64,000 nt of DNA from Obrimoposthia wandeli (taxonomy: Eukaryota). The notes beneath the pieces were generated by a model. It was not told where the DNA came from. It ran no database searches and saw only the letters and a program-made list of their open reading frames with translations. Both the position numbers and the translations under genes were made by a program. The stretch spans positions 248,001 to 312,000 of the forward strand of contig CDROCS010002834.1 of the NCBI GenBank assembly GCA_977020255.1, in the 5' to 3' direction. Of the stretch, positions 1 to 64,000 are shown piece after piece; the first letter of the stretch is position 1, and each line of letters begins with the position of its first letter.

Positions 1-363
1 GTTATGCATACTGGCGACTTACTTCCTATTATTGATGAAGCCGCCACCATTAAAGACGCCCTACTTGAAGTCTCACGTAAAGGCTTAGGCATGACGGCAG
101 TAGTCAATAGTGAGCAGCAACTCACTGGCATTTTCACCGATGGTGATTTGCGTCGCTTACTGGATAAGCGTGTAGATATTCATAATACCGCGATTGGTGA
201 TGTGATGGGACGCAACCCATCAACCATTGAAGCCAATGTGCTAGCAGCAGAAGGCTTAAAGTTGATGGAAGATAACAAGATCAATGGGTTACTTATTACT
301 GAAAATGGTCAGTTAGTGGGTGCATTAAATATGCATGATTTATTGAAAGCCGGAGTAATGTAA
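1..363 (+). CDS. kdsD: Arabinose-5-phosphate isomerase KdsD, 3' part only (tandem CBS domains); gene starts before the window
   Basis: Frame is open from base 1. MHTGD..P..EVSRKGLG..GIFTDGDLRR..GALNMHDLLKAGV matches the KdsD/GutQ C-terminus; directly upstream of kdsC. Confidence 0.93.
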   Translation, partial: VMHTGDLLPIIDEAATIKDALLEVSRKGLGMTAVVNSEQQLTGIFTDGDLRRLLDKRVDIHNTAIGDVMGRNPSTIEANVLAAEGLKLMEDNKINGLLITENGQLVGALNMHDLLKAGVM

Positions 364-920
364 TGACAGATCAAGTCGATACAATTTATGGCCCGGTATG
401 CTTAACCAACTATCAAAAAGCGAAAAACATTCGTTTATTAATCTGTGATGTTGATGGTGTGTTTTCAGATGGTCGTATTTATATGGGGAATGATGGTGAA
501 GAATTAAAAACTTTTCATACCCGTGATGGCTATGGCATTAAATCCCTAATGAATGCAGGTATTGAAATTGCGATCATAACAGGTCGTCAATCTGCGATTG
601 TAGAAAATCGTATGACCGCATTGGGCATCAAACACATCTATCAAGGGCAAGATAATAAAGTTTCGGCTTATAACGATATTATTGCAAACCTCAACATTAA
701 TGCTGAACATACAGCCTACATTGGCGATGATTTAATTGATTGGCCTGTAATGGAAAAAATTGGCTTATCCGTTTGTGTGGCTGATGGCCACCCACTTCTG
801 GCTCAGCGTGCTGACTTTGTCACTCGCATTCAAGGCGGTTGTGGTGCAGTACGTGAAGTTTGCGATCTTATTCTTGAAGCTCGAGGGGAATTAGACCAGC
901 ATAAAGGGCTAAGTATATGA
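363..920 (+). CDS. kdsC: 3-deoxy-D-manno-octulosonate 8-phosphate phosphatase (HAD family)
   Basis: LLICDVDGVFSDG HAD motif I, IITGR, YIGDDLID, GAVREVCDLIL; conserved kdsD-kdsC-lptCAB order. Confidence 0.95.
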   Translation: MTDQVDTIYGPVCLTNYQKAKNIRLLICDVDGVFSDGRIYMGNDGEELKTFHTRDGYGIKSLMNAGIEIAIITGRQSAIVENRMTALGIKHIYQGQDNKVSAYNDIIANLNINAEHTAYIGDDLIDWPVMEKIGLSVCVADGHPLLAQRADFVTRIQGGCGAVREVCDLILEARGELDQHKGLSI

Positions 921-1480
921 CATTACAAAGGCTACTCTGTGCACTGCTTATTGTGATTTGTGCATGGTTTGGCTACTACTTGCTTGAAGATCGCTTTAAA
1001 GGTGATGTTCAAGTGGAACCTGATGCTGAAAAACCATTATTTACGGGTAGTATTGTTACCAATACCGCGTTTAATGAATCAGGCATGCGTAGTTACCAAA
1101 TTGATTCTGATTATTTAGAACATTTTAGTGTCAGCGGTGATACCGATTTTGATCAGCCCGTATTATGGGTATATCGTGATGGTGATAATACGGAGTGGCG
1201 AATCAGTTCAAATACCGCCACACTAGATAAAGACCAAGTCCTTCAAATGACGGGTAATGTACGTATATTTAACTTATTACCAGAATCCATCATGAAAGTT
1301 ATGCAAACAGATACTTTACGACTGGATTTAATCACCAAAGATTTTGATACCGCAGATCACGTTGTTATTACTGGCACTGGCTTCCAAAACGAAGGCACGG
1401 GAATGAACGGTAATATGGACCGAAGCGTGGCAACCTTATTGAATAATGTGAAAGGTAGATATGAAGCTTTACAAAATTAG
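917..1480 (+). CDS. lptC: LPS export periplasmic protein LptC
   Basis: Single N-terminal TM helix followed by a beta-jellyroll-like region; position between kdsC and lptA. Confidence 0.9.
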   Translation: MTLQRLLCALLIVICAWFGYYLLEDRFKGDVQVEPDAEKPLFTGSIVTNTAFNESGMRSYQIDSDYLEHFSVSGDTDFDQPVLWVYRDGDNTEWRISSNTATLDKDQVLQMTGNVRIFNLLPESIMKVMQTDTLRLDLITKDFDTADHVVITGTGFQNEGTGMNGNMDRSVATLLNNVKGRYEALQN

Positions 1481-1964
1481 CACTCTGCTGTTTCTGTGTT
1501 TAAGCACACCAAGCTGGGCATTAAGCAACGATACAGAGCAACCCATTTATATCGACTCTGATAACCAAGAATTGGATATCCAAAAAAACATTGTGACCTT
1601 TACAGGTAATGTTATTTTGCGCCAAGGCAGCATCGACATTCGTGCCGATAAAGTCGTGATTACTCGCCCAAATGGTCAGGACGGTCAAGAAACTATCGAT
1701 GCCTATGGTAAGCCCGCGACCTTCCATCAAATCATGGATGATGGTAAACCTATCGATGGTGCGTCGTTAAAAATGCGCTACGAAACAGCTATCGACTTCT
1801 TAAAAATGACAGACGAAGCCATTTTGATTCAAGAAGGCAGCGAGATTCAAGGTAAAGTCATCACCTATAAGATTGATGAACAGAAATTAGTTGCTGAAAG
1901 TGGTAAGAAAAAACGTGTCACTACCATTCTTCAACCTAAAAACCTCAATAATAACAAAAAATAA
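1461..1964 (+). CDS. lptA: LPS transport periplasmic protein LptA
   Basis: Signal peptide; ALSNDTEQPIYIDSD..VTFTGNVILRQGSIDIRADKV..RVTTILQP. Confidence 0.93.
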   Translation: MKLYKISTLLFLCLSTPSWALSNDTEQPIYIDSDNQELDIQKNIVTFTGNVILRQGSIDIRADKVVITRPNGQDGQETIDAYGKPATFHQIMDDGKPIDGASLKMRYETAIDFLKMTDEAILIQEGSEIQGKVITYKIDEQKLVAESGKKKRVTTILQPKNLNNNKK

Positions 1965-1973
1965 GCGGCGACA

Positions 1974-2699
1974 ATGGCAATACTAAAAGCAGAACACTTA
2001 GCCAAAAGTTATAACGGACGTAAAGTCGTTTCAGACGTAAGCCTTGAAGTGGAATCAGGCAAGATTGTAGGCTTACTTGGCCCAAACGGGGCAGGTAAAA
2101 CCACTTCTTTTTACATGATTGTCGGGTTAGTGGCACGTGATGAAGGTAAAATTACGATTGATGGTACCGACATCAGCCTTCAGCCTATGCACAATCGTTC
2201 TCGCATGGGTATTGGGTACCTGCCGCAAGAAGCCTCTATTTTCCGTCGTTTGTCGGTTCACGACAACCTAATGGCTGTGCTGCAAACCCGTAAAGAAATC
2301 ACTAAGCAACAACGCCAAGATAAACTTGAAGAATTATTAAATGAATTCAACATTCAGCACATTCGTAATAGTTTAGGCATGGCACTATCAGGTGGTGAAC
2401 GCCGCCGCGTAGAAATTGCACGGGCACTCGCTGCAAATCCAAAATTCATTCTACTTGATGAACCATTTGCAGGTGTCGATCCTATCTCTGTGATCGACAT
2501 CAAGAAAATCATCGAACATTTACGCGATCGTGGGCTTGGGGTACTGATTACCGACCATAACGTTCGCGAAACATTGGATGTTTGTGAACATGCATATATT
2601 GTAAGCCAAGGTCATTTGATCGCTAATGGCACACCATCAGATGTATTGAATGATGAGCATGTAAAACGTGTTTATCTAGGTGACCAGTTCCGTCTATAG
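1974..2699 (+). CDS. lptB: LPS export ABC transporter ATPase LptB
   Basis: Walker [10 protein letters not shown], signature [15 protein letters not shown], Walker [14 protein letters not shown]-terminal VYLGDQFRL. Confidence 0.97.
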
Positions 2700-2752
2700 T
2701 TAAAAATAGATGGCAGGCACAATAAATATAATAACAAGGTGTATAAACACGA

Positions 2753-4273
2753 ATGAAAACCTCGCTCCAGCTTAAGCTAGGCCAACAATTGGCAATGACG
2801 CCACAATTACAGCAAGCAATTCGTTTGTTGCAATTATCGACTTTGGATCTACAGCAAGAAATCCAAGAAGCTTTGGACGGCAATCCTTTGTTGGAGCTCG
2901 AGGAAAACCCTAACGATTCAGATTCCGACTCATCCGATAATGACAAAAATACGGAATCCGTGAGTTCAGAACAACGTGACTCAGAAGACCCTACCCATAC
3001 TGATAATGACTCATCAGACAATACTCAATCAGAACCTGAACCATTCGACACATCAGAAGTTATCGAGCAACATGAAATGCCCGAAGAACTGCCTGTCGAT
3101 ACGACTTGGGATGATGTTTATAGTTCAGGAACAGGGAGCACCGGCATTGCTGTTGATGACGAAATGCCCGTCTATCAAGGTGAAACAACGGAATCACTTC
3201 AAGATTATTTGATGTGGCAAGTTCACCTTACGCCCTTCTCAGAAACCGATTTAACCATTGCGACCGCTATCATTGATGCCGTTGACGACAGAGGTTACCT
3301 GACCTGTTCCGCTGATGACATTCTTGAAAGTATGGGCGATGACGAAGTTGAGCTAGATGAAGTTGAAGCCGTACTGAAACGGGTGCAACAATTTGACCCT
3401 TTAGGTGTTGCCTCTCGAAATTTACAAGAATGCCTACTGCTTCAGCTTGCAACGTTTCCCAAAGATACGCCATGGTTAACTGAAGCGAAAATTTTGCTCA
3501 ATCAGCATATCGATTTATTGGGTAACCGTGATTATCGTCAGCTAATGCGTGAAACTAAATTGAAAGAGCCTGAGCTCAAATTAGTGATGCAGCTGATTCA
3601 TGACTTAGATCCTCGTCCTGGCAATCGTGTTATCGCATCAGAAACTGAATATGTCATTCCTGACGTGTCTGTTATAAAAGATCATGGCAAGTGGGTGGTT
3701 ACTATCAACCCTGATAGCGTGCCTCGTATTCGAGTAAACCAACAATACGCTGCACTCAGTAAAACCACTCGTAACAGTGCCGATAGCCTATTTATCCGCA
3801 CCCATTTACAAGATGCGAAATGGTTAATTAAAAGCTTAGAAAGCCGTAATGAAACCCTATTAAAAGTGTCTCGTTGTATTGTTGAGCATCAGCAAGATTT
3901 CTTTGAGTATGGCGAAGAAGCCATGAAGCCGATGGTACTGAACGATATTGCGCTCGACGTTGAAATGCATGAATCAACGATTTCCCGTGTGACAACGCAA
4001 AAATATATGCATACGCCACGTGGCATATTCGAATTGAAATACTTCTTCTCAAGTCATGTTAGTACCGATAGTGGGGGTGAATGTTCATCAACTGCTATCC
4101 GAGCGCTTGTTAAGAAGTTAGTTGCGACAGAAAACCAAGCTAAACCTCTTAGTGACAGCAAAATTGCGACTTTATTGGCAGAACAAGGCATCATGGTAGC
4201 GAGAAGAACCATTGCTAAGTACCGTGAATCCTTGGGAATTTCGCCATCTAACCAACGAAAACGTCTGATCTAA
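2753..4273 (+). CDS. rpoN: RNA polymerase sigma-54 factor
   Basis: Q/L-rich region I ([13 protein letters not shown]), acidic region [18 protein letters not shown], RpoN box [10 protein letters not shown]. Confidence 0.98.
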
Positions 4274-4299
4274 CCAGATATAACGAAAGGAAGATGTCT

Positions 4300-4587
4300 A
4301 TGCAAATCAATATCACTGGGCACCATGTTGAAGTTACTCAAGCTCTTCGCGAATATGTCACGACTAAATTTGATAAACTAGAGCGTTTTTTCGATAAAAT
4401 TAATCATGTTCAAGTGATTTTGACCGTAGATAAACTACATCAAATAGCTGAAGCCACCTTGCACATTAACGGTGGTGAAATCCACGCAAAAGCGGATTCT
4501 GAAAATATGTATGCCGCTATAGACTCATTGACTGATAAACTCGTCCGTCAATTAAACAAACATAAAGATAAGCTCAACAGTCACTAA
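4300..4587 (+). CDS. hpf: Ribosome hibernation promoting factor
   Basis: MQINITGHHVEVT..MYAAIDSLTDKLVRQLNKHKDK; AAGGAAG SD spacing favours the ATG at 4300 over 4294. Confidence 0.95.
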   Translation: MQINITGHHVEVTQALREYVTTKFDKLERFFDKINHVQVILTVDKLHQIAEATLHINGGEIHAKADSENMYAAIDSLTDKLVRQLNKHKDKLNSH

Positions 4588-4589
4588 TT

Positions 4590-5039
4590 ATGCATCTTAG
4601 TAACGTATTGAGCCTGGACTGCACAAAAAGTGCAGTTCACTGCTCCAGCAAAAAACGCGCCCTAGAAATTATCAGCGAGATTGCCGCTGAGCACCTTGAC
4701 CAAAATCCACAGCCTCTATTTGAATGTATTTTAAATCGTGAAAAAATGGGCAGTACAGGAATTGGTAACGGTATCGCTATCCCACACGGTCGAATTCAAA
4801 ACAGTGATCAAGCTATCGCTATTCTTATTCAGTGTCAGGATCCCATTCAATTTGATGCCATCGATAATCAACCTGTCGATCTTCTTTTTGCTTTACTCGT
4901 GCCTGATGCACAATGTAAAGAGCACTTAAAGACCCTTTCCAGCATGGCAGAAAAGCTCAGTAACAAGCAAGTTTGTAAACAATTACGAATGGCTAAAAGT
5001 GATGAAGAGCTTTATCAAATAATGACAAATGAATCATAA
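4590..5039 (+). CDS. ptsN: PTS IIA-like nitrogen regulatory protein
   Basis: REKMGSTGIGNGIAIPHGR phospho-His motif; rpoN operon context. Confidence 0.96.
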   Translation: MHLSNVLSLDCTKSAVHCSSKKRALEIISEIAAEHLDQNPQPLFECILNREKMGSTGIGNGIAIPHGRIQNSDQAIAILIQCQDPIQFDAIDNQPVDLLFALLVPDAQCKEHLKTLSSMAEKLSNKQVCKQLRMAKSDEELYQIMTNES

Positions 5040-5074
5040 TTATCTATACCCGTAATGATTAAGGTAGGTTAGCC

Positions 5075-5923
5075 ATGCAGTTAATGGTCGTAAGTGGACG
5101 CTCAGGTTCAGGAAAATCCGTAGCACTTCGAGTGTTAGAAGATCTTGGTTATTACTGTGTTGATAATCTTCCCGTAACCCTACTGCCACAATTTATCAGC
5201 ACGGTTGAAAATAGCGAACAAGATATTGCGGTAAGTATCGATGTACGTAACATGCCCTCTGAACCAGGCGCGATCCAAAAAACATTGAATTCACTCGATG
5301 ATAAATTGGATGTTAACGTCATATTCATTGATGCTGACGACAAGGAGTTAGTGAAACGTTATAGCGAAACTAGACGCTTACACCCTCTTTCAAAACACGA
5401 TATGAGCTTAGAGCAGGCGATTCAGTCTGAAAGTGCGATTGTCGCTGATATCAAAGAACACGCTGACTTAGTGATCGATACAACCAATAAATCGATTCAT
5501 GATTTAAGTGAGACGGTTCGAGCACGTGTACTGGGCCGCGAATCACGCAAGCTGATATTAGTCTTTGAATCGTTCGGCTTCAAGCACGGTTTACCTACAG
5601 ACGCTGATTACGTGTTTGATGTTCGCTTCTTGCCAAACCCGCATTGGGTACCTGAACTAAAACCCCAAACGGGTTTAGATCAAGAGGTCAAAGAATTCCT
5701 TATCGGGCATGCTGAAGTCAATAAATTGATTTACCAGATCCGTAACTTCATCGAAACGTGGCTGCCTCTGCTCGAAAAAAATAACCGTAGTTATCTTACC
5801 GTTGCGATTGGTTGTACCGGCGGGCAGCACCGCTCTGTCTATGTTGCCCAGCAACTCGCTGAGCATTTCCTTCATGATGGGCAGCAAGTACAAATCCGCC
5901 ACCGTACACTGGAAAGTAAATAA
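5075..5923 (+). CDS. rapZ: RNase adapter RapZ
   Basis: [10 protein letters not shown]-loop, [21 protein letters not shown]. Confidence 0.96.
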
Positions 5924-6198
5924 TGCCAGCACTAAGCCGTGAACTGTTCATTAAAAACCGCTTGGGTCTACATGCAAGAGCGGCGATAAAACTGGTTGAA
6001 TTAACCCAAAGTTTCGAAGCAACCATCACCATCAGTAATGATGAAAAAAGTGCCACGGCAGACAGCGTAATGGGATTATTGATGCTTGAATCGGCGCAAG
6101 GTCAGCAAATCAACGTTAGCGCTGAAGGAAGTGATGCCGAGCAAGCGCTCAATGCTGTCACAGACCTCATCGAAGCGGGTTTTGATGAAGATAGTTAA
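5923..6198 (+). CDS. npr: PTS phosphocarrier NPr
   Basis: [14 protein letters not shown] (His) and [10 protein letters not shown] (Ser) HPr-family motifs; last gene of the rpoN operon. Confidence 0.94.
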
Positions 6199-6418
6199 TC
6201 GATGTTCTCGTGGTTAAATAAACACTAAATGTCGACAAATGAATCGATAATGGCGGTAAAAGGCGTAATTTGTAGCGACTATTAACACCTTCAGCGTTAT
6301 TGTCGTTTTAACACCAGCATTAAATATTTAATTCCTCTTAAATCTGGTGAGACAACAGCCTTCGTAATACGTTAAAATTCAAATTATTGCGCCATCAATT
6401 CATAAGGTCCCATTGCCT

Positions 6419-7777
6419 ATGGCGGATGCTTTAGAACAAGATCAAACACATCAAACACTGCAAGAAGTGAACACAGCCCTAGAGAACGGGATGTTTGTTC
6501 ATGTCCGCCGTATTCTTCAAGATATGGAACCGGAGGATATTGCTCACCTGTTAGAAGCATCTCCGCCTAAAGAACGTCAGGTACTTTGGCAACTGACTGA
6601 TCCTGAAGAACAAGGTGAGATTCTTGATGAGTTATCTGAAGATGTAAAAGACGGTATCGTCTCGCAAATGGAGCCAGAAAAACTGGCAGCCGTAACCGAG
6701 GGGATGGAAAGTGATGATGTTGCCTATGTTTTACGTAGCTTATCTGATAAGAGATATCAGGAAGTGTTGGCACAAATGGATGCCACCGACCGTCATCGAA
6801 TAGAAAAAGCCCTCGCCTACCCAGAAGAAACCGCTGGCGGGATGATGAGCACCGACTTCATCACAATTCGTGGTGATGTCACAGCTGATGTTGTTCTGCG
6901 TTATCTACGTATGAAAGGGGAACTCCCTGAAGCAACAGATGCCTTGTACGTGGTAGATGAACAAGAAAAGTTAATTGGTCATCTTTCTCTTTCGGCCTTA
7001 ATAACCACGCAACCTGATATCGAAATCCGTGACGTGATGGAAGATTCTGATGAAGCCATTCCTGTCGATATGGATGATAGCGAAATAGCGAACTTATTCG
7101 AACGTCGAAATTGGATTTCAGCCCCAGTCGTTGATGGGAATAATCATCTTGTCGGTCGTATCACTATCGATGATGTGGTCGATATTATTCGAGAAGATGC
7201 AGAGCACTCGATGATGAGTATGGCGGGGCTTGATGATGACGAAGATACCTTCGCACCAGTGCTGAAGTCGGCACGTCGTCGAAGTATCTGGCTTGGTGTT
7301 AATGTACTTGCGGCATTAGCTGCCGCTTCTGTTTCTAACATGTTTGAAGACACACTAGCACAAATGGCATCCATTGCTGTTTTGATGACAATCGTTCCCT
7401 CTATGGGCGGTGTAGCAGGTAACCAAACAGTTGCCTTAGTAATTCGTGGTTTAGCAGTTGGACACATTGGTGATTCAAACACGCGCTGGTTGCTAAGCAA
7501 AGAAGCCCGAGTCGGCTTAATTAACGGCATACTATGGGCGGCGATTATCGGCGGCGTGGTGGTATTGTGGAAAGGAAATATTGTACTCGGTGCCATTATT
7601 GCCGGTGCGATGCTCACCAACCTCGTTCTGGCGGGTGTGGCGGGTGTAACAATTCCAATATTATTGAAAAAGTACAACATTGACCCGGCACTTGCCGGAG
7701 GCATGGCATTAACCACCATCACCGATATTGTTGGTCTGTCGGTTTTCCTTGGTCTTGCAACGATCTTTTTAATCTAG
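6419..7777 (+). CDS. mgtE: Magnesium transporter MgtE
   Basis: YPEETAGGMM, CBS pair (LVGRITIDDVVD), TM domain with PSMGGVAGNQT and DPALAGGMALTTITD. Start taken at ATG 6419 (ORF track uses TTG 6413). Confidence 0.95.
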   Translation: MADALEQDQTHQTLQEVNTALENGMFVHVRRILQDMEPEDIAHLLEASPPKERQVLWQLTDPEEQGEILDELSEDVKDGIVSQMEPEKLAAVTEGMESDDVAYVLRSLSDKRYQEVLAQMDATDRHRIEKALAYPEETAGGMMSTDFITIRGDVTADVVLRYLRMKGELPEATDALYVVDEQEKLIGHLSLSALITTQPDIEIRDVMEDSDEAIPVDMDDSEIANLFERRNWISAPVVDGNNHLVGRITIDDVVDIIREDAEHSMMSMAGLDDDEDTFAPVLKSARRRSIWLGVNVLAALAAASVSNMFEDTLAQMASIAVLMTIVPSMGGVAGNQTVALVIRGLAVGHIGDSNTRWLLSKEARVGLINGILWAAIIGGVVVLWKGNIVLGAIIAGAMLTNLVLAGVAGVTIPILLKKYNIDPALAGGMALTTITDIVGLSVFLGLATIFLI

Positions 7778-7813
7778 AAAACCGTTCGCTTTATATATTT
7801 AGCTTCATATATA

Positions 7814-7862
7814 AAAAGGGACAACGTACTTATCACTTAAGATAAAAACGTTGTCCCTTTTT
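7814..7862. terminator. Bidirectional intrinsic terminator between convergent mgtE and pmbA
   Basis: 14-bp inverted repeat aaaagggacaacgt / acgttgtccctttt with A and T runs on both flanks. Confidence 0.75.
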
Positions 7863-7902
7863 AGTCAATTAACACAGGCGTAAATAATCAGTTGTTGTGG
7901 AT

Positions 7903-9246
7903 TTACTCGCCAGCAATCTTCATTGAGTCTAATAAAATAGAGCCTGTCTGGATTTGACTACGCGTTTCCGTGTCTGCACCAATTGCCACAATATTTTTCA
8001 TCATATCTTTTAGGTTGCCAGCAATGGTAATTTCGCTGACAGGGTATTGAATTTCACCATTTTCAACCCAAAAACCAGCAGCACCTCGCGAGTAATCGCC
8101 CGTTACAATGTTAACGCCTTGACCCATTAACTCTGTAACCAATAAACCGCGGTCCATCTTTTTCAGCATCTGCTCAAAGCTTTCGCCCGTCGATTTCACT
8201 AGCCAGTTATGTATGCCACCAGCGTGACCCGTTGGCTGCTGCCCTAATTTGCGCGCCGCATAACTTGTCATCAGGTATGTTTGCAGTACACCATCAGTAA
8301 TAATTTCTAAATCACGCGTCGCCAAGCCTTCACTATCAAATGGCGTACTCGCCATACCTCGAAGAATATGTGGGCGTTCGCTAATATCTAACCATTCAGG
8401 GAAGATCTGCTCACCAAGTTGATCCAATAAGAATGATGATTTTCGGTATAAATTCGACCCACTGATCCCCATAATCAGATGACCAAACAAACCCGTCGCA
8501 ATATCAGCAGCAAACATAACCGGCGCTTCACGTGTCGACAACTTCTGCGCATCAATACGACCAAGCGTACGTTCTGCAGCATGTCGCCCTACACGCTCAG
8601 GCGTCCAGAGTTCAGATGCAAGGCGTGAAGACGTATAACTGTAGTCTCGCTCCATCTGCCCATTCTTACCTTCAGCAATCACACAGCAGCTCGTACTGTG
8701 GCGGCTAGAAGCATAACTCGCTAGCATGCCATGGCTGTTGCCATAAACACGCACGCCATAATGGCTATCGTAACTTGCGCCATCGCTTTGCTTTATACGG
8801 GGGTCGAAATCTAATGCCGCTTGCTCTGCAGCAAAGGCTATCGATGCCGCAAAATCAGGCTCTGGTTCATCTGGGTGAAACAGATCTAATTCTGGAATAT
8901 TTTTTGCCATCAACTCTGCAGGAGCAGGACCTGCAAAGGGATCTTCTGAGGTGTATCGAGCGATATCAAGCGCAGCAGCAACTGTTTGGGCAATGGCTTT
9001 TTCACTCAAGTCTGATGTGGAAGCACTGCCTTTACGTTGACCACGATACACTGTGATACCTAGCGCACCGTCACTGTTAAATTCCACATTCTCAATTTCA
9101 CACATGCGAGTGGAAACACTGATACCCGTGGTTTTATTAATAGCAACTTCAGCAGCGTCGGCTTGCTGTCCTGCTACTTCTAAAGCTTTAGCAACTGCAG
9201 CTTCCAGCTCAACACGCTGATGTGCAACCTGTTCTCTTACGTCCAT
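7903..9246 (-). CDS. pmbA: Metalloprotease PmbA (TldE)
   Basis: [50 protein letters not shown]. Confidence 0.96.
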
Positions 9247-9368
9247 AGGATCACTTATCTGGCTTTAATCGTTATATAATTATGATAGTTACAGAATAAT
9301 GTAATTTACGCCCAAAATCGTTAGTAAACTGATAAAATAGATACATTAGCATTTTTAGTGAGCCAGTT

Positions 9369-9893
9369 ATGAGCCGTAAAAACCAAAAAGCCCCTTGGGA
9401 ACCAGAAGAAGAGATCATCTGGGTAAGTAAAACCGAGATGAAACGAGACATGACCGATATCCAAAAACTGGGTGAAGAGCTTGTTGCTCTAACACCAAAT
9501 GCTTTAGCGAAAATCCCGCTTGAAGAAGAGTTAATGGATTCGATTAAAGATGCACAGCGCTTCAAAAATGAAGCTCGCCGTCGTCAGCTGCAATACATCG
9601 GTAAAGTGATGAAGCATATCGATCTTGACCCAATTCAAGCAGCACTAGATAAACTGCGTAACAAACACTCGCAGAACACTGTTGCTTTGAAGAAGCTAGA
9701 ACAAAAGCGTGATCGTTTAATCGAAAATGGCGACAGCATGCTTAATGCCATTATGGTTGATCATCCTGATGCAGACCGTCAGCACTTGCGTCAACTAATG
9801 CGTCAAGCAAATAAAGAAAAAGCAAACAATAAGCCAGCAAAAGCTCATCGTGAAATCTTTCAGTATTTGAAACAGTTATATCTAAAAGACTAA
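9369..9893 (+). CDS. yjgA: Ribosome biogenesis factor YjgA/DarP
   Basis: [41 protein letters not shown]; divergent from pmbA as in other gammaproteobacteria. Confidence 0.93.
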
Positions 9894-9926
9894 TCTTGCT
9901 GCAACATGCATCAAGATTCGATGCAT

Positions 9927-9958
9927 AAAAAAGCCAGCAAAGGATGCTGGCATTTTTA
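9927..9958. terminator. Bidirectional terminator between yjgA and tldD
   Basis: aaaaaa-gccagca-aagga-tgctggc-attttt. Confidence 0.65.
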
Positions 9959-9983
9959 TATCTATTTAGTAGGTCGCAGACAG

Positions 9984-11429
9984 TTACTCTGTACCACCTA
10001 CCGTCATCGAATCAATCTTCAATGTCGGTTGACCGACACCAACAGGAATACTCTGCCCTGCTTTACCACACACGCCAACACCGCGATCGATGGATAAATC
10101 ATTACCCACCATCGATACTTGTTGCATCGCTTCAATACCACTACCAATCAGGGTTGCACCTTTAATTGGACGCGTGATTTTACCGTTTTCAATTAAGTAA
10201 GCTTCTGATGCTGAGAAAACAAATTTACCGGATGTGATGTCAACCTGACCCCCACCAAAATTAGGGGCGTAAATTCCCTTTTTCACACTCGAGATAATTT
10301 CTTCAGGGGTATGTTCACCCGGCAACATATAGGTGTTCGTCATACGTGGCATCGGTAAATGCGCGTACGATTCACGACGACCATTACCTGTAGGATCAAC
10401 CCCCATTAGACGTGCGTTCAACTTATCTTGTATGTACCCTTTCAGCTTACCGCCTTCGACTAAGACGTTATACTGCCCAGGAACACCTTCATCATCGATA
10501 TTAATCGAACCGCGGCGATCCACTAAAGTGCCATCATCAACAATGGTACAAAGTGGTGAGGTAACTTGCTGCCCCATCTGGCCAGAGAACATTGAAGACC
10601 CTTTACGGTTGAAGTCACCTTCTAAACCATGGCCGACGGCTTCGTGTAATAACACACCAGGCCAACCACTCCCTAGAACAACGGGCATTGTACCCGCAGG
10701 GGCCGCTTCAGCTTCAAGGTTCACCAATGCCTGACGAATTGCTTCATCGGCAAAGTTGAGTGCCGCCGATTTGCCACCTTCTTCATGCAGGAAATGCTCA
10801 TAGCCGTAACGACCGCCGCCACCAGCACTACCACGCTCACGTTTATCACCTTTCTCAACTAACACGCTGATAGATAAACGGACAAGCGGACGAATATCGG
10901 CAGCATAGGTACCATCAAGAGCAGCAACTAAGATTTGTTCGTAAACACCATTAATACTGACTGAGACTTCTTTAACTAGTGGCTCTTTGGTACGGATATA
11001 ACTGTCGATTTCTTCCAGTAATGCTATTTTTTGAAATTTATCAAAACTGCCTAATGGATCCATTGGCGCATAAATACCAGACGGTGAAATAGGGCTAAAG
11101 GCTTTAACACTCGCATTGCCACCCTGACGCACAATGCCACGTGCCGCTTTTGCACTTTGCGTTAACGCTAACTCGTTAATCTGATCAGAGTAAGCAAAAC
11201 CGGTTTTTTCACCCGCAACAGCACGTACACCAACACCGCGGTCGATATTAAATGAACCGTCTTTAATGATACTGTCTTCCAGTACCAGTGATTCATGCCA
11301 GCATGATTGGAAATAGATATCAGCATAATCCACATCGCGAACCGCAATCATGCTCAAGATTTTATGAAGCTCTTCACGCCCTAACCCTGACTGGGTTAGC
11401 ATGGTATTTTCTACAATTTTCAGGGACAT
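9984..11429 (-). CDS. tldD: Metalloprotease TldD
   Basis: [19 protein letters not shown] (HExxGH), [28 protein letters not shown]. Start at MSLK (11429) inferred from SD position. Confidence 0.96.
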
Positions 11430-11447
11430 TAATTCTGCTCTTGTCAT

Positions 11448-12266
11448 TTATCGCGGGTGCACACTAAAACGGGCGTGCTCAACCAACGGCATATTTGTTC
11501 TTATCGTTTGACTGAAATCTAAATCTATATCAGCCGTTAACACGCCAGTACCTTGTTGCTGACAGGCTAATACCTGCCCCCAAGGGTCAATAATCATTGA
11601 GTGCCCCCAGGTTTCTCGGCCTTGATTATGTTCACCCCATTGCGCGGCTGCAATTAACCAACATTGGGTTTCAATCGCTCGGGCCCGTAATAAGATATCC
11701 CAATGTGCTTTGCCTGTTACTTTCGTAAAAGCCGCGGGGACTACAATAATATCGGCGCCTTGTTCCCGTAATGCGGAATACATTTGAGGGAATCGCACAT
11801 CATAGCAGATCGATAACCCAATTTTACCAAAGGGTGTCTCTACTACTTTTATTTCGTTGCCAGATTGAAAAGTATCAGACTCGCGATAACTATGGTGTTT
11901 ATCTTCAATCTCTACATCAAACATATGCAGTTTATTATAGTGGGCAATACAGACACCTTGATCATCAAACAATAATGCTGTTGAAGTGATCTTGCCATCA
12001 GGTTGACTGATTGGCATCGATCCGATTAATAACCAAATGCCCAATTGTTTAGCAAAAGCAGCAAGTTCAGTTTGTAACGGACCATTGCCTAAGACTTCAG
12101 CATGGCGTTTATAATCACTGTTAGCACCAAAAACAAGTGTATTTTCAGGTGTCACGACTAAACGCGCACCTTGCAACTGTAACCCTTTTAGCTTCTTTTT
12201 TAGCTGACTAAGGTTGACCTCAGGATCAGGTCCTGAATTCATTTGCACTAAACCAATCTTTGTCAT
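11448..12266 (-). CDS. Carbon-nitrogen hydrolase (nitrilase superfamily, Nit1/deaminated-glutathione-amidase-like)
   Basis: E-K-C triad motifs TPEN, YNKLHMFDV, SICYDVRFP; conserved rng-yhdP-nit-tldD order. Confidence 0.88.
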   Translation of the reverse strand: MTKIGLVQMNSGPDPEVNLSQLKKKLKGLQLQGARLVVTPENTLVFGANSDYKRHAEVLGNGPLQTELAAFAKQLGIWLLIGSMPISQPDGKITSTALLFDDQGVCIAHYNKLHMFDVEIEDKHHSYRESDTFQSGNEIKVVETPFGKIGLSICYDVRFPQMYSALREQGADIIVVPAAFTKVTGKAHWDILLRARAIETQCWLIAAAQWGEHNQGRETWGHSMIIDPWGQVLACQQQGTGVLTADIDLDFSQTIRTNMPLVEHARFSVHPR

Positions 12267-12311
12267 AACTCACTCCCTGAAATTCTACTTTCTCTTTAGT
12301 TCGTCAATTTC

Positions 12312-15300
12312 TTATTTCTTATTATCGATTGACTCAGGAACGACGACCTCGCCTTTAAATCGAGAACGTTCGGTGACTGTTGGAGAATCCAATGGTCCCT
12401 TCACCAAGTAATTCACCTGAGTAAATACATCTAACACGGGTGACAATGCCGTTGAGATTGCAAACACATACAATGCGGTTTGAGGCGCAACAGCAAAGGC
12501 CGTTAACACTGGTATACCCGATGTAAAGTCGGGGGTAAACCTGACTTGAGCATTAACCGTTTCATTCACTAAGTTAGCAGAACCTTTAATGGTAAGATCG
12601 CCCGCTAACGCCTGCATTTTTATATTATCGCTATTAAATATCCCGTTCTCAATTTTTCCCGACCCTTTGATGTAATTAAAGGCTAAGCCATCATCAAATA
12701 CGCCAGAAAAATCGAGCTGCAGCTTTCTCATTATCGAATCTAGACTGAATAAACCCAGTAAACGACCCGCACCACCCACCCCACTAATGATGCCTTTGCC
12801 TGTTTCTGTTTTTATTTCACCTGTTAGAGTCTCTCTATGAATTGACCACGGCGAACCTTGCCATTGAATCGATGCATAACTGCTAAATGACGCGTCTTGA
12901 ATACCACCTGAAATACCAAAACGTCCCATTAAATCAGAGCTATTTTCACCTTCCACATCAAAAGCTATTTGGGTTTCATTTTGCTCACCGTCTAAGGTCC
13001 AGTGAGCATCAAGATTCAATGCTGTCGCCCCAGAATTCACCTGAAGGTTTTGCAGCACCAGCGTATTATTATCTTTGCGCAGTTTTCCTGATACTTTACC
13101 TAAGCTATAGCCTTGCAACCACATACTGTTCACCTGTAAATCTATATCAGGCATATTCGCCATCAAGGTTTTATCAAGTTCAGTGGCTTCTGGAATATCG
13201 CGCTGTGGTACGTACTTGGTTTTATCCTGTTTATCTTTTGATAATAGCTTGGGGAAATTGAAAAACACATTATCTAACGTTAACTTTAACGGGGTATTAT
13301 CAACCCAAACGGCGCTCCCTTTTAACTCTCGACTATCAAGAGTAAAGCCCCATTGACTCCGCTTTCTTTGTGCGTTAAATGTCAGATCATGCCAATCCAG
13401 TGATGCAAGAGTAAGTGTCTTTAATTGAATATCCAGCTGTGTCGGCATCGGTATTTGAGGCATGCCTTGCTTCTTGCCTTTTACTTCTGCCTGATCCAAA
13501 TCGCTCGTGATCTCGTTAATCAAATCAATCCATTGATCGCCATTAATACGATTACTATTCACTCGTACCTGATGCCCAAACAATGGCAAAGGCTTTAACT
13601 TTCCCTTCCCGATGCTTAAAAAGCTCTGTTTAATCACCGGGCGAGACTGAAGTAAGCTAATTTGCGCTTGGTATTTCGCATCAGGTACGATAATTTCCCC
13701 TGATAATGCTTCGCCATTACCAGTTATTTTTACGGTAGCAAGTTGCTTGGGAGACAACGCCCCCTCATAGGTTAACGGGTAAGGCAGATTACTGTTAATA
13801 CGTGAAAGTGGGGCTTGTAAGTCCACCTTATAATTAAAGCCCGTATCGTACAGGTTCACACCCACGACACCTTGCCACTGAGTCTGTCCTGATACGTGAT
13901 TCAATAATGGATCATTGAGTTGCTGCTGAAGTTTACTGATTTGCCAATTACCATCAAGGTCAATGTCGACGGTATAGCCCGTATCAACACTCTTACCATT
14001 AAAACCAACGTTGATCGGCTGTTCGAGTAATAAACCTTTTAAGTCAGTGGCTTTAATCACATCATTATCAAAACTTAATTGTCCATTAACGTTTGCTAGC
14101 TGTATGGCAGGGGTTTCAATCGCAATTTGATTATCTTTAAAGTCTGCAGTGCCCCAAGCTCTCACATCAGTGCCATCGAAGGGAATATCAAGCTTAAAGC
14201 GAGAGGTAACAGGACCACTCACTTTTACCGTGGTTAATGCTGCGCCAACAGAATCGACTAATGGCGTCGCCAACATATAGTCACGTACAGCATCCCCTTG
14301 TGCAGCAACATCCACCGTCAACTTTAAATGTCCATTAGGGCTGAGTTCAGATGCTCCCGTGACACGAGAAGCTGTTGCCCCCATAGTGATCGCATGGCGC
14401 GAATCGAGGTACATAAAGTCATTTTCAAACAATAAATCTAATTGTAGATCAGTTAATATCGGCCAAGTGGTATCAAAGCTAAACTTGGCCTTTTTCAGTG
14501 GCACCTTTGCTTGAAATATACCCTCATGGTTTTGATAAGGAAAATCAGAAAGCTCACCATACCAAAGCAACTGAGCAGCATCCGCCTTACCACCACGAAT
14601 CGCCGCAGAGAGGTAATCCGTTAAATCATGTCCCAATGCTAATGTGGGTAAATAACGCCACGTCTCTCCGGCATTATTGAGCGAAGCTTCACCATAAAAT
14701 GATAGCCACGCAGGCTTTTCTGCAGGAAAATCTAAACGAAACTCACCATCTACTTTTAAGTGAGGAGTCGCAACATGCAGCTTGTCACTCCATAATCGCC
14801 AACCTTGATCGTTTACCTGCCAATAAGCGGTTACATCCGCATTATCAATCTTTAAGGGGGCTTGAAAAACCTCACCATAAGGCAATGCATCATCTTTCAG
14901 TTTTAGAACTGCTTTACCTGATGCTAAATCGCCGGAAATATCAGCATCTAACTTACTGATGCCCGGTAAAAGCTCCCATTGCTGCATACCAAAGTGTTTT
15001 AGTTTTGCAGAAAAACGAGGTGACTCTTCACCAGTACTGGCAACGCGAATATCGGTTAAATTTCCCGTAGGTTTTAACGTATTCAACATAGATACAGCGC
15101 TGTTATCTGCAGGAAAGAAGCTAGTCAAAGACTGTAAGCGTTCAATATCGAGACTATTTATAGCCAACATCCACTTTTCAGGCTGCCATTGAGCGACAAC
15201 ATCTAAATCGGGCCATTGCGTGTTATCTGTTTGAATTTTTAGGCCATCACTATCAACTCGCCAAGCCGTTACATCATCGGTTAACGTCGTTGGTGTTAAA

Positions 15301-16205
15301 GCGACAACACCTTGTTGGATCTGAATGCTATGTCGTTGCTCAGCTCTTTTCCATTCAACCTTACTATTTTCAATTTGAACGCGACTATTGGTTATTTCAC
15401 CATCGAATAAATCTAACCACACCTCAAAGCCGATATCACTGCTTGTAATTTCGGTGCCTTTTGTTAACTGTTTATTCAGCCACGGCGTTATCGACAAGTT
15501 CTGAGCTTGCGCGTAAATATGTCCCGATAAACTCGGTAGATCGCCTTTCTCAGATAAATTAGCAATAACTTTAAGTTGACTAAGATGCGTATCAGCAATG
15601 CTAACGACACCTTCAGCAAGGTGTTTACCATTAACATTTACCCATTTCAATTCGCTGATATCTATCTGCTTTTTTTCACCAGCAGGGGTTAACAACGACA
15701 CTTTTGAATCTGTTAAAGAAAAATCACCAAGACGAATAAAAAATAAGCGCTCTAATTTCTGAACGGCAGTCGTGGGTTGTTTTGATGTGACGTTTTGAGA
15801 AGAACTCGCGTAAAGGTCAAAATCAGGGATTTGTGTTAAGTCGATATCGAGTTGATTAATATTAATGTTTTTAAATATTGGACGAAAATGCAAGGCTGAT
15901 TGCCAAATATCAAGCTGCATATCAATTGAATCAACCGAAGCCAATGATCCTGAATTATCGCTTGCTGCAATATCAATACCTTGCAGCATTAACGACGGAC
16001 CAATACTGCGCCAGTGCCCTTCAACACTGTCAATTTGCAGGCTCATATCGGCCTGCTCAGATGCCCATTGACGGATCGGCTCACGGAATTCGTTTAGCTG
16101 AGGAAGAAAAAGACGCAGACCACTAATAGCAATAGCGGCCAGCACCAACAATGTCAGTACTAGCCACATTAATCCACGTACCAGACGAACTGGAACTGTT
16201 GTCAC
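12312..16205 (-). CDS. yhdP: AsmA-like phospholipid transport protein YhdP
   Basis: 1297 aa, N-terminal TM anchor, C-terminal GRLLGLFSLDS..RKLQLDFS..Y.VKGPLDSP; GTG start; between rng and nit. Confidence 0.92.
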   Translation of the reverse strand: MTTVPVRLVRGLMWLVLTLLVLAAIAISGLRLFLPQLNEFREPIRQWASEQADMSLQIDSVEGHWRSIGPSLMLQGIDIAASDNSGSLASVDSIDMQLDIWQSALHFRPIFKNININQLDIDLTQIPDFDLYASSSQNVTSKQPTTAVQKLERLFFIRLGDFSLTDSKVSLLTPAGEKKQIDISELKWVNVNGKHLAEGVVSIADTHLSQLKVIANLSEKGDLPSLSGHIYAQAQNLSITPWLNKQLTKGTEITSSDIGFEVWLDLFDGEITNSRVQIENSKVEWKRAEQRHSIQIQQGVVALTPTTLTDDVTAWRVDSDGLKIQTDNTQWPDLDVVAQWQPEKWMLAINSLDIERLQSLTSFFPADNSAVSMLNTLKPTGNLTDIRVASTGEESPRFSAKLKHFGMQQWELLPGISKLDADISGDLASGKAVLKLKDDALPYGEVFQAPLKIDNADVTAYWQVNDQGWRLWSDKLHVATPHLKVDGEFRLDFPAEKPAWLSFYGEASLNNAGETWRYLPTLALGHDLTDYLSAAIRGGKADAAQLLWYGELSDFPYQNHEGIFQAKVPLKKAKFSFDTTWPILTDLQLDLLFENDFMYLDSRHAITMGATASRVTGASELSPNGHLKLTVDVAAQGDAVRDYMLATPLVDSVGAALTTVKVSGPVTSRFKLDIPFDGTDVRAWGTADFKDNQIAIETPAIQLANVNGQLSFDNDVIKATDLKGLLLEQPINVGFNGKSVDTGYTVDIDLDGNWQISKLQQQLNDPLLNHVSGQTQWQGVVGVNLYDTGFNYKVDLQAPLSRINSNLPYPLTYEGALSPKQLATVKITGNGEALSGEIIVPDAKYQAQISLLQSRPVIKQSFLSIGKGKLKPLPLFGHQVRVNSNRINGDQWIDLINEITSDLDQAEVKGKKQGMPQIPMPTQLDIQLKTLTLASLDWHDLTFNAQRKRSQWGFTLDSRELKGSAVWVDNTPLKLTLDNVFFNFPKLLSKDKQDKTKYVPQRDIPEATELDKTLMANMPDIDLQVNSMWLQGYSLGKVSGKLRKDNNTLVLQNLQVNSGATALNLDAHWTLDGEQNETQIAFDVEGENSSDLMGRFGISGGIQDASFSSYASIQWQGSPWSIHRETLTGEIKTETGKGIISGVGGAGRLLGLFSLDSIMRKLQLDFSGVFDDGLAFNYIKGSGKIENGIFNSDNIKMQALAGDLTIKGSANLVNETVNAQVRFTPDFTSGIPVLTAFAVAPQTALYVFAISTALSPVLDVFTQVNYLVKGPLDSPTVTERSRFKGEVVVPESIDNKK

Positions 16206-16225
16206 TCGATAACCTCTACAATCAA

Positions 16226-17695
16226 TTACATCATCACTACATCAAACTGTTCTTGGATATAAAGCGGCTCAGGTTTCACTTTTACCTGCTTACCAATAAA
16301 GACTTCCAATTCAGCCAATGCATGATACTCATCACCCGCCAGCACATCGCCAACCGCTGGTGACACATAAACCACAAAACGATCGGCATCATAAGCGCGA
16401 TTCACTCGCGTAATTTCACGCAAAATCTCATAACACACGCTTTCAACCGTTTTAACGGTGCCGCGCCCTTCACAAGTAGGACAAGTGCCACACAGTACAT
16501 GTTCAATACTTTCACGAGTGCGTTTACGCGTCATCTCTACTAAGCCTAGCTGAGTAAAACCATTGATATTGGTTTTAACCCGATCAAACGATAGAGCTTG
16601 CTCTAATGTTGCGAGAACTCGGCGTTGGTGATCTTCAATCGCCATATCAATAAAATCGATAATGATAATGCCACCAAGATTACGTAAGCGTAATTGACGG
16701 GCAATGGCTTTTGTTGCTTCGATGTTAGTGTTGAAAATAGTTTCTTCTAGGTTACGACGGCCCACAAAGGCACCGGTATTAATATCAACCGTCGTCATCG
16801 CTTCGGTCTGATCGATAATCAGGTAACCACCAGACTTTAATTCAACTTTACGATCCAGCGAACGCTGAATCTCATTCTCTGTATCAAACAAGTCAAAAAT
16901 TGGCTGCTCACCGGCATAGTAGTCAATTTTATCATTCACTTCAGGAACAAACTCTTCAGTGAACTCTTTCAATTTTTCAAAGCCAAGACGAGAGTCGACC
17001 TGAATACGATCTAATTCTGTGCCCACGAAATCACGCAAAATACGTTGTGCTAAACCCAGCTCACCATACAGCATCGATTTCGGCTTCAGCTTGATACGGC
17101 GTTCGATAACTTTACGCCATAGATGCTTAAGGAATGCAGCATCTTGCCCTAGTTCATCTTCGCTCGCACCTTCTGCTGCGGTACGAATAATAAAACCACC
17201 AAGATCGTCACAGTGATATTTAACAATCTTTTTTAAACGTTCACGCTCTTCTTCGCTTTCAATGCGTTGCGACACACCAACGTGGCTTGCCCCCGGCATG
17301 AAGACTAAATAACGAGAAGGTAATGTAACGTCAGTCGTTAGACGCGCACCTTTCGTACCAAGAGGATCTTTAATTACCTGAACAACAATATCTTGCCCTT
17401 GGCGAACCAGCTCTGAAATATCCAAAACTTGGAATTGTTTTTTCTCGTTTTCAGCAACACATTCTGTATGAGGAACAATATCTGATGCGTGTAAAAATGC
17501 CGCTTTATCTAAACCAATATCCACGAATGCAGCTTGCATACCGGGTAAAACACGGCTTACTCGACCTTTGTAGATATTACCGACAATGCCACGTTTTGAT
17601 TCACGTTCAATATGAACTTCTTGTAGGTTTCCGCTTTCAATCATTGCAACGCGAGTTTCACTTGGCGTCACATTTACTAGCAGCTCAATGCTCAT
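16226..17695 (-). CDS. rng: Ribonuclease G
   Basis: S1 domain VGNIYKGRVSRVLPGMQAAFVDIG; DVNTG-type catalytic DINTG; RNLGGIIIIDFIDM. Confidence 0.97.
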   Translation of the reverse strand: MSIELLVNVTPSETRVAMIESGNLQEVHIERESKRGIVGNIYKGRVSRVLPGMQAAFVDIGLDKAAFLHASDIVPHTECVAENEKKQFQVLDISELVRQGQDIVVQVIKDPLGTKGARLTTDVTLPSRYLVFMPGASHVGVSQRIESEEERERLKKIVKYHCDDLGGFIIRTAAEGASEDELGQDAAFLKHLWRKVIERRIKLKPKSMLYGELGLAQRILRDFVGTELDRIQVDSRLGFEKLKEFTEEFVPEVNDKIDYYAGEQPIFDLFDTENEIQRSLDRKVELKSGGYLIIDQTEAMTTVDINTGAFVGRRNLEETIFNTNIEATKAIARQLRLRNLGGIIIIDFIDMAIEDHQRRVLATLEQALSFDRVKTNINGFTQLGLVEMTRKRTRESIEHVLCGTCPTCEGRGTVKTVESVCYEILREITRVNRAYDADRFVVYVSPAVGDVLAGDEYHALAELEVFIGKQVKVKPEPLYIQEQFDVVMM

Positions 17696-17707
17696 GGTTG
17701 CCTCAAC

Positions 17708-18298
17708 TTATAAATTTAAAAAATTCTGAACCATGACGTCGGTTTCCACTAAAGGTAGCCCCATCACAGCATAATAACTGCCCTCAATGCGCGTGATAAA
17801 TTTGCCACCCAGCCCCTGAATGCCGTAGCTACCAGCTTTATCTTGTGGTTCACCACTTTGCCAATATTTTTCTATTTCGTTTTCTGACAAGGTCTTAAAC
17901 CAAACATCGGTAACCACTAACTGGGTTTCTTCACGTTCTGCTGTTGCTACCGTAACAGATGTCATCACTTGGTGTTGACGACCTGATAGTAGTTTCAACA
18001 TACGCTGCGCATCACTAAAATCTTTCGGCTTTTCTAAAATCGTTTCATCAACCACAACAATGGTATCGGCCCCTAAAACAGGTATTGTTTCTACCGCTGC
18101 TTTAGTGGCATTAATTACCATAACACCCGCAGCCGCTTTATCTCGCGATAATCGCTGAACATACTGTTCTGCCGTTTCACTAGGCTGATGACACTCTTCG
18201 ACATCGACCACCACACGTTCAAATTGGTAGCCTAATTGTGTTAATAATTCTTGGCGTCGAGGCGAGCCTGATGCGAGATAAAGTTGTACTGCTGACAT
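17708..18298 (-). CDS. maf: Maf-family nucleoside triphosphate pyrophosphatase (YhdE type)
   Basis: LASGSPRRQELL, GADTIVV, EPQDKAGSYGIQG, VMGLPL. Confidence 0.94.
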   Translation of the reverse strand: MSAVQLYLASGSPRRQELLTQLGYQFERVVVDVEECHQPSETAEQYVQRLSRDKAAAGVMVINATKAAVETIPVLGADTIVVVDETILEKPKDFSDAQRMLKLLSGRQHQVMTSVTVATAEREETQLVVTDVWFKTLSENEIEKYWQSGEPQDKAGSYGIQGLGGKFITRIEGSYYAVMGLPLVETDVMVQNFLNL

Positions 18299-18344
18299 AA
18301 CGACTCTTTAAATATTGATGTTCGGTACATAACCAAACTACATG

Positions 18345-18376
18345 AAACAAAAAGGGAGCAAAAACACGCTCCCCTT
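18345..18376 (-). terminator. Possible intrinsic terminator after mreD
   Basis: Minus strand aaggggagc-gtgttttt-gctccctt followed by a T-rich run. Confidence 0.5.
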
Positions 18377-18403
18377 CCGTCATTGTCTAATAATAATGTA
18401 ACA

Positions 18404-18892
18404 CTATCGAATAGAAAACTTACGACGAACACGACGTAATAATAAAAATAACCATGGCCACAACAAGAAGTTAAGCAAAATAGCCCATAATTGTTGAGGG
18501 TCAAAGGTAATTTCTGACACTAAATACTCAGCCCAGAATTCAACCAGTTTACCCACTAATGTGAGTACGGCGATAATCACGGCTTGCTGCCACAATGATA
18601 AATTCCGTAGCACTTGGAAATTTAAAGCAATGATGTAACACAGCACTGACATCATCAGCCCGCGTACACCAAGCGTTGAACCTAGCATTAGATCCCACAG
18701 TAACCCGACAATCAGTGCCGAACCAACGTTAACACGGTGTGGTAATGCCAATACCCAATAACACGTAATCAATAACACCCATGAAGGGCGAAATGATTCC
18801 AGTACTCCAGGCCACGGCGCCGCTTGAAGAATCAATGCAAAAATAAATGAAAGCCAAATTAGCATACGGCCATTAGGTCGACTACTCGCCAC
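18404..18892 (-). CDS. mreD: Rod shape-determining protein MreD
   Basis: RPSWVLLITCYWVLALPHRVNVG..DLMLGSTLGVRG. Confidence 0.95.
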   Translation of the reverse strand: MASSRPNGRMLIWLSFIFALILQAAPWPGVLESFRPSWVLLITCYWVLALPHRVNVGSALIVGLLWDLMLGSTLGVRGLMMSVLCYIIALNFQVLRNLSLWQQAVIIAVLTLVGKLVEFWAEYLVSEITFDPQQLWAILLNFLLWPWLFLLLRRVRRKFSIR

Positions 18893-19742
18893 TTGTCGGT
18901 ACCTCTTCTTGCATATTTTCTCGTTCGGTTGGCCATACTAATAACAAGTAACGCAAGCGATCAAATTGTACCGTTGGACGGGCTTTAATCTGCGCAAATG
19001 GACGTTTGTTATCAAATGAAAACTCGGTGACATAAGCGACCGGATACCCTTCAGGATAACGCCCACCAAGCCCCGATGAAACCAACAAATCACCCACTTC
19101 AATATCAGTACTGCTTGGTACGTGCTCAAGCTGCATTAAATCACTCTGACCACTGCCTGATGCGATCACTCGGATATCATTTCGTACAACCTGAATCGGA
19201 ATGGCATGCGTTGGATCGATCAATAGTAATACACGGCTATTATGGGCACCAACATACGATATTTGACCCACGATACCTTTTTCATTGATCACAGGCTGAC
19301 CTTCATAAACACCGTCAATGCGGCCTTTATCGATCATTACCTGATGGCTATACGGATCGGAATCTACTGCCATCACCTCGGCAATCATCTTACGCTCATC
19401 ACGAACGAAAGGTGAACCTAATAGCTCTCTTAAACGCTGGTTTTCTTGCTTTAACTGATCGAGCAATAATACTTCGCTTTGCATAACCAGAACATCACGC
19501 TTCAGTGCTTTATTTTCTGTCAAAACACGCTGATGTGAACTCAACTGACCCGATATACCATCTAACATTTCTCGCGGTAAGTTAGCGGCGTATTGAAGGG
19601 GAGCAATTGCTGAGTTCAGCAGATAGCGTACGTTTGCAAAGGCATCAAGGCGACTGTCGGCCAGCATAAGGCTAGCCGACAGTAATATGGCAAGAAACAG
19701 GCGTAATTGCAGAGAAGGACCTCTGCCAAATATAGGTTTCAT
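18882..19742 (-). CDS. mreC: Rod shape-determining protein MreC
   Basis: MKPIFGRGPSLQLRL, coiled coil, SSGLGGRYPEGYPVA. Confidence 0.96.
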   Translation of the reverse strand: MKPIFGRGPSLQLRLFLAILLSASLMLADSRLDAFANVRYLLNSAIAPLQYAANLPREMLDGISGQLSSHQRVLTENKALKRDVLVMQSEVLLLDQLKQENQRLRELLGSPFVRDERKMIAEVMAVDSDPYSHQVMIDKGRIDGVYEGQPVINEKGIVGQISYVGAHNSRVLLLIDPTHAIPIQVVRNDIRVIASGSGQSDLMQLEHVPSSTDIEVGDLLVSSGLGGRYPEGYPVAYVTEFSFDNKRPFAQIKARPTVQFDRLRYLLLVWPTERENMQEEVPTSGE

Positions 19743-19782
19743 GTAACGCTATAACCTGTTTTGTCGATTGCTTGGGGTCGCA

Positions 19783-20835
<1,053 letters not shown>

Positions 20836-20940
20836 CTAATCCTGCAAGCTCGAAATTCTTTAAATTGCGCTAAATGTACCAAGGGGCAGTGATCGAGACA
20901 AGGTATCGTTTGTCAAACCTGCCACAGATCTGCATTTAAT

Positions 20941-23900
20941 TTAGTTAAGCAGCTGATTCATACCTTTTTCGCCCCGATAAATAATTCTATCGTTTCCACG
21001 ATAGACACCAAAGGTGACGACAGCTGATGGATTTTCATCGCCCAACCCACGCCAATTGTAGAGCAGCCAAGGTTGCGGGCTACTACCAACATTGTCGCTT
21101 TTACAATTAATAGTCTGATCCTTACCATCAACTTTTTTAGGTGTGACATTAACAAGCTTCTGCCAGAAACGGACTTGCTCGCGATACCCTTCAACCGAAC
21201 TGCCCCCTCTTTTATGAGGAACAACAACAAACTGACCGGACTGGGTATCACCACCGATAATATTTCCATTACCTTGAGTATAAGAGTTGCTGCTCTCTCC
21301 CGGTTTGAGCTTGTCCGCCGAGTTGGCGATGATCTGCTTACAAGAGTGTTGACCATCATACTCTGATACTGAGTCATCAATGTTTGTTATAAACGCGCTA
21401 CCATTCCAGTACTCGACCCGCAGAGGAATTGTGATATTGCTGTTGCTACGTCCAGCGGCGTCTTCCATCATCATACGGCCATAGCGGATGTCAGGTTTTG
21501 AACTCCAAACCTGACCGATAAGGGTGTCACTAATCTCAACCTGTTTCAGCTTATCCTCGCCATTATAACGGGTGTAGTCCCAGTCCAACGGATCCGGTTT
21601 GGTTTTAATAAACAGCCCCATTCGGGTGTTACCTGAGTCGAAAGGCCCATCTTCGCTGCTATATCGAGGTTCACTACCTCGATTAGTATTTTTATCGTAA
21701 TGACGAACAAAGGTGAAGTTCGAATCAGTAATATTCATTCGAGCAGTATCGGACTGATTGCTTCCTCCTTTATTCCAAGCTCCGCCCGACCACACCCAAG
21801 TATATGGCGCACCCTTTATAGAAAAGTATTCCACTCGGTTGGCCTGAGTATTCACTACGGTTTCCGCTTTAGTGCTATCAGCCACCATAAGCTCAAGGCT
21901 CGCTCTGAGATCACCAGCAAACAATCCGTAGTTTTTAGTTGGCCGTTTATCTGCGTTTTGAGCCTCAACGGTAAAGTCAAACGTGAAATCCTGCCCCATA
22001 TAAGCAAAGCCTGTCTGCCCTGATGGATAAGTAAGATTATCAGCGATAAGTTTTAGATACTTTGGATAAAAACGCCCTACAGGACGATAACCCATATTGA
22101 TATCCATTCCTAAATAGCTGACTTGTGTATCGCCCTGTAGCAAGATGCTTCCTACTTCATCCCAACTAACAGAAAACGCTGAATCTTTAATTTGCATATT
22201 ATCCAACGGCAAGCTGGTTAAGTTTCCGCTGACAGAGCCAGTTTGGGTCGGCGAGTGCGGTTTAACCCCATCACCACTAGGAATGCTCAGTACCACAGAC
22301 GTTTTAGGGGCATCATTTTTATAAAAGTTAGCCGTTTCCTGTCGATAACACATTGCCGAACTATCGACTGCTTGAGTGGCATTCAAGCCATTGCTAATAT
22401 CATTATTAGCAGCATCTGAATCTAGCCAGATAATGGGCTTAGCTTTTAATCCGAATGATTCACCCGAAGCAATAAACGCACGACCACCTTCTGAAGTTCC
22501 AGTGGCACTTTCTATATACGGTGTGGTCGCATTACACAAAGCAAAAGTGTAAGGCCTCGACCATATTGATTGCTTCCCTTCAAGTCGGGTCCAGTCGCCG
22601 ATGTCATACTGTGATAACGTTTTGCTCTCGGGCAATATTTCACAACCTTCCGCGAGGCTACACAGAGGGTCATAGATAGTTAATGCTGTCTTGCCAGCAT
22701 CTAAATACCTTAACTCAGCAGTTGCTACCCCTTGATCAAAATCCAGTTCAATCTCATCATTCAACCAGTTCTTTTTTGCAGAAGAAGCTCGAAGTTCGAT
22801 CTTTTGATTACCAGTATTAGGGGCATTATAGGTTGTATTGAATTTTAGCTTTCGCTTGCCATCATACCCAACCGAGACTTCATCACTGTTATCTGTTTTA
22901 CACGCCTTTGCTTTAATGCTGATACCGACAGGCTTACCCGCGACGACTGGTAGATAACTATTTGTAATTTCTAATTTAAACGGCACAAATCCATATTGGC
23001 CTACCGCTACCTGACGACTATCCGTCGATAAGGTACCAGTTGCTGTAATCGTACCCACCACATCACTTTTCAGCCAAAGCGTCACCTTACCATTACTATC
23101 GGTATTGAAAGCATGACTAAGGCTGACATCTAATTTACGGTCTTCGCCACCTTTCTCACTGAGATACCAAAAAGCCTTATTAGCCGTTGATAACGAACTC
23201 GTGACACTAACCTGACCATTGTAATTCCCTGTGGCCGCACCGTTTACATCTTGAACTTGAAATTCAACAGGCTGACGATCGCAAGTGAGGGATAAGTCTT
23301 GCTCTGGAGTTACTATAATCTGGTAGTCTTGCTCGGGAGGGGCAAAACAAATACTGCTACCGCGAATATTACTGGTAGAGTTCATTACTAAGTTTTTAGC
23401 CGTTACTGCTCCAACAATTGTGGCTGGCATCTGTAAAATATCGTCTTTATAATCAAATTTAGAATCAAGGGTTACTTTATTTTCAGAATAGACAAGCCCA
23501 TTAAACTGAGTCATCCCTGTCAGGTGAATATTGGCATTCCCCCCTACGCCAAGAAGCAAGAAATCATCAGTATTCCCAACATGGTTAATTTCAGAATTAG
23601 TATTCGTTTGCAGGTTTTCGACATAGAGTGTGACTTTATCACCTTGTTTAATTTCAAGAGTTGCTGAACCATTCAATGTTAATCGACGAACCCAGTACTC
23701 ACCTTCAGAAAAAATTATTTTCGTCGTGCTACCAGCCTCTATCGAAGTATATTTACCCGGTTCAATAGTATGCGTTGCTCCATCATATAAGCTTTCACTT
23801 CCACCGCCGCCAGGGAAGCTTGGCAAGTCCATTGGCGGAACGATCAGAGAAGAATCTAACTGACATTCCCATGCCTTATTGACTGTTCGGCAAGATTTTA

Positions 23901-25509
23901 TACCTAAACCACTACCATCATTAATCGAACTAAAACCTAATTTGAAATTATCTTGCTGACCAAGAATAAACGCTTGGTTATGTATCTTAATATCACCATT
24001 AGCAGAAAATGATTGGGCGCTACCTTTAAAATACTTACAATATTCAGGAAAAGCATAATCCAATTCAGATGAGAAATAACCAACATCTTCTGATAAATGT
24101 GATCGATTTTTGTCGTCTTCATCAACCACAAAACTGGCTTTATTACCGTCTAACCGACACCGACGTAACCAGCCGCCATGATCACCGTTGCGTTCCATTT
24201 TCTTGGCAACTACACTCGATACACTGTTCAAGCCTAAATCGTGCAGTGCCGAACAGCCCTGCTCTAAAGGTTGGATACCCGTGACATTAGGCGTTATTAA
24301 TTTGCCAAAATTAAATTTGTAGCCATCGACCTTTCCATCACCAGCGAGTGTCGCGATATAGCCAATTCGTTCCGTTTTATATTGATGAGAATTGCTTCGA
24401 GATCGAGAAAGCTCTAATGAGACCTCTAAACCTTGTTTCGGGGTAACGTGACTCATTCGACTTTGGTTACGTATTGCTGACGTTAACCATTTATCATTAT
24501 TTTCTGACTGTACCTGTGTCAGTACTACAGGGTTCGATGTAAAGGCATTATTCAAGCCAAAATCAGAAAACATGCCTGCTGACCAAGCACTATCATTAAA
24601 CTTACCTTGGCCCCCCTTATAAACCAATTTATTAGTATCAACATACCCAGCCACAACGGTATGGCCGTTAAAATCGGCCGTTCCCGGCTCAACGACCAGA
24701 TAGTCGACCTGCACCATCTGATTCGCGCTTTCTCCCGTACTTGTTGGACGTTTTATTTCAAAAGAAACTTGCTTGGCGTTAATATCTACACTTTTCAAAA
24801 AAGCAGAGGCTGGCGCATCGCTATCAGGGTTTGTGCCATTCTCTCCCGCACCTTGCTTGCCTATCGTCGGCATCAAAATAACAATCGGGGTATATTGGTA
24901 ATTTTTGGTGAGCGGAAAGCTACACGATGACGAACTACAAGTTGCCGAGCCAAACTCAAACTGGGCCTTTTCATTGTATTCAGGTTTTGGTACGGGTATT
25001 GGTAAGCTACCGCAGTTACCTTTAGTCAGACAGGTTCCTATAATACGATCTCCCAATACCGTCACATTAATTATAGGGTTACGCTTATCTGCACGTATCG
25101 TATTTTTAAGACTGATAAACTGATCTTTTGATGGAATACGAACACCATCAACACTATATTCTAACCAGCCTTTTAGATTGTTAGAATTATCAGTTCTAAC
25201 AAACTTGACCTGAAACTGATGTTCCTTTCCGTCATTAAGGTAACCCGCTTCATTTACTCCCTGCCCGTAACCAAAATAATCCTCATCATCCGTCCATATA
25301 GGGTGATAATAATAGTCACCTTCAATTCTAATTCGGTTGCTACCATTTGAGACCAAGTTAGCAGTAATACAAAATCCAAATCTTGCGTCGACACTTGCAC
25401 CATTACTTAAGCATTGCGATGCTTGGGCTGGTACGCTTAACAGACTAAAGAAAAAGGCAAAGATACAATATAAAAAAACGAGCCTGTTAATTTTCATACG
25501 CTTTCTCAT
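20941..25509 (-). CDS. mshQ: MSHA tip adhesin-like protein MshQ (DUF6701 C-terminus, lectin-type N-terminal modules), ~1522 aa
   Basis: Last msh gene before mreB; C-terminal IRYGRM..IPLRVEYWNG..PWLLYNW..TFGVYRGNDRIIYRGE. ATG at 25509 overlaps the mshP stop (ATGA). Confidence 0.85.
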   Translation of the reverse strand: MRKRMKINRLVFLYCIFAFFFSLLSVPAQASQCLSNGASVDARFGFCITANLVSNGSNRIRIEGDYYYHPIWTDDEDYFGYGQGVNEAGYLNDGKEHQFQVKFVRTDNSNNLKGWLEYSVDGVRIPSKDQFISLKNTIRADKRNPIINVTVLGDRIIGTCLTKGNCGSLPIPVPKPEYNEKAQFEFGSATCSSSSCSFPLTKNYQYTPIVILMPTIGKQGAGENGTNPDSDAPASAFLKSVDINAKQVSFEIKRPTSTGESANQMVQVDYLVVEPGTADFNGHTVVAGYVDTNKLVYKGGQGKFNDSAWSAGMFSDFGLNNAFTSNPVVLTQVQSENNDKWLTSAIRNQSRMSHVTPKQGLEVSLELSRSRSNSHQYKTERIGYIATLAGDGKVDGYKFNFGKLITPNVTGIQPLEQGCSALHDLGLNSVSSVVAKKMERNGDHGGWLRRCRLDGNKASFVVDEDDKNRSHLSEDVGYFSSELDYAFPEYCKYFKGSAQSFSANGDIKIHNQAFILGQQDNFKLGFSSINDGSGLGIKSCRTVNKAWECQLDSSLIVPPMDLPSFPGGGGSESLYDGATHTIEPGKYTSIEAGSTTKIIFSEGEYWVRRLTLNGSATLEIKQGDKVTLYVENLQTNTNSEINHVGNTDDFLLLGVGGNANIHLTGMTQFNGLVYSENKVTLDSKFDYKDDILQMPATIVGAVTAKNLVMNSTSNIRGSSICFAPPEQDYQIIVTPEQDLSLTCDRQPVEFQVQDVNGAATGNYNGQVSVTSSLSTANKAFWYLSEKGGEDRKLDVSLSHAFNTDSNGKVTLWLKSDVVGTITATGTLSTDSRQVAVGQYGFVPFKLEITNSYLPVVAGKPVGISIKAKACKTDNSDEVSVGYDGKRKLKFNTTYNAPNTGNQKIELRASSAKKNWLNDEIELDFDQGVATAELRYLDAGKTALTIYDPLCSLAEGCEILPESKTLSQYDIGDWTRLEGKQSIWSRPYTFALCNATTPYIESATGTSEGGRAFIASGESFGLKAKPIIWLDSDAANNDISNGLNATQAVDSSAMCYRQETANFYKNDAPKTSVVLSIPSGDGVKPHSPTQTGSVSGNLTSLPLDNMQIKDSAFSVSWDEVGSILLQGDTQVSYLGMDINMGYRPVGRFYPKYLKLIADNLTYPSGQTGFAYMGQDFTFDFTVEAQNADKRPTKNYGLFAGDLRASLELMVADSTKAETVVNTQANRVEYFSIKGAPYTWVWSGGAWNKGGSNQSDTARMNITDSNFTFVRHYDKNTNRGSEPRYSSEDGPFDSGNTRMGLFIKTKPDPLDWDYTRYNGEDKLKQVEISDTLIGQVWSSKPDIRYGRMMMEDAAGRSNSNITIPLRVEYWNGSAFITNIDDSVSEYDGQHSCKQIIANSADKLKPGESSNSYTQGNGNIIGGDTQSGQFVVVPHKRGGSSVEGYREQVRFWQKLVNVTPKKVDGKDQTINCKSDNVGSSPQPWLLYNWRGLGDENPSAVVTFGVYRGNDRIIYRGEKGMNQLLN

Positions 25510-25934
25510 AGTAAATCCTTCGCCCACACTTCCTGCGTTCTTGATACCTGTAGATTACCCGAACCGCACGTTGCCGTACTTTCAAGATAAAACGTTGTCA
25601 TTATTGAACCCGCTCTGGATAACGGATTTGGTGTGCAGGTAACTGTCGCTCTACAGTTATAATTATTGGCGGGGGTAAATGCTGAACTGCCGTTACACAC
25701 TGCGGCATTTGCACCACTGGCACCAATTGGAAACAACAAATTCAACATCATTTCATTGCCAGAATGGGCCGTGAACCACGCCCGAGTACCGAGCACCTCT
25801 CTGGTCGTGGTATCTTGACTAGACCAATCGATGCGGATCATCGCAGCAGCCATTAAAGACATCACAACAATAACGAAAATAGCGACAATCAATGCACCGC
25901 CCCGTTGTTTACGATAAGCATTTTTATAAAACAT
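25506..25934 (-). CDS. mshP: MSHA minor pilin MshP (PilX-like)
   Basis: RGGALIVAIFVIVVMSLMAAAM prepilin-like N-terminus; synteny. Confidence 0.88.
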   Translation of the reverse strand: MFYKNAYRKQRGGALIVAIFVIVVMSLMAAAMIRIDWSSQDTTTREVLGTRAWFTAHSGNEMMLNLLFPIGASGANAAVCNGSSAFTPANNYNCRATVTCTPNPLSRAGSIMTTFYLESTATCGSGNLQVSRTQEVWAKDLL

Positions 25935-26721
25935 TGATCACCTGCACACTGTGGTTGTAATTGGAGGTTTCTCCTTGAGACCCATTTTGGCTCGTACGCG
26001 GATCCTCAAATCTCAATGCAATGTGCACAATGCCATTACTGTTGAGCCCTGCTCCTGTGGCACTTACATCAAAAACATCAATTTTATTGCTCAGCACCAC
26101 GGCATCTTCGCCCTCTTTTTGGCGGGTCAGTTTCGTATCGCCGTCGTAACAAAAAGAGACCTGCTCACCATAGAGGTACAAACGCTTGGCGGGAGACTGG
26201 CTTTCAATCACATTGGTATAGCGTAATGTAGCAACACCACCTGAAACCGTAGCGCTATTAGCCGTCGGTTTCAGGGCTTCTCCGTATTGTTCTGCAGAAG
26301 TAAAACCTACCGCAATGCCAGTATTGGCAATTACAGCTACAGCGCTTTCATCATCATCACCATTAGTTGCTGTCCATAAAGCCTGTTCATCGGATCTTGG
26401 AACAACCTCTATCTGGCTCGCGGTAACTGAAGGCTGATCAAAATAATAGGCAGAAAGATAAACAGGGTAAAAGGATAAACAAGATCCATTAGCACTCACG
26501 TTGACACTGTTAGGCGCGGCATGGCGAACCTCACGGGTTAACCTTTCCATCACAAAGCGCGCTTCCGACTGCAATCGCTCACGATCGACCGCACTAACAT
26601 AGCCGTCGACACCAAGGCGAAGGAAACTACCGATACCCAGCGAGATAATCGCTAAAATAACCAAGGCAATAATTAATTCCAGCAGAGTAAAACCATATTC
26701 AGCCCTATAAGCACGACTCAT
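25924..26721 (-). CDS. mshO: MSHA minor pilin MshO
   Basis: G|FTLLE N-methylation site; RFVMERLTREVRHAAPNS. Confidence 0.88.
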   Translation of the reverse strand: MSRAYRAEYGFTLLELIIALVILAIISLGIGSFLRLGVDGYVSAVDRERLQSEARFVMERLTREVRHAAPNSVNVSANGSCLSFYPVYLSAYYFDQPSVTASQIEVVPRSDEQALWTATNGDDDESAVAVIANTGIAVGFTSAEQYGEALKPTANSATVSGGVATLRYTNVIESQSPAKRLYLYGEQVSFCYDGDTKLTRQKEGEDAVVLSNKIDVFDVSATGAGLNSNGIVHIALRFEDPRTSQNGSQGETSNYNHSVQVINVL

Positions 26722-27365
26722 CAGTAATTACTCCTATAGGCAATAAACTCATAATCGCCATAACGGGTAGTGCGGATATGAACAGAAATACGTTTATGAT
26801 CGCTTATTACACCAGCGTCAGTGCCGGTAAAACCATTATCATAAAAGACATTAACTTCCGCCCAGATATTCTGATAATCATCTCCGGGAATAAAGTCGAT
26901 TAACTCCCCTATTCGCGGGAGACTACTATTGTTGCATTGCGCCTCAGTGCCCCAGCAACCAATAAAATCATCAACATCATCTGCGAGTGTAAGATTTAAT
27001 AAACCAGCACCGGTTAGTTCGTGCCCTTCAGCTTTCAACAAGTTGGGCACCGTACAATCAACTTTTAATTCCGGTTTCTCTTTCGGATTTACTTCCCCAC
27101 AGCGGACCACGCTGTCGCCGTTAGGATCGGATGCATTGTCAAATTGACGGGATAAAATTTCATTCAACATGGCATGGCCAATCGCCGCTGAGCGCGCTTG
27201 ATAATGCGGGATAGCCGATCGCTCAGCCTGAGGGAATAGAAAACTGGTTAACGTCACCATGGCGATACCCATAATAACGATCGCCACAATGCCTTCGATT
27301 AAGGTAAAGCCTTTTTGCGCTGTTATTGTTTGCATAGAATATTTAGGTGGAGTAAATCGTCGCAT
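26721..27365 (-). CDS. mshD: MSHA minor pilin MshD
   Basis: G|FTLIEGIVAIVIMGIAM; DDVDDF motif; ends AYRSNY. Exact start uncertain (27374, 27365 or 27333). Confidence 0.87.
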   Translation of the reverse strand: MRRFTPPKYSMQTITAQKGFTLIEGIVAIVIMGIAMVTLTSFLFPQAERSAIPHYQARSAAIGHAMLNEILSRQFDNASDPNGDSVVRCGEVNPKEKPELKVDCTVPNLLKAEGHELTGAGLLNLTLADDVDDFIGCWGTEAQCNNSSLPRIGELIDFIPGDDYQNIWAEVNVFYDNGFTGTDAGVISDHKRISVHIRTTRYGDYEFIAYRSNY

Positions 27366-27367
27366 TA

Positions 27368-27892
27368 TTAACATCCCCCTTCGTCAATAAAACCTTCACG
27401 GTTTATACACATACTGAGAATGTTATTATCGCGCGATTGCAAATTGATCTGACAGCCATCGTTACAAATACGCTCGCCAGCACTGTTTACTGGTCGCCCT
27501 AATAAATCAAAATACACGGTATTTGACGCCAGACTCGGTAACGTAAAACGAACTCGGCTGACTTCCCCCTGTAAAATTCGGCTTGATGCATCTACCGTAG
27601 ATTGCACAGGGCAAGTGCTGCCTGTAATTAACCCCATGCAAGATGTTTGGTCATCAGTGCCAGTAATGATACGCAGCGGAAAGTTTGTTCTTTGAGGGGC
27701 TGTGGCTTGCATGGCGGTGATTTGAATTTGACGGGCAATAGCAATGGCTTGATCGCGAGAAATAAAGGCATCGAAACTGCTTCGCCCGCTCATTCGCGAG
27801 GCAGCTGTTAGGCTGATGATACCCACCAAAATAATTACCACGATCAATTCAATTAAGGTAAAGCCGCGCTGCTTATACTTGCCGTAGGGCAT
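27368..27892 (-). CDS. mshC: MSHA minor pilin MshC
   Basis: G|FTLIELIVVIILVGIIS; YFDLLGRP..CINREGFI. Confidence 0.87.
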   Translation of the reverse strand: MPYGKYKQRGFTLIELIVVIILVGIISLTAASRMSGRSSFDAFISRDQAIAIARQIQITAMQATAPQRTNFPLRIITGTDDQTSCMGLITGSTCPVQSTVDASSRILQGEVSRVRFTLPSLASNTVYFDLLGRPVNSAGERICNDGCQINLQSRDNNILSMCINREGFIDEGGC

Positions 27893-27963
27893 AATTCACC
27901 CTGAGTGAGAGTTGATAGTAGTAGTGGGTTCTATTTTATAAAAGTATGATATAACATACCTTT

Positions 27964-27989
27964 ATAAAATAGCGCTCCGAAGAGCGCCA
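27964..27989 (-). terminator. Hairpin/terminator downstream of major pilin mshA
   Basis: Minus strand gcgctc-TTCG-gagcgc (C(UUCG)G loop) followed by tattttat. Confidence 0.6.
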
Positions 27990-27997
27990 TCTATATA

Positions 27998-28462
27998 TTA
28001 CTTAGTACCTGTACACGCATCACCTGTTGTAAATAATGTTGATGCAGCTTGAGATATACTGGCAGCTTGTGTATACGTGATAATACACTCACTAGTCTTA
28101 GAGTTACCTTCGTAGGTGTAAACAATTGCACCATTTCTTTCAGAAACAAATTTCCAATCATTCATACCATTTACAGCCGCATTAAGAGCAGCCGAAGTTG
28201 CCGCAGGGTAACCAAAGATAATATCAATTCCATCAACTTTCTTCGCATCTGTTGCACTGGCAGCTTCTAAGCCATTAATAGCGGCCTTACCGTAAGTAAT
28301 ACCAGCGGCGCCATCAATTGCCCCTTTCAGCCCTTGCAACGTTGACTCACGTGCATCATTTTGCAGGTTCAAGAAACGAGGTGCAGCTGTTACTGCCAAA
28401 ATACCCAGAATAACAATTACAACCACTAATTCGATTAGCGTAAAGCCGCCTTGACGTTTCAT
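27998..28462 (-). CDS. mshA: MSHA major pilin MshA
   Basis: MKRQGG|[32 protein letters not shown] is the canonical MshA N-terminus; followed by a terminator-like hairpin. Confidence 0.93.
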
Positions 28463-28475
28463 AACTCACTCCTAA

Positions 28476-29066
28476 TTATTGTAAATTTACTTCGACTTGG
28501 CCAAAGGCCGGTTTGTAAATAAATGAATGTCCCGCTTCAACATTTGTTGAACCTGAACCGTTGGTACCAGCCGAAGCTAGTTGGTAATAACGACACTGCT
28601 TGCTGGCATCTGAGCCTTCAAGAGTGACGTAAAATAAATAGTTGCCATTGGTTGCATCTGACGATGACGTCGTTGCTAACGGCGGGTTTTGTAATAGGTT
28701 TTTGATCAGATCTAAGCAATCATTTGCATCAACACTATTTACATCACTTTTGTTACTTGCTTCTAGTGCAAACGGATAACCATCACGCACTGAATCATCA
28801 GCGATTGCTTTGGTTAATGAAAAAACCGTACCGTCATAGTTCACGACATTCTGGCTGTTATCATCGGTCGGTCGACCATAGGCTTCCCACTGCGCACGTG
28901 CTGACAATGCAGCAGTGGCATAACCACCCGCAATGCCTTTAATTGAAGACTTCTTGGCTTCATCCGTTATTTGAATAAAACGAGGTAATGCAACAGCAGA
29001 TAATAAACCTACAACAATGATGACAATCACTAATTCAACAAGGGAAAAACCACTTTGTTTTTTCAT
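28476..29066 (-). CDS. mshB: MSHA pilin MshB
   Basis: G|FSLVELVIVIIVVGLLSAVALPRF; SARAQWEAYGRP. Confidence 0.88.
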   Translation of the reverse strand: MKKQSGFSLVELVIVIIVVGLLSAVALPRFIQITDEAKKSSIKGIAGGYATAALSARAQWEAYGRPTDDNSQNVVNYDGTVFSLTKAIADDSVRDGYPFALEASNKSDVNSVDANDCLDLIKNLLQNPPLATTSSSDATNGNYLFYVTLEGSDASKQCRYYQLASAGTNGSGSTNVEAGHSFIYKPAFGQVEVNLQ

Positions 29067-29090
29067 CTTTTATTAACACTCTTGTCAATA

Positions 29091-29579
29091 TTACAGCGTA
29101 ATTTTCGTCAAAAAACCGTCGATATGTATTGTCTCATTTTCATAAGATAATTCCAGCCCTTTACCGTCAATAATCTGGTATTCACAAGAATTATAAACAG
29201 TTGAGTTCACAGTTCTTTTATTAGACAAATGTATATAAGAAGAGGCTGCTTGTTCGCCAGATAATAAAAGCCACATTTTATCGCAGTTTACTTGCCTTGA
29301 TTCAATCACTATTGGCCACCCAAGTGCGGTAAAACTTAACTCTATATTATTAACGGTCATATAATTAGGTTTATCATTAAGTTCCCATAAATTACGGAGA
29401 CTTACCGCATTATTATAAAAGTTACTAACCGTCAAATTTACTTTTGTCTCTTCCATCTTTTTATTCAGTTGTGACCATTCACCCACTAAAACAGCTATTA
29501 ATAACAATATAAGTGCCAACCAAATAAACTCTTTTAGCCGAGAAAACTGCAGTCGATCAAACACCTCGTGCAACATCAA
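29091..29579 (-). CDS. mshF: MSHA biogenesis protein MshF
   Basis: Single TM segment, GWP motif and Cys pair; position between mshG and mshB. Start uncertain. Confidence 0.75.
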   Translation of the reverse strand: MMLHEVFDRLQFSRLKEFIWLALILLLIAVLVGEWSQLNKKMEETKVNLTVSNFYNNAVSLRNLWELNDKPNYMTVNNIELSFTALGWPIVIESRQVNCDKMWLLLSGEQAASSYIHLSNKRTVNSTVYNSCEYQIIDGKGLELSYENETIHIDGFLTKITL

Positions 29580-30780
29580 GCATGCCCCACATTGGTAGGA
29601 AAATACCCAAGGCTAAAATCAAGACCATTACAGCAACAACCAATAATAAAAGCGGCTCGATGCGTGCGGTTAAGGTTTGCAAATCGTATTCAACCTCACG
29701 GTCGTAAAAATCAGACACTTCTAATAACAAGTTATCGACTTGCCCCGTCTCTTCACCGACCGCTATCATCTGCAAGACTAACGGGGTAAACACACCAGAA
29801 TCGGTGGCGGTACTGGTAATACTGTTACCGCTTTCAATGCCGTTTTTCATTTCAATTAAGCGGTTTTCTAAATAGCGATTACCCAGCGCTTCTGCTGACA
29901 TTTGAATTGCTTGGTTCAGCGGCACACCCGCCCTGATCATTAAGGCAAAAGTACGAGAAAAACGTGACATCTGGGCGCGGTTAACAATATGTCCCACCAC
30001 AGGGGTTTTAAGCCGCCAATTATCCCAACGTTCTTGACCATTAGGGGTACGTCGCCACATTTTAAGCGCTAACCCACTGACGATTCCTGCACCCAGCATT
30101 AAGGGCCAATAGTGAACAAAGAAATTTGACGTGCCAATTAAGATCCGAGTCGGTAACGGTAAATCGACACCAAAGCGTGCAAACATCGACGCAAATTGAG
30201 GGATCACTTTAATATTCAACACCACCATCGCGAGCATAATCGCGGAGATCACAAACAGCGGATAACGCATCGCTGATTTAATGCGACGACGTGTTTCCAT
30301 TTCTTGTTCAAAATAGTGAGCTAGCTGTAATAAGGATTCATCCAGTCGACCGGTGTTTTCTCCGACATGAATCATCGAAACAAACAGATCAGAAAAAACC
30401 CGCCGATGCTGTTTCATCGCAGCCGACAGCGAATGACCATTGGTTAAATCGGTCATGACGGCACCCAATGCTTCTTTCATTAGCGGATGACTAGCACTCT
30501 GCCCTAACCCTTTAATAGCCCTTAATAGCGGCACACCAGCTTTGGTCAAACTGTAAAGCTGACGACAAAAAATCACTAATGCTTCTAGTGGAATATCATT
30601 TTGAAACAATTGCTTAAAATCGAAGCTATCCCCTTTGGCCTTACCTTGGCGGATCTCTAAGGGAATAATGCCTTGGCGGATCAGTACATCGGCTGCAACC
30701 TCTTGGTTAGCCGCTTCTACTTGTCCGCGTTGTAATTGGCCTTTGCTACCTCGACCACGGTAATTAAATACTGGCATCAA
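29557..30780 (-). CDS. mshG: MSHA inner-membrane platform protein (PilC/GspF family)
   Basis: FCRQLYSLTKAGVPLL, GENTGRLDE, MIAVGEETGQVD, IFLPMW. Confidence 0.94.
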   Translation of the reverse strand: MMPVFNYRGRGSKGQLQRGQVEAANQEVAADVLIRQGIIPLEIRQGKAKGDSFDFKQLFQNDIPLEALVIFCRQLYSLTKAGVPLLRAIKGLGQSASHPLMKEALGAVMTDLTNGHSLSAAMKQHRRVFSDLFVSMIHVGENTGRLDESLLQLAHYFEQEMETRRRIKSAMRYPLFVISAIMLAMVVLNIKVIPQFASMFARFGVDLPLPTRILIGTSNFFVHYWPLMLGAGIVSGLALKMWRRTPNGQERWDNWRLKTPVVGHIVNRAQMSRFSRTFALMIRAGVPLNQAIQMSAEALGNRYLENRLIEMKNGIESGNSITSTATDSGVFTPLVLQMIAVGEETGQVDNLLLEVSDFYDREVEYDLQTLTARIEPLLLLVVAVMVLILALGIFLPMWGMLDVARGV

Positions 30781-30787
30781 CTATGTC

Positions 30788-32500
30788 CTATACCAGAAAG
30801 CCATCATTAAGATCGCCGTCACCCAGAATAAGTACTTCATCTAGGCTGGTTCGCCCCTCTAGTGCTAACCCCATCGCTGAAGCAACTAAGGGGTGGTAAT
30901 CTTCAGATTCACGGGCTATCTGACTAAATAAGACCGCATTATTATCACGCAGGGCATCCATCATGGCTTGATTCATTTCGAGTAATTCAAACACACCAAT
31001 ACGCCCTTTATAACCGGTGAAGTTACAGGTTTGACAACCTCGACCACTATGAAAATCACGGTGTTGATGTTCAGGAAAACGCGCCTTTAACCACTGGATT
31101 TTAGCGGCATCTGGGGCTTCTTTTTCACCACAATCGCGACATACACGACGCACTAAACGCTGGGCTAATACCGCCCGCACCGCACTCGCCACTAAGTAGC
31201 CAGGGGCTTCCATATCCATCATTCGCAGAGCACTGTCTATCGCATCGTTGGTGTGCAACGTAGATAACACCAAGTGGCCAGTTAACGCTGAACGCAAGCC
31301 AATTTCGACCGTTTCTTGGTCGCGCATTTCACCCACCAGAATAATGTCGGGATCTTGACGTAAAAAAGTACGCAATATAGAAGAAAATGTCAGACCAATT
31401 TTGTTATTAACTTGCACCTGATTAACCCGTGGTAAGCGATATTCTACTGGGTCTTCGGCAGTGATCAGTTTTTTACCCGGCTTATTCAATTCGCTGAGCG
31501 CACCATATAGCGTGGTGGTTTTACCTGAGCCAGTAGGGCCCGTTACCAAAATCATGCCATGAGGGCGTTTTAACTGCCGACGAAATCGCTGCAAAATATC
31601 AGCCGGCATACCGACTTCATCAAGATTTAGAATACCTGCCGATTGATCGAGCAAACGCATAACAACCGATTCGCCGTATTGCACTGGCATGGTAGAAACA
31701 CGCACATCGACTGAATGCCCACGAACTTTTACATTAAAACGCCCATCTTGTGGCAGACGTTTTTCAGATATATCGAGGCCACTCATTAATTTAAGACGCA
31801 AGACTAACGCCGATGCCACACTGGCTTCATTGAGTAATGTTTCATGCAATACGCCATCGATACGCTGGCGAATACGTAATACATCGGTATCGGGTTCAAT
31901 GTGAATATCTGACGCACCGACTTGAATCGCGTCTTCAAATAATGAATTGATCAGCTTAACAACGGTGACGTCTTCGTTGTCATCATCAAAACCAAAAGCA
32001 AAGACTGAATCCGTTTTATGTTCGGCTTGTAACTGCTCTGCGAAGGAGACAATTTCTTTCGTGCGTCGGTAGTAACGATCAAAGGCCGCAATCAATTGCC
32101 GTTCGGGTGCGATTACCAGCTCAACACGGTATTCACCTAGCTGGTTATACACCGCTTCTTGAGTCGCAAGATCAGCAGGATCGCTCATAGCAACCCGAAC
32201 GGTGTCACCACGATGATCGATGACCAATGCCCGTAAACGGCGAGCATGCACTTCTGATAGTAACGATACCGCTTCCATATCAACGTTAGCGCGCGTTAAA
32301 TCGACTAATGGAATATCAAGCTGTTGCGACAAAAACGACAACATCTGTTGTTCAGTTAAGAACCCCATGTTTATCAATGTATCGCCTAACTTTCGCCCTG
32401 TGCTTTGCTGCTGTGAAAGTGCTTGTTCTAATTGGGTTTGAGCAACAATGCCTTCATCTACCAGCAAGTCACCAAGACGTTTTCTTAATCGAATCTGCAT
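30788..32500 (-). CDS. mshE: MSHA extension ATPase with N-terminal c-di-GMP-binding MshEN domain
   Basis: Tandem MshEN motif RLGDLLVDEGIV..LEQALSQQ / KLGDTLINMGFL; Walker A GPTGSGKTT; RQDPDIILVGEMRD. Confidence 0.96.
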   Translation of the reverse strand: MQIRLRKRLGDLLVDEGIVAQTQLEQALSQQQSTGRKLGDTLINMGFLTEQQMLSFLSQQLDIPLVDLTRANVDMEAVSLLSEVHARRLRALVIDHRGDTVRVAMSDPADLATQEAVYNQLGEYRVELVIAPERQLIAAFDRYYRRTKEIVSFAEQLQAEHKTDSVFAFGFDDDNEDVTVVKLINSLFEDAIQVGASDIHIEPDTDVLRIRQRIDGVLHETLLNEASVASALVLRLKLMSGLDISEKRLPQDGRFNVKVRGHSVDVRVSTMPVQYGESVVMRLLDQSAGILNLDEVGMPADILQRFRRQLKRPHGMILVTGPTGSGKTTTLYGALSELNKPGKKLITAEDPVEYRLPRVNQVQVNNKIGLTFSSILRTFLRQDPDIILVGEMRDQETVEIGLRSALTGHLVLSTLHTNDAIDSALRMMDMEAPGYLVASAVRAVLAQRLVRRVCRDCGEKEAPDAAKIQWLKARFPEHQHRDFHSGRGCQTCNFTGYKGRIGVFELLEMNQAMMDALRDNNAVLFSQIARESEDYHPLVASAMGLALEGRTSLDEVLILGDGDLNDGFLV

Positions 32501-32503
32501 CTC

Positions 32504-33694
32504 TTAGCTCTCTACTGCTGATAATAATGACAAGCGTTGTTGAATAAACTGTTGTGATTTAGCAGATACCCGCCCCATTAATAAGGCTTGCTGATACGCT
32601 TTTTTCGCTTTATCACCATTGCTATCACGCTCTAATGCGATGCCTAACCCCATCCACCAGCGTCCATCATAAGGCTCTGACTTCACTAATTGTTGGTAGC
32701 TATTAAGCGCCATAGCATTATTTTTAAGTTGCTGTGATAACGCGCCACGCATCGCCATGTAAGACGCATTTTCTTCTTTAGGTATGCGCGCTAATACATT
32801 TAATGCCGCTTGCGGTTGTGATTCATTCACCAAAAGCTTGGCGAGGGTTAAGCGGAGTTCCGGCTGCTCGCCGTTTCGAGATAACCCTTTTTGCAACACT
32901 GCAACCGCTTTACGGGTATCCGTTTTACCGTAATAGAGTGCCGCCAGCTTTTGACGCACTTTAATCCAATCTGGCTGGTATTTAATGGCAGATTCTAAAT
33001 GGGTAATGGCTTTCTTGCTGTTGCCTTGCTTCAGCAATTTCATTGCACGATCGTATTCAATATTAGCAAGTTGTTTAGTATCCAACTCTACCGTTTCTAT
33101 GCTTAAACCTTCATCGTCATTGCCCCAAGACGCCGTTTCTTCACTGACGTTCTGGGGTGAATCTTCTTGACGTTCAGCATACTCAACCGCAATGAGGGTT
33201 GGTTTAGACACTGTTTTTGTGGACGCTGTTTGCGCTGGCGCGATGTTAGCGATTTCTTTAACCTTCACCTCAACAACGGGCTTAGGTGCAGGTTTTACTT
33301 GCGCCGCCACTTTAGAGGCAACAGTCATTTCAGGTTCAGGGTTTGCTTCTGTTACGGTAGCAATGCTTTCAACTGATGCAACAGGCATGTCGACAGCTAG
33401 ATTTTCAACAATCGGCTTTTCTGCAATAGGCTTTTCTACAGCAGACTTTTCGACAACAGAGGGAGCAGCCTCTGCATGTGAAACGGCTGCAATAGTATCA
33501 GGTTGACCTTGATGACCAAACCACCAGCCAATAGCCCCAGATAGCACTGTAATACACAGACCCACAGCAGCTAATAATGGCCATTTTTTAGGTGGTACTG
33601 GCCTGATATAAGCGGCAACTAATGGATCCGCTTTAGCTGTATTTTTTGCGTTTTGCTGCGCAAGCTCGTTAAGCTTTTTATTTATTTCACTCAT
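32504..33694 (-). CDS. mshN: MSHA biogenesis TPR protein MshN
   Basis: TM segment, Ala/Glu/Pro-rich linker, C-terminal TPRs (RWWMGLGIALER). Start at MSEINK (33694) follows a GGAG SD. Confidence 0.9.
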   Translation of the reverse strand: MSEINKKLNELAQQNAKNTAKADPLVAAYIRPVPPKKWPLLAAVGLCITVLSGAIGWWFGHQGQPDTIAAVSHAEAAPSVVEKSAVEKPIAEKPIVENLAVDMPVASVESIATVTEANPEPEMTVASKVAAQVKPAPKPVVEVKVKEIANIAPAQTASTKTVSKPTLIAVEYAERQEDSPQNVSEETASWGNDDEGLSIETVELDTKQLANIEYDRAMKLLKQGNSKKAITHLESAIKYQPDWIKVRQKLAALYYGKTDTRKAVAVLQKGLSRNGEQPELRLTLAKLLVNESQPQAALNVLARIPKEENASYMAMRGALSQQLKNNAMALNSYQQLVKSEPYDGRWWMGLGIALERDSNGDKAKKAYQQALLMGRVSAKSQQFIQQRLSLLSAVES

Positions 33695-33696
33695 GC

Positions 33697-34539
33697 TTAA
33701 CTCCATCCCCATAATACGGGGTATGTCCACTTAGGTTGTCGTGCGCTCAATGTATCTTTAATTGCCATGAGTACTTCTTTGTTCGTGACTTTTCGTTGAT
33801 TACTGCCGTATGCCGCAATTAATGCTTTATGGCATAACTGATTAATTATTCTTGGAATTCCTTGGCTAGATTTCCACAGTGCGCGATAGTCAGACTGGGT
33901 GAATAAGACTTTACGGCAACCAGCCTGTTGCAATCTGTATTCGATATACGAAATCGTTTCAGCTAAATCTAACGGTCGTAAATTAGCGCGAAAAGTAATT
34001 CGCTGACGAAACTGACGTAAATGATGTTGCGCCAAGCGTTGATCTAATTCTGGCTGACCAAGCAACACTATCTGGAGCAATTTTTCTTGCTCCGTTTCTA
34101 AATTACCCAACAAGCGAATAACTTCAAGCGCCTCGTCTGGCAAGGCTTGCGCTTCATCAAGCAATACAACCACGGTTTTCCCTTGGCTTTTTCGCTGAAT
34201 CAATTCGTCATGAATACGTTCAGTGAGTGTGGTGTTATCACCATCTCGACTTAAGTTCAGCTCACTCGCTAAAGCGGCCCGCAGTTCACGTCCATTCATT
34301 GCGGGGGTTGGTAAGTACGCCAAATCAAACCGCTCTGGTAATTGATTAATCAACATGCGGCACACGAGTGTTTTACCCGTTCCTACCTCACCCGAGATTT
34401 GAATAATCCCTTCCCCCATTTCTAACGCTGACAATACCGTTTGAATTGCCTCTAAATGAGGAGGCAATGCATGGAATAACGCCGTATTTGGCGTTAAAGC
34501 AAAAGGGGCTTGATTGAATCTAAAGTGAGACTGGTACAT
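33697..34539 (-). CDS. mshM: MSHA biogenesis ATPase MshM (ExeA family)
   Basis: MYQSHF..PFALTP, GEVGTGKT, LLDEAQ, LQIVLLGQPEL, GIPRIINQLCHK. Confidence 0.93.
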   Translation of the reverse strand: MYQSHFRFNQAPFALTPNTALFHALPPHLEAIQTVLSALEMGEGIIQISGEVGTGKTLVCRMLINQLPERFDLAYLPTPAMNGRELRAALASELNLSRDGDNTTLTERIHDELIQRKSQGKTVVVLLDEAQALPDEALEVIRLLGNLETEQEKLLQIVLLGQPELDQRLAQHHLRQFRQRITFRANLRPLDLAETISYIEYRLQQAGCRKVLFTQSDYRALWKSSQGIPRIINQLCHKALIAAYGSNQRKVTNKEVLMAIKDTLSARQPKWTYPVLWGWS

Positions 34540-34542
34540 GGC

Positions 34543-36213
34543 TTAACCTTGCTCAGGGAACCATTCAGTCACCAATGCTCGAGAGCGTTCGATCTCTTGC
34601 TGCCACGTTTGTTCATCAACCACTGTCGGCTTGAGCAAAATCACGAGTTCCGTTTTAGACTTCACTTTATTGACGTTTCTAAATAGGTACCCAAGCCCAG
34701 GGATATCACCTAAGAATGGGACTTTAGATACCTGATCATTAATTGCTGATTTCATCAAACCACCAATAACAACAACATCGCCGCTACGGGCAAAAATGAC
34801 TGAATCAGATTCTCGGATAGAGCTTTTAGCGAGTGGTAATTTATACACCCCAAACGTTGCGCCCAAATCGATTTCTTTGGTCTCGTTCACCACCTCAACA
34901 ACAGTAGGGTGAACATGTAACAACACGCCACCCTCATCATCAATTTGAGGGGTAACATCTAATGAAATACCAGAAAAGAAAGGGGTGAGTTCTATATCTG
35001 GCGCTGAGGTACTGTTATCGCCACTGACTTCACCACCAGAAATATCAGTGACGAAGTATTCATCTCCACCCACTTTAATCACGGCTTTTTGATTGTTCGC
35101 AGCAGTTACTCGTGGGCTAGATAGCACATTCAGATCGCCTTGTGTTTCAAGAAAACTCAGTACCGCTTCAAAATTACCATCACTGATGGTGACATTAGTT
35201 TGCCCGCCCAGTAAGGCTGAAATAGCATCACCACCCGGTAGCGCTGATGGACCAGGGCGACCAAAGATAATATCGGTACCACCGATGCTTGAGGTTATAT
35301 TGCTCCAGTTAACGCCTTGCTGATAACCATCACTGAGTGTGACTTCCATTATTTTGGCTTCCAGCACCACTTGACGCTTTAAGCGCTTTTTCGATATACC
35401 AAGAAACTCTTTCACTTCACGTAATTCATTCGGATAAGCACGCACTGAGATCAAGCTCGCTTGCGGCGAAACAACAATGCTACGCCCTTCCCCAGAGCCA
35501 ATCATTGCTTGTACCGCTTTTTCTAACTGCGACCAAAAATCACTTTCAGACGTTGTTTCAATTGTGGTACCACCGGTTGTAGTGCTCGAACTATTGCCGC
35601 CTGAACCACTGTCTGAGTTGTTGTTACTGCTATTATCCGAATTACTGTTATTACTACTGCTACCTGAGCCCGATGAACCGGAGTCACTGCTAGTAATTGA
35701 GCCCGTCGTAATAGACGTCAGGGAAATTCCCCGGCGCTTAAGCTGTAAGTAATCAACAGGAATCGCTTCGGTGCGTAATGTCGCTGGAAATATTTGAATA
35801 ATATTCCCTTTACGTGTGGCGTTATAACCATAAATATCAGAAACAACATCCAAGACTTCGTCTAACGTTACATCACGTAATGTTAAAGAGATGCGACCTT
35901 GTACATTTGGATGGATCACCATGTTTAATGGCGTGCCTTTCACCAAGCTACCAAAGAAGGTACGTGCCTCAACATTTCGTGCGCTAACACGAAAACGTTT
36001 TTCTAAAGCTGATGATGCCATGTAATCATCACTGCCAAAGCTCGGCATCAAATCATCATTAACCGCTGAAGGTAAATCATCTAACGGACGACTGTTCGCC
36101 TCGTTTGCAGCAACATTTAACGCTTCTTTTATTTCAACCGGATCTTGATGTCCCATGTTGGTTGAACAGCCTAATAAAGAGGCTAAAATTATTCCTATTA
36201 CTAATCCACGCAT
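34543..36213 (-). CDS. mshL: MSHA outer-membrane secretin (lipoprotein)
   Basis: Lipobox LLGC; Ser-rich N-domain insert; QVVLEAKIMEV, VLSSPRV, SKVPFLGDIPGLGYLF, TELVILLKPTVV. Confidence 0.95.
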   Translation of the reverse strand: MRGLVIGIILASLLGCSTNMGHQDPVEIKEALNVAANEANSRPLDDLPSAVNDDLMPSFGSDDYMASSALEKRFRVSARNVEARTFFGSLVKGTPLNMVIHPNVQGRISLTLRDVTLDEVLDVVSDIYGYNATRKGNIIQIFPATLRTEAIPVDYLQLKRRGISLTSITTGSITSSDSGSSGSGSSSNNSNSDNSSNNNSDSGSGGNSSSTTTGGTTIETTSESDFWSQLEKAVQAMIGSGEGRSIVVSPQASLISVRAYPNELREVKEFLGISKKRLKRQVVLEAKIMEVTLSDGYQQGVNWSNITSSIGGTDIIFGRPGPSALPGGDAISALLGGQTNVTISDGNFEAVLSFLETQGDLNVLSSPRVTAANNQKAVIKVGGDEYFVTDISGGEVSGDNSTSAPDIELTPFFSGISLDVTPQIDDEGGVLLHVHPTVVEVVNETKEIDLGATFGVYKLPLAKSSIRESDSVIFARSGDVVVIGGLMKSAINDQVSKVPFLGDIPGLGYLFRNVNKVKSKTELVILLKPTVVDEQTWQQEIERSRALVTEWFPEQG

Positions 36214-36222
36214 GCTAGCTGC

Positions 36223-36555
36223 TTACCTTTCAATTATTTTGATATTGTCAGCGAATAATTCCAAACGCCACTGCTTACCACCACGACTAACAGTGACAAA
36301 ATCATCTTGAATATGAGTGAGGGTATAACCGCTTACTTTCCCACCTAAACCGATAGAAACATCATTTAAGATGGCTGTACAAATATCGGCCTCATCGCAC
36401 AATATGCTTTGTAATGTCGGGACATAACTACGCTTTGCTGTCTGCTTTTTAGTGGGAGCACTCCAACCTAGCGGTGCGGTAGGATCTTGGCTTGCCTGAG
36501 TAACACCGGTTGTTAACATCATTAAAATAGCGCTAATAAAACTGAACTTACCCAC
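36223..36555 (-). CDS. mshK: MSHA biogenesis protein MshK
   Basis: QDPTAPLGW motif, PTLQSILC. GTG start at 36555 inferred from overlap with the mshJ stop. Confidence 0.85.
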   Translation of the reverse strand: MGKFSFISAILMMLTTGVTQASQDPTAPLGWSAPTKKQTAKRSYVPTLQSILCDEADICTAILNDVSIGLGGKVSGYTLTHIQDDFVTVSRGGKQWRLELFADNIKIIER

Positions 36556-37183
36556 CAATAAAATCCTTACTTTCGCCAAGCGTATAAACATTTAACGTAA
36601 TATCAGCCCAAGGGTATTTATCAACCTGGTAACTAAAACTTCGCCAGTAATACTTCACTGGTAGTGCTTCTAATTGCTCGAGATAATTAACCACATCAAA
36701 GTAGCGACCACGAAGTGTTAACTGTACGGGATGAATGAAATAGCCTTCATCATCGCCATTAATTAGCTGTACAGGTGCTTGTGATTCTAATGAGACCAGC
36801 TTCAAACGTGTGGTACGTCGTAACACTTCTTCCATTAAACCCGACATCTGTATTGGTGTTACCAAGCTCGCAACACGATCTGTTAGTTGCTCATTTAAGC
36901 CATCAGTCTGTTGCTCTAAACGTTCGATTTTCTTATCTACGTCATTATTTGGATCACTGTTGAGCTTTCGATTGATCGCGGCAATTTGATTATCACTACT
37001 CACGAGTTCGTTAGCCGCTGAAACGAGTTGCCGTTTAATTGACGTAACATCTTTCATTGTCGGCTCAATCACCACAACAAAGCCGACAAACAGTAATGCC
37101 ACCCAACCAGATAGCAGAATCAAGATTTGTTCGCGACGTGTCAGCAGATCAAAACGGTCGCTTAATTGCTGCCAACCATTCAT
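36548..37183 (-). CDS. mshJ: MSHA biogenesis protein MshJ (PilO/GspM-like)
   Basis: LTRREQILIL, HPVQLTLRGRYFDVVNYLEQLEALP..YTLG. Confidence 0.9.
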   Translation of the reverse strand: MNGWQQLSDRFDLLTRREQILILLSGWVALLFVGFVVVIEPTMKDVTSIKRQLVSAANELVSSDNQIAAINRKLNSDPNNDVDKKIERLEQQTDGLNEQLTDRVASLVTPIQMSGLMEEVLRRTTRLKLVSLESQAPVQLINGDDEGYFIHPVQLTLRGRYFDVVNYLEQLEALPVKYYWRSFSYQVDKYPWADITLNVYTLGESKDFIGG

Positions 37184-38655
37184 TTCTTACTCTCCTGTTG
37201 TGCCGCCGTTCTATCGGCTAATAACCTGAACGTCACGATGTTTTTCTCATTACGCCCAAGTGATAGCAGCTGGAAACGACGCTCGGATAAAGATGGGTAT
37301 GCTTTAAATGCTCTTAGCCAACCAGGAACAGCATCAGGGCTGCGCGCCAACCCTTCTAAATCTAAAGCTTTACCGGTCGCACGAATTCGGCTTACCGATA
37401 CATCACCGCTTGCCGCATCTGACAGTTGCTTTAACATTCCGGCATAGCCTACTTTTAGGCTGTCATCATGATTTTCAATCGCTTTTAATGTTGCTTGTTT
37501 CGCGGCTAAATCTTGCTCTAGCGAACCCGCTAATTCGACTTTTAGAGGGCTAGGCACATGCTTGGCTAATGCCGCTTTGGCGCGGTCAAGCTCGATACGT
37601 TTAGCCGTTAGTGAGGCTTGTTCTGCAGCTAACTTCTCTTTAACTACGTAGTTTTTCCAATGGTACCAGCCAGTCAATGTTGCCATTACCACAACAATAA
37701 TTGCCCAGCTTGCGACAACATTCGGCAATGTCAGATAATTTTTCTGTGGTTTTAAAGTATCTGAATAAAGGTTAATACCAGAGCCATCAAGCTGGTTCAG
37801 TGCTGCCCATGCTACGCGAGCAGCATTGGTGGTTAACGTTGAATATTTCGGCGCAATAGCACTCACAGAAACACGTAAACGCTGACTAAGCTCTTGTGCT
37901 AATAAGGCATCATCTTCACCATCACACGAAATGACGAGTTGATTAATCGGGTTATCACGCAATTGAGCACTGAGGAAATCTAAAGAGCGTTGTAATTCAA
38001 GCGCGAGATTATCTAGCTGTAATGCATCACTTTCAGAGCTAATTAATGGGTCAGTAAAACCCCGTAATTGCCGTTGGAAACACAGTACCTGTTGTTTGAA
38101 TGCGGTTAATTGCAACCCTGCACTTGAACGGCGATGTAAGATGAGTTGACTCAATGAGGAAGATGTAAATTGTCCCCACACGATTTCTTCTGCCGAAACC
38201 GCTATCAGCTCGCAATTTTCATCCGAACAAATTTTAATAAGTTGTTCAATGTGCTTTCGATTAGCAACAAATACTTGTAGTCGATCTTTTAATGGCGCAG
38301 GGAAACCGTCTGCTACCAAATCCATTGGGGATTCATTAACAAGGTCTTTAACTAAAAAAGGCAATGCCGTAGGTAATTCAACCCGCGGTATATCTGGCTT
38401 CTCAATCAATAAGCTCTGATATAAACCATGACCTAAAACTAACTTTAATTCACAACCTGAAAGCCCATACTTTTCAATCAGCGATTTAATCGCATCAGCC
38501 CATTGCCCGGCACCTGAAATACCAATGCTATCGGTTATACATTGCTGCTCAGATTCATATACGATTGTTATAGAATCAGCAAAAATAGCCAGACAAGCTA
38601 GTTTATGATGACTTTTCTTATTTAAATACTTATTTAACAAAGCAGTATACTTCAT
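37180..38655 (-). CDS. mshI: MSHA biogenesis protein MshI (PilM/PilN-like fusion)
   Basis: LALELQRSLDFL, INLY, TM segment, GLARSPDAVPGWL. Start uncertain (38655 or 38661). Confidence 0.88.
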   Translation of the reverse strand: MKYTALLNKYLNKKSHHKLACLAIFADSITIVYESEQQCITDSIGISGAGQWADAIKSLIEKYGLSGCELKLVLGHGLYQSLLIEKPDIPRVELPTALPFLVKDLVNESPMDLVADGFPAPLKDRLQVFVANRKHIEQLIKICSDENCELIAVSAEEIVWGQFTSSSLSQLILHRRSSAGLQLTAFKQQVLCFQRQLRGFTDPLISSESDALQLDNLALELQRSLDFLSAQLRDNPINQLVISCDGEDDALLAQELSQRLRVSVSAIAPKYSTLTTNAARVAWAALNQLDGSGINLYSDTLKPQKNYLTLPNVVASWAIIVVVMATLTGWYHWKNYVVKEKLAAEQASLTAKRIELDRAKAALAKHVPSPLKVELAGSLEQDLAAKQATLKAIENHDDSLKVGYAGMLKQLSDAASGDVSVSRIRATGKALDLEGLARSPDAVPGWLRAFKAYPSLSERRFQLLSLGRNEKNIVTFRLLADRTAAQQESKK

Positions 38656-38809
38656 GAACATCCAATACAACTGACTTAATACGTGCAAATATTGCTACAA
38701 AAACATCAAATAATCGACAGGTGTCAATTATTTGACAATACTACCCGAACTTTAAACAAATGAATACATTTTGAGGGCTTTTTAATGTATATCCAAATGT
38801 AACATTACT

Positions 38810-40753
38810 CTACTTATGTTGTATGCCTGAATCATTTATTAACGATATTTCAGCGCCAAAATACCGTCCTTGTCCGCCATTAACACCAAGCTGTTTTAAT
38901 ACTTGCCATTCTTGATTATTTTCCACACCAACAGCGATAACTTTTGCACTAGAATCGGCACAAGCACCCAGCATACTGCGGACAAAAAGTTGGTTTTCTG
39001 GTCTTTGGTGGATCTCTCGTATAAGGCTGCGGTGGAGTTTTATATAATCCACTTTGACATCTTTTATGTAATGGGTGCTTACAATGGTTCTCCCCGCCTG
39101 ATCGATCACCAGTTTACAACCAAGCCCGACTATCATCCGTGTTACAGGTCGCATAGCATCAAGATGCTTAACTAACCCCCCCTCTGGTATTTCAAACGAT
39201 AGGCGGTTCAACACTGTTCGCGGGGTTTGTAATAACTCGTCCCTTAGCCAACGAACAAAACTTTTATCTAATAGTGCTGTTATGCTGACATTAATAGAAA
39301 AAACATCGCTCACTGGCATTGTTTTAAGTAATTGTAATGACTTGGCAATAACCAATTTATCCATACGAATATTAAAACCCACCTGTTCAACAGCAGGAAG
39401 GAATCGAGATGCTTTAATCAAAACACCATTTTCATCTTTAATACGCGCTAACAATTCGCGATGCAGTAATGTTTCACCATCGACATTAACAACAGGTTGT
39501 TGATACAGTATCGGGCCACCCGCATTAAATATTGCATCTAACAATGTACGCCAACGTACACTGCCTCGACTATCATCCCATTGCTGCTCTTTCTTAAATG
39601 CATACCAACTGTTTGCCCGATGAAGTTGTGCACTACGTAATGCCATCTCGGCCTCATCCATGATACGACCGCGTCGTTCACCGCTCGAAAAGAAAGTCAC
39701 CCCGATATGACACCAATTATCCGCTTCTAGTGGTGCTGCTGGCGTCAACCTTTCTAATGCTTTTAATAATTGATTAGTAAACTGCTTTATTTCTTTTGCC
39801 GATTGCTGCGGGATCATAATGGCAAATTCAGCGTCAAAGTAACGCGAAAGAACAGTATCTGAATAACGTTGGATTAAATTAGACAAGATCATACCCACGT
39901 CTTGGATTAAGTCATCAGCAGCTTCTTTTCCCTTTTCTGCCAGTAAGTGATCCCATTCTGAAATGCGGATCAAAATAACAGAACCATAGGTATCTTGATC
40001 TTGCACTATTGACTGAAGACGGCTATCAAACAACACACGGTTTGCTGTGCCCGTTAATTGGTCAAGAAATGTATGGGTACGAATAAAGGTATCAAAACGA
40101 CTGCGCTCTTGGCGGGCATCTTTTAACTCCGCAATCATTTGGTCAAGGGCTAAACTCGCGGTTGCAGGCCACTCGTCTTCAGAGCCGACAGCGTATTTAT
40201 CGACGCGCCCAGCAAGGATCATGCGTCCTCGTACTTCTAATAGCTCTGAACCATGTAATTGCCTACGTAACCAGTTCATGCCCCATATCAAGCCCATAAT
40301 AATGATCATGATAGCAATACTGATTGATGACATTGCGCCTATCGAATAAGTAAATTCGGTATAAGGAGGTAATGACTTAATATCAATATTAAAGCCTGTA
40401 TTTTTCTCAAGCTGGTAATGGCTGATATGCAATACATTAGGATCGGTAAGTGGGTGTATACCTTTAAAAGAATATATGGCGCCGGCAGAACTACTAATTT
40501 CAAGTTCAACAACATTACTGGCTTTTAATAGATTGGGTAACCAACGAGAAAGCGCTTTTGTACCTTCAGGATCAGCCAATTCTTGATCGATGACTTTAAC
40601 CACACCATCAAGGTAGTTGGTCAGATAATCTTGCCCTAATTTTCGAAAGCTAATGGCACCGCCAATAAACACAACGAAAATAGCGCAAATAACAATAAGC
40701 GTGACAAAAGCAACCAAACGGTTGGTTAACTTCATCCCTGATGCTTTTCTCAT
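38810..40753 (-). CDS. csrD: RNase E specificity factor CsrD (MshH), degenerate GGDEF-EAL
   Basis: Two TM segments; FLDQLTG..NR; GGDEF position reads YFDAE and EAL reads ELL; directly upstream of mshI. Confidence 0.93.
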   Translation of the reverse strand: MRKASGMKLTNRLVAFVTLIVICAIFVVFIGGAISFRKLGQDYLTNYLDGVVKVIDQELADPEGTKALSRWLPNLLKASNVVELEISSSAGAIYSFKGIHPLTDPNVLHISHYQLEKNTGFNIDIKSLPPYTEFTYSIGAMSSISIAIMIIIMGLIWGMNWLRRQLHGSELLEVRGRMILAGRVDKYAVGSEDEWPATASLALDQMIAELKDARQERSRFDTFIRTHTFLDQLTGTANRVLFDSRLQSIVQDQDTYGSVILIRISEWDHLLAEKGKEAADDLIQDVGMILSNLIQRYSDTVLSRYFDAEFAIMIPQQSAKEIKQFTNQLLKALERLTPAAPLEADNWCHIGVTFFSSGERRGRIMDEAEMALRSAQLHRANSWYAFKKEQQWDDSRGSVRWRTLLDAIFNAGGPILYQQPVVNVDGETLLHRELLARIKDENGVLIKASRFLPAVEQVGFNIRMDKLVIAKSLQLLKTMPVSDVFSINVSITALLDKSFVRWLRDELLQTPRTVLNRLSFEIPEGGLVKHLDAMRPVTRMIVGLGCKLVIDQAGRTIVSTHYIKDVKVDYIKLHRSLIREIHQRPENQLFVRSMLGACADSSAKVIAVGVENNQEWQVLKQLGVNGGQGRYFGAEISLINDSGIQHK

Positions 40754-40841
40754 ATAACTCCAACGTTACAAGCAGTATTGATAGACTATAAACAGTTAAC
40801 TAAAAATTACAGTGCCCAACAATGCAATTTGTTAATTACGT

Positions 40842-40856
40842 TAATAATGATTATCA
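40842..40856. promoter_or_regulatory. Candidate Fur box (7-1-7) in the divergent csrD / LysR intergenic region
   Basis: TAATAATGATTATCA matches TGATAATnATTATCA at 13 of 14 defined positions; region is AT-rich, so a chance match is possible. Confidence 0.55.
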
Positions 40857-40979
40857 CTTGTTAACCTATTAATGTGAATCATTGTCTGTAAACATAGTGA
40901 TATGATTCAATGAATTTGATCACTCAATAAACGCTAAAAGCACAGCACCCATAATCGTGGCTAACAAAACTGGAGACCT

Positions 40980-41888
40980 ATGGATTGGATCATTTGCACA
41001 AAAAGTTTCGTTACCGTTGTTGAACAAGGCTCTCTGGCTCAAGCAGCAACTAAACTCAATACATCAAGTTCAGCATTATCAAAGCGCCTTTCCTGGCTAG
41101 AAAAGCAGTTAGGTGTGCAACTATTAAAACGTACGACACGCAGTTTAACGGTAACCGATGCGGGTAAATTATTTTATCAACGCAGTGCAAGGCTGCTTGA
41201 TGATTGGCATCAAATGCTGGCTGAAACGACCTCAACATATGGTGAAATCAGTGGCGTATTACGTATTGGCGCCCCTCTTGCCACTGGCAGTCGATTATTA
41301 GTTAACTACCTAGCTGAATTTATTGAGACTTATCCTAAGATTCAAGTCGAGCTGCACACGGTAACACCTGGACAACTGCCCGATCTTAACCTTGATGTAT
41401 TCATCAGCCGTGAATTAACCGACTTTAATTCATCCAGTTATATTGCAACGCGATTATTTGATTTCCAGCCTGGGTTTTACGCAGCCCCAAGTTATCTCGA
41501 AGATAAACCCATAATTGAAAGCCACCAGCAACTCACACTGCATAATTGCCTGCTCTTTGGTACTCATGGGCATGAGCAAGAACACATTTTTGAGAACAAC
41601 TTACACTTGCGCTTACGGGGTAATTTCACCACCCAAAACCCAGAAGCATTAGTTGCTGCTGCCGTTGCAGGAATGGGGATTATTCTGGCTGGGGGTAATA
41701 CGGTAAAACGCGAGCTAAGTAAAGGTTTACTAGTACCAGTATTACCAGAGCTTAAACAGCCTATCAGCTCTGCCTATGCTTATTATCCCAAGCTTGACTA
41801 CAATCATGTAAAAACAAAGCTATTTATTGATTTTATTAAAGAAAAGTCCAACCTGAAAACTAATGAAAAGCCATTCAAGAAATCATAG
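40980..41888 (+). CDS. LysR-family transcriptional regulator (CrgA/DmlR-like)
   Basis: HTH FVTVVEQGSLAQAATKL..ALSKRLSWLEKQLGVQLLKRTTRSLTVTDAG; C-terminal AAAVAGMGI..LVPVLP. Confidence 0.92.
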   Translation: MDWIICTKSFVTVVEQGSLAQAATKLNTSSSALSKRLSWLEKQLGVQLLKRTTRSLTVTDAGKLFYQRSARLLDDWHQMLAETTSTYGEISGVLRIGAPLATGSRLLVNYLAEFIETYPKIQVELHTVTPGQLPDLNLDVFISRELTDFNSSSYIATRLFDFQPGFYAAPSYLEDKPIIESHQQLTLHNCLLFGTHGHEQEHIFENNLHLRLRGNFTTQNPEALVAAAVAGMGIILAGGNTVKRELSKGLLVPVLPELKQPISSAYAYYPKLDYNHVKTKLFIDFIKEKSNLKTNEKPFKKS

Positions 41889-41893
41889 ATAAT

Positions 41894-41924
41894 AAAAAAG
41901 CAGCGCGAACGCTGCTTCTTCTTT
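41894..41924. terminator. Bidirectional terminator between the LysR gene and ssb
   Basis: aaaaaa-gcagcg-cgaa-cgctgc-ttcttcttt. Confidence 0.7.
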
Positions 41925-41960
41925 CATCATGCTATTCCAAACTTACCACTAATAAGTGGG

Positions 41961-42515
41961 CTAAAATGGAATATCATCATCAAAATCCATTGGTGGCTCA
42001 TTGTACTGCTGCTGAGGCTGTTGAGGAGCCTGCTGCGGTTGCTGAGGAGCCTGTTGCTGTTGTTGCTGCTGAGGTGCAAAGTTCTGCTGAGGAGCGGCTG
42101 CAGGTTGTTGAGGCTTACCCCAGTTACCTTGCTGCTGTTGCTGCTGACCTTGACCGCCGCTTTGGCGACTGCCTAGCATTTGCATTACACCATTAAAGCC
42201 CTGAACAACAACTTCTGTTGTGTACTGATCTTGGCCTTGTTGGTTTTGCCATTTACGTGTTTGTAATTGACCTTCGATGTATACCTGTGAACCTTTACGC
42301 AAGTATTCACCAGCAACTTCAGCAAGCTTACCGAACAGCGCCACACGGTGCCATTCTGTTTTTTCACGTTGCTCGCCCGTTGCCTTATCACGCCATGATT
42401 CAGAGGTAGCAATTGTTATGTTTGCTACTGCACTACCACTTGGCATATAACGGATTTCTGGGTCATTACCTAAGTTACCGACTAAGATAACCTTATTTAC
42501 GCCACGACTGGCCAT
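41961..42515 (-). CDS. ssb: Single-stranded DNA-binding protein
   Basis: [22 protein letters not shown]; Gln/Pro-rich linker; DFDDDIPF tail. Confidence 0.98.
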
Positions 42516-42786
42516 ACTTAACTCCAAATCTGTCTGCGCACTACTTGATTATCAATAGCCGCTTAGTCAAAGTTTACACTTAATCACGCAGTTTATCATG
42601 TTGGCACCGCTCAAGCATAGCGCTCAAACTGTGTTATCTGACGCAAATTTTATTCATTATCTATTTAAAGAAAAATCACACGCCTGAAGCATATTGTTAT
42701 CACACAAAAAAACTGCCCCAATCCCTATATTCACGCCAAAGCACGAATTATAAGCTGTTCTGTTATTGGTTATATTTCACTCTTTA

Positions 42787-42806
42787 TACTGTATCTTTAT
42801 ACAGCC
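42787..42806. promoter_or_regulatory. LexA (SOS) box upstream of uvrA
   Basis: taCTGTatctttatACAGcc = CTGT-N8-ACAG, ~70 bp upstream of the uvrA ATG. Confidence 0.88.
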
Positions 42807-42877
42807 CGTACTTTCAAGCTTTTCTTGCCTATGCAATAATAACAAATCAATTAGTCGACCATAAAGCTCATCTCAAT

Positions 42878-45703
42878 ATGGATTATATCGAAGTCAGGGG
42901 TGCTCGCACTCACAACCTAAAAAATATCAACCTCTCGATCCCTCGCAATAAGCTGATTGTTATCACCGGCTTATCGGGTTCAGGGAAATCATCATTGGCT
43001 TTCGATACCTTATATGCTGAAGGTCAACGCCGCTATGTTGAATCGCTGTCCGCCTATGCGCGACAATTCCTATCGTTGATGGAAAAACCCGATGTCGACC
43101 ACATTGAAGGGCTATCGCCTGCTATATCCATAGAGCAGAAATCGACATCGCATAACCCACGCTCAACCGTCGGTACGATCACTGAAATTTATGACTATTT
43201 ACGCTTATTGTATGCACGAGTGGGTGAGCCACGCTGCCCAACACACGACGTAACACTGGCAGCACAAACCGTCAGTCAGATGGTAGATAAAGTATTAGAG
43301 TTGCCAGAAGGCAGTAAAATGATGCTGCTTGCTCCAATTGTAAAAGCGCGTAAAGGTGAGCATGTAAAAACCCTGGCGAACCTCGCTGCTCAAGGGTATA
43401 TCCGAGCGCGTATTGATGGCGAAGTGTGTGATCTGTCTGATCCTCCGACCCTAGAATTACATAAAAAACACACCATAGAAGTCGTAGTCGATCGTTTCAA
43501 GGTACGTGATGATCTACAGCTACGTTTAGCTGAATCTTTCGAAACGGCCTTAGAATTATCTGGCGGCAATGTATTAATCTGCCCTATGGATGACGACCAA
43601 CCTGCTGAGTTATTATTTTCTGCTAATTTTGCTTGCCCACATTGTGGCTATAGTATGCAAGAGCTTGAACCTCGTTTATTCTCATTTAACAATCCTGCAG
43701 GTGCATGTGGTACCTGTGACGGCTTAGGCGTTCAGCAATACTTTGACCCTGACCGAGTGGTACAAAATGGTGAACTAAGCCTATCTGGCGGTGCAATCCG
43801 AGGGTGGGATAAGCGTAATTTCTATTATTTTCAGATGTTGAAATCAATGGCTGAACACTATGATTTTGATGTTGAAGCCGCCTTCAATGAATTACCGCAA
43901 AAAATCAAAGACCTCATTCTTAGTGGTTCAGGTAAAACTGAAATTGAATTTAAGTACATTAATGACCGCGGTGATATAACGGTTCGACGTCATCCTTTTG
44001 AGGGGATCCTCAATAATATGGAACGTCGTTATCGCGAAACAGAATCGAACGCTGTACGTGAAGAGTTGGTAAAATTTGTATCAAAAAAACACTGTTCTAG
44101 CTGTCACGGTTCGCGTTTACGTCAAGAAGCACGTCATGTATTTATTGCGGATACAAACCTACCTACCATTTGTGAAATGAGTATCAATGAAACATTTAAC
44201 TTTTTTGATACGCTTTCACTAGTGGGCCAGCGAGGACAGATCGCCGATAAAATATTAAAAGAAATCAAAGACCGTTTAACTTTCTTAGTCAACGTCGGCC
44301 TTAACTACCTAAATTTATCACGTAGTGCCGATACGCTATCTGGCGGTGAAGCACAACGTATTCGCCTTGCAAGCCAAATAGGTGCAGGGCTCGTCGGTGT
44401 TATGTATGTACTTGATGAACCTTCAATTGGTCTTCATCAGCGTGATAATGAACGTTTACTCAAAACCTTGAATCACCTACGTGATCTCGGTAATACGGTT
44501 ATCGTGGTCGAGCATGATGAAGATGCGATTCGCGCTGCTGATTATGTGATTGATATTGGCCCAGGTGCCGGAGTGCACGGTGGTGAAATCATCGCAGAAG
44601 GCACAATGGAAGATATTCTTAACGCACCTAGATCGTTAACAGGCCAGTATTTAAGTGGTGAAAAATCCATTGCTATCCCAGAACACCGTACACCGATGGA
44701 TCCAGATAAAACCGTTAAATTACTGGGGGCGACAGGTAATAACCTTAAAAATGTCGATGTTGAAATCCCAGTCGGTCTCTTTACCTGTATTACTGGTGTT
44801 TCTGGTTCAGGTAAATCAACGCTTATTAATGATACTTTCTTCCGCATTGCTCACCACCAACTCAATGGCGCAACAACGGGTGAAGCAGCCCCTTATCGTG
44901 AGATTCAAAATTTAGAACACTTTGATAAGGTAATTGAAATTGACCAAAGCCCAATAGGACGCACACCACGCTCTAATCCAGCAACCTATACCGGTATCTT
45001 TACGCCAATACGTGAACTATTTGCGGGTACCCAAGAGTCTCGTTCTCGTGGTTATAAACCTGGCCGTTTTAGCTTTAACGTCAAAGGTGGGCGCTGCGAA
45101 TCTTGCCAAGGTGATGGGCTAATCAAAGTCGAAATGCATTTCTTACCGGATGTCTATGTGCCTTGTGATTCTTGTAAGAGCAAGCGCTACAACCGTGAAA
45201 CATTGGAAGTACGCTACAAAGGTAAATCTATTCACGAAGTATTAGATTTAACCGTTGAAGATGCCCGTGAATTTTTTGATCCCGTTCCCGCTATTGCAAG
45301 AAAACTACAAACATTAATGGATGTCGGTTTATCGTATATCCGCTTAGGCCAAGCTGCGACCACCATTTCCGGCGGTGAAGCACAGCGGGTAAAATTAGCC
45401 CGCGAACTATCAAAGCGAGACACAGGACAAACACTGTATATATTAGATGAACCAACCACAGGGTTACACTTCCATGATATTCAACAGCTGCTAGTCGTAC
45501 TGCATCGATTACGCGATAGAGGTAATACTATCGTGGTTATCGAGCATAATCTTGATGTGGTAAAAACTGCAGATTGGATCATCGATCTTGGCCCTGAAGG
45601 CGGTAACGGTGGGGGTGAAATTGTTGCGACAGGTACGCCAGAGCAGGTCGCTCAAGTTGCTGGTTCACATACGGCATACTTCCTTAAGCCTCTCTTGTCT
45701 TAA
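42878..45703 (+). CDS. uvrA: Excinuclease ABC subunit A
   Basis: Two Walker A motifs ([16 protein letters not shown]), LSGGEAQRI signature, CxxC zinc fingers. Confidence 0.98.
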
Positions 45704-45741
45704 GCTACTTTTGTCTTGAACTGCGAAGAAATCAACGTCAT

Positions 45742-45770
45742 AGGCTGATATAATTATCAGCCTTTATTTT
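45742..45770 (+). terminator. Probable terminator after uvrA
   Basis: aggctgata-taat-tatcagcct-ttatttt. Confidence 0.55.
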
Positions 45771-45801
45771 GCTTAAACATGTCAACAAGCATGGGTATAA
45801 A

Positions 45802-47571
45802 ATGACAGTGTTACACTTACAAGGTACCAAGCTCGCAGAACCGCGCACCAGTAAACCACTCGTGAGATCATTCATTGTTTCACTCGGTTTTTTGTTTGTA
45901 CTAACGATGCACTACTTCCAGCATAATCCTGGTGGTTCAGGGCTTGAATTGTCATTTAATACCGCCAGTTGGATCCCATTTAGTATCGCGATTTCACTGG
46001 GGTTATTGGAAATTTGTCGTCAAAAAGTGTGGCGCTATTCTCGACTAACCATTGTTTTATTTGCTTGCTGTGTATTACTCACCTTACCTGTTTTTTATCC
46101 AAATGCTGATGCACCTGCAGTGGCTAACCGACTGATTGCACTTTGGGCTGGCTTCTTATTTTTTATCGGGTTACAGCAGTTTACGTTTACCCCAAAGCAG
46201 CGCCAGCGCATGTTGTGGCTTATTCTAATCGGTGTATTGATTGAAGTGGCCTTTGGTTGGTATCAGTTCATGTGGATGGCGACCGACAATGCTTTTGGTT
46301 ACAACATAGCGATCAACCGACCTTATGGCATTTTTCAGCAACCAAATGTCATGGCAAGTTTTCTGGCTACTGGGTTAGTACTGTCTGCTTATTTACTTGC
46401 CCGTATTCCGATGTATCGCGGTAAGTGGTCGTGGCAGCAACTTCTTTTGTTGCTCATTCCCGTTATCACGATTCCAATCATTGTGGCATTAAACTCTCGT
46501 ACTGGTTGGATCGGGGCGATTGTCGGTGTTGGTTTAATGATCCCTTACCTACGTCGCTTTGCTGCAAAAGCCCAATTACGCATGTGGTTGTTGATGATCG
46601 TGATGGGGTTAAGTGTATCTTGGAGTATTAATTCCGCGACAGGTTGGGGACCAAAAACTGAACGAATAACACTTGAAAGCGCTCGTTCTATCCATATTCC
46701 GCAAGCTTATAAAATGTTTCGTACCGAGCCACTAATGGGTTATGGCTATGGTAAGTTTGAACCCGCATATATCACCCAAACCGCAAAGTGGCACCAAGCG
46801 GATCCCACTCAACCTTACGGATTACCTAATTTAGACCACCCTCATAATGAACTGGTTTATTGGGCATCCGAAGGGGGGATCATTCCTTTGATCGCCTTGC
46901 TACTTGCGGCAGCAGCAGTGCTACTTAAAATTAGGAAGGCACGTGAAGGCACTCAACTCGCATTAGTCGGGCTTTTCTTTCCCATCGTTTTGCACACTCA
47001 ATTAGAGTACCCCTTCTACCACTCATTAGCTCATTGGGTAATTTTTATCATCCTGATTTATTGGGTCGATAACCTAACGGCAAAATATCATAAACATGAA
47101 ATGCAGTACGTAATGGCGATTAAATCTTTAGCGTTTATCATGCCAATTGTTGTTAGTGGTTTTATGTTAACAACATTGCACTCAGGTTGGTTGTTAACCA
47201 AATTTGAGACGACACGCCCAGTAAATATTGATTACTTAATGCAGGTTAATAACCCTTGGGCTTGGCAAAACCGTTTTGATTGGGATGTGCATTTGACGCA
47301 ACTCCAGCTGGGAACCGCAAGTCAAAACCCTGCACTCATTGAAGAATACATTCAATGGGCGACAAAAAAAGCCGTTAATTGGCCTCGTCCGGCGCTATAT
47401 CATAACTTAATTTCAGCTTATCAATTATTAGGTAAGCCAGAACGAGCTAGCCAAATAAAGCAAGAAGCCGAATATTTATTTCCAGGTTCTGATTTTTCGA
47501 CTTCAGAGGCACAAACAGCACTGCCTTCTGACACTACTTCCCAAGCAAACATGCTCAACGACGTAAATTAA
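45802..47571 (+). CDS. pglL: PglL-family O-oligosaccharyltransferase / O-antigen-ligase-like membrane protein (Wzy_C)
   Basis: Multi-TM; NPGGSGL..FN, RPYGIFQQPNV.ASF, SRTGWIG, HPHNELVYW.SEGG, HTQLEYPFY; same position after uvrA as the V. cholerae PglL gene (recalled synteny). Confidence 0.8.
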   Translation: MTVLHLQGTKLAEPRTSKPLVRSFIVSLGFLFVLTMHYFQHNPGGSGLELSFNTASWIPFSIAISLGLLEICRQKVWRYSRLTIVLFACCVLLTLPVFYPNADAPAVANRLIALWAGFLFFIGLQQFTFTPKQRQRMLWLILIGVLIEVAFGWYQFMWMATDNAFGYNIAINRPYGIFQQPNVMASFLATGLVLSAYLLARIPMYRGKWSWQQLLLLLIPVITIPIIVALNSRTGWIGAIVGVGLMIPYLRRFAAKAQLRMWLLMIVMGLSVSWSINSATGWGPKTERITLESARSIHIPQAYKMFRTEPLMGYGYGKFEPAYITQTAKWHQADPTQPYGLPNLDHPHNELVYWASEGGIIPLIALLLAAAAVLLKIRKAREGTQLALVGLFFPIVLHTQLEYPFYHSLAHWVIFIILIYWVDNLTAKYHKHEMQYVMAIKSLAFIMPIVVSGFMLTTLHSGWLLTKFETTRPVNIDYLMQVNNPWAWQNRFDWDVHLTQLQLGTASQNPALIEEYIQWATKKAVNWPRPALYHNLISAYQLLGKPERASQIKQEAEYLFPGSDFSTSEAQTALPSDTTSQANMLNDVN

Positions 47572-47601
47572 ATCAACGCAGATTTCTATCAAACATTGAT
47601 C

Positions 47602-47631
47602 AAAAACGGCTACCAAGGTAGCCGTTTTATT
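47602..47631. terminator. Bidirectional terminator between pglL and the aminotransferase gene
   Basis: aaaaacggctacc-aa-ggtagccgtttt perfect inverted repeat. Confidence 0.7.
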
Positions 47632-47653
47632 CAATCTATACATGATGAATGTT

Positions 47654-48772
47654 TTACTTCAATGTCGCTTCCAAGGCTTTTAAGCATAAAGCGACATTTT
47701 CACTACGAGCGGCATATCCCATTAAACCAATACGCCATGCTTTGCCTCCTAAAGCCCCTAGCCCAGCACCGATTTCAAGGTTATAGCGTTCAAGTAACGT
47801 TTTACGCACTAATGCATCATCAACGCCATCAGGGATATATACCGCATTAAGCTGCGGCAAACGTGAGGCTTCATCAACAACAAAAGTAATACCGAGTTTT
47901 TCTAAGCCTTCACGTAATTCTAAATGTGCATCTTTATGGCGTTGCCAAGCATTTTCTAACCCTTCATTTTGTAATAACACCAAGGCTTCATGCAGGGCAT
48001 ACAAACTATTGACTGGCGCAGTATGATGATAAGTACGCTTACCTTCTCCACTCCAATATCCCAGTACTAAACTTTGATCCAAGAACCAACTTTGTACGGG
48101 GGTTTTGCGAGCTTGAATTTTATCAATTGCGCGCTGAGAAAATGTTAATGGTGATAAGCCTGGCACGCATGATAAACATTTCTGGCTACCTGAATAAACG
48201 GCGTCTAACTGCCACTCATCAACCAATAGAGGGACACCGCCTAACGATGTAACAGCGTCAACAATGGTCAAACAATCATGTTGACGGGCCAGTTTCGCTA
48301 GCGCTTCAGCATCACTTAACGCCCCCGTTGATGTTTCAGCATGCACAAATGCTAATATTTTCGTATCAGGGTTATCAATTAACGCTTGTTCAACCAACTT
48401 AGGATCAACAGGCTCTCCCCACGTATTATCGACAACAACGGCCTTCCCACCACATCGCTCAACATTTTCACGCATGCGATCGCCAAATACACCATTACGG
48501 CAAACAATAACCTTGTCACCCGGCTCAACAAGGTTAACAAAACACGCTTCCATACCGGCACTACCAGGGGCAGACACCGCAATGGTAAATGTATTTTTCG
48601 TCTGAAAGGCATATTGAAGCAGCTGTTTTAGCTCATCCATCATCCCAACAAAAAGGGGATCTAAATGTCCAACCGTCGGGCGGCTAAGCGCCTGTAGAAC
48701 TTGCGGGTAAATATCAGATGGACCTGGTCCCATTAGTATTCGTTGCGGTGGGTAAAAGCTAGTAATTGTCAT
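47654..48772 (-). CDS. PLP-dependent class V aminotransferase (alanine/serine-glyoxylate aminotransferase-like)
   Basis: LMGPGPS, VHAETSTG, VDAVTSLGG, SGSQKCLS (PLP Lys), WRIGLMG. Start at MTITSF (48772) after an AGGA SD. Confidence 0.9.
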   Translation of the reverse strand: MTITSFYPPQRILMGPGPSDIYPQVLQALSRPTVGHLDPLFVGMMDELKQLLQYAFQTKNTFTIAVSAPGSAGMEACFVNLVEPGDKVIVCRNGVFGDRMRENVERCGGKAVVVDNTWGEPVDPKLVEQALIDNPDTKILAFVHAETSTGALSDAEALAKLARQHDCLTIVDAVTSLGGVPLLVDEWQLDAVYSGSQKCLSCVPGLSPLTFSQRAIDKIQARKTPVQSWFLDQSLVLGYWSGEGKRTYHHTAPVNSLYALHEALVLLQNEGLENAWQRHKDAHLELREGLEKLGITFVVDEASRLPQLNAVYIPDGVDDALVRKTLLERYNLEIGAGLGALGGKAWRIGLMGYAARSENVALCLKALEATLK

Positions 48773-49044
48773 GAGTCTATCTTCCTGAAGTAAGTATTTA
48801 ATCAATCCCTGTATTATCGTTATTTTTCTAACTGTAGGGCGGGAATTGTTAGAGTTGCACAACAACAGAATATTAAATCAACCATACTCAATGCAAGTCA
48901 CATTCAACACTAACATAACGAAAGATATAAACGATTGCATTTTTTTCGCATAAATAACCACAGAAAGATTGACAACCTAGTAACAAATCCTATTCAATGA
49001 GAGGAGTTTTTGTTCATCCTGCTGGTATTAATACCACTAGGTAA

Positions 49045-49230
49045 AACGGAAGAGGAGCGTTACCCAGGTATTTAGATTGCAGGGCCCCACCCTAAAGCAA
49101 CCTAAAGAGGGGGAGTAACGCCGAGATATAACTGATGGGGATCAGCGATATCGGCTATGAAGGTTGAATCCTTCTGGCTGTCACCTTTTTATGCATAAGT
49201 ACCATATAAAAAGGTGGGGAGCTTCTGGTT
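49045..49230 (+). promoter_or_regulatory. Lysine riboswitch (L-box) upstream of lysC
   Basis: ggaAGAGGAGCG..AGGTA..GGGGGAGTAACGCCGAG..TCGG..GGTTGAATCC..CTGTCACC..GGTGGGGAGCTTCTG pattern; P1 cggaag/cttctg; lies in the lysC leader. Confidence 0.88.
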
Positions 49231-49340
49231 GTAGCGCTATTCGTACGTCTCGCCTTTCTGCTCTCCTGACAATTGGATGTCGGGAATATCCTCCCGCGTA
49301 AATTCGTTTTTATCATTTTACTGAGATTGGGAGTCTTACC

Positions 49341-50720
49341 TTGAGCCTTGTAGATAGTAATGTAAATCCGCACACATCGTTAACCGTTGCCAAGTTTGGT
49401 GGTACAAGTGTTGCCGATTTTACTGCGATGAGTCGCAGTGCAGCAATAATTCAACAGGCACCACACACCCGCTTAGTCTTAATTAGTGCCTGTTCTGGGG
49501 TCACCAATATCTTAGTGGAACTGGCTAATGGTGTTACTGATACTCAACAACGTCATGCTTTATTAACTCGCTTAACCGATATACACCAATCCGTATTAAG
49601 CCAATTAGAGCAACCACAGCAAGCTGAAGAAGCCATCACTCTATTGCTTCAAAGTGTGGCTGAATTAGCGAAAAAAGCGGCCATAGAAAAATCAGTTGCT
49701 CTTACCGATCAACTCGTTTCCCATGGCGAACTACTTTCTACTCACCTATTCGCTCAAATATTGAGAGAACTAGGCATCAACGCAATTCGATTTGATATTC
49801 GAGATGTCATGCGTACTGATGGGCAATTTGGCAAAGCGATTCCACAACCCAATGTTATCCGCCACTTGTCAGAGCAACACCTTTTACCACAACTAAAAGA
49901 ACATGTAGTGGTCTCTCAAGGCTTTATTGGCTCTGACGAACAAGGCAACACGACCACATTAGGTCGTGGCGGTAGTGACTATAGTGCCGCCTTAATGGCC
50001 GAAGCTATCGGGGCATCGACCTTAGAAATTTGGACTGATGTACCAGGCATGTATACCACAGACCCTCGCATCGCCACGAAAGCAAAGCCAATTAAAGAAA
50101 TCAGCTTCAGCGAAGCATCTGAAATGGCCAATTTTGGTGCCAAGATATTACATCCATCAACATTAGTACCGGCAATTAGACAGCAAATACCCGTCTTCAT
50201 TGGTTCATCGAAAGCACCCGAACAAGGTGGTACCTGGATCCGAGAAACAGTATCTGATGCCCCATTATTTAGAGCGTTAGCACTTCGTTGTAATCAAACA
50301 ATGGTGACATTAACCAGCCTCAATATGTTCCATGCTTACGGCTTCTTAGCTGAAGTGTTTCGTATTTTAGCGGAACATAAAATCTCCGTGGATTTGATCA
50401 CAACTTCTGAGGTGAGCGTCTCTTTGACATTGGATCAAACCGATACCAGTGGTGGAGCACCAACACTACCAGCGCAAGCACTAGCAGAACTCAGTGAGCT
50501 ATGTCGCGTCGAGGTAGAGCAAGATCTATGCTTGGTTGCATTGATTGGTAATCAAATGAGCAGCACCAAAGGCTCAGCCAAAAAAGTATTTAGCACGCTT
50601 GAAGACTATAACCTACGCATGATTTGTTATGGGGCAAGCCCGCACAATTTATGTTTTTTAGTAAAAGCGCAAGATGCTAAATCTGCGATCAAAGATCTCC
50701 ATTGCGCTATCTTTGAATAA
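49341..50720 (+). CDS. lysC: Lysine-sensitive aspartokinase III
   Basis: VAKFGGTSVAD, LGRGGSDYSAAL, EMANFGAKILHP, C-terminal ACT domains; TTG start after a GGGAG SD. Confidence 0.96.
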   Translation: MSLVDSNVNPHTSLTVAKFGGTSVADFTAMSRSAAIIQQAPHTRLVLISACSGVTNILVELANGVTDTQQRHALLTRLTDIHQSVLSQLEQPQQAEEAITLLLQSVAELAKKAAIEKSVALTDQLVSHGELLSTHLFAQILRELGINAIRFDIRDVMRTDGQFGKAIPQPNVIRHLSEQHLLPQLKEHVVVSQGFIGSDEQGNTTTLGRGGSDYSAALMAEAIGASTLEIWTDVPGMYTTDPRIATKAKPIKEISFSEASEMANFGAKILHPSTLVPAIRQQIPVFIGSSKAPEQGGTWIRETVSDAPLFRALALRCNQTMVTLTSLNMFHAYGFLAEVFRILAEHKISVDLITTSEVSVSLTLDQTDTSGGAPTLPAQALAELSELCRVEVEQDLCLVALIGNQMSSTKGSAKKVFSTLEDYNLRMICYGASPHNLCFLVKAQDAKSAIKDLHCAIFE

Positions 50721-50754
50721 AGCAGGAACACATTTCATTGCGGAACCCACTAAC

Positions 50755-50789
50755 AAAAAAAGAAGGCGCTCACATGAGCGCCTTCTTTT
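50755..50789. terminator. Bidirectional terminator between lysC and metH
   Basis: aaaaaagaaggcgctca-ca-tgagcgccttctttt. Confidence 0.8.
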
Positions 50790-50803
50790 CATTCAAACTT
50801 TCA

Positions 50804-53800
50804 TTATAAATTAGGCCCTAACCACTTCTCAGCTTCAAGAAGATCCCAACCTTTACGATCAGCATAACTATCACGCTGATCTGCTTGAATCTGAGCAACG
50901 GCAAAGTAGCGAGACTCTGGATGAGAAAAATACCACCCCGATACAGCCGCACCAGGCCACATGGCATAGCTTTCCGTTAAGACCATGCCTGTATTTGCCT
51001 CTGCATCTAATAATGTCCAAATAGCCCCTTTTTCTGTATGCTCGGGGCAGGCAGGGTATCCTGGGGCTGGACGTATTCCTTGATACTTTTCACGGATCAA
51101 ATCTTCATTCGCGAGCGACTCTTCAGGCGCATAGCCCCAAATGTCTTTTCGTACCGTTTCATGCATACATTCAGCAAAAGCCTCAGCTAAACGATCTGCA
51201 ATCGCCTGTACCATAATCGCGTTATAATCATCACCTTTGGCTTTAAACTGGTCTGCAATGTCATATTCACCAATACCGCCCGTTACAGCAAAAGCACCTA
51301 TCCAATCAGCTTTGTTACTTTCTTTAGGCGCAATATAATCTGATAAACAATAGTTAGGCCCTTTCGGTTTCTTCGTCTGTTGACGCAAACCACACAGTAC
51401 TGTCAGCACTTCAGAGCGAGTCTCATCGGTGTACACTTCAATATCGTCACCGATATTATTGGCAGGGAATAAACCACACACACCGTTTGCTTTGATCATG
51501 CCTGTACACTCAATCTCATCTAACAATACATTTGCATCATCAAATAAACGCTGAGCTTCTTCACCCACAACCTCATGGCGAAAAATAGTTGGATACTTAC
51601 CACTTAATGACCAAGTCATGAAAAATGGCGTCCAATCAATATATTTACGAATCTTAGATATTGGAAAATCAGTAAAGACGTGGATACCCGGCTTCACTGG
51701 AGCTGGCGGTGTATAGCTCTCCCAATCTATAGCGACTTTATTTTCTCGCGCTTTATCTAACGTAACTGGTGGTGTTCGTGGTTTTTTACGCGCATGTTGC
51801 TCACGTACCGTAATATATTCTTTATCTAAGCGCTCAATAAATGCTGGTCGTAATACATCAGATAACAATGCAGAGCAAACCCCTACAGCACGAGACGCAT
51901 TGGAGACATAAACAACAGGTCCGTGATAGTTTTCTTCAATCTTAACCGCAGTGTGCGCTTTCGAGGTCGTGGCACCACCAATCAGCAATGGCAACTCAAA
52001 ACCTTGTCGCTCCATCTCTTTCGCCACATGCACCATTTCATCTAATGATGGGGTAATAAGACCACTTAAGCCTATGATATCGACATTTTTTTCTTTTGCT
52101 ACTTTCAGTATTTTTTCGCAAGAAACCATAACCCCAAGGTCAATAATTTCATAGTTATTACACTGCAAGACAACGCCCACAATATTCTTACCAATATCGT
52201 GAACATCACCTTTTACTGTCGCTAGCAGAATTTTACCATTGGTATAACCCGCTTGCTTTTCAGCATTAATATAAGGTTCAAGGTGAGCAACAGCTTGCTT
52301 CATAACACGGGCTGATTTAACTACCTGAGGTAAGAACATTTTACCTTCACCAAATAAATCACCGACAATATTCATCCCTGCCATCAACGGGCCTTCAATT
52401 ACTTCGAGAGGCTTAGAGGCATTGGTGCGAGCTTCTTCTGTATCTTCAACAATGAACTCAGTTATCCCTTTAACCAAGGCATGTGATAAGCGCTTTTCTA
52501 CAGGCCACCCTCGCCATTCTTGTAGCGTACGATCTTCTTCTACTTTACCGCTACCACGGTATTTGTCCGCAATATCCAATAAGCGTTCGGTGCTATCATC
52601 ACGGCGGTTTAAGACGACATCTTCAACGGCATTACGGAGTTCATCGGTTAAATCATCATAAATCGCAAGCTGCCCTGCATTCACAATTCCCATATCCATA
52701 CCATTTTTAAAACAGTAATAGAGGAATACGGCATGGATCGCTTCTCGAATTGGATCATTACCTCGGAACGAGAAAGACACATTAGAAACACCACCAGAAA
52801 CCATCGCATAAGGCAGTGTACGCTTGATGTCTCCTACCGCCTCAATGAAATCGACGGCATAGTTGTTATGCTCTTCAATGCCTGTTGCTACGGCAAAAAT
52901 ATTCGGATCGAAAATAATATCTTCAGGCGGGAAACCGACTTCATCCACTAAAATATGATAAGCATTAGTACAGATCTCGATTTTACGTTCACGCGTATCT
53001 GCTTGCCCTTCTTCATCAAAAGCCATCACAATAACCGCAGCACCATAACGGCGGATCAATTTCGCTTGTGCGATAAAGTTTTCAACGCCCTCTTTCATCG
53101 AAATAGAGTTGACGATCGGTTTACCTTGTATGCACTTTAAACCCGCCTCAAGTATTTCCCATTTAGATGAATCGACCATAATGGGGACTTTCGAAATCTC
53201 TGGTTCCGTTGCACATAAATTTAAGAAACGTACCATCGCCGCTTCTGCATCCAACATGCCCTCATCCATATTGATATCGATAATTTGAGCGCCAGCTTCT
53301 ACTTGTTGGCGCGCAACTTCTAATGCCTCATCATATAATTCATCTTTGATGAGTCGCTTGAAACGAGCAGAACCTGTTACATTGGTTCGTTCACCCACAT
53401 TCACAAATAAGGTATCAGCAGTGATTGTGAGAGGCTCTAGCCCTGATAAACGACAAGAAATAGGAATATCAGGTAACTGACGAGGTGCAACATTTCGGGT
53501 AACTTGTTCCATTAAGCGAATATGTTCTGGCGTTGTACCACAACAGCCCCCAACTAAATTGAGGAATCCACTTTTCGCCCATTCTTCAATATGTTCAGCC
53601 ATATCTTCAGGGCTAAGGTCATATTCACCAAATGCATTCGGCAATCCAGCATTTGGGTGAGCAGAAACAGCGCTTTCAGAAATCCGCGATAATTCATCAA
53701 CGTATTGACGTAATTCATCAGGACCTAACGCACAGTTCAAACCAAATGAGATCGGTTTAACATGGCGAAGAGAGTTATAAAATGCTTCGGTTGTTTGACC

Positions 53801-54475
53801 TGAAAGTGTTCGACCCGAGGCATCGGTGATCGTGCCGGAGATCATGATAGGTAAAACAATACCATCTTCATCAAAAACCGTTTCAACAGCGAAAGTACAC
53901 GCTTTCGCATTCAGCGTATCAAAAATAGTTTCAACTAAGATTAAGTCGACGCCACCCGCGATAAGAGCTCGTGTTGATTCAGAATAGGCTTCAACTAATT
54001 GATCAAATGTAACGTTACGAAAGCTAGGGTCGTTAACGTCAGGAGAAATCGAACACGTTCGGTTGGTCGGGCCAAGCACGCCAGCAACAAAGCGAGGTTT
54101 AGACGGTGTTTTAAGCGTCCATTCATCTGCTGCTTGGCGAGCCAGCTTAGCCGCTTCAAAGTTAATCTCAGCGCTTAGACTTTCCATGTCATAGTCAGCC
54201 ATGGCTATGGTGGTAGAATTAAATGTGTTGGTCTCAAGAATATCAGCGCCCGCTTCTAGGTACTCGCCATGAATATCCTTAATTAGCTGTGGTTGTGTTA
54301 AGACGAGAAGGTCATTATTCCCTTTAAGATCTGAATGCCAATCAGAAAAACGTTCACCTCGATAATCATTTTCATCCAATTTATAGCCTTGGATCATAGT
54401 GCCCATGCCACCATCAATAATCAGGATATTTTCAGCTAACCGCTTCTGTAGTACTTCCTTACTCTTCACCACCAC
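50804..54475 (-). CDS. metH: Cobalamin-dependent methionine synthase
   Basis: [30 protein letters not shown]12 motif [22 protein letters not shown]. Confidence 0.98.
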
Positions 54476-54528
54476 ATTACTTCCTTATTTTGTATTACAG
54501 CTTAATAACATCCTACCATAGCCGCAAT

Positions 54529-54552
54529 GGAAATCTAGACGTCTAAATGCCT
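54529..54552. promoter_or_regulatory. Three tandem Met boxes (MetJ operator) upstream of metH
   Basis: ggaaatct-AGACGTCT-aaatgcct: one perfect 8-mer (54537-54544) flanked in register by two 5/8 matches. Confidence 0.8.
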
Positions 54553-54667
54553 TTTCATAAACAAAACGAATTCAGAATAAAAGAAAGTTTTTATAGCTAT
54601 AATCGCCCTATGGTTTATATTTTGTGACAATTTACTATTTACTCTAAAATCAATTTGAGGTTGATGC

Positions 54668-55948
54668 ATGTCGGTCTACAGTACCTTATGCTTTCTCGCA
54701 GCAGCAGCGATGGCTATTGCCTTTATAAACAGCAAGATAGGTAAGATGCAAACAACAATTGCGATTACTGCAGGTGCATTAATGTTGTCTTTAGGCATCA
54801 TTATTGCGGGTCAGAATGGCTGGTTTCATTTAGAAGATATTGCAGCTGAACAGCTTGCTGATATCGATTTTGAAAGTTTTTTACTTAAAGGCATTTTAGG
54901 CTTTTTACTTTTTGCGGGCGGGCTAGGAATTAAACTTCCTAATCTAGAAGATCAAAAGTGGGAAATTACAGTTTTAGCCTTGGGTGCCACACTTTTTTCA
55001 ACCTTTTTCATCGGCGGTGCGCTCTGGGGCGTATGTCAATTATTAGGCTTTCAATTCGATTTAATCTACTGCTTAATATTCGGATCTTTAATATCACCAA
55101 CGGATCCAATCGCTGTACTTGCTATTGTTAAAAAGCTAGATGCGCCTCGTCGTATTTCCACACAAATTGAAGGGGAGTCATTATTTAATGATGGCTTTGG
55201 TCTCGTAATTTTTGTTACGTTATTCACTATCGCCTTTGGTAATGAAGCTCCAACAGTCCTAGGGGTAGGACAATTATTCCTACAAGAAGCAATTGGTGGT
55301 ATTGCTTACGGCTTTATTCTTGGGCTGCTTTTCCATTATTTGATTAGCTCTACGAATGATCACTCCATGGAGCTATTACTGACATTAGGTATTCCAACAG
55401 CTGGTTATGTATTTGCTGATGTCATTCATGTATCAGGACCATTAGCAATGGTTGTATCTGGTATTATGATTGGTAACTGGACACGCTATATTGGTTTTTC
55501 AAAAGAAAGTGAAGAACACTTAGATCACTTTTGGGAATTAGTTGATGAATTCTTAAATGGCGTTCTATTTTTACTTATCGGTATGACCATGCTTCAATTC
55601 AGCTTCCATCAAGAAGATTGGGTACTGATGGTAATCGCAATCCCTCTCGTATTACTAAGCCGTTATCTAAGTGTAAAATTGTCTTATCTTGGCTTTCAGA
55701 AGTACCGCGATTACAACCCACACTCGGTGAAAATATTAACTTGGGGTGGCTTACGTGGTGGTTTAGCTTTAGCAATGGCAATGGCAATTCCCGCTGGTGT
55801 TATTGTGATACCAGAAAAAAACATTGATGTGAGAGAGATCATTCTTGTCATGACTTATGCTGTTGTCGTTTTCTCCATCCTAATTCAGGGATCAACGATT
55901 ACCGCATTAATCCATAAAGCCAAAATGTGGGAAGCTCAAAATAAATAA
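54668..55948 (+). CDS. CPA1-family Na+/H+ antiporter (NhaP-like)
   Basis: LGFLLFAGG, ISPTDPIAV, IEGESLFNDG, WGGLRGGLALAM, ILIQG; ~12 TM segments. Confidence 0.92.
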   Translation: MSVYSTLCFLAAAAMAIAFINSKIGKMQTTIAITAGALMLSLGIIIAGQNGWFHLEDIAAEQLADIDFESFLLKGILGFLLFAGGLGIKLPNLEDQKWEITVLALGATLFSTFFIGGALWGVCQLLGFQFDLIYCLIFGSLISPTDPIAVLAIVKKLDAPRRISTQIEGESLFNDGFGLVIFVTLFTIAFGNEAPTVLGVGQLFLQEAIGGIAYGFILGLLFHYLISSTNDHSMELLLTLGIPTAGYVFADVIHVSGPLAMVVSGIMIGNWTRYIGFSKESEEHLDHFWELVDEFLNGVLFLLIGMTMLQFSFHQEDWVLMVIAIPLVLLSRYLSVKLSYLGFQKYRDYNPHSVKILTWGGLRGGLALAMAMAIPAGVIVIPEKNIDVREIILVMTYAVVVFSILIQGSTITALIHKAKMWEAQNK

Positions 55949-55971
55949 CGACTCCATCAAATAAATATAAA

Positions 55972-55998
55972 AGGCCTGCTGTCGCAGGTCTTTTTTTT
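55972..55998 (+). terminator. Intrinsic terminator after the antiporter gene
   Basis: aggcctgc-tgtc-gcaggtct followed by T8. Confidence 0.75.
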
Positions 55999-56206
55999 AG
56001 CTATATCTGAACAAACGGTTATAGAGCGATCATACTTAATTTATGTGTGAAGAACTGCAATGATTTACTTTCATGAATGAACAAGAATTTATTCCATTAT
56101 TACAAATGGCCTAATCTGTTATCGCCTAGCCAACGACGCCATTATTCCCTTAAAAATAGTGAAACCTCCACTAACAAAATATTAGCAGTGAAGGGGGTAT
56201 TACATC

Positions 56207-56396
56207 GGTGTTCACTGTGAATCGACACCTTTAAAACCTTGGGGATCAAGCTACGATTTACCACGATACTAGTGTACCTCTCGCCTTAAAACACGCAGTC
56301 CACTCACCAAGATAAGTAACTCCTGTATGTTCAGCACTCATTGATGGCCTGCCAGTAAGAAAAGCGGCAACGTTATGTGCTGTCGACCAAAATACC
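56207..56396 (+). pseudogene. Eroded IS1595-family (ISPna2-like) transposase N-terminal remnant
   Basis: Hand translation across stops and frameshifts gives VHCESTPLKPWGSSYDLPRY*CTSRLKTRSPLT / HQDK*LLYV / SALIDGLPVRKAATLCAVDQNT, resembling the zinc-ribbon + HTH of IS1595 transposases. No catalytic domain or intact ends seen. Confidence 0.65.
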
Positions 56397-56452
56397 ATCA
56401 AGCTCTACATGATGGTTGGGGCTGCTGTACGCATGCCGCAACAACTTATTCA

Positions 56453-56551
56453 GACATAACCTTTCTATTTGCCTCAAAACCAGTACGACCCACAATGTAG
56501 CAGGCCGCTAAGATCTCCAATAAAAAGTCGAACCCACTGAGTTACCACTCC
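56453..56551 (-). pseudogene. Degenerate tRNA-Asp copy A (3'-truncated, carries the same two inserts as copy B)
   Basis: Aligns to copy B (ctttctattt.cctcaaaaccag..caggccgctaag.tctccaataaaaag..accactcc) and keeps the flanking tag g(t/c)agtgtctattca. Anticodon region is mutated. Confidence 0.75.
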
Positions 56552-56645
56552 GTAGTGTCTATTCAGTACTAATTCCCATTTTATACAGACGTAAAAAAGC
56601 CCTAATCTTTCCTGCTCTACCTTAAAGAGGGGGCTTCTTCAATAA

Positions 56646-56753
56646 TGGCGACGTTAACGGGACTTTCTATTTACCTCAAAACCAGCGCGACCCACAGCGT
56701 GACAGGCCGCTAAGCTCTCCAATAAAAAGCCTAACCAACTGAATATCCACTCC
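56646..56753 (-). pseudogene. Degenerate tRNA-Asp copy B (108 nt; GTC anticodon and CCA retained, inserts in D arm and T loop)
   Basis: Sense GGAGTGGatattcagttggttag[21 nt]cggcctGTCacgctgtgggtcgcg[21 nt]agtcccgttaacgtcgCCA versus the intact tRNA-Asp. Confidence 0.85.
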
Positions 56754-56793
56754 GCAGTGTCTATTCAATGCTAATTTCCATTTCCTATAGACG

Positions 56794-56824
56794 AAAAAAA
56801 GCCCTAATCTTTCGATTAGGGCTT
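56794..56824 (-). terminator. Intrinsic terminator of the rrn/tRNA-Asp transcript
   Basis: Minus strand aagccctaatc-GAAA-gattagggc followed by T7. Confidence 0.85.
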
Positions 56825-56833
56825 CTTCAATAA

Positions 56834-56910
56834 TGGCGGAGTGGACGGGACTCGAACCCGCGACCCCCGGCGTGACAGGCCGGTATTCTAACCAACTGAA
56901 CTACCACTCC
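56834..56910 (-). tRNA. tRNA-Asp(GTC)
   Basis: GGAGTGGTAGTTCAGTTGGTTAGAATACCGGCCT-GTC-ACGCCGGGGGTCGCGGGTTCGAGTCCCGTCCACTCCGCCA, 77 nt, intact cloverleaf. Confidence 0.97.
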
Positions 56911-57010
56911 GCAGTGTCTATTCAGCATAATGCTATTACTTACAATAAAACGGTTCATCGTTTTATTTTTGTCTTCATATTTTCTAAAAGAAAAAATGAA
57001 AACGAATTGG

Positions 57011-57130
57011 GCGCCTGGCGATGCCCTACTCTCACATGGGGAGACCCCACACTACCATCGGCGCAACTGCGTTTCACTTCTGAGTTCGGCATGGGATCAG
57101 GTGGAGCCACAGCGCTATGGTCGCCAGACA
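57011..57130 (-). rRNA. rrf: 5S rRNA
   Basis: Sense TGTCTGGCGACCATAGCG..CCCATGCCGAACTCAGAAGTGAAACG..GTAGGGCATCGCCAGGC. Confidence 0.96.
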
Positions 57131-57266
57131 AATTCTTTTATTGTCAGCAATGCTAACAATAGCAATCTTGGAAAATCTAACTAGTCTATCTTTCGATAAC
57201 AAACAATCTGTTCTCAAACACCATTCAAGTGTTCGTGGAGTCCGTAAAAAACCCCTTGGGTGTTGT

Positions 57267-57403
57267 ATGGTTAAGCCTCACGGGCAATTAGTACAGGTTA
57301 GCTCAATGCCTCGCAGCACTTACACACCCTGCCTATCAACGTCGTAGTCTTCAACAACCCTTTAGGATACTTATAGTATCAGGGATGACTCATCTCAGGG
57401 CTC

Positions 57404-57434
<31 letters not shown>

Positions 57435-57603
57435 GATTCCGAACTTAGCTACCGGGCAATGCTACTGGCGTAACAACCCGAACACCAGAGGTTCGTCCAC
57501 TCCGGTCCTCTCGTACTAGGAGCAGCCCCCTTCAATCATCCAACGCCCACGGCAGATAGGGACCGAACTGTCTCACGACGTTCTAAACCCAGCTCGCGTA
57601 CCA

Positions 57604-57636
<33 letters not shown>

Positions 57637-57638
57637 GA

Positions 57639-57681
<43 letters not shown>

Positions 57682-57710
57682 ACCGCCGTCGATATGAACT
57701 CTTGGGCGGT

Positions 57711-57766
<56 letters not shown>

Positions 57767-57887
57767 AGAACCACCGGATCACTATGACCTGCTTTCGCAC
57801 CTGCTCGAATTGTCATTCTCGCAGTCAAGCGGGCTTATGCCATTGCACTAACCTCACGATGTCCGACCGTGATTAGCCCACCTTCGT

Positions 57888-57930
<43 letters not shown>

Positions 57931-58188
57931 ACCCACCAGGCACTGTCCGCAACCCCGATAAGGGGCCAACGTTAGAACATCAAGCATACAAGGGTGGTAT
58001 TTCAAGGACGACTCCATACGAACTAGCGCCCGTATTTCATAGTCTCCCACCTATCCTACACATGTAGGGTCAATGTTCAGTGCCAAGCTGTAGTAAAGGT
58101 TCACGGGGTCTTTCCGTCTAGCCGCGGGTACACAGCATCTTCACTGCGATTTCAATTTCACTGAGTCTCGGGTGGAGACAGCGTGGCC

Positions 58189-58286
<98 letters not shown>

Positions 58287-59095
58287 CAAGAGCTTCGACT
58301 TGCGTCTAACCCCATCAATTAACCTTCCGGCACCGGGCAGGCGTCACACCGTATACGTCATCTTTCGATTTTGCACAGTGCTGTGTTTTTAATAAACAGT
58401 TGCAGCCACCTGGTATCTGCGACTCCCAACAGCTTAGAGAGCAAGTCTCATCACCGTCAGGAGCGTACCTTCTCCCGAAGTTACGGTACCATTTTGCCTA
58501 GTTCCTTCACCCGAGTTCTCTCAAGCGCCTTGGTATTCTCTACCTGATCACCTGTGTCGGTTTGGAGTACGATTACTTATAACCTATGCTTAGAGGCTTT
58601 TCCCGGAAGCATGGCATCAATGGCTTCATCACCGTAGTGACTCGACATCAGGTCTCAGCCTTCTCTACTTAAAGAGGTATTCCCGGATTTGCCTAAGAAT
58701 ACAGCCTACGCCTTTGAACTTGGACAACCGTCGCCAAGCCCACCTAGCCTTCTCCGTCCCCCCATCGCAGTTATAAGCAGTACGGGAATATTAACCCGTT
58801 TCCCATCGACTACGCCTTTCGGCCTCGCCTTAGGGGTCGACTTACCCTGCCCCGATTAACGTTGGACAGGAACCCTTGATCTTCCGGCGAGGGAGTTTTT
58901 CACTCCCTTTATCGTTACTCATGTCAGCATTCGCACTTCTGATACCTCCAGCCAACCTTACGATTGACCTTCAACGGCTTACAGAACGCTCCCCTACCCA
59001 ATATAACAAGTTATATTGCCGCAGCTTCGGTGTATAGCTTAGCCCCGTTAAATCTTCCGCGCAGACCGACTCGACCAGTGAGCTATTACGCTTTC

Positions 59096-59127
<32 letters not shown>

Positions 59128-59174
59128 TGGCTGTCTGAGCCTTTCCACATCGTTTCCCACTTAGCTATAACTTT

Positions 59175-59207
<33 letters not shown>

Positions 59208-60168
59208 CTTCACGACGGACGTTAGCACCCGCCGTGTGTCTCCCGGATAGTACTTACTGGTATTCGGAGTTTGCAAAGGGTTGGTAAGTCGGGATGACCC
59301 CCTAGCCTTAACAGTGCTCTACCCCCAGTAGTATTCGTCCGAGGCGCTACCTAAATAGCTTTCGGGGAGAACCAGCTATCTCCAAGTTTGATTGGCCTTT
59401 CACCCCTAGCCACAAGTCATCCGCTAATTTTTCAACATTAGTCGGTTCGGTCCTCCAGTAAGTGTTACCTCACCTTCAACCTGCCCATGGCTAGATCACT
59501 TGGTTTCGGGTCTAATCCTAGCAACTGTACGCCCAGTTAAGACTCGGTTTCCCTACGGCTCCCCTAAACGGTTAACCTTGCTACTAAAATTAAGTCGCTG
59601 ACCCATTATACAAAAGGTACGCAGTCACCCAACAAGTGGGCTCCTACTGCTTGTACGTACACGGTTTCAGGTTCTATTTCACTCCCCTCACAGGGGTTCT
59701 TTTCGCCTTTCCCTCACGGTACTGGTTCACTATCGGTCAGTCAGGAGTATTTAGCCTTGGAGGATGGTCCCCCCATGTTCAAACAGGATATCACGTGTCC
59801 CGTCCTACTCGTTTTCACAATAAAGTCGTTGTCGGTTACGGGGCTATCACCCTGTATCGCTGTACTTTCCAGTACCTTCACCTAACGCCAATGCTGCTTA
59901 AGGGCTAATCCGGGTTCGCTCGCCGCTACTGCCGGAATCTCAATTGATTTCTCTTCCTCGGGGTACTTAGATGTTTCAGTTCCCCCGGTTCGCCTCGTTA
60001 CGCTATGTATTCACGTAACGATACGTGCTTATGCACGTGGGTTTCCCCATTCGGAAATCGTAGACTCAAGTGGCTTTTACTGCCTAATCTACGCTTATCG
60101 CAAGTTAATACGTCCTTCATCGCCTCTGACTGCCAAGGCATCCACCGTGTACGCTTAGTCACTTAACC
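57267..60168 (-). rRNA. rrl: 23S rRNA (about 2900 nt, includes a 14-nt extra hairpin)
   Basis: 5' GGTTAAGTGACTAAGCGTACACGG, 3' CCGTGAGGCTTAACC; conserved peptidyl-transferase-centre sequences throughout. Confidence 0.98.
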
Positions 60169-60369
60169 ATACAACCCCAAGAGGTTTCGTATGGCAACAA
60201 CCAAGGTTTCTCTCTTTAAAAAGAGAGGTTTTGTTTTCGCCGGACTCTTACACAAGACACTTGAATGTGTGTTTGTTTTGAGAACTCGTTTTTACCGCTC
60301 TTAAAATAAAGAGGGATAAAAACATTTGTAATTGAATCCTTAGATTCAATTTACTAGTCAGCTTTCCAG

Positions 60370-60383
60370 ATTGTTAAAGAACA
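60370..60383 (-). promoter_or_regulatory. ITS antitermination boxA
   Basis: Sense TGTTCTTTAACAAT, identical to the leader boxA. Confidence 0.8.
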
Positions 60384-60499
60384 TGTGTTTTTTCTATCTC
60401 CTAAGAGACAAAAAACCACTTTCTAATGACTTTAACGAAAAAAATTGATGCAACGGCGTATGCCATTGAACCAAACATATCGTAAAAGTGTTTAGAAAG

Positions 60500-60575
60500 T
60501 GGTGGGCGATACTGGGCTCGAACCAGTGACCCCCTCCTTGTAAGGGAGGTGCTCTCCCAACTGAGCTAATCGCCC
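60500..60575 (-). tRNA. tRNA-Val(TAC), ITS
   Basis: 76 nt; anticodon loop CT-TAC-AA; GGTTCGAGCC T arm; encoded CCA. Confidence 0.96.
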
Positions 60576-60641
60576 ACGATATTGCTTTTTATTTCCGCTT
60601 TAAAAAGCAGAAGTAAATAGCTTTCCTTCGTGGAAAGGAAA

Positions 60642-60717
60642 TGGTGGGTCGTGCAGGATTCGAACCTGCGACCAATTGATTAAAAGTCAACTGCTCTACC
60701 AACTGAGCTAACGACCC
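60642..60717 (-). tRNA. tRNA-Lys(TTT), ITS
   Basis: 76 nt; anticodon loop CT-TTT-AA; GGTTCGAATCC; encoded CCA. Confidence 0.96.
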
Positions 60718-60750
60718 TTTGTTACTTTCTTTTGTTAGCTAAAAAGAAAG

Positions 60751-60826
60751 TGGCGTCCCGTAGGGGAGTCGAACCCCTGTTACCGCCGTGAAAGGGCGGT
60801 GTCCTAGGCCTCTAGACGAACGGGAC
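60751..60826 (-). tRNA. tRNA-Glu(TTC), ITS
   Basis: 76 nt; GTCCCGTTCGTCTAGAGGCCTAGGACA..CT-TTC-AC..GGTTCGACTCC; encoded CCA. Confidence 0.96.
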
Positions 60827-60918
60827 TTAGTTTTTCGATGTTGTTGAGAACATCGTGTTCTTTTACATTTCGACCAAGCAATCTGTGTGGACACTGCATC
60901 AAACAATAAATCTTTAGG

Positions 60919-61039
60919 TAAGGAGGTGATCCAGCCCCAGGTTCCCCTAGGGCTACCTTGTTACGACTTCACCCCAGTCATGAACCACACCGTGGTAAAC
61001 GCCCTCCCGAAGGTTAAGCTATCTACTTCTGGTGCAGCC

Positions 61040-61093
<54 letters not shown>

Positions 61094-61251
61094 GACATTC
61101 TGATTCACGATTACTAGCGATTCCGACTTCACGGAGTCGAGTTGCAGACTCCGATCCGGACTACGACGTACTTTGTGGGATTCGCTCACCATCGCTGGTT
61201 GGCAGCCCTCTGTATACGCCATTGTAGCACGTGTGTAGCCCTACTCGTAAG

Positions 61252-61304
<53 letters not shown>

Positions 61305-61344
61305 CTCCCTGGAGTTCCCACCATTACGTGCTGGCAAACAAGGA

Positions 61345-61380
<36 letters not shown>

Positions 61381-61386
61381 TTCACA

Positions 61387-61418
<32 letters not shown>

Positions 61419-61474
61419 CTCAGAGTTCCCGAAGGCACTAAGCTATCTCTAGCGAATTCTCTGGATGTCAAGAG

Positions 61475-61545
<71 letters not shown>

Positions 61546-61653
61546 ATTTGAGTTTTAATCTTGCGACCGTACTCCCAGGCGGTCTACTTAACGCGTTAGC
61601 TCCGAAAGCCACGGCTCAAGGCCACAACCTTCAAGTAGACATCGTTTACGGCA

Positions 61654-61684
<31 letters not shown>

Positions 61685-61917
61685 ACCCATGCTTTCGCAT
61701 CTGAGCGTCAGTCTTTGTCCAGGGGCCGCCTTCGCCACCCCAGGTATTCCTTCAGATCTCTACGCATTTCACCGCTACACCTGAAATTCTACCCCCCTCT
61801 ACAAGACTCTAGTCTGCCAGTTCAAAATGCGGTTCCGAGGTTGAGCCCCGGGCTTTCACATCTTGCTTAACAGACCGCCTGCATGCGCTTTACGCCCAGT
61901 AATTCCGATTAACGCTC

Positions 61918-61965
<48 letters not shown>

Positions 61966-62093
61966 CTTCTGTCGCTAACGTCAAGGTATGCAGCTATTAA
62001 CTACACACCCTTCCTCACGACTGAAAGTACTTTACAACCCGAAGGCCTTCTTCATACACGCGGCATGGCTGCATCAGGGTTTCCCCCATTGTG

Positions 62094-62176
<83 letters not shown>

Positions 62177-62185
62177 GGGATCGTT

Positions 62186-62221
<36 letters not shown>

Positions 62222-62463
62222 CCACCTGGGCTAATCTTAGCGCGAGAGGCCCGAAGGTCCCCCTCTTTGGTCCGAAGACGTTATGCGGTATTAGCTATCG
62301 TTTCCAATAGTTATCCCCCACACTAAGGCATATTCCCAGGCGTTACTCACCCGTCCGCCGCTCGTCAGCAAAGAAAGCAAGCTTTCTTTCTGTTACCGCT
62401 CGACTTGCATGTGTTAGGCCTGCCGCCAGCGTTCAATCTGAGCCATGATCAAACTCTTCAATT
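60919..62463 (-). rRNA. rrs: 16S rRNA
   Basis: 5' AGAGTTTGATCATGGCTCAG, 515 region GTGCCAGCAGCCGCGG, 3' GATCACCTCCTTA; Photobacterium-like TTAAGCAAGATGTGAAAG..GCATTTTGAAC segment. Confidence 0.98.
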
Positions 62464-62642
62464 AAAGTTCTGTTGGTCTTTCGACCGGCTCAATGATTTT
62501 TACTGATATTCTTGTTTCATCTTCTTGCGAAGAATGAAGCATAAATTGACTGTGTCATCTTGCGATGATTAAGGTCACTCAGTTCATTGATAAATCTTTC
62601 GACTTAAAATTTCACGAGTGCCCACACAGATTGCATGGTCAA

Positions 62643-62656
62643 ATTGTTAAAGAACA
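62643..62656 (-). promoter_or_regulatory. rrn leader boxA
   Basis: Sense TGTTCTTTAACAAT, followed downstream by a boxC-like GTGTGGGCACTC. Confidence 0.8.
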
Positions 62657-62712
62657 ACACTTAAACTCAAAATTAATGCCTTAGCATTAACTCATCATTG
62701 AAGTGGACGGAC

Positions 62713-62740
62713 ATTTTATCCAAATACATTATCGTGTCAA
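62713..62740 (-). promoter_or_regulatory. rrn promoter P2
   Basis: TTGACA-16 nt-TAAAAT, GC-rich discriminator GTCCGTCC. Confidence 0.85.
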
Positions 62741-62805
62741 GCACTTTATAATGATTCTTTATCCGTGCATCGATTGACCGGCTGTTCACCGTTTCGATGG
62801 GCCGC

Positions 62806-62833
62806 ATTATAGAGAATCAAATACTATTGGCAA
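62806..62833 (-). promoter_or_regulatory. rrn promoter P1
   Basis: TTGCCA-16 nt-TATAAT, discriminator GCGGCCC, T-tract UP element upstream. Confidence 0.85.
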
Positions 62834-63300
62834 GGAGAAAAACACGAAAAAAAACCATCTGATTACTTATTCCGCAAAGGTGTCACTCTCAAACCAATCC
62901 GAACAATTTAAACACTCTTGTTAGGGCTGCCATGTCTAAAGCTATCAAATAACTTAATACGAAAATTATGTGCATTGTGGCATCAAGATTGTATGGCTAA
63001 TAAGAATGAAGCTGACTTAATCAATACTATGACAAAAGAGCAAAACGAAATGCAATCTGCACATGTCTGCTTATTTTACATTTTAAAGTGGATTTATTTC
63101 TAAATGAGCAACCATCATTCTTAAAGAAAGCAGTTTGTAAAAGAACACCTAAAATATTGGGGCTTATATAAAAGGAATACTAGTATGACGTTATCGCAAT
63201 CATACGCTTTAGAAGAAAACAGTCGTTGTCCATATCTAGCATTAAAACCAAACCACTTTAGTCACCATATACCACAGTATATAGAGAGAGCCTAAGCACG

Positions 63301-64000
63301 ATGAAACGATGCAATCAATTATGGATAGCATTTGGCGGATGTATTTTTACCTATGTAGCATGGGCTCAACTGAGCGTTGATAGCTTATTGCTTTGCGCAA
63401 TCATTCTTTTCCCATTTATCATCAACCACTCATTTACTGTATGCATCCTCTTTATTCTCTTTTCTTATTTTCGCCTACATGAAGCTTTCCCTATTTTAAT
63501 GCCATTTCACATCCCCCTTCTACTCGCAACGTTTAGCATTGCAGGATTATGCATCCATCTATGGCTAAAACGTGACGAGATTCATTGGCACTCGTTGCAG
63601 ACATTTTTTTTACTGTTCAGTTTTTGGGTCTTTATCTCATGCTTGTTTGCTACAAATCGAGCCGAGGCATTCGCAACATTTAACAATAGCTTTATTAAAA
63701 TAATCATTATGGTTTTTGCTATTAGCTGGCTACCGACTAAACAACAACAATTAAAGCCGATACCTATTTTATTAATACTCTGCGGCGTCAGCCTCTCTAT
63801 TGTAGCTTTATATAATCGGATCAACGGTATTGGGTTAGTCGAAGGTACTCGCGTCACTATTGGTCGAGATATCGGATCAATTTTGGGTGATCCAAATGAT
63901 TTATCTCTTGCTCTTCTATTCCCTCTTTCTTTTGCATTAGCCAATGTTTTTCAAGGCAACAAAGCACAACGTACTATGACCACTTTATTTTTAATCATTA
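63301..64000 (+). CDS. O-antigen-ligase-family (SypL-like) membrane protein, 5' part; runs off the window and is absent from the ORF track
   Basis: Open frame from ATG 63301 to the window end: MKRCNQLWIA..FSYFRLHEAFPIL..GLVEGTRVTIGRDIGSILGDPNDLSLALLFPLSF; multiple TM segments. Confidence 0.75.
   Translation, partial: MKRCNQLWIAFGGCIFTYVAWAQLSVDSLLLCAIILFPFIINHSFTVCILFILFSYFRLHEAFPILMPFHIPLLLATFSIAGLCIHLWLKRDEIHWHSLQTFFLLFSFWVFISCLFATNRAEAFATFNNSFIKIIIMVFAISWLPTKQQQLKPIPILLILCGVSLSIVALYNRINGIGLVEGTRVTIGRDIGSILGDPNDLSLALLFPLSFALANVFQGNKAQRTMTTLFLII

What the first reader, a model, noticed from the sequence alone, without database searches (positions are those of the whole stretch)
56453..56924. 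Tandem tRNA-Asp array whose downstream copies are disrupted by discrete ~15-bp inserts at RNA loops and stems
Seen in the sequence: the unit [spacer + terminator + tRNA-Asp + gcagtgtctattca tag] occurs three times. The 5' ends lie at 56910 (intact), 56753 (B) and 56551 (A), giving spacings of 157 and 202 bp. The 45-bp difference is fully explained by three block replacements in unit B: terminator loop (gatta -> ctgctctaccttaaagagg, +14, 56612-56630), T loop (cgaacc -> ttctatttacctcaaaaccag, +15, 56665-56685) and D arm (gtatt -> ctaagctctccaataaaaagc, +16, 56710-56730). Copy A shares both tRNA inserts, so it was most likely duplicated after insertion. Copy B keeps the GTC anticodon and CCA. Inference: this is not ordinary point-mutation decay; near-equal-sized blocks were placed at structured positions, which suggests a repeated insertion or patch-recombination process acting on tRNA/terminator hairpins, or a tRNA-derived ncRNA with extra arms.
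Basis: partly seen in the sequence, partly recalled or inferred. Interest (0 to 1): 0.7.

Follow-up and report, generated by a model that had tools for sequence, protein, structure and literature searches.

The report
Conserved tRNA-Asp-derived repeats after rRNA operon
The two broken tRNA-Asp copies behind this rRNA operon belong to an old, unannotated repeat family found in about a third of sampled Vibrionaceae species; it is transcribed, and its inserted 21-base block is its most conserved part, which suggests a function that is still unknown.

Summary

The D-arm and T-loop blocks are inherited. A sequence profile finds the same two-block unit in 48 of 151 sampled Vibrionaceae species, up to 13 copies per genome. 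Two Alteromonadales genera also carry the D block. The orthologous locus in Aliivibrio fischeri ES114 has such units too.

The units are not tRNAs. Copy number changes through unequal recombination and deletions at short repeats.

Two results argue against plain decay. The 21-nt D block, which the real tRNA lacks, is the most conserved part of the unit: 95.5% identical between genera, against 54-55% for the leader and spacer. RNA libraries from three studies contain the units.

No conserved RNA fold, GGA enrichment, promoter, mobile-element trait or boxA pairing was found.

The closest known kind is the E. coli tRNA-linked repeats, of which rrA, rrB and rrF are read-through small RNAs.

My best reading is a tRNA-Asp-derived linked-repeat family whose role depends on the D-block sequence. 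Function and partner are unknown.

The parts
57013..57128 (-). 5S rRNA, the last rRNA gene of the operon (context)
   Evidence: Rfam RF00001, 99.4 bits
56911..56924 (-). 14-nt leader in front of the real tRNA-Asp; it is repeated in front of units B and A
   Evidence: Alignment A1. The same leader stands before the real tRNA-Asp in Aliivibrio
56834..56910 (-). The functional tRNA-Asp (GTC)
   Evidence: ARAGORN; Rfam tRNA, 70.4 bits
56794..56822 (-). Intrinsic terminator of the real tRNA-Asp: a 9-bp G+C-rich stem, a GAAA loop and a T run
   Evidence: Fold of -21.6 kcal/mol, z -6.4
56754..56767 (-). Leader copy of unit B
   Evidence: Alignment A1
56646..56753 (-). Body of unit B: a tRNA-Asp-derived sequence of 108 nt that is not a tRNA
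   Evidence: Model R1 scores it 104 bits, against 40.5 bits for the real tRNA. ARAGORN and Rfam do not call it
56709..56730 (-). D block of unit B. It replaces tRNA positions 23-27 and is the most conserved part of the family
56663..56685 (-). T block of unit B, which replaces most of the T stem-loop
56593..56634 (-). Altered terminator of unit B. Its 5' arm is replaced by a 20-nt block (56611-56630) and it folds more weakly than the intact terminator
   Evidence: Fold of -17.0 kcal/mol, z -2.3. The block is restricted to the P. profundum clade
56552..56565 (-). Leader copy of unit A
   Evidence: Alignment A1
56461..56551 (-). Unit A, the terminal unit. It is cut off right after its T block. 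Its D block is at 56507-56528 and its T block at 56461-56483
   Evidence: R1 scores it 63.4 bits over model positions 1-91
54668..55948 (+). Convergent Na+/H+ exchanger gene. It marks the orthologous locus in relatives
   Evidence: Pfam PF00999, E 1.7e-53. The same gene follows the array in P. profundum and Aliivibrio

Best explanation
Units B and A belong to an old family of repeats linked to tRNA-Asp genes in Vibrionaceae. One unit consists of a leader, a tRNA-Asp-derived body and, usually, a terminator. In the body, a 21-nt block replaces the 3' strand of the D stem, and a block of about 23 nt replaces most of the T stem-loop.

Shown here: the blocks were inherited and were not inserted in this genome. 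The units are not tRNAs. Arrays grow and shrink by unequal recombination between units and by deletions at short repeats, which leaves a truncated last unit. The tRNA-like flanks match whichever real tRNA-Asp allele lies next to them. The units occur in RNA libraries.

Inferred: RNA polymerase reads through the tRNA-Asp terminator at a low rate, so unit RNA is made in step with rRNA and tRNA-Asp transcription. Purifying selection keeps the D-block sequence. The unit therefore has a sequence-specific role. The most likely role is as an RNA that offers the D block to a protein or RNA partner, in the manner of the E. coli tRNA-linked-repeat small RNAs RrA, RrB and RrF. A role as an extra terminator module is an additional or alternative possibility. 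The partner is unknown.
For: The family is old and widespread. The D-block signature occurs in Photobacterium, Aliivibrio and Vibrio, and in Thalassotalea and Psychrosphaera. A sequence-only profile finds units in 48 of 151 sampled Vibrionaceae species, up to 13 per genome. In A. fischeri ES114, 4 of 5 rrn-distal and 1 of 2 stand-alone tRNA-Asp genes carry 1-4 units. The orthologous locus next to the Na+/H+ exchanger gene carries units in P. profundum, ES114 and G077, with copy numbers from 2 to 4.

The units are not tRNAs. The acceptor stem pairs in only 71% of cells.

Selection. D-block identity is 95.5% between genera, 95.5% within genomes and 93% between rrn-type and chromosome-II-type units. 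The corresponding figures are 84/82/82% for the anticodon arm, 63/81/78% for the 5' half of the T block, 55/80/40% for the leader and 54/69/47% for the spacer. These units were found through the real tRNA-Asp and the D-loop sequence next to it, not through the D block. Full units carry 0.55 D-block changes on average, against 1.57 in truncated units (p=0.03).

Transcription. RNA contigs span the blocks in three studies. In X20 the depth is about 126 in a run of 5.5 million letters. In X18 a 598-nt contig runs from unit sequence into a downstream flank.

Recombination. Other rrn ends of this genome hold 0 to 3 units, with deletion joints at short repeats.

Precedent. PMC8144298 describes the E. 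coli tRNA-linked repeats and the read-through small RNAs RrA, RrB and RrF that lie between dual rrn terminators.
Against: No RNA structure is supported. The RNAalifold consensus energy is -2.6 kcal/mol. For both candidate D-block helices, shuffled partners pair as well as or better than the real ones. Unit B folds no better than shuffled sequence (z -0.5).

No partner was found. Complementarity to the rrn transcript is no better than for shuffled D blocks, and pairing with boxA is not significant. GGA motifs are not enriched.

Many copies are truncated or deleted, some rrn ends have none, and two thirds of the sampled species gave no hit. The element is therefore dispensable.

The RNA evidence comes from assembled contigs of relatives and metatranscriptomes. 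It does not come from reads of this strain, and it shows neither transcript ends nor stability.

The comparison of full with truncated units rests on few copies that are not independent.
Confidence: 0.6

Rival explanations
1. The units are dead pseudogenes. Tandem duplicates of the module made of tRNA-Asp and its terminator lost function long ago. They persist only through unequal crossing-over and gene conversion among the many rrn ends. They are transcribed only because the terminator leaks.
For: Copy number varies from 0 to 4 per locus, and truncated terminal units and short-repeat deletions are common. There is no covariation, no stable fold, no partner and no motif enrichment. Two thirds of the sampled species gave no hit.
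Against: Concerted evolution does not slow divergence between species. Yet the D block is 95.5% identical between genera while the leader and spacer are at 54-55%. The real tRNA has no D block, so it cannot repair one. The D block is also kept at chromosome-II loci that have a different tRNA-Asp allele, leader and terminator. Bacterial pseudogenes are normally deleted quickly (general knowledge).
Confidence: 0.27
2. One reading: an active process in this genome inserts blocks of about 15 bp, or patch-recombines them, into tRNA and terminator hairpins.
For: Three blocks of similar size sit at structured positions. A 5'-truncated tRNA-Trp copy at another rrn end has a 10-nt insertion in its anticodon loop. 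The terminator block is specific to one clade, so at least one such event came later than the others.
Against: The D and T blocks are shared across genera and predate this species. The blocks occur nowhere else in the window or the assembly. No units were found in phage or plasmid collections. All 30 extra tRNA-Asp copies examined at the 26 tRNA-Asp loci of four genomes carry the D block or a cut remnant of it, and none is a fresh intact duplicate.
Confidence: 0.04
3. The unit is a structured tRNA-like RNA with extra arms. The D and T blocks pair with each other, or the D block forms its own hairpin, to build a defined fold that is the functional entity.
For: The minimum-energy fold pairs the D block with the 3' half of the T block. 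This helix pairs in 91-95% of cells and the local hairpin in 86-91%, against 35-57% for most slid registers (up to 72% for the local-hairpin structure). The two changes in the Aliivibrio D-block variant both turn G-U pairs into Watson-Crick pairs.
Against: There is no covariation beyond what base composition gives: 496-499 of 500 shuffles do at least as well. Several lineages carry uncompensated mismatches. Thalassotalea has the D block but no T block. The z-score of the fold is -0.5.
Confidence: 0.08
4. The array is an assembly artefact: collapsed or chimeric repeats at an rrn end.
For: rrn ends are classic breakpoints for assemblies. No single record spans the whole array.
Against: Contigs with no differences cover both units and their junctions in X1. 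The same architecture is present in complete genomes of relatives.
Confidence: 0.01

Closest known systems
tRNA-linked repeats (TLRs) of Escherichia coli K-12 (Egan and Landy 1978; Rudd 1999; as summarised in PMC8144298)
   Same: Both are repeat units lying directly downstream of a tRNA or rRNA gene in the same orientation, one to five per locus. Both end with a copy of the 3' end of the upstream gene. Most have no known function.
   Different: E. coli TLRs share only 18-19 bp with the upstream gene. Here the whole tRNA-Asp is recognisable, including its leader, 5' acceptor strand, D loop and anticodon arm, and it is interrupted by two family-specific blocks. There is no such unit after E. coli aspU or aspV. 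Unit B itself keeps only 13 of the 19 3'-terminal bases.
RrA, RrB and RrF small RNAs between the dual terminators of E. coli rrnA, rrnB and rrnD (PMC8144298)
   Same: Both lie between a first, leaky terminator and a second terminator at the end of an rRNA operon. Both are made by read-through, so their level follows rRNA transcription. Both are conserved across genera.
   Different: RrA, RrB and RrF have a conserved predicted structure and five GGA motifs that bind CsrA. Here no fold is conserved and GGA is not enriched. The E. coli RNAs follow 5S, whereas these units follow tRNA-Asp. No binding data exist for these units.
3'ETS-leuZ, a sponge RNA cut from the glyW-cysT-leuZ tRNA precursor (Lalaouna 2015, as cited in PMC8144298)
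   Same: It is a regulatory RNA made from the trailing part of a tRNA transcript. It acts through a short conserved sequence and not through a tRNA function.
   Different: 3'ETS-leuZ lies before the terminator and is not tRNA-derived. No partner RNA was found for the D block.
Ordinary bacterial tRNA pseudogenes, and the tRNA remnants left by integrating elements
   Same: These are also degenerate tRNA copies lying next to a functional tRNA gene.
   Different: Integration remnants are 3' fragments that flank an island. These units keep the leader and 5' half, lie in tandem, and carry a conserved block that is not tRNA sequence.

Membership tests
Functional tRNA (Rfam RF00005 / ARAGORN) | The cloverleaf is recognised by a covariance model or a tRNA finder | tested here: not met
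   Only 56834-56910 is called. Units B and A are not found even at E<=10.
Functional tRNA (Rfam RF00005 / ARAGORN) | Paired acceptor stem and intact D and T arms | tested here: not met
   In unit B the acceptor 3' strand has changed. The acceptor stem pairs in 71% of cells across the family. The 3' strand of the D stem and the T loop are replaced.
tRNA-linked repeats (TLR) | Lies immediately downstream of a tRNA or rRNA gene, in the same orientation and the same transcription unit | tested here: met
tRNA-linked repeats (TLR) | The last 18-19 bp are identical to the 3' end of the upstream tRNA | tested here: inconclusive
   Many family members keep 18-19 of 19 bases (for example units in L026, L031 and L035). 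Unit B keeps 13 of 19, and unit A lacks its 3' end.
tRNA-linked repeats (TLR) | One to several tandem copies per locus, at several loci | tested here: met
   There are 0 to 4 units per locus and up to 13 matches per genome.
tRNA-linked repeats (TLR) | Sequence homology to the E. coli TLRs | not tested
   The E. coli TLR sequences were not fetched. Only the regions after aspU and aspV were scanned, and they hold no unit.
RrA/B/F-type rrn read-through small RNA | [quoted passage not shown] | tested here: met
   The real terminator and the unit terminator are both present. RNA contigs cover the units in three studies. This was shown in relatives and metatranscriptomes, not in this strain.
RrA/B/F-type rrn read-through small RNA | Conserved secondary structure | tested here: not met
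RrA/B/F-type rrn read-through small RNA | Several GGA motifs that bind CsrA | tested here: not met
   There are 1.89 GGA per unit against 1.91 in shuffles. The GGA in the D block is missing from several variants. Binding itself cannot be tested here.
Small mobile insert (MITE-like) | Copies elsewhere in the genome, terminal inverted repeats and a target-site duplication | tested here: not met
   The blocks occur only inside tRNA-Asp-derived units in the window and the assembly. They are absent from phages and plasmids.

The most novel reading that the evidence does not exclude
The units encode a widespread small RNA of Vibrionaceae, so far undescribed, that was exapted from tRNA-Asp. It would be made in proportion to rRNA and tRNA-Asp transcription through terminator read-through. 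Its nearly invariant 21-nt D block would be the docking site for a specific protein or RNA, which would link growth rate to another process. A. fischeri ES114 offers a ready genetic system for testing this.
Probability: 0.35. Interest if true: 0.7.

Novelty: new variant of a known kind. Interest (0 to 1): 0.55.

Why it matters
Functions for tRNA-linked repeats have been an open question since 1978, and only one subgroup has partial answers so far. This work defines a second family that is much more widespread. It retains a whole recognisable tRNA, lies behind rRNA operons and tRNA-Asp genes in many marine bacteria, is not annotated in the A. fischeri ES114 genome (that annotation lists only 7 tRNA-Asp genes and 5 pseudogenes; PMC11294920), and has no Rfam family. 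Its best-conserved part is sequence that is not from the tRNA, which gives a precise and testable handle. If the family is functional, it would be a clear bacterial case of a tRNA gene copy turned into a different RNA. If it is not, it is a useful example of how long dead repeats can survive next to highly recombining rRNA operons. The practical value is that gene finders can miscall these units: ARAGORN labels one a 92-nt tRNA-Cys.

Tried and rejected
1. Mobile mini-insert. The blocks occur only inside the units and in no phage or plasmid.

2. Conserved RNA fold. I tested the local D hairpin, the D-T long-range helix, an inner helix and T-stem remnants. Pairing is high, but only because a U tract faces purine tracts, and covariation does not exceed the shuffles.

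3. D block as an anti-boxA element that would strip the rrn antitermination complex. The real boxA lies at 62644-62656 and 60371-60383. Duplex energies are not significant: leader p=0.13, ITS p=0.01 uncorrected and tested post hoc. Complementarity to the whole operon is no better than for shuffled D blocks.

4. CsrB-like CsrA sponge. GGA is not enriched.

5. Sigma-70 promoter in or around the D block. None was found on either strand.

6. Intrinsic terminator formed by the D-block U tract. No stem precedes it. The scan instead flags a weak hairpin made of the anticodon arm and variable region, followed by the U-rich start of the T block. I did not pursue this further.

7. Small ORFs. Only non-conserved ORFs of 40-41 aa overlap unit A.

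8. Archaeal-type tRNA introns. I considered these because of the size and position of the blocks. I did not pursue them, because bacteria lack the splicing endonuclease (general knowledge) and the acceptor stem is broken.

9. Integration-site remnant. Rejected, because the units keep the leader and the 5' half.

10. Exact-motif survey of the family. It found 12 of 301 species, a large undercount compared with the profile search.

11. Literature. No paper prints the D block, and three topic searches found no description of these units.

Units that contained N in P. sagamiensis loci were left out and were not filled.

Full report
WHAT IS THERE

The window carries an rRNA operon on the minus strand: 16S, tRNA-Glu, tRNA-Lys, tRNA-Val, 23S, 5S and tRNA-Asp. 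Only one tRNA-Asp is called, at 56834-56910. Downstream of its strong terminator lie two further tRNA-Asp-like units. Unit B has a 108-nt body at 56646-56753, its own leader and a terminator. Unit A (56461-56551) breaks off right after its T block.

Compared with the real gene, unit B has three replaced blocks:
- a 21-22-nt block in place of the 3' strand of the D stem (56709-56730);
- a 23-nt block in place of most of the T stem-loop (56663-56685);
- a 20-nt block in place of the 5' arm of the terminator (56611-56630).

Unit A has the first two blocks, with 2 and 1 mismatches.

Short-read contigs of run X1, probably the source sample, match 56250-56606, 56630-56726 and 56706-56814 without a single difference. 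The sequence is therefore not an assembly artefact, although no single record spans the whole array.

NOT A LOCAL EVENT

Other rrn ends of the same bacterium in this assembly hold 0 to 3 such units. Some have deletions whose joints lie at short repeats: in L004 the start of the D block is fused to a terminator tail, and in L005 only the 3' part of a unit remains.

A clearly different bacterium in the same assembly (contigs C506 and C3649) has units with blocks at the same two places.

A scan of public genomes for the D-block signature found true matches in five Photobacterium genomes, two Aliivibrio, two Vibrio, and in Thalassotalea and Psychrosphaera. An exact-motif survey of the family gave only 12 of 301 species. 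That was a large undercount. A sequence-only profile built from 34 units scores the real tRNA-Asp at 40.5 bits and full units at 64-110 bits. It finds units in 48 of 151 sampled Vibrionaceae species, up to 13 per genome. Draft assemblies break at rrn ends, so this is a lower bound.

I fetched tRNA-Asp loci through the real gene and not through the motif. In A. fischeri ES114, 4 of 5 rrn-distal and 1 of 2 stand-alone tRNA-Asp genes carry 1-4 units. Genome G077 is similar. A complete P. profundum-like genome has units at 2 of 7 loci. Each of the 30 extra tRNA-Asp copies at these loci, together with this genome's own rrn ends, carries the D block or a cut remnant of it. No fresh intact duplicate was seen.

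The same Na+/H+ exchanger gene (PF00999) follows the array in P. profundum, in ES114 and in G077. Copy numbers at this locus run from 2 to 4. The D and T blocks are therefore inherited and predate the split of these genera. Only the terminator block is confined to the P. profundum clade.

NOT A tRNA, AND NO SUPPORTED FOLD

Neither ARAGORN nor Rfam recognises the units. The acceptor stem is broken in about half of them. Unit B folds no better than shuffled sequence (z -0.5). RNAalifold gives -2.6 kcal/mol.

Two candidate helices pair in 86-95% of cells: a local D-block hairpin, and a long-range helix between the D block and the 3' half of the T block. With 70 distinct sequences that include real D-block variants, shuffling the partners among sequences does as well or better. 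The pairing therefore reflects a U tract facing purine tracts.

EVIDENCE AGAINST PLAIN DECAY

In the set fetched through the real gene, the D block is the most conserved part of the unit:

- D block: 95.5% between Photobacterium and Aliivibrio, 95.5% within genomes, 93% between rrn-type and chromosome-II-type units.
- Anticodon arm: 84%, 82%, 82%.
- 5' half of the T block: 63%, 81%, 78%.
- Leader: 55%, 80%, 40%.
- Spacer: 54%, 69%, 47%.

The chromosome-II units have a different tRNA-Asp allele, leader and terminator. The real gene has no D block, so gene conversion from it cannot explain this conservation, and concerted evolution does not slow divergence between species.

Truncated units that still hold a whole D block carry more changes in it than full units do: 1.57 against 0.55, p=0.03. 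The sample is small and the copies are not independent.

The units are also transcribed. RNA libraries of three studies hold contigs that span the blocks. One is a transcriptome of 5.5 million letters (X20). Its contigs carry the Aliivibrio-type T block at depth about 126, against about 2600 for tRNA-Asp; that is far more than contaminating DNA could give. A 598-nt metatranscriptome contig (X18) runs from unit sequence into a downstream flank. These are contigs from relatives, so they show presence but not transcript ends, strand or stability.

WHAT IT IS NOT

- The blocks occur nowhere else in the window or the assembly, and not in phages or plasmids.
- There is no sigma-70-like promoter.
- GGA motifs are not enriched.
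- The D block is no more complementary to the rrn transcript than shuffled versions, and its resemblance to the complement of boxA is not significant.
- E. coli K-12 has no such unit after aspU or aspV.

CLOSEST KNOWN

E. coli has 22 tRNA-linked repeats. These are units downstream of tRNA or rRNA genes that end with 18-19 bp of the upstream gene, and they long had no known function. Three of them (rrA, rrB, rrF) lie between the dual terminators of rrn operons. [quoted passage not shown]

The present family shares the position, the tandem habit, the copied 3' end (18-19 of 19 bases in many members, 13 of 19 in unit B) and the read-through transcription. It differs in keeping a whole recognisable tRNA interrupted by two family-specific blocks, in lacking a supported fold, and in lacking GGA enrichment.

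I found no description of it. No paper prints the D block, three topic searches were negative, the ES114 annotation lists only 7 tRNA-Asp genes and 5 pseudogenes (PMC11294920), and no Rfam family matches.

From memory, and not verified here: repeated tRNA genes with pseudogenes were described in a Photobacterium phosphoreum tRNA operon in the late 1980s (Giroux and Cedergren), but for tRNA-Pro and tRNA-His.

VERDICT

The proposed insertion process is not supported. The array is a local sample of an old, widespread, transcribed repeat family derived from tRNA-Asp, and the sequence of its D block appears to be under selection.

I put about 0.9 on this descriptive account and about 0.5 on a real sequence-specific function, most likely at the RNA level. 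The partner and the mechanism remain unknown.

LIMITS

- The assembly is 1.35 Gb and holds several bacteria. I worked only on bacterial contigs.
- Read laying was given 901 letters.
- Units containing N were left out.

Noticed in passing
L007:1760-1900 (G000 contig C1209, an rrn end with tRNA-Asp and tRNA-Trp): After the real tRNA-Trp and its terminator lies a 5'-truncated tRNA-Trp copy. It has a 10-nt insertion in the anticodon loop, an exact copy of the tRNA 3' end, and its own terminator. This is a classic tRNA-linked-repeat layout in the same genome.
   Followed up: partly
L010:1291-1382 (G000 contig C3649): ARAGORN calls a 92-nt 'tRNA-Cys (aca)'. It is in fact a tRNA-Asp-derived unit with a D-block-like insert and an intact T arm. 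It is both an intermediate form and an example of a miscall by a gene finder.
   Followed up: partly
L012, L013 and L017 (G000 contig C253, about 3087700-3088700): Another bacterium in the assembly has seven intact tandem tRNA-Asp genes, mostly at 143-bp spacing, with no D-block unit. The array is followed by a long tandem run of the 9-base unit AAAAATCCA.
   Followed up: partly
L090:1295-1402 and L087:1677-1989 (Aliivibrio chromosome II, stand-alone tRNA-Asp loci): The units here have a nearly intact acceptor stem of the second tRNA-Asp allele. Three of the four have the anticodon loop CTGACAC, which reads GAC instead of GTC. They carry the same D and T blocks as the rrn-linked units.
   Followed up: no
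L033:3329-3459; L114:400-529 and 777-907 (also L044 and L048): A subfamily in the P. phosphoreum group has a further insertion of about 26 nt in the region between the variable loop and the T stem.
   Followed up: no
window 56687-56710 and 56485-56508 (minus strand): The terminator scan flags a 9-pair hairpin in each unit. It is built from the 3' end of the D block, the anticodon arm and the variable region, and is followed by the U-rich start of the T block. Its tail is weak, and its function was not tested.
   Followed up: no
window 62644-62656 and 60371-60383 (minus strand): These are the boxA antiterminator copies of this operon (TGTTCTTTAACAA), one in the leader and one in the 16S-23S spacer.
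   Followed up: partly
window 49042-49232 (plus strand): Lysine riboswitch, Rfam RF00168, 91.2 bits.
   Followed up: no
window 50804-54475 (minus strand): A large ORF of 1223 aa lies just beyond the exchanger gene. I did not examine it.
   Followed up: no
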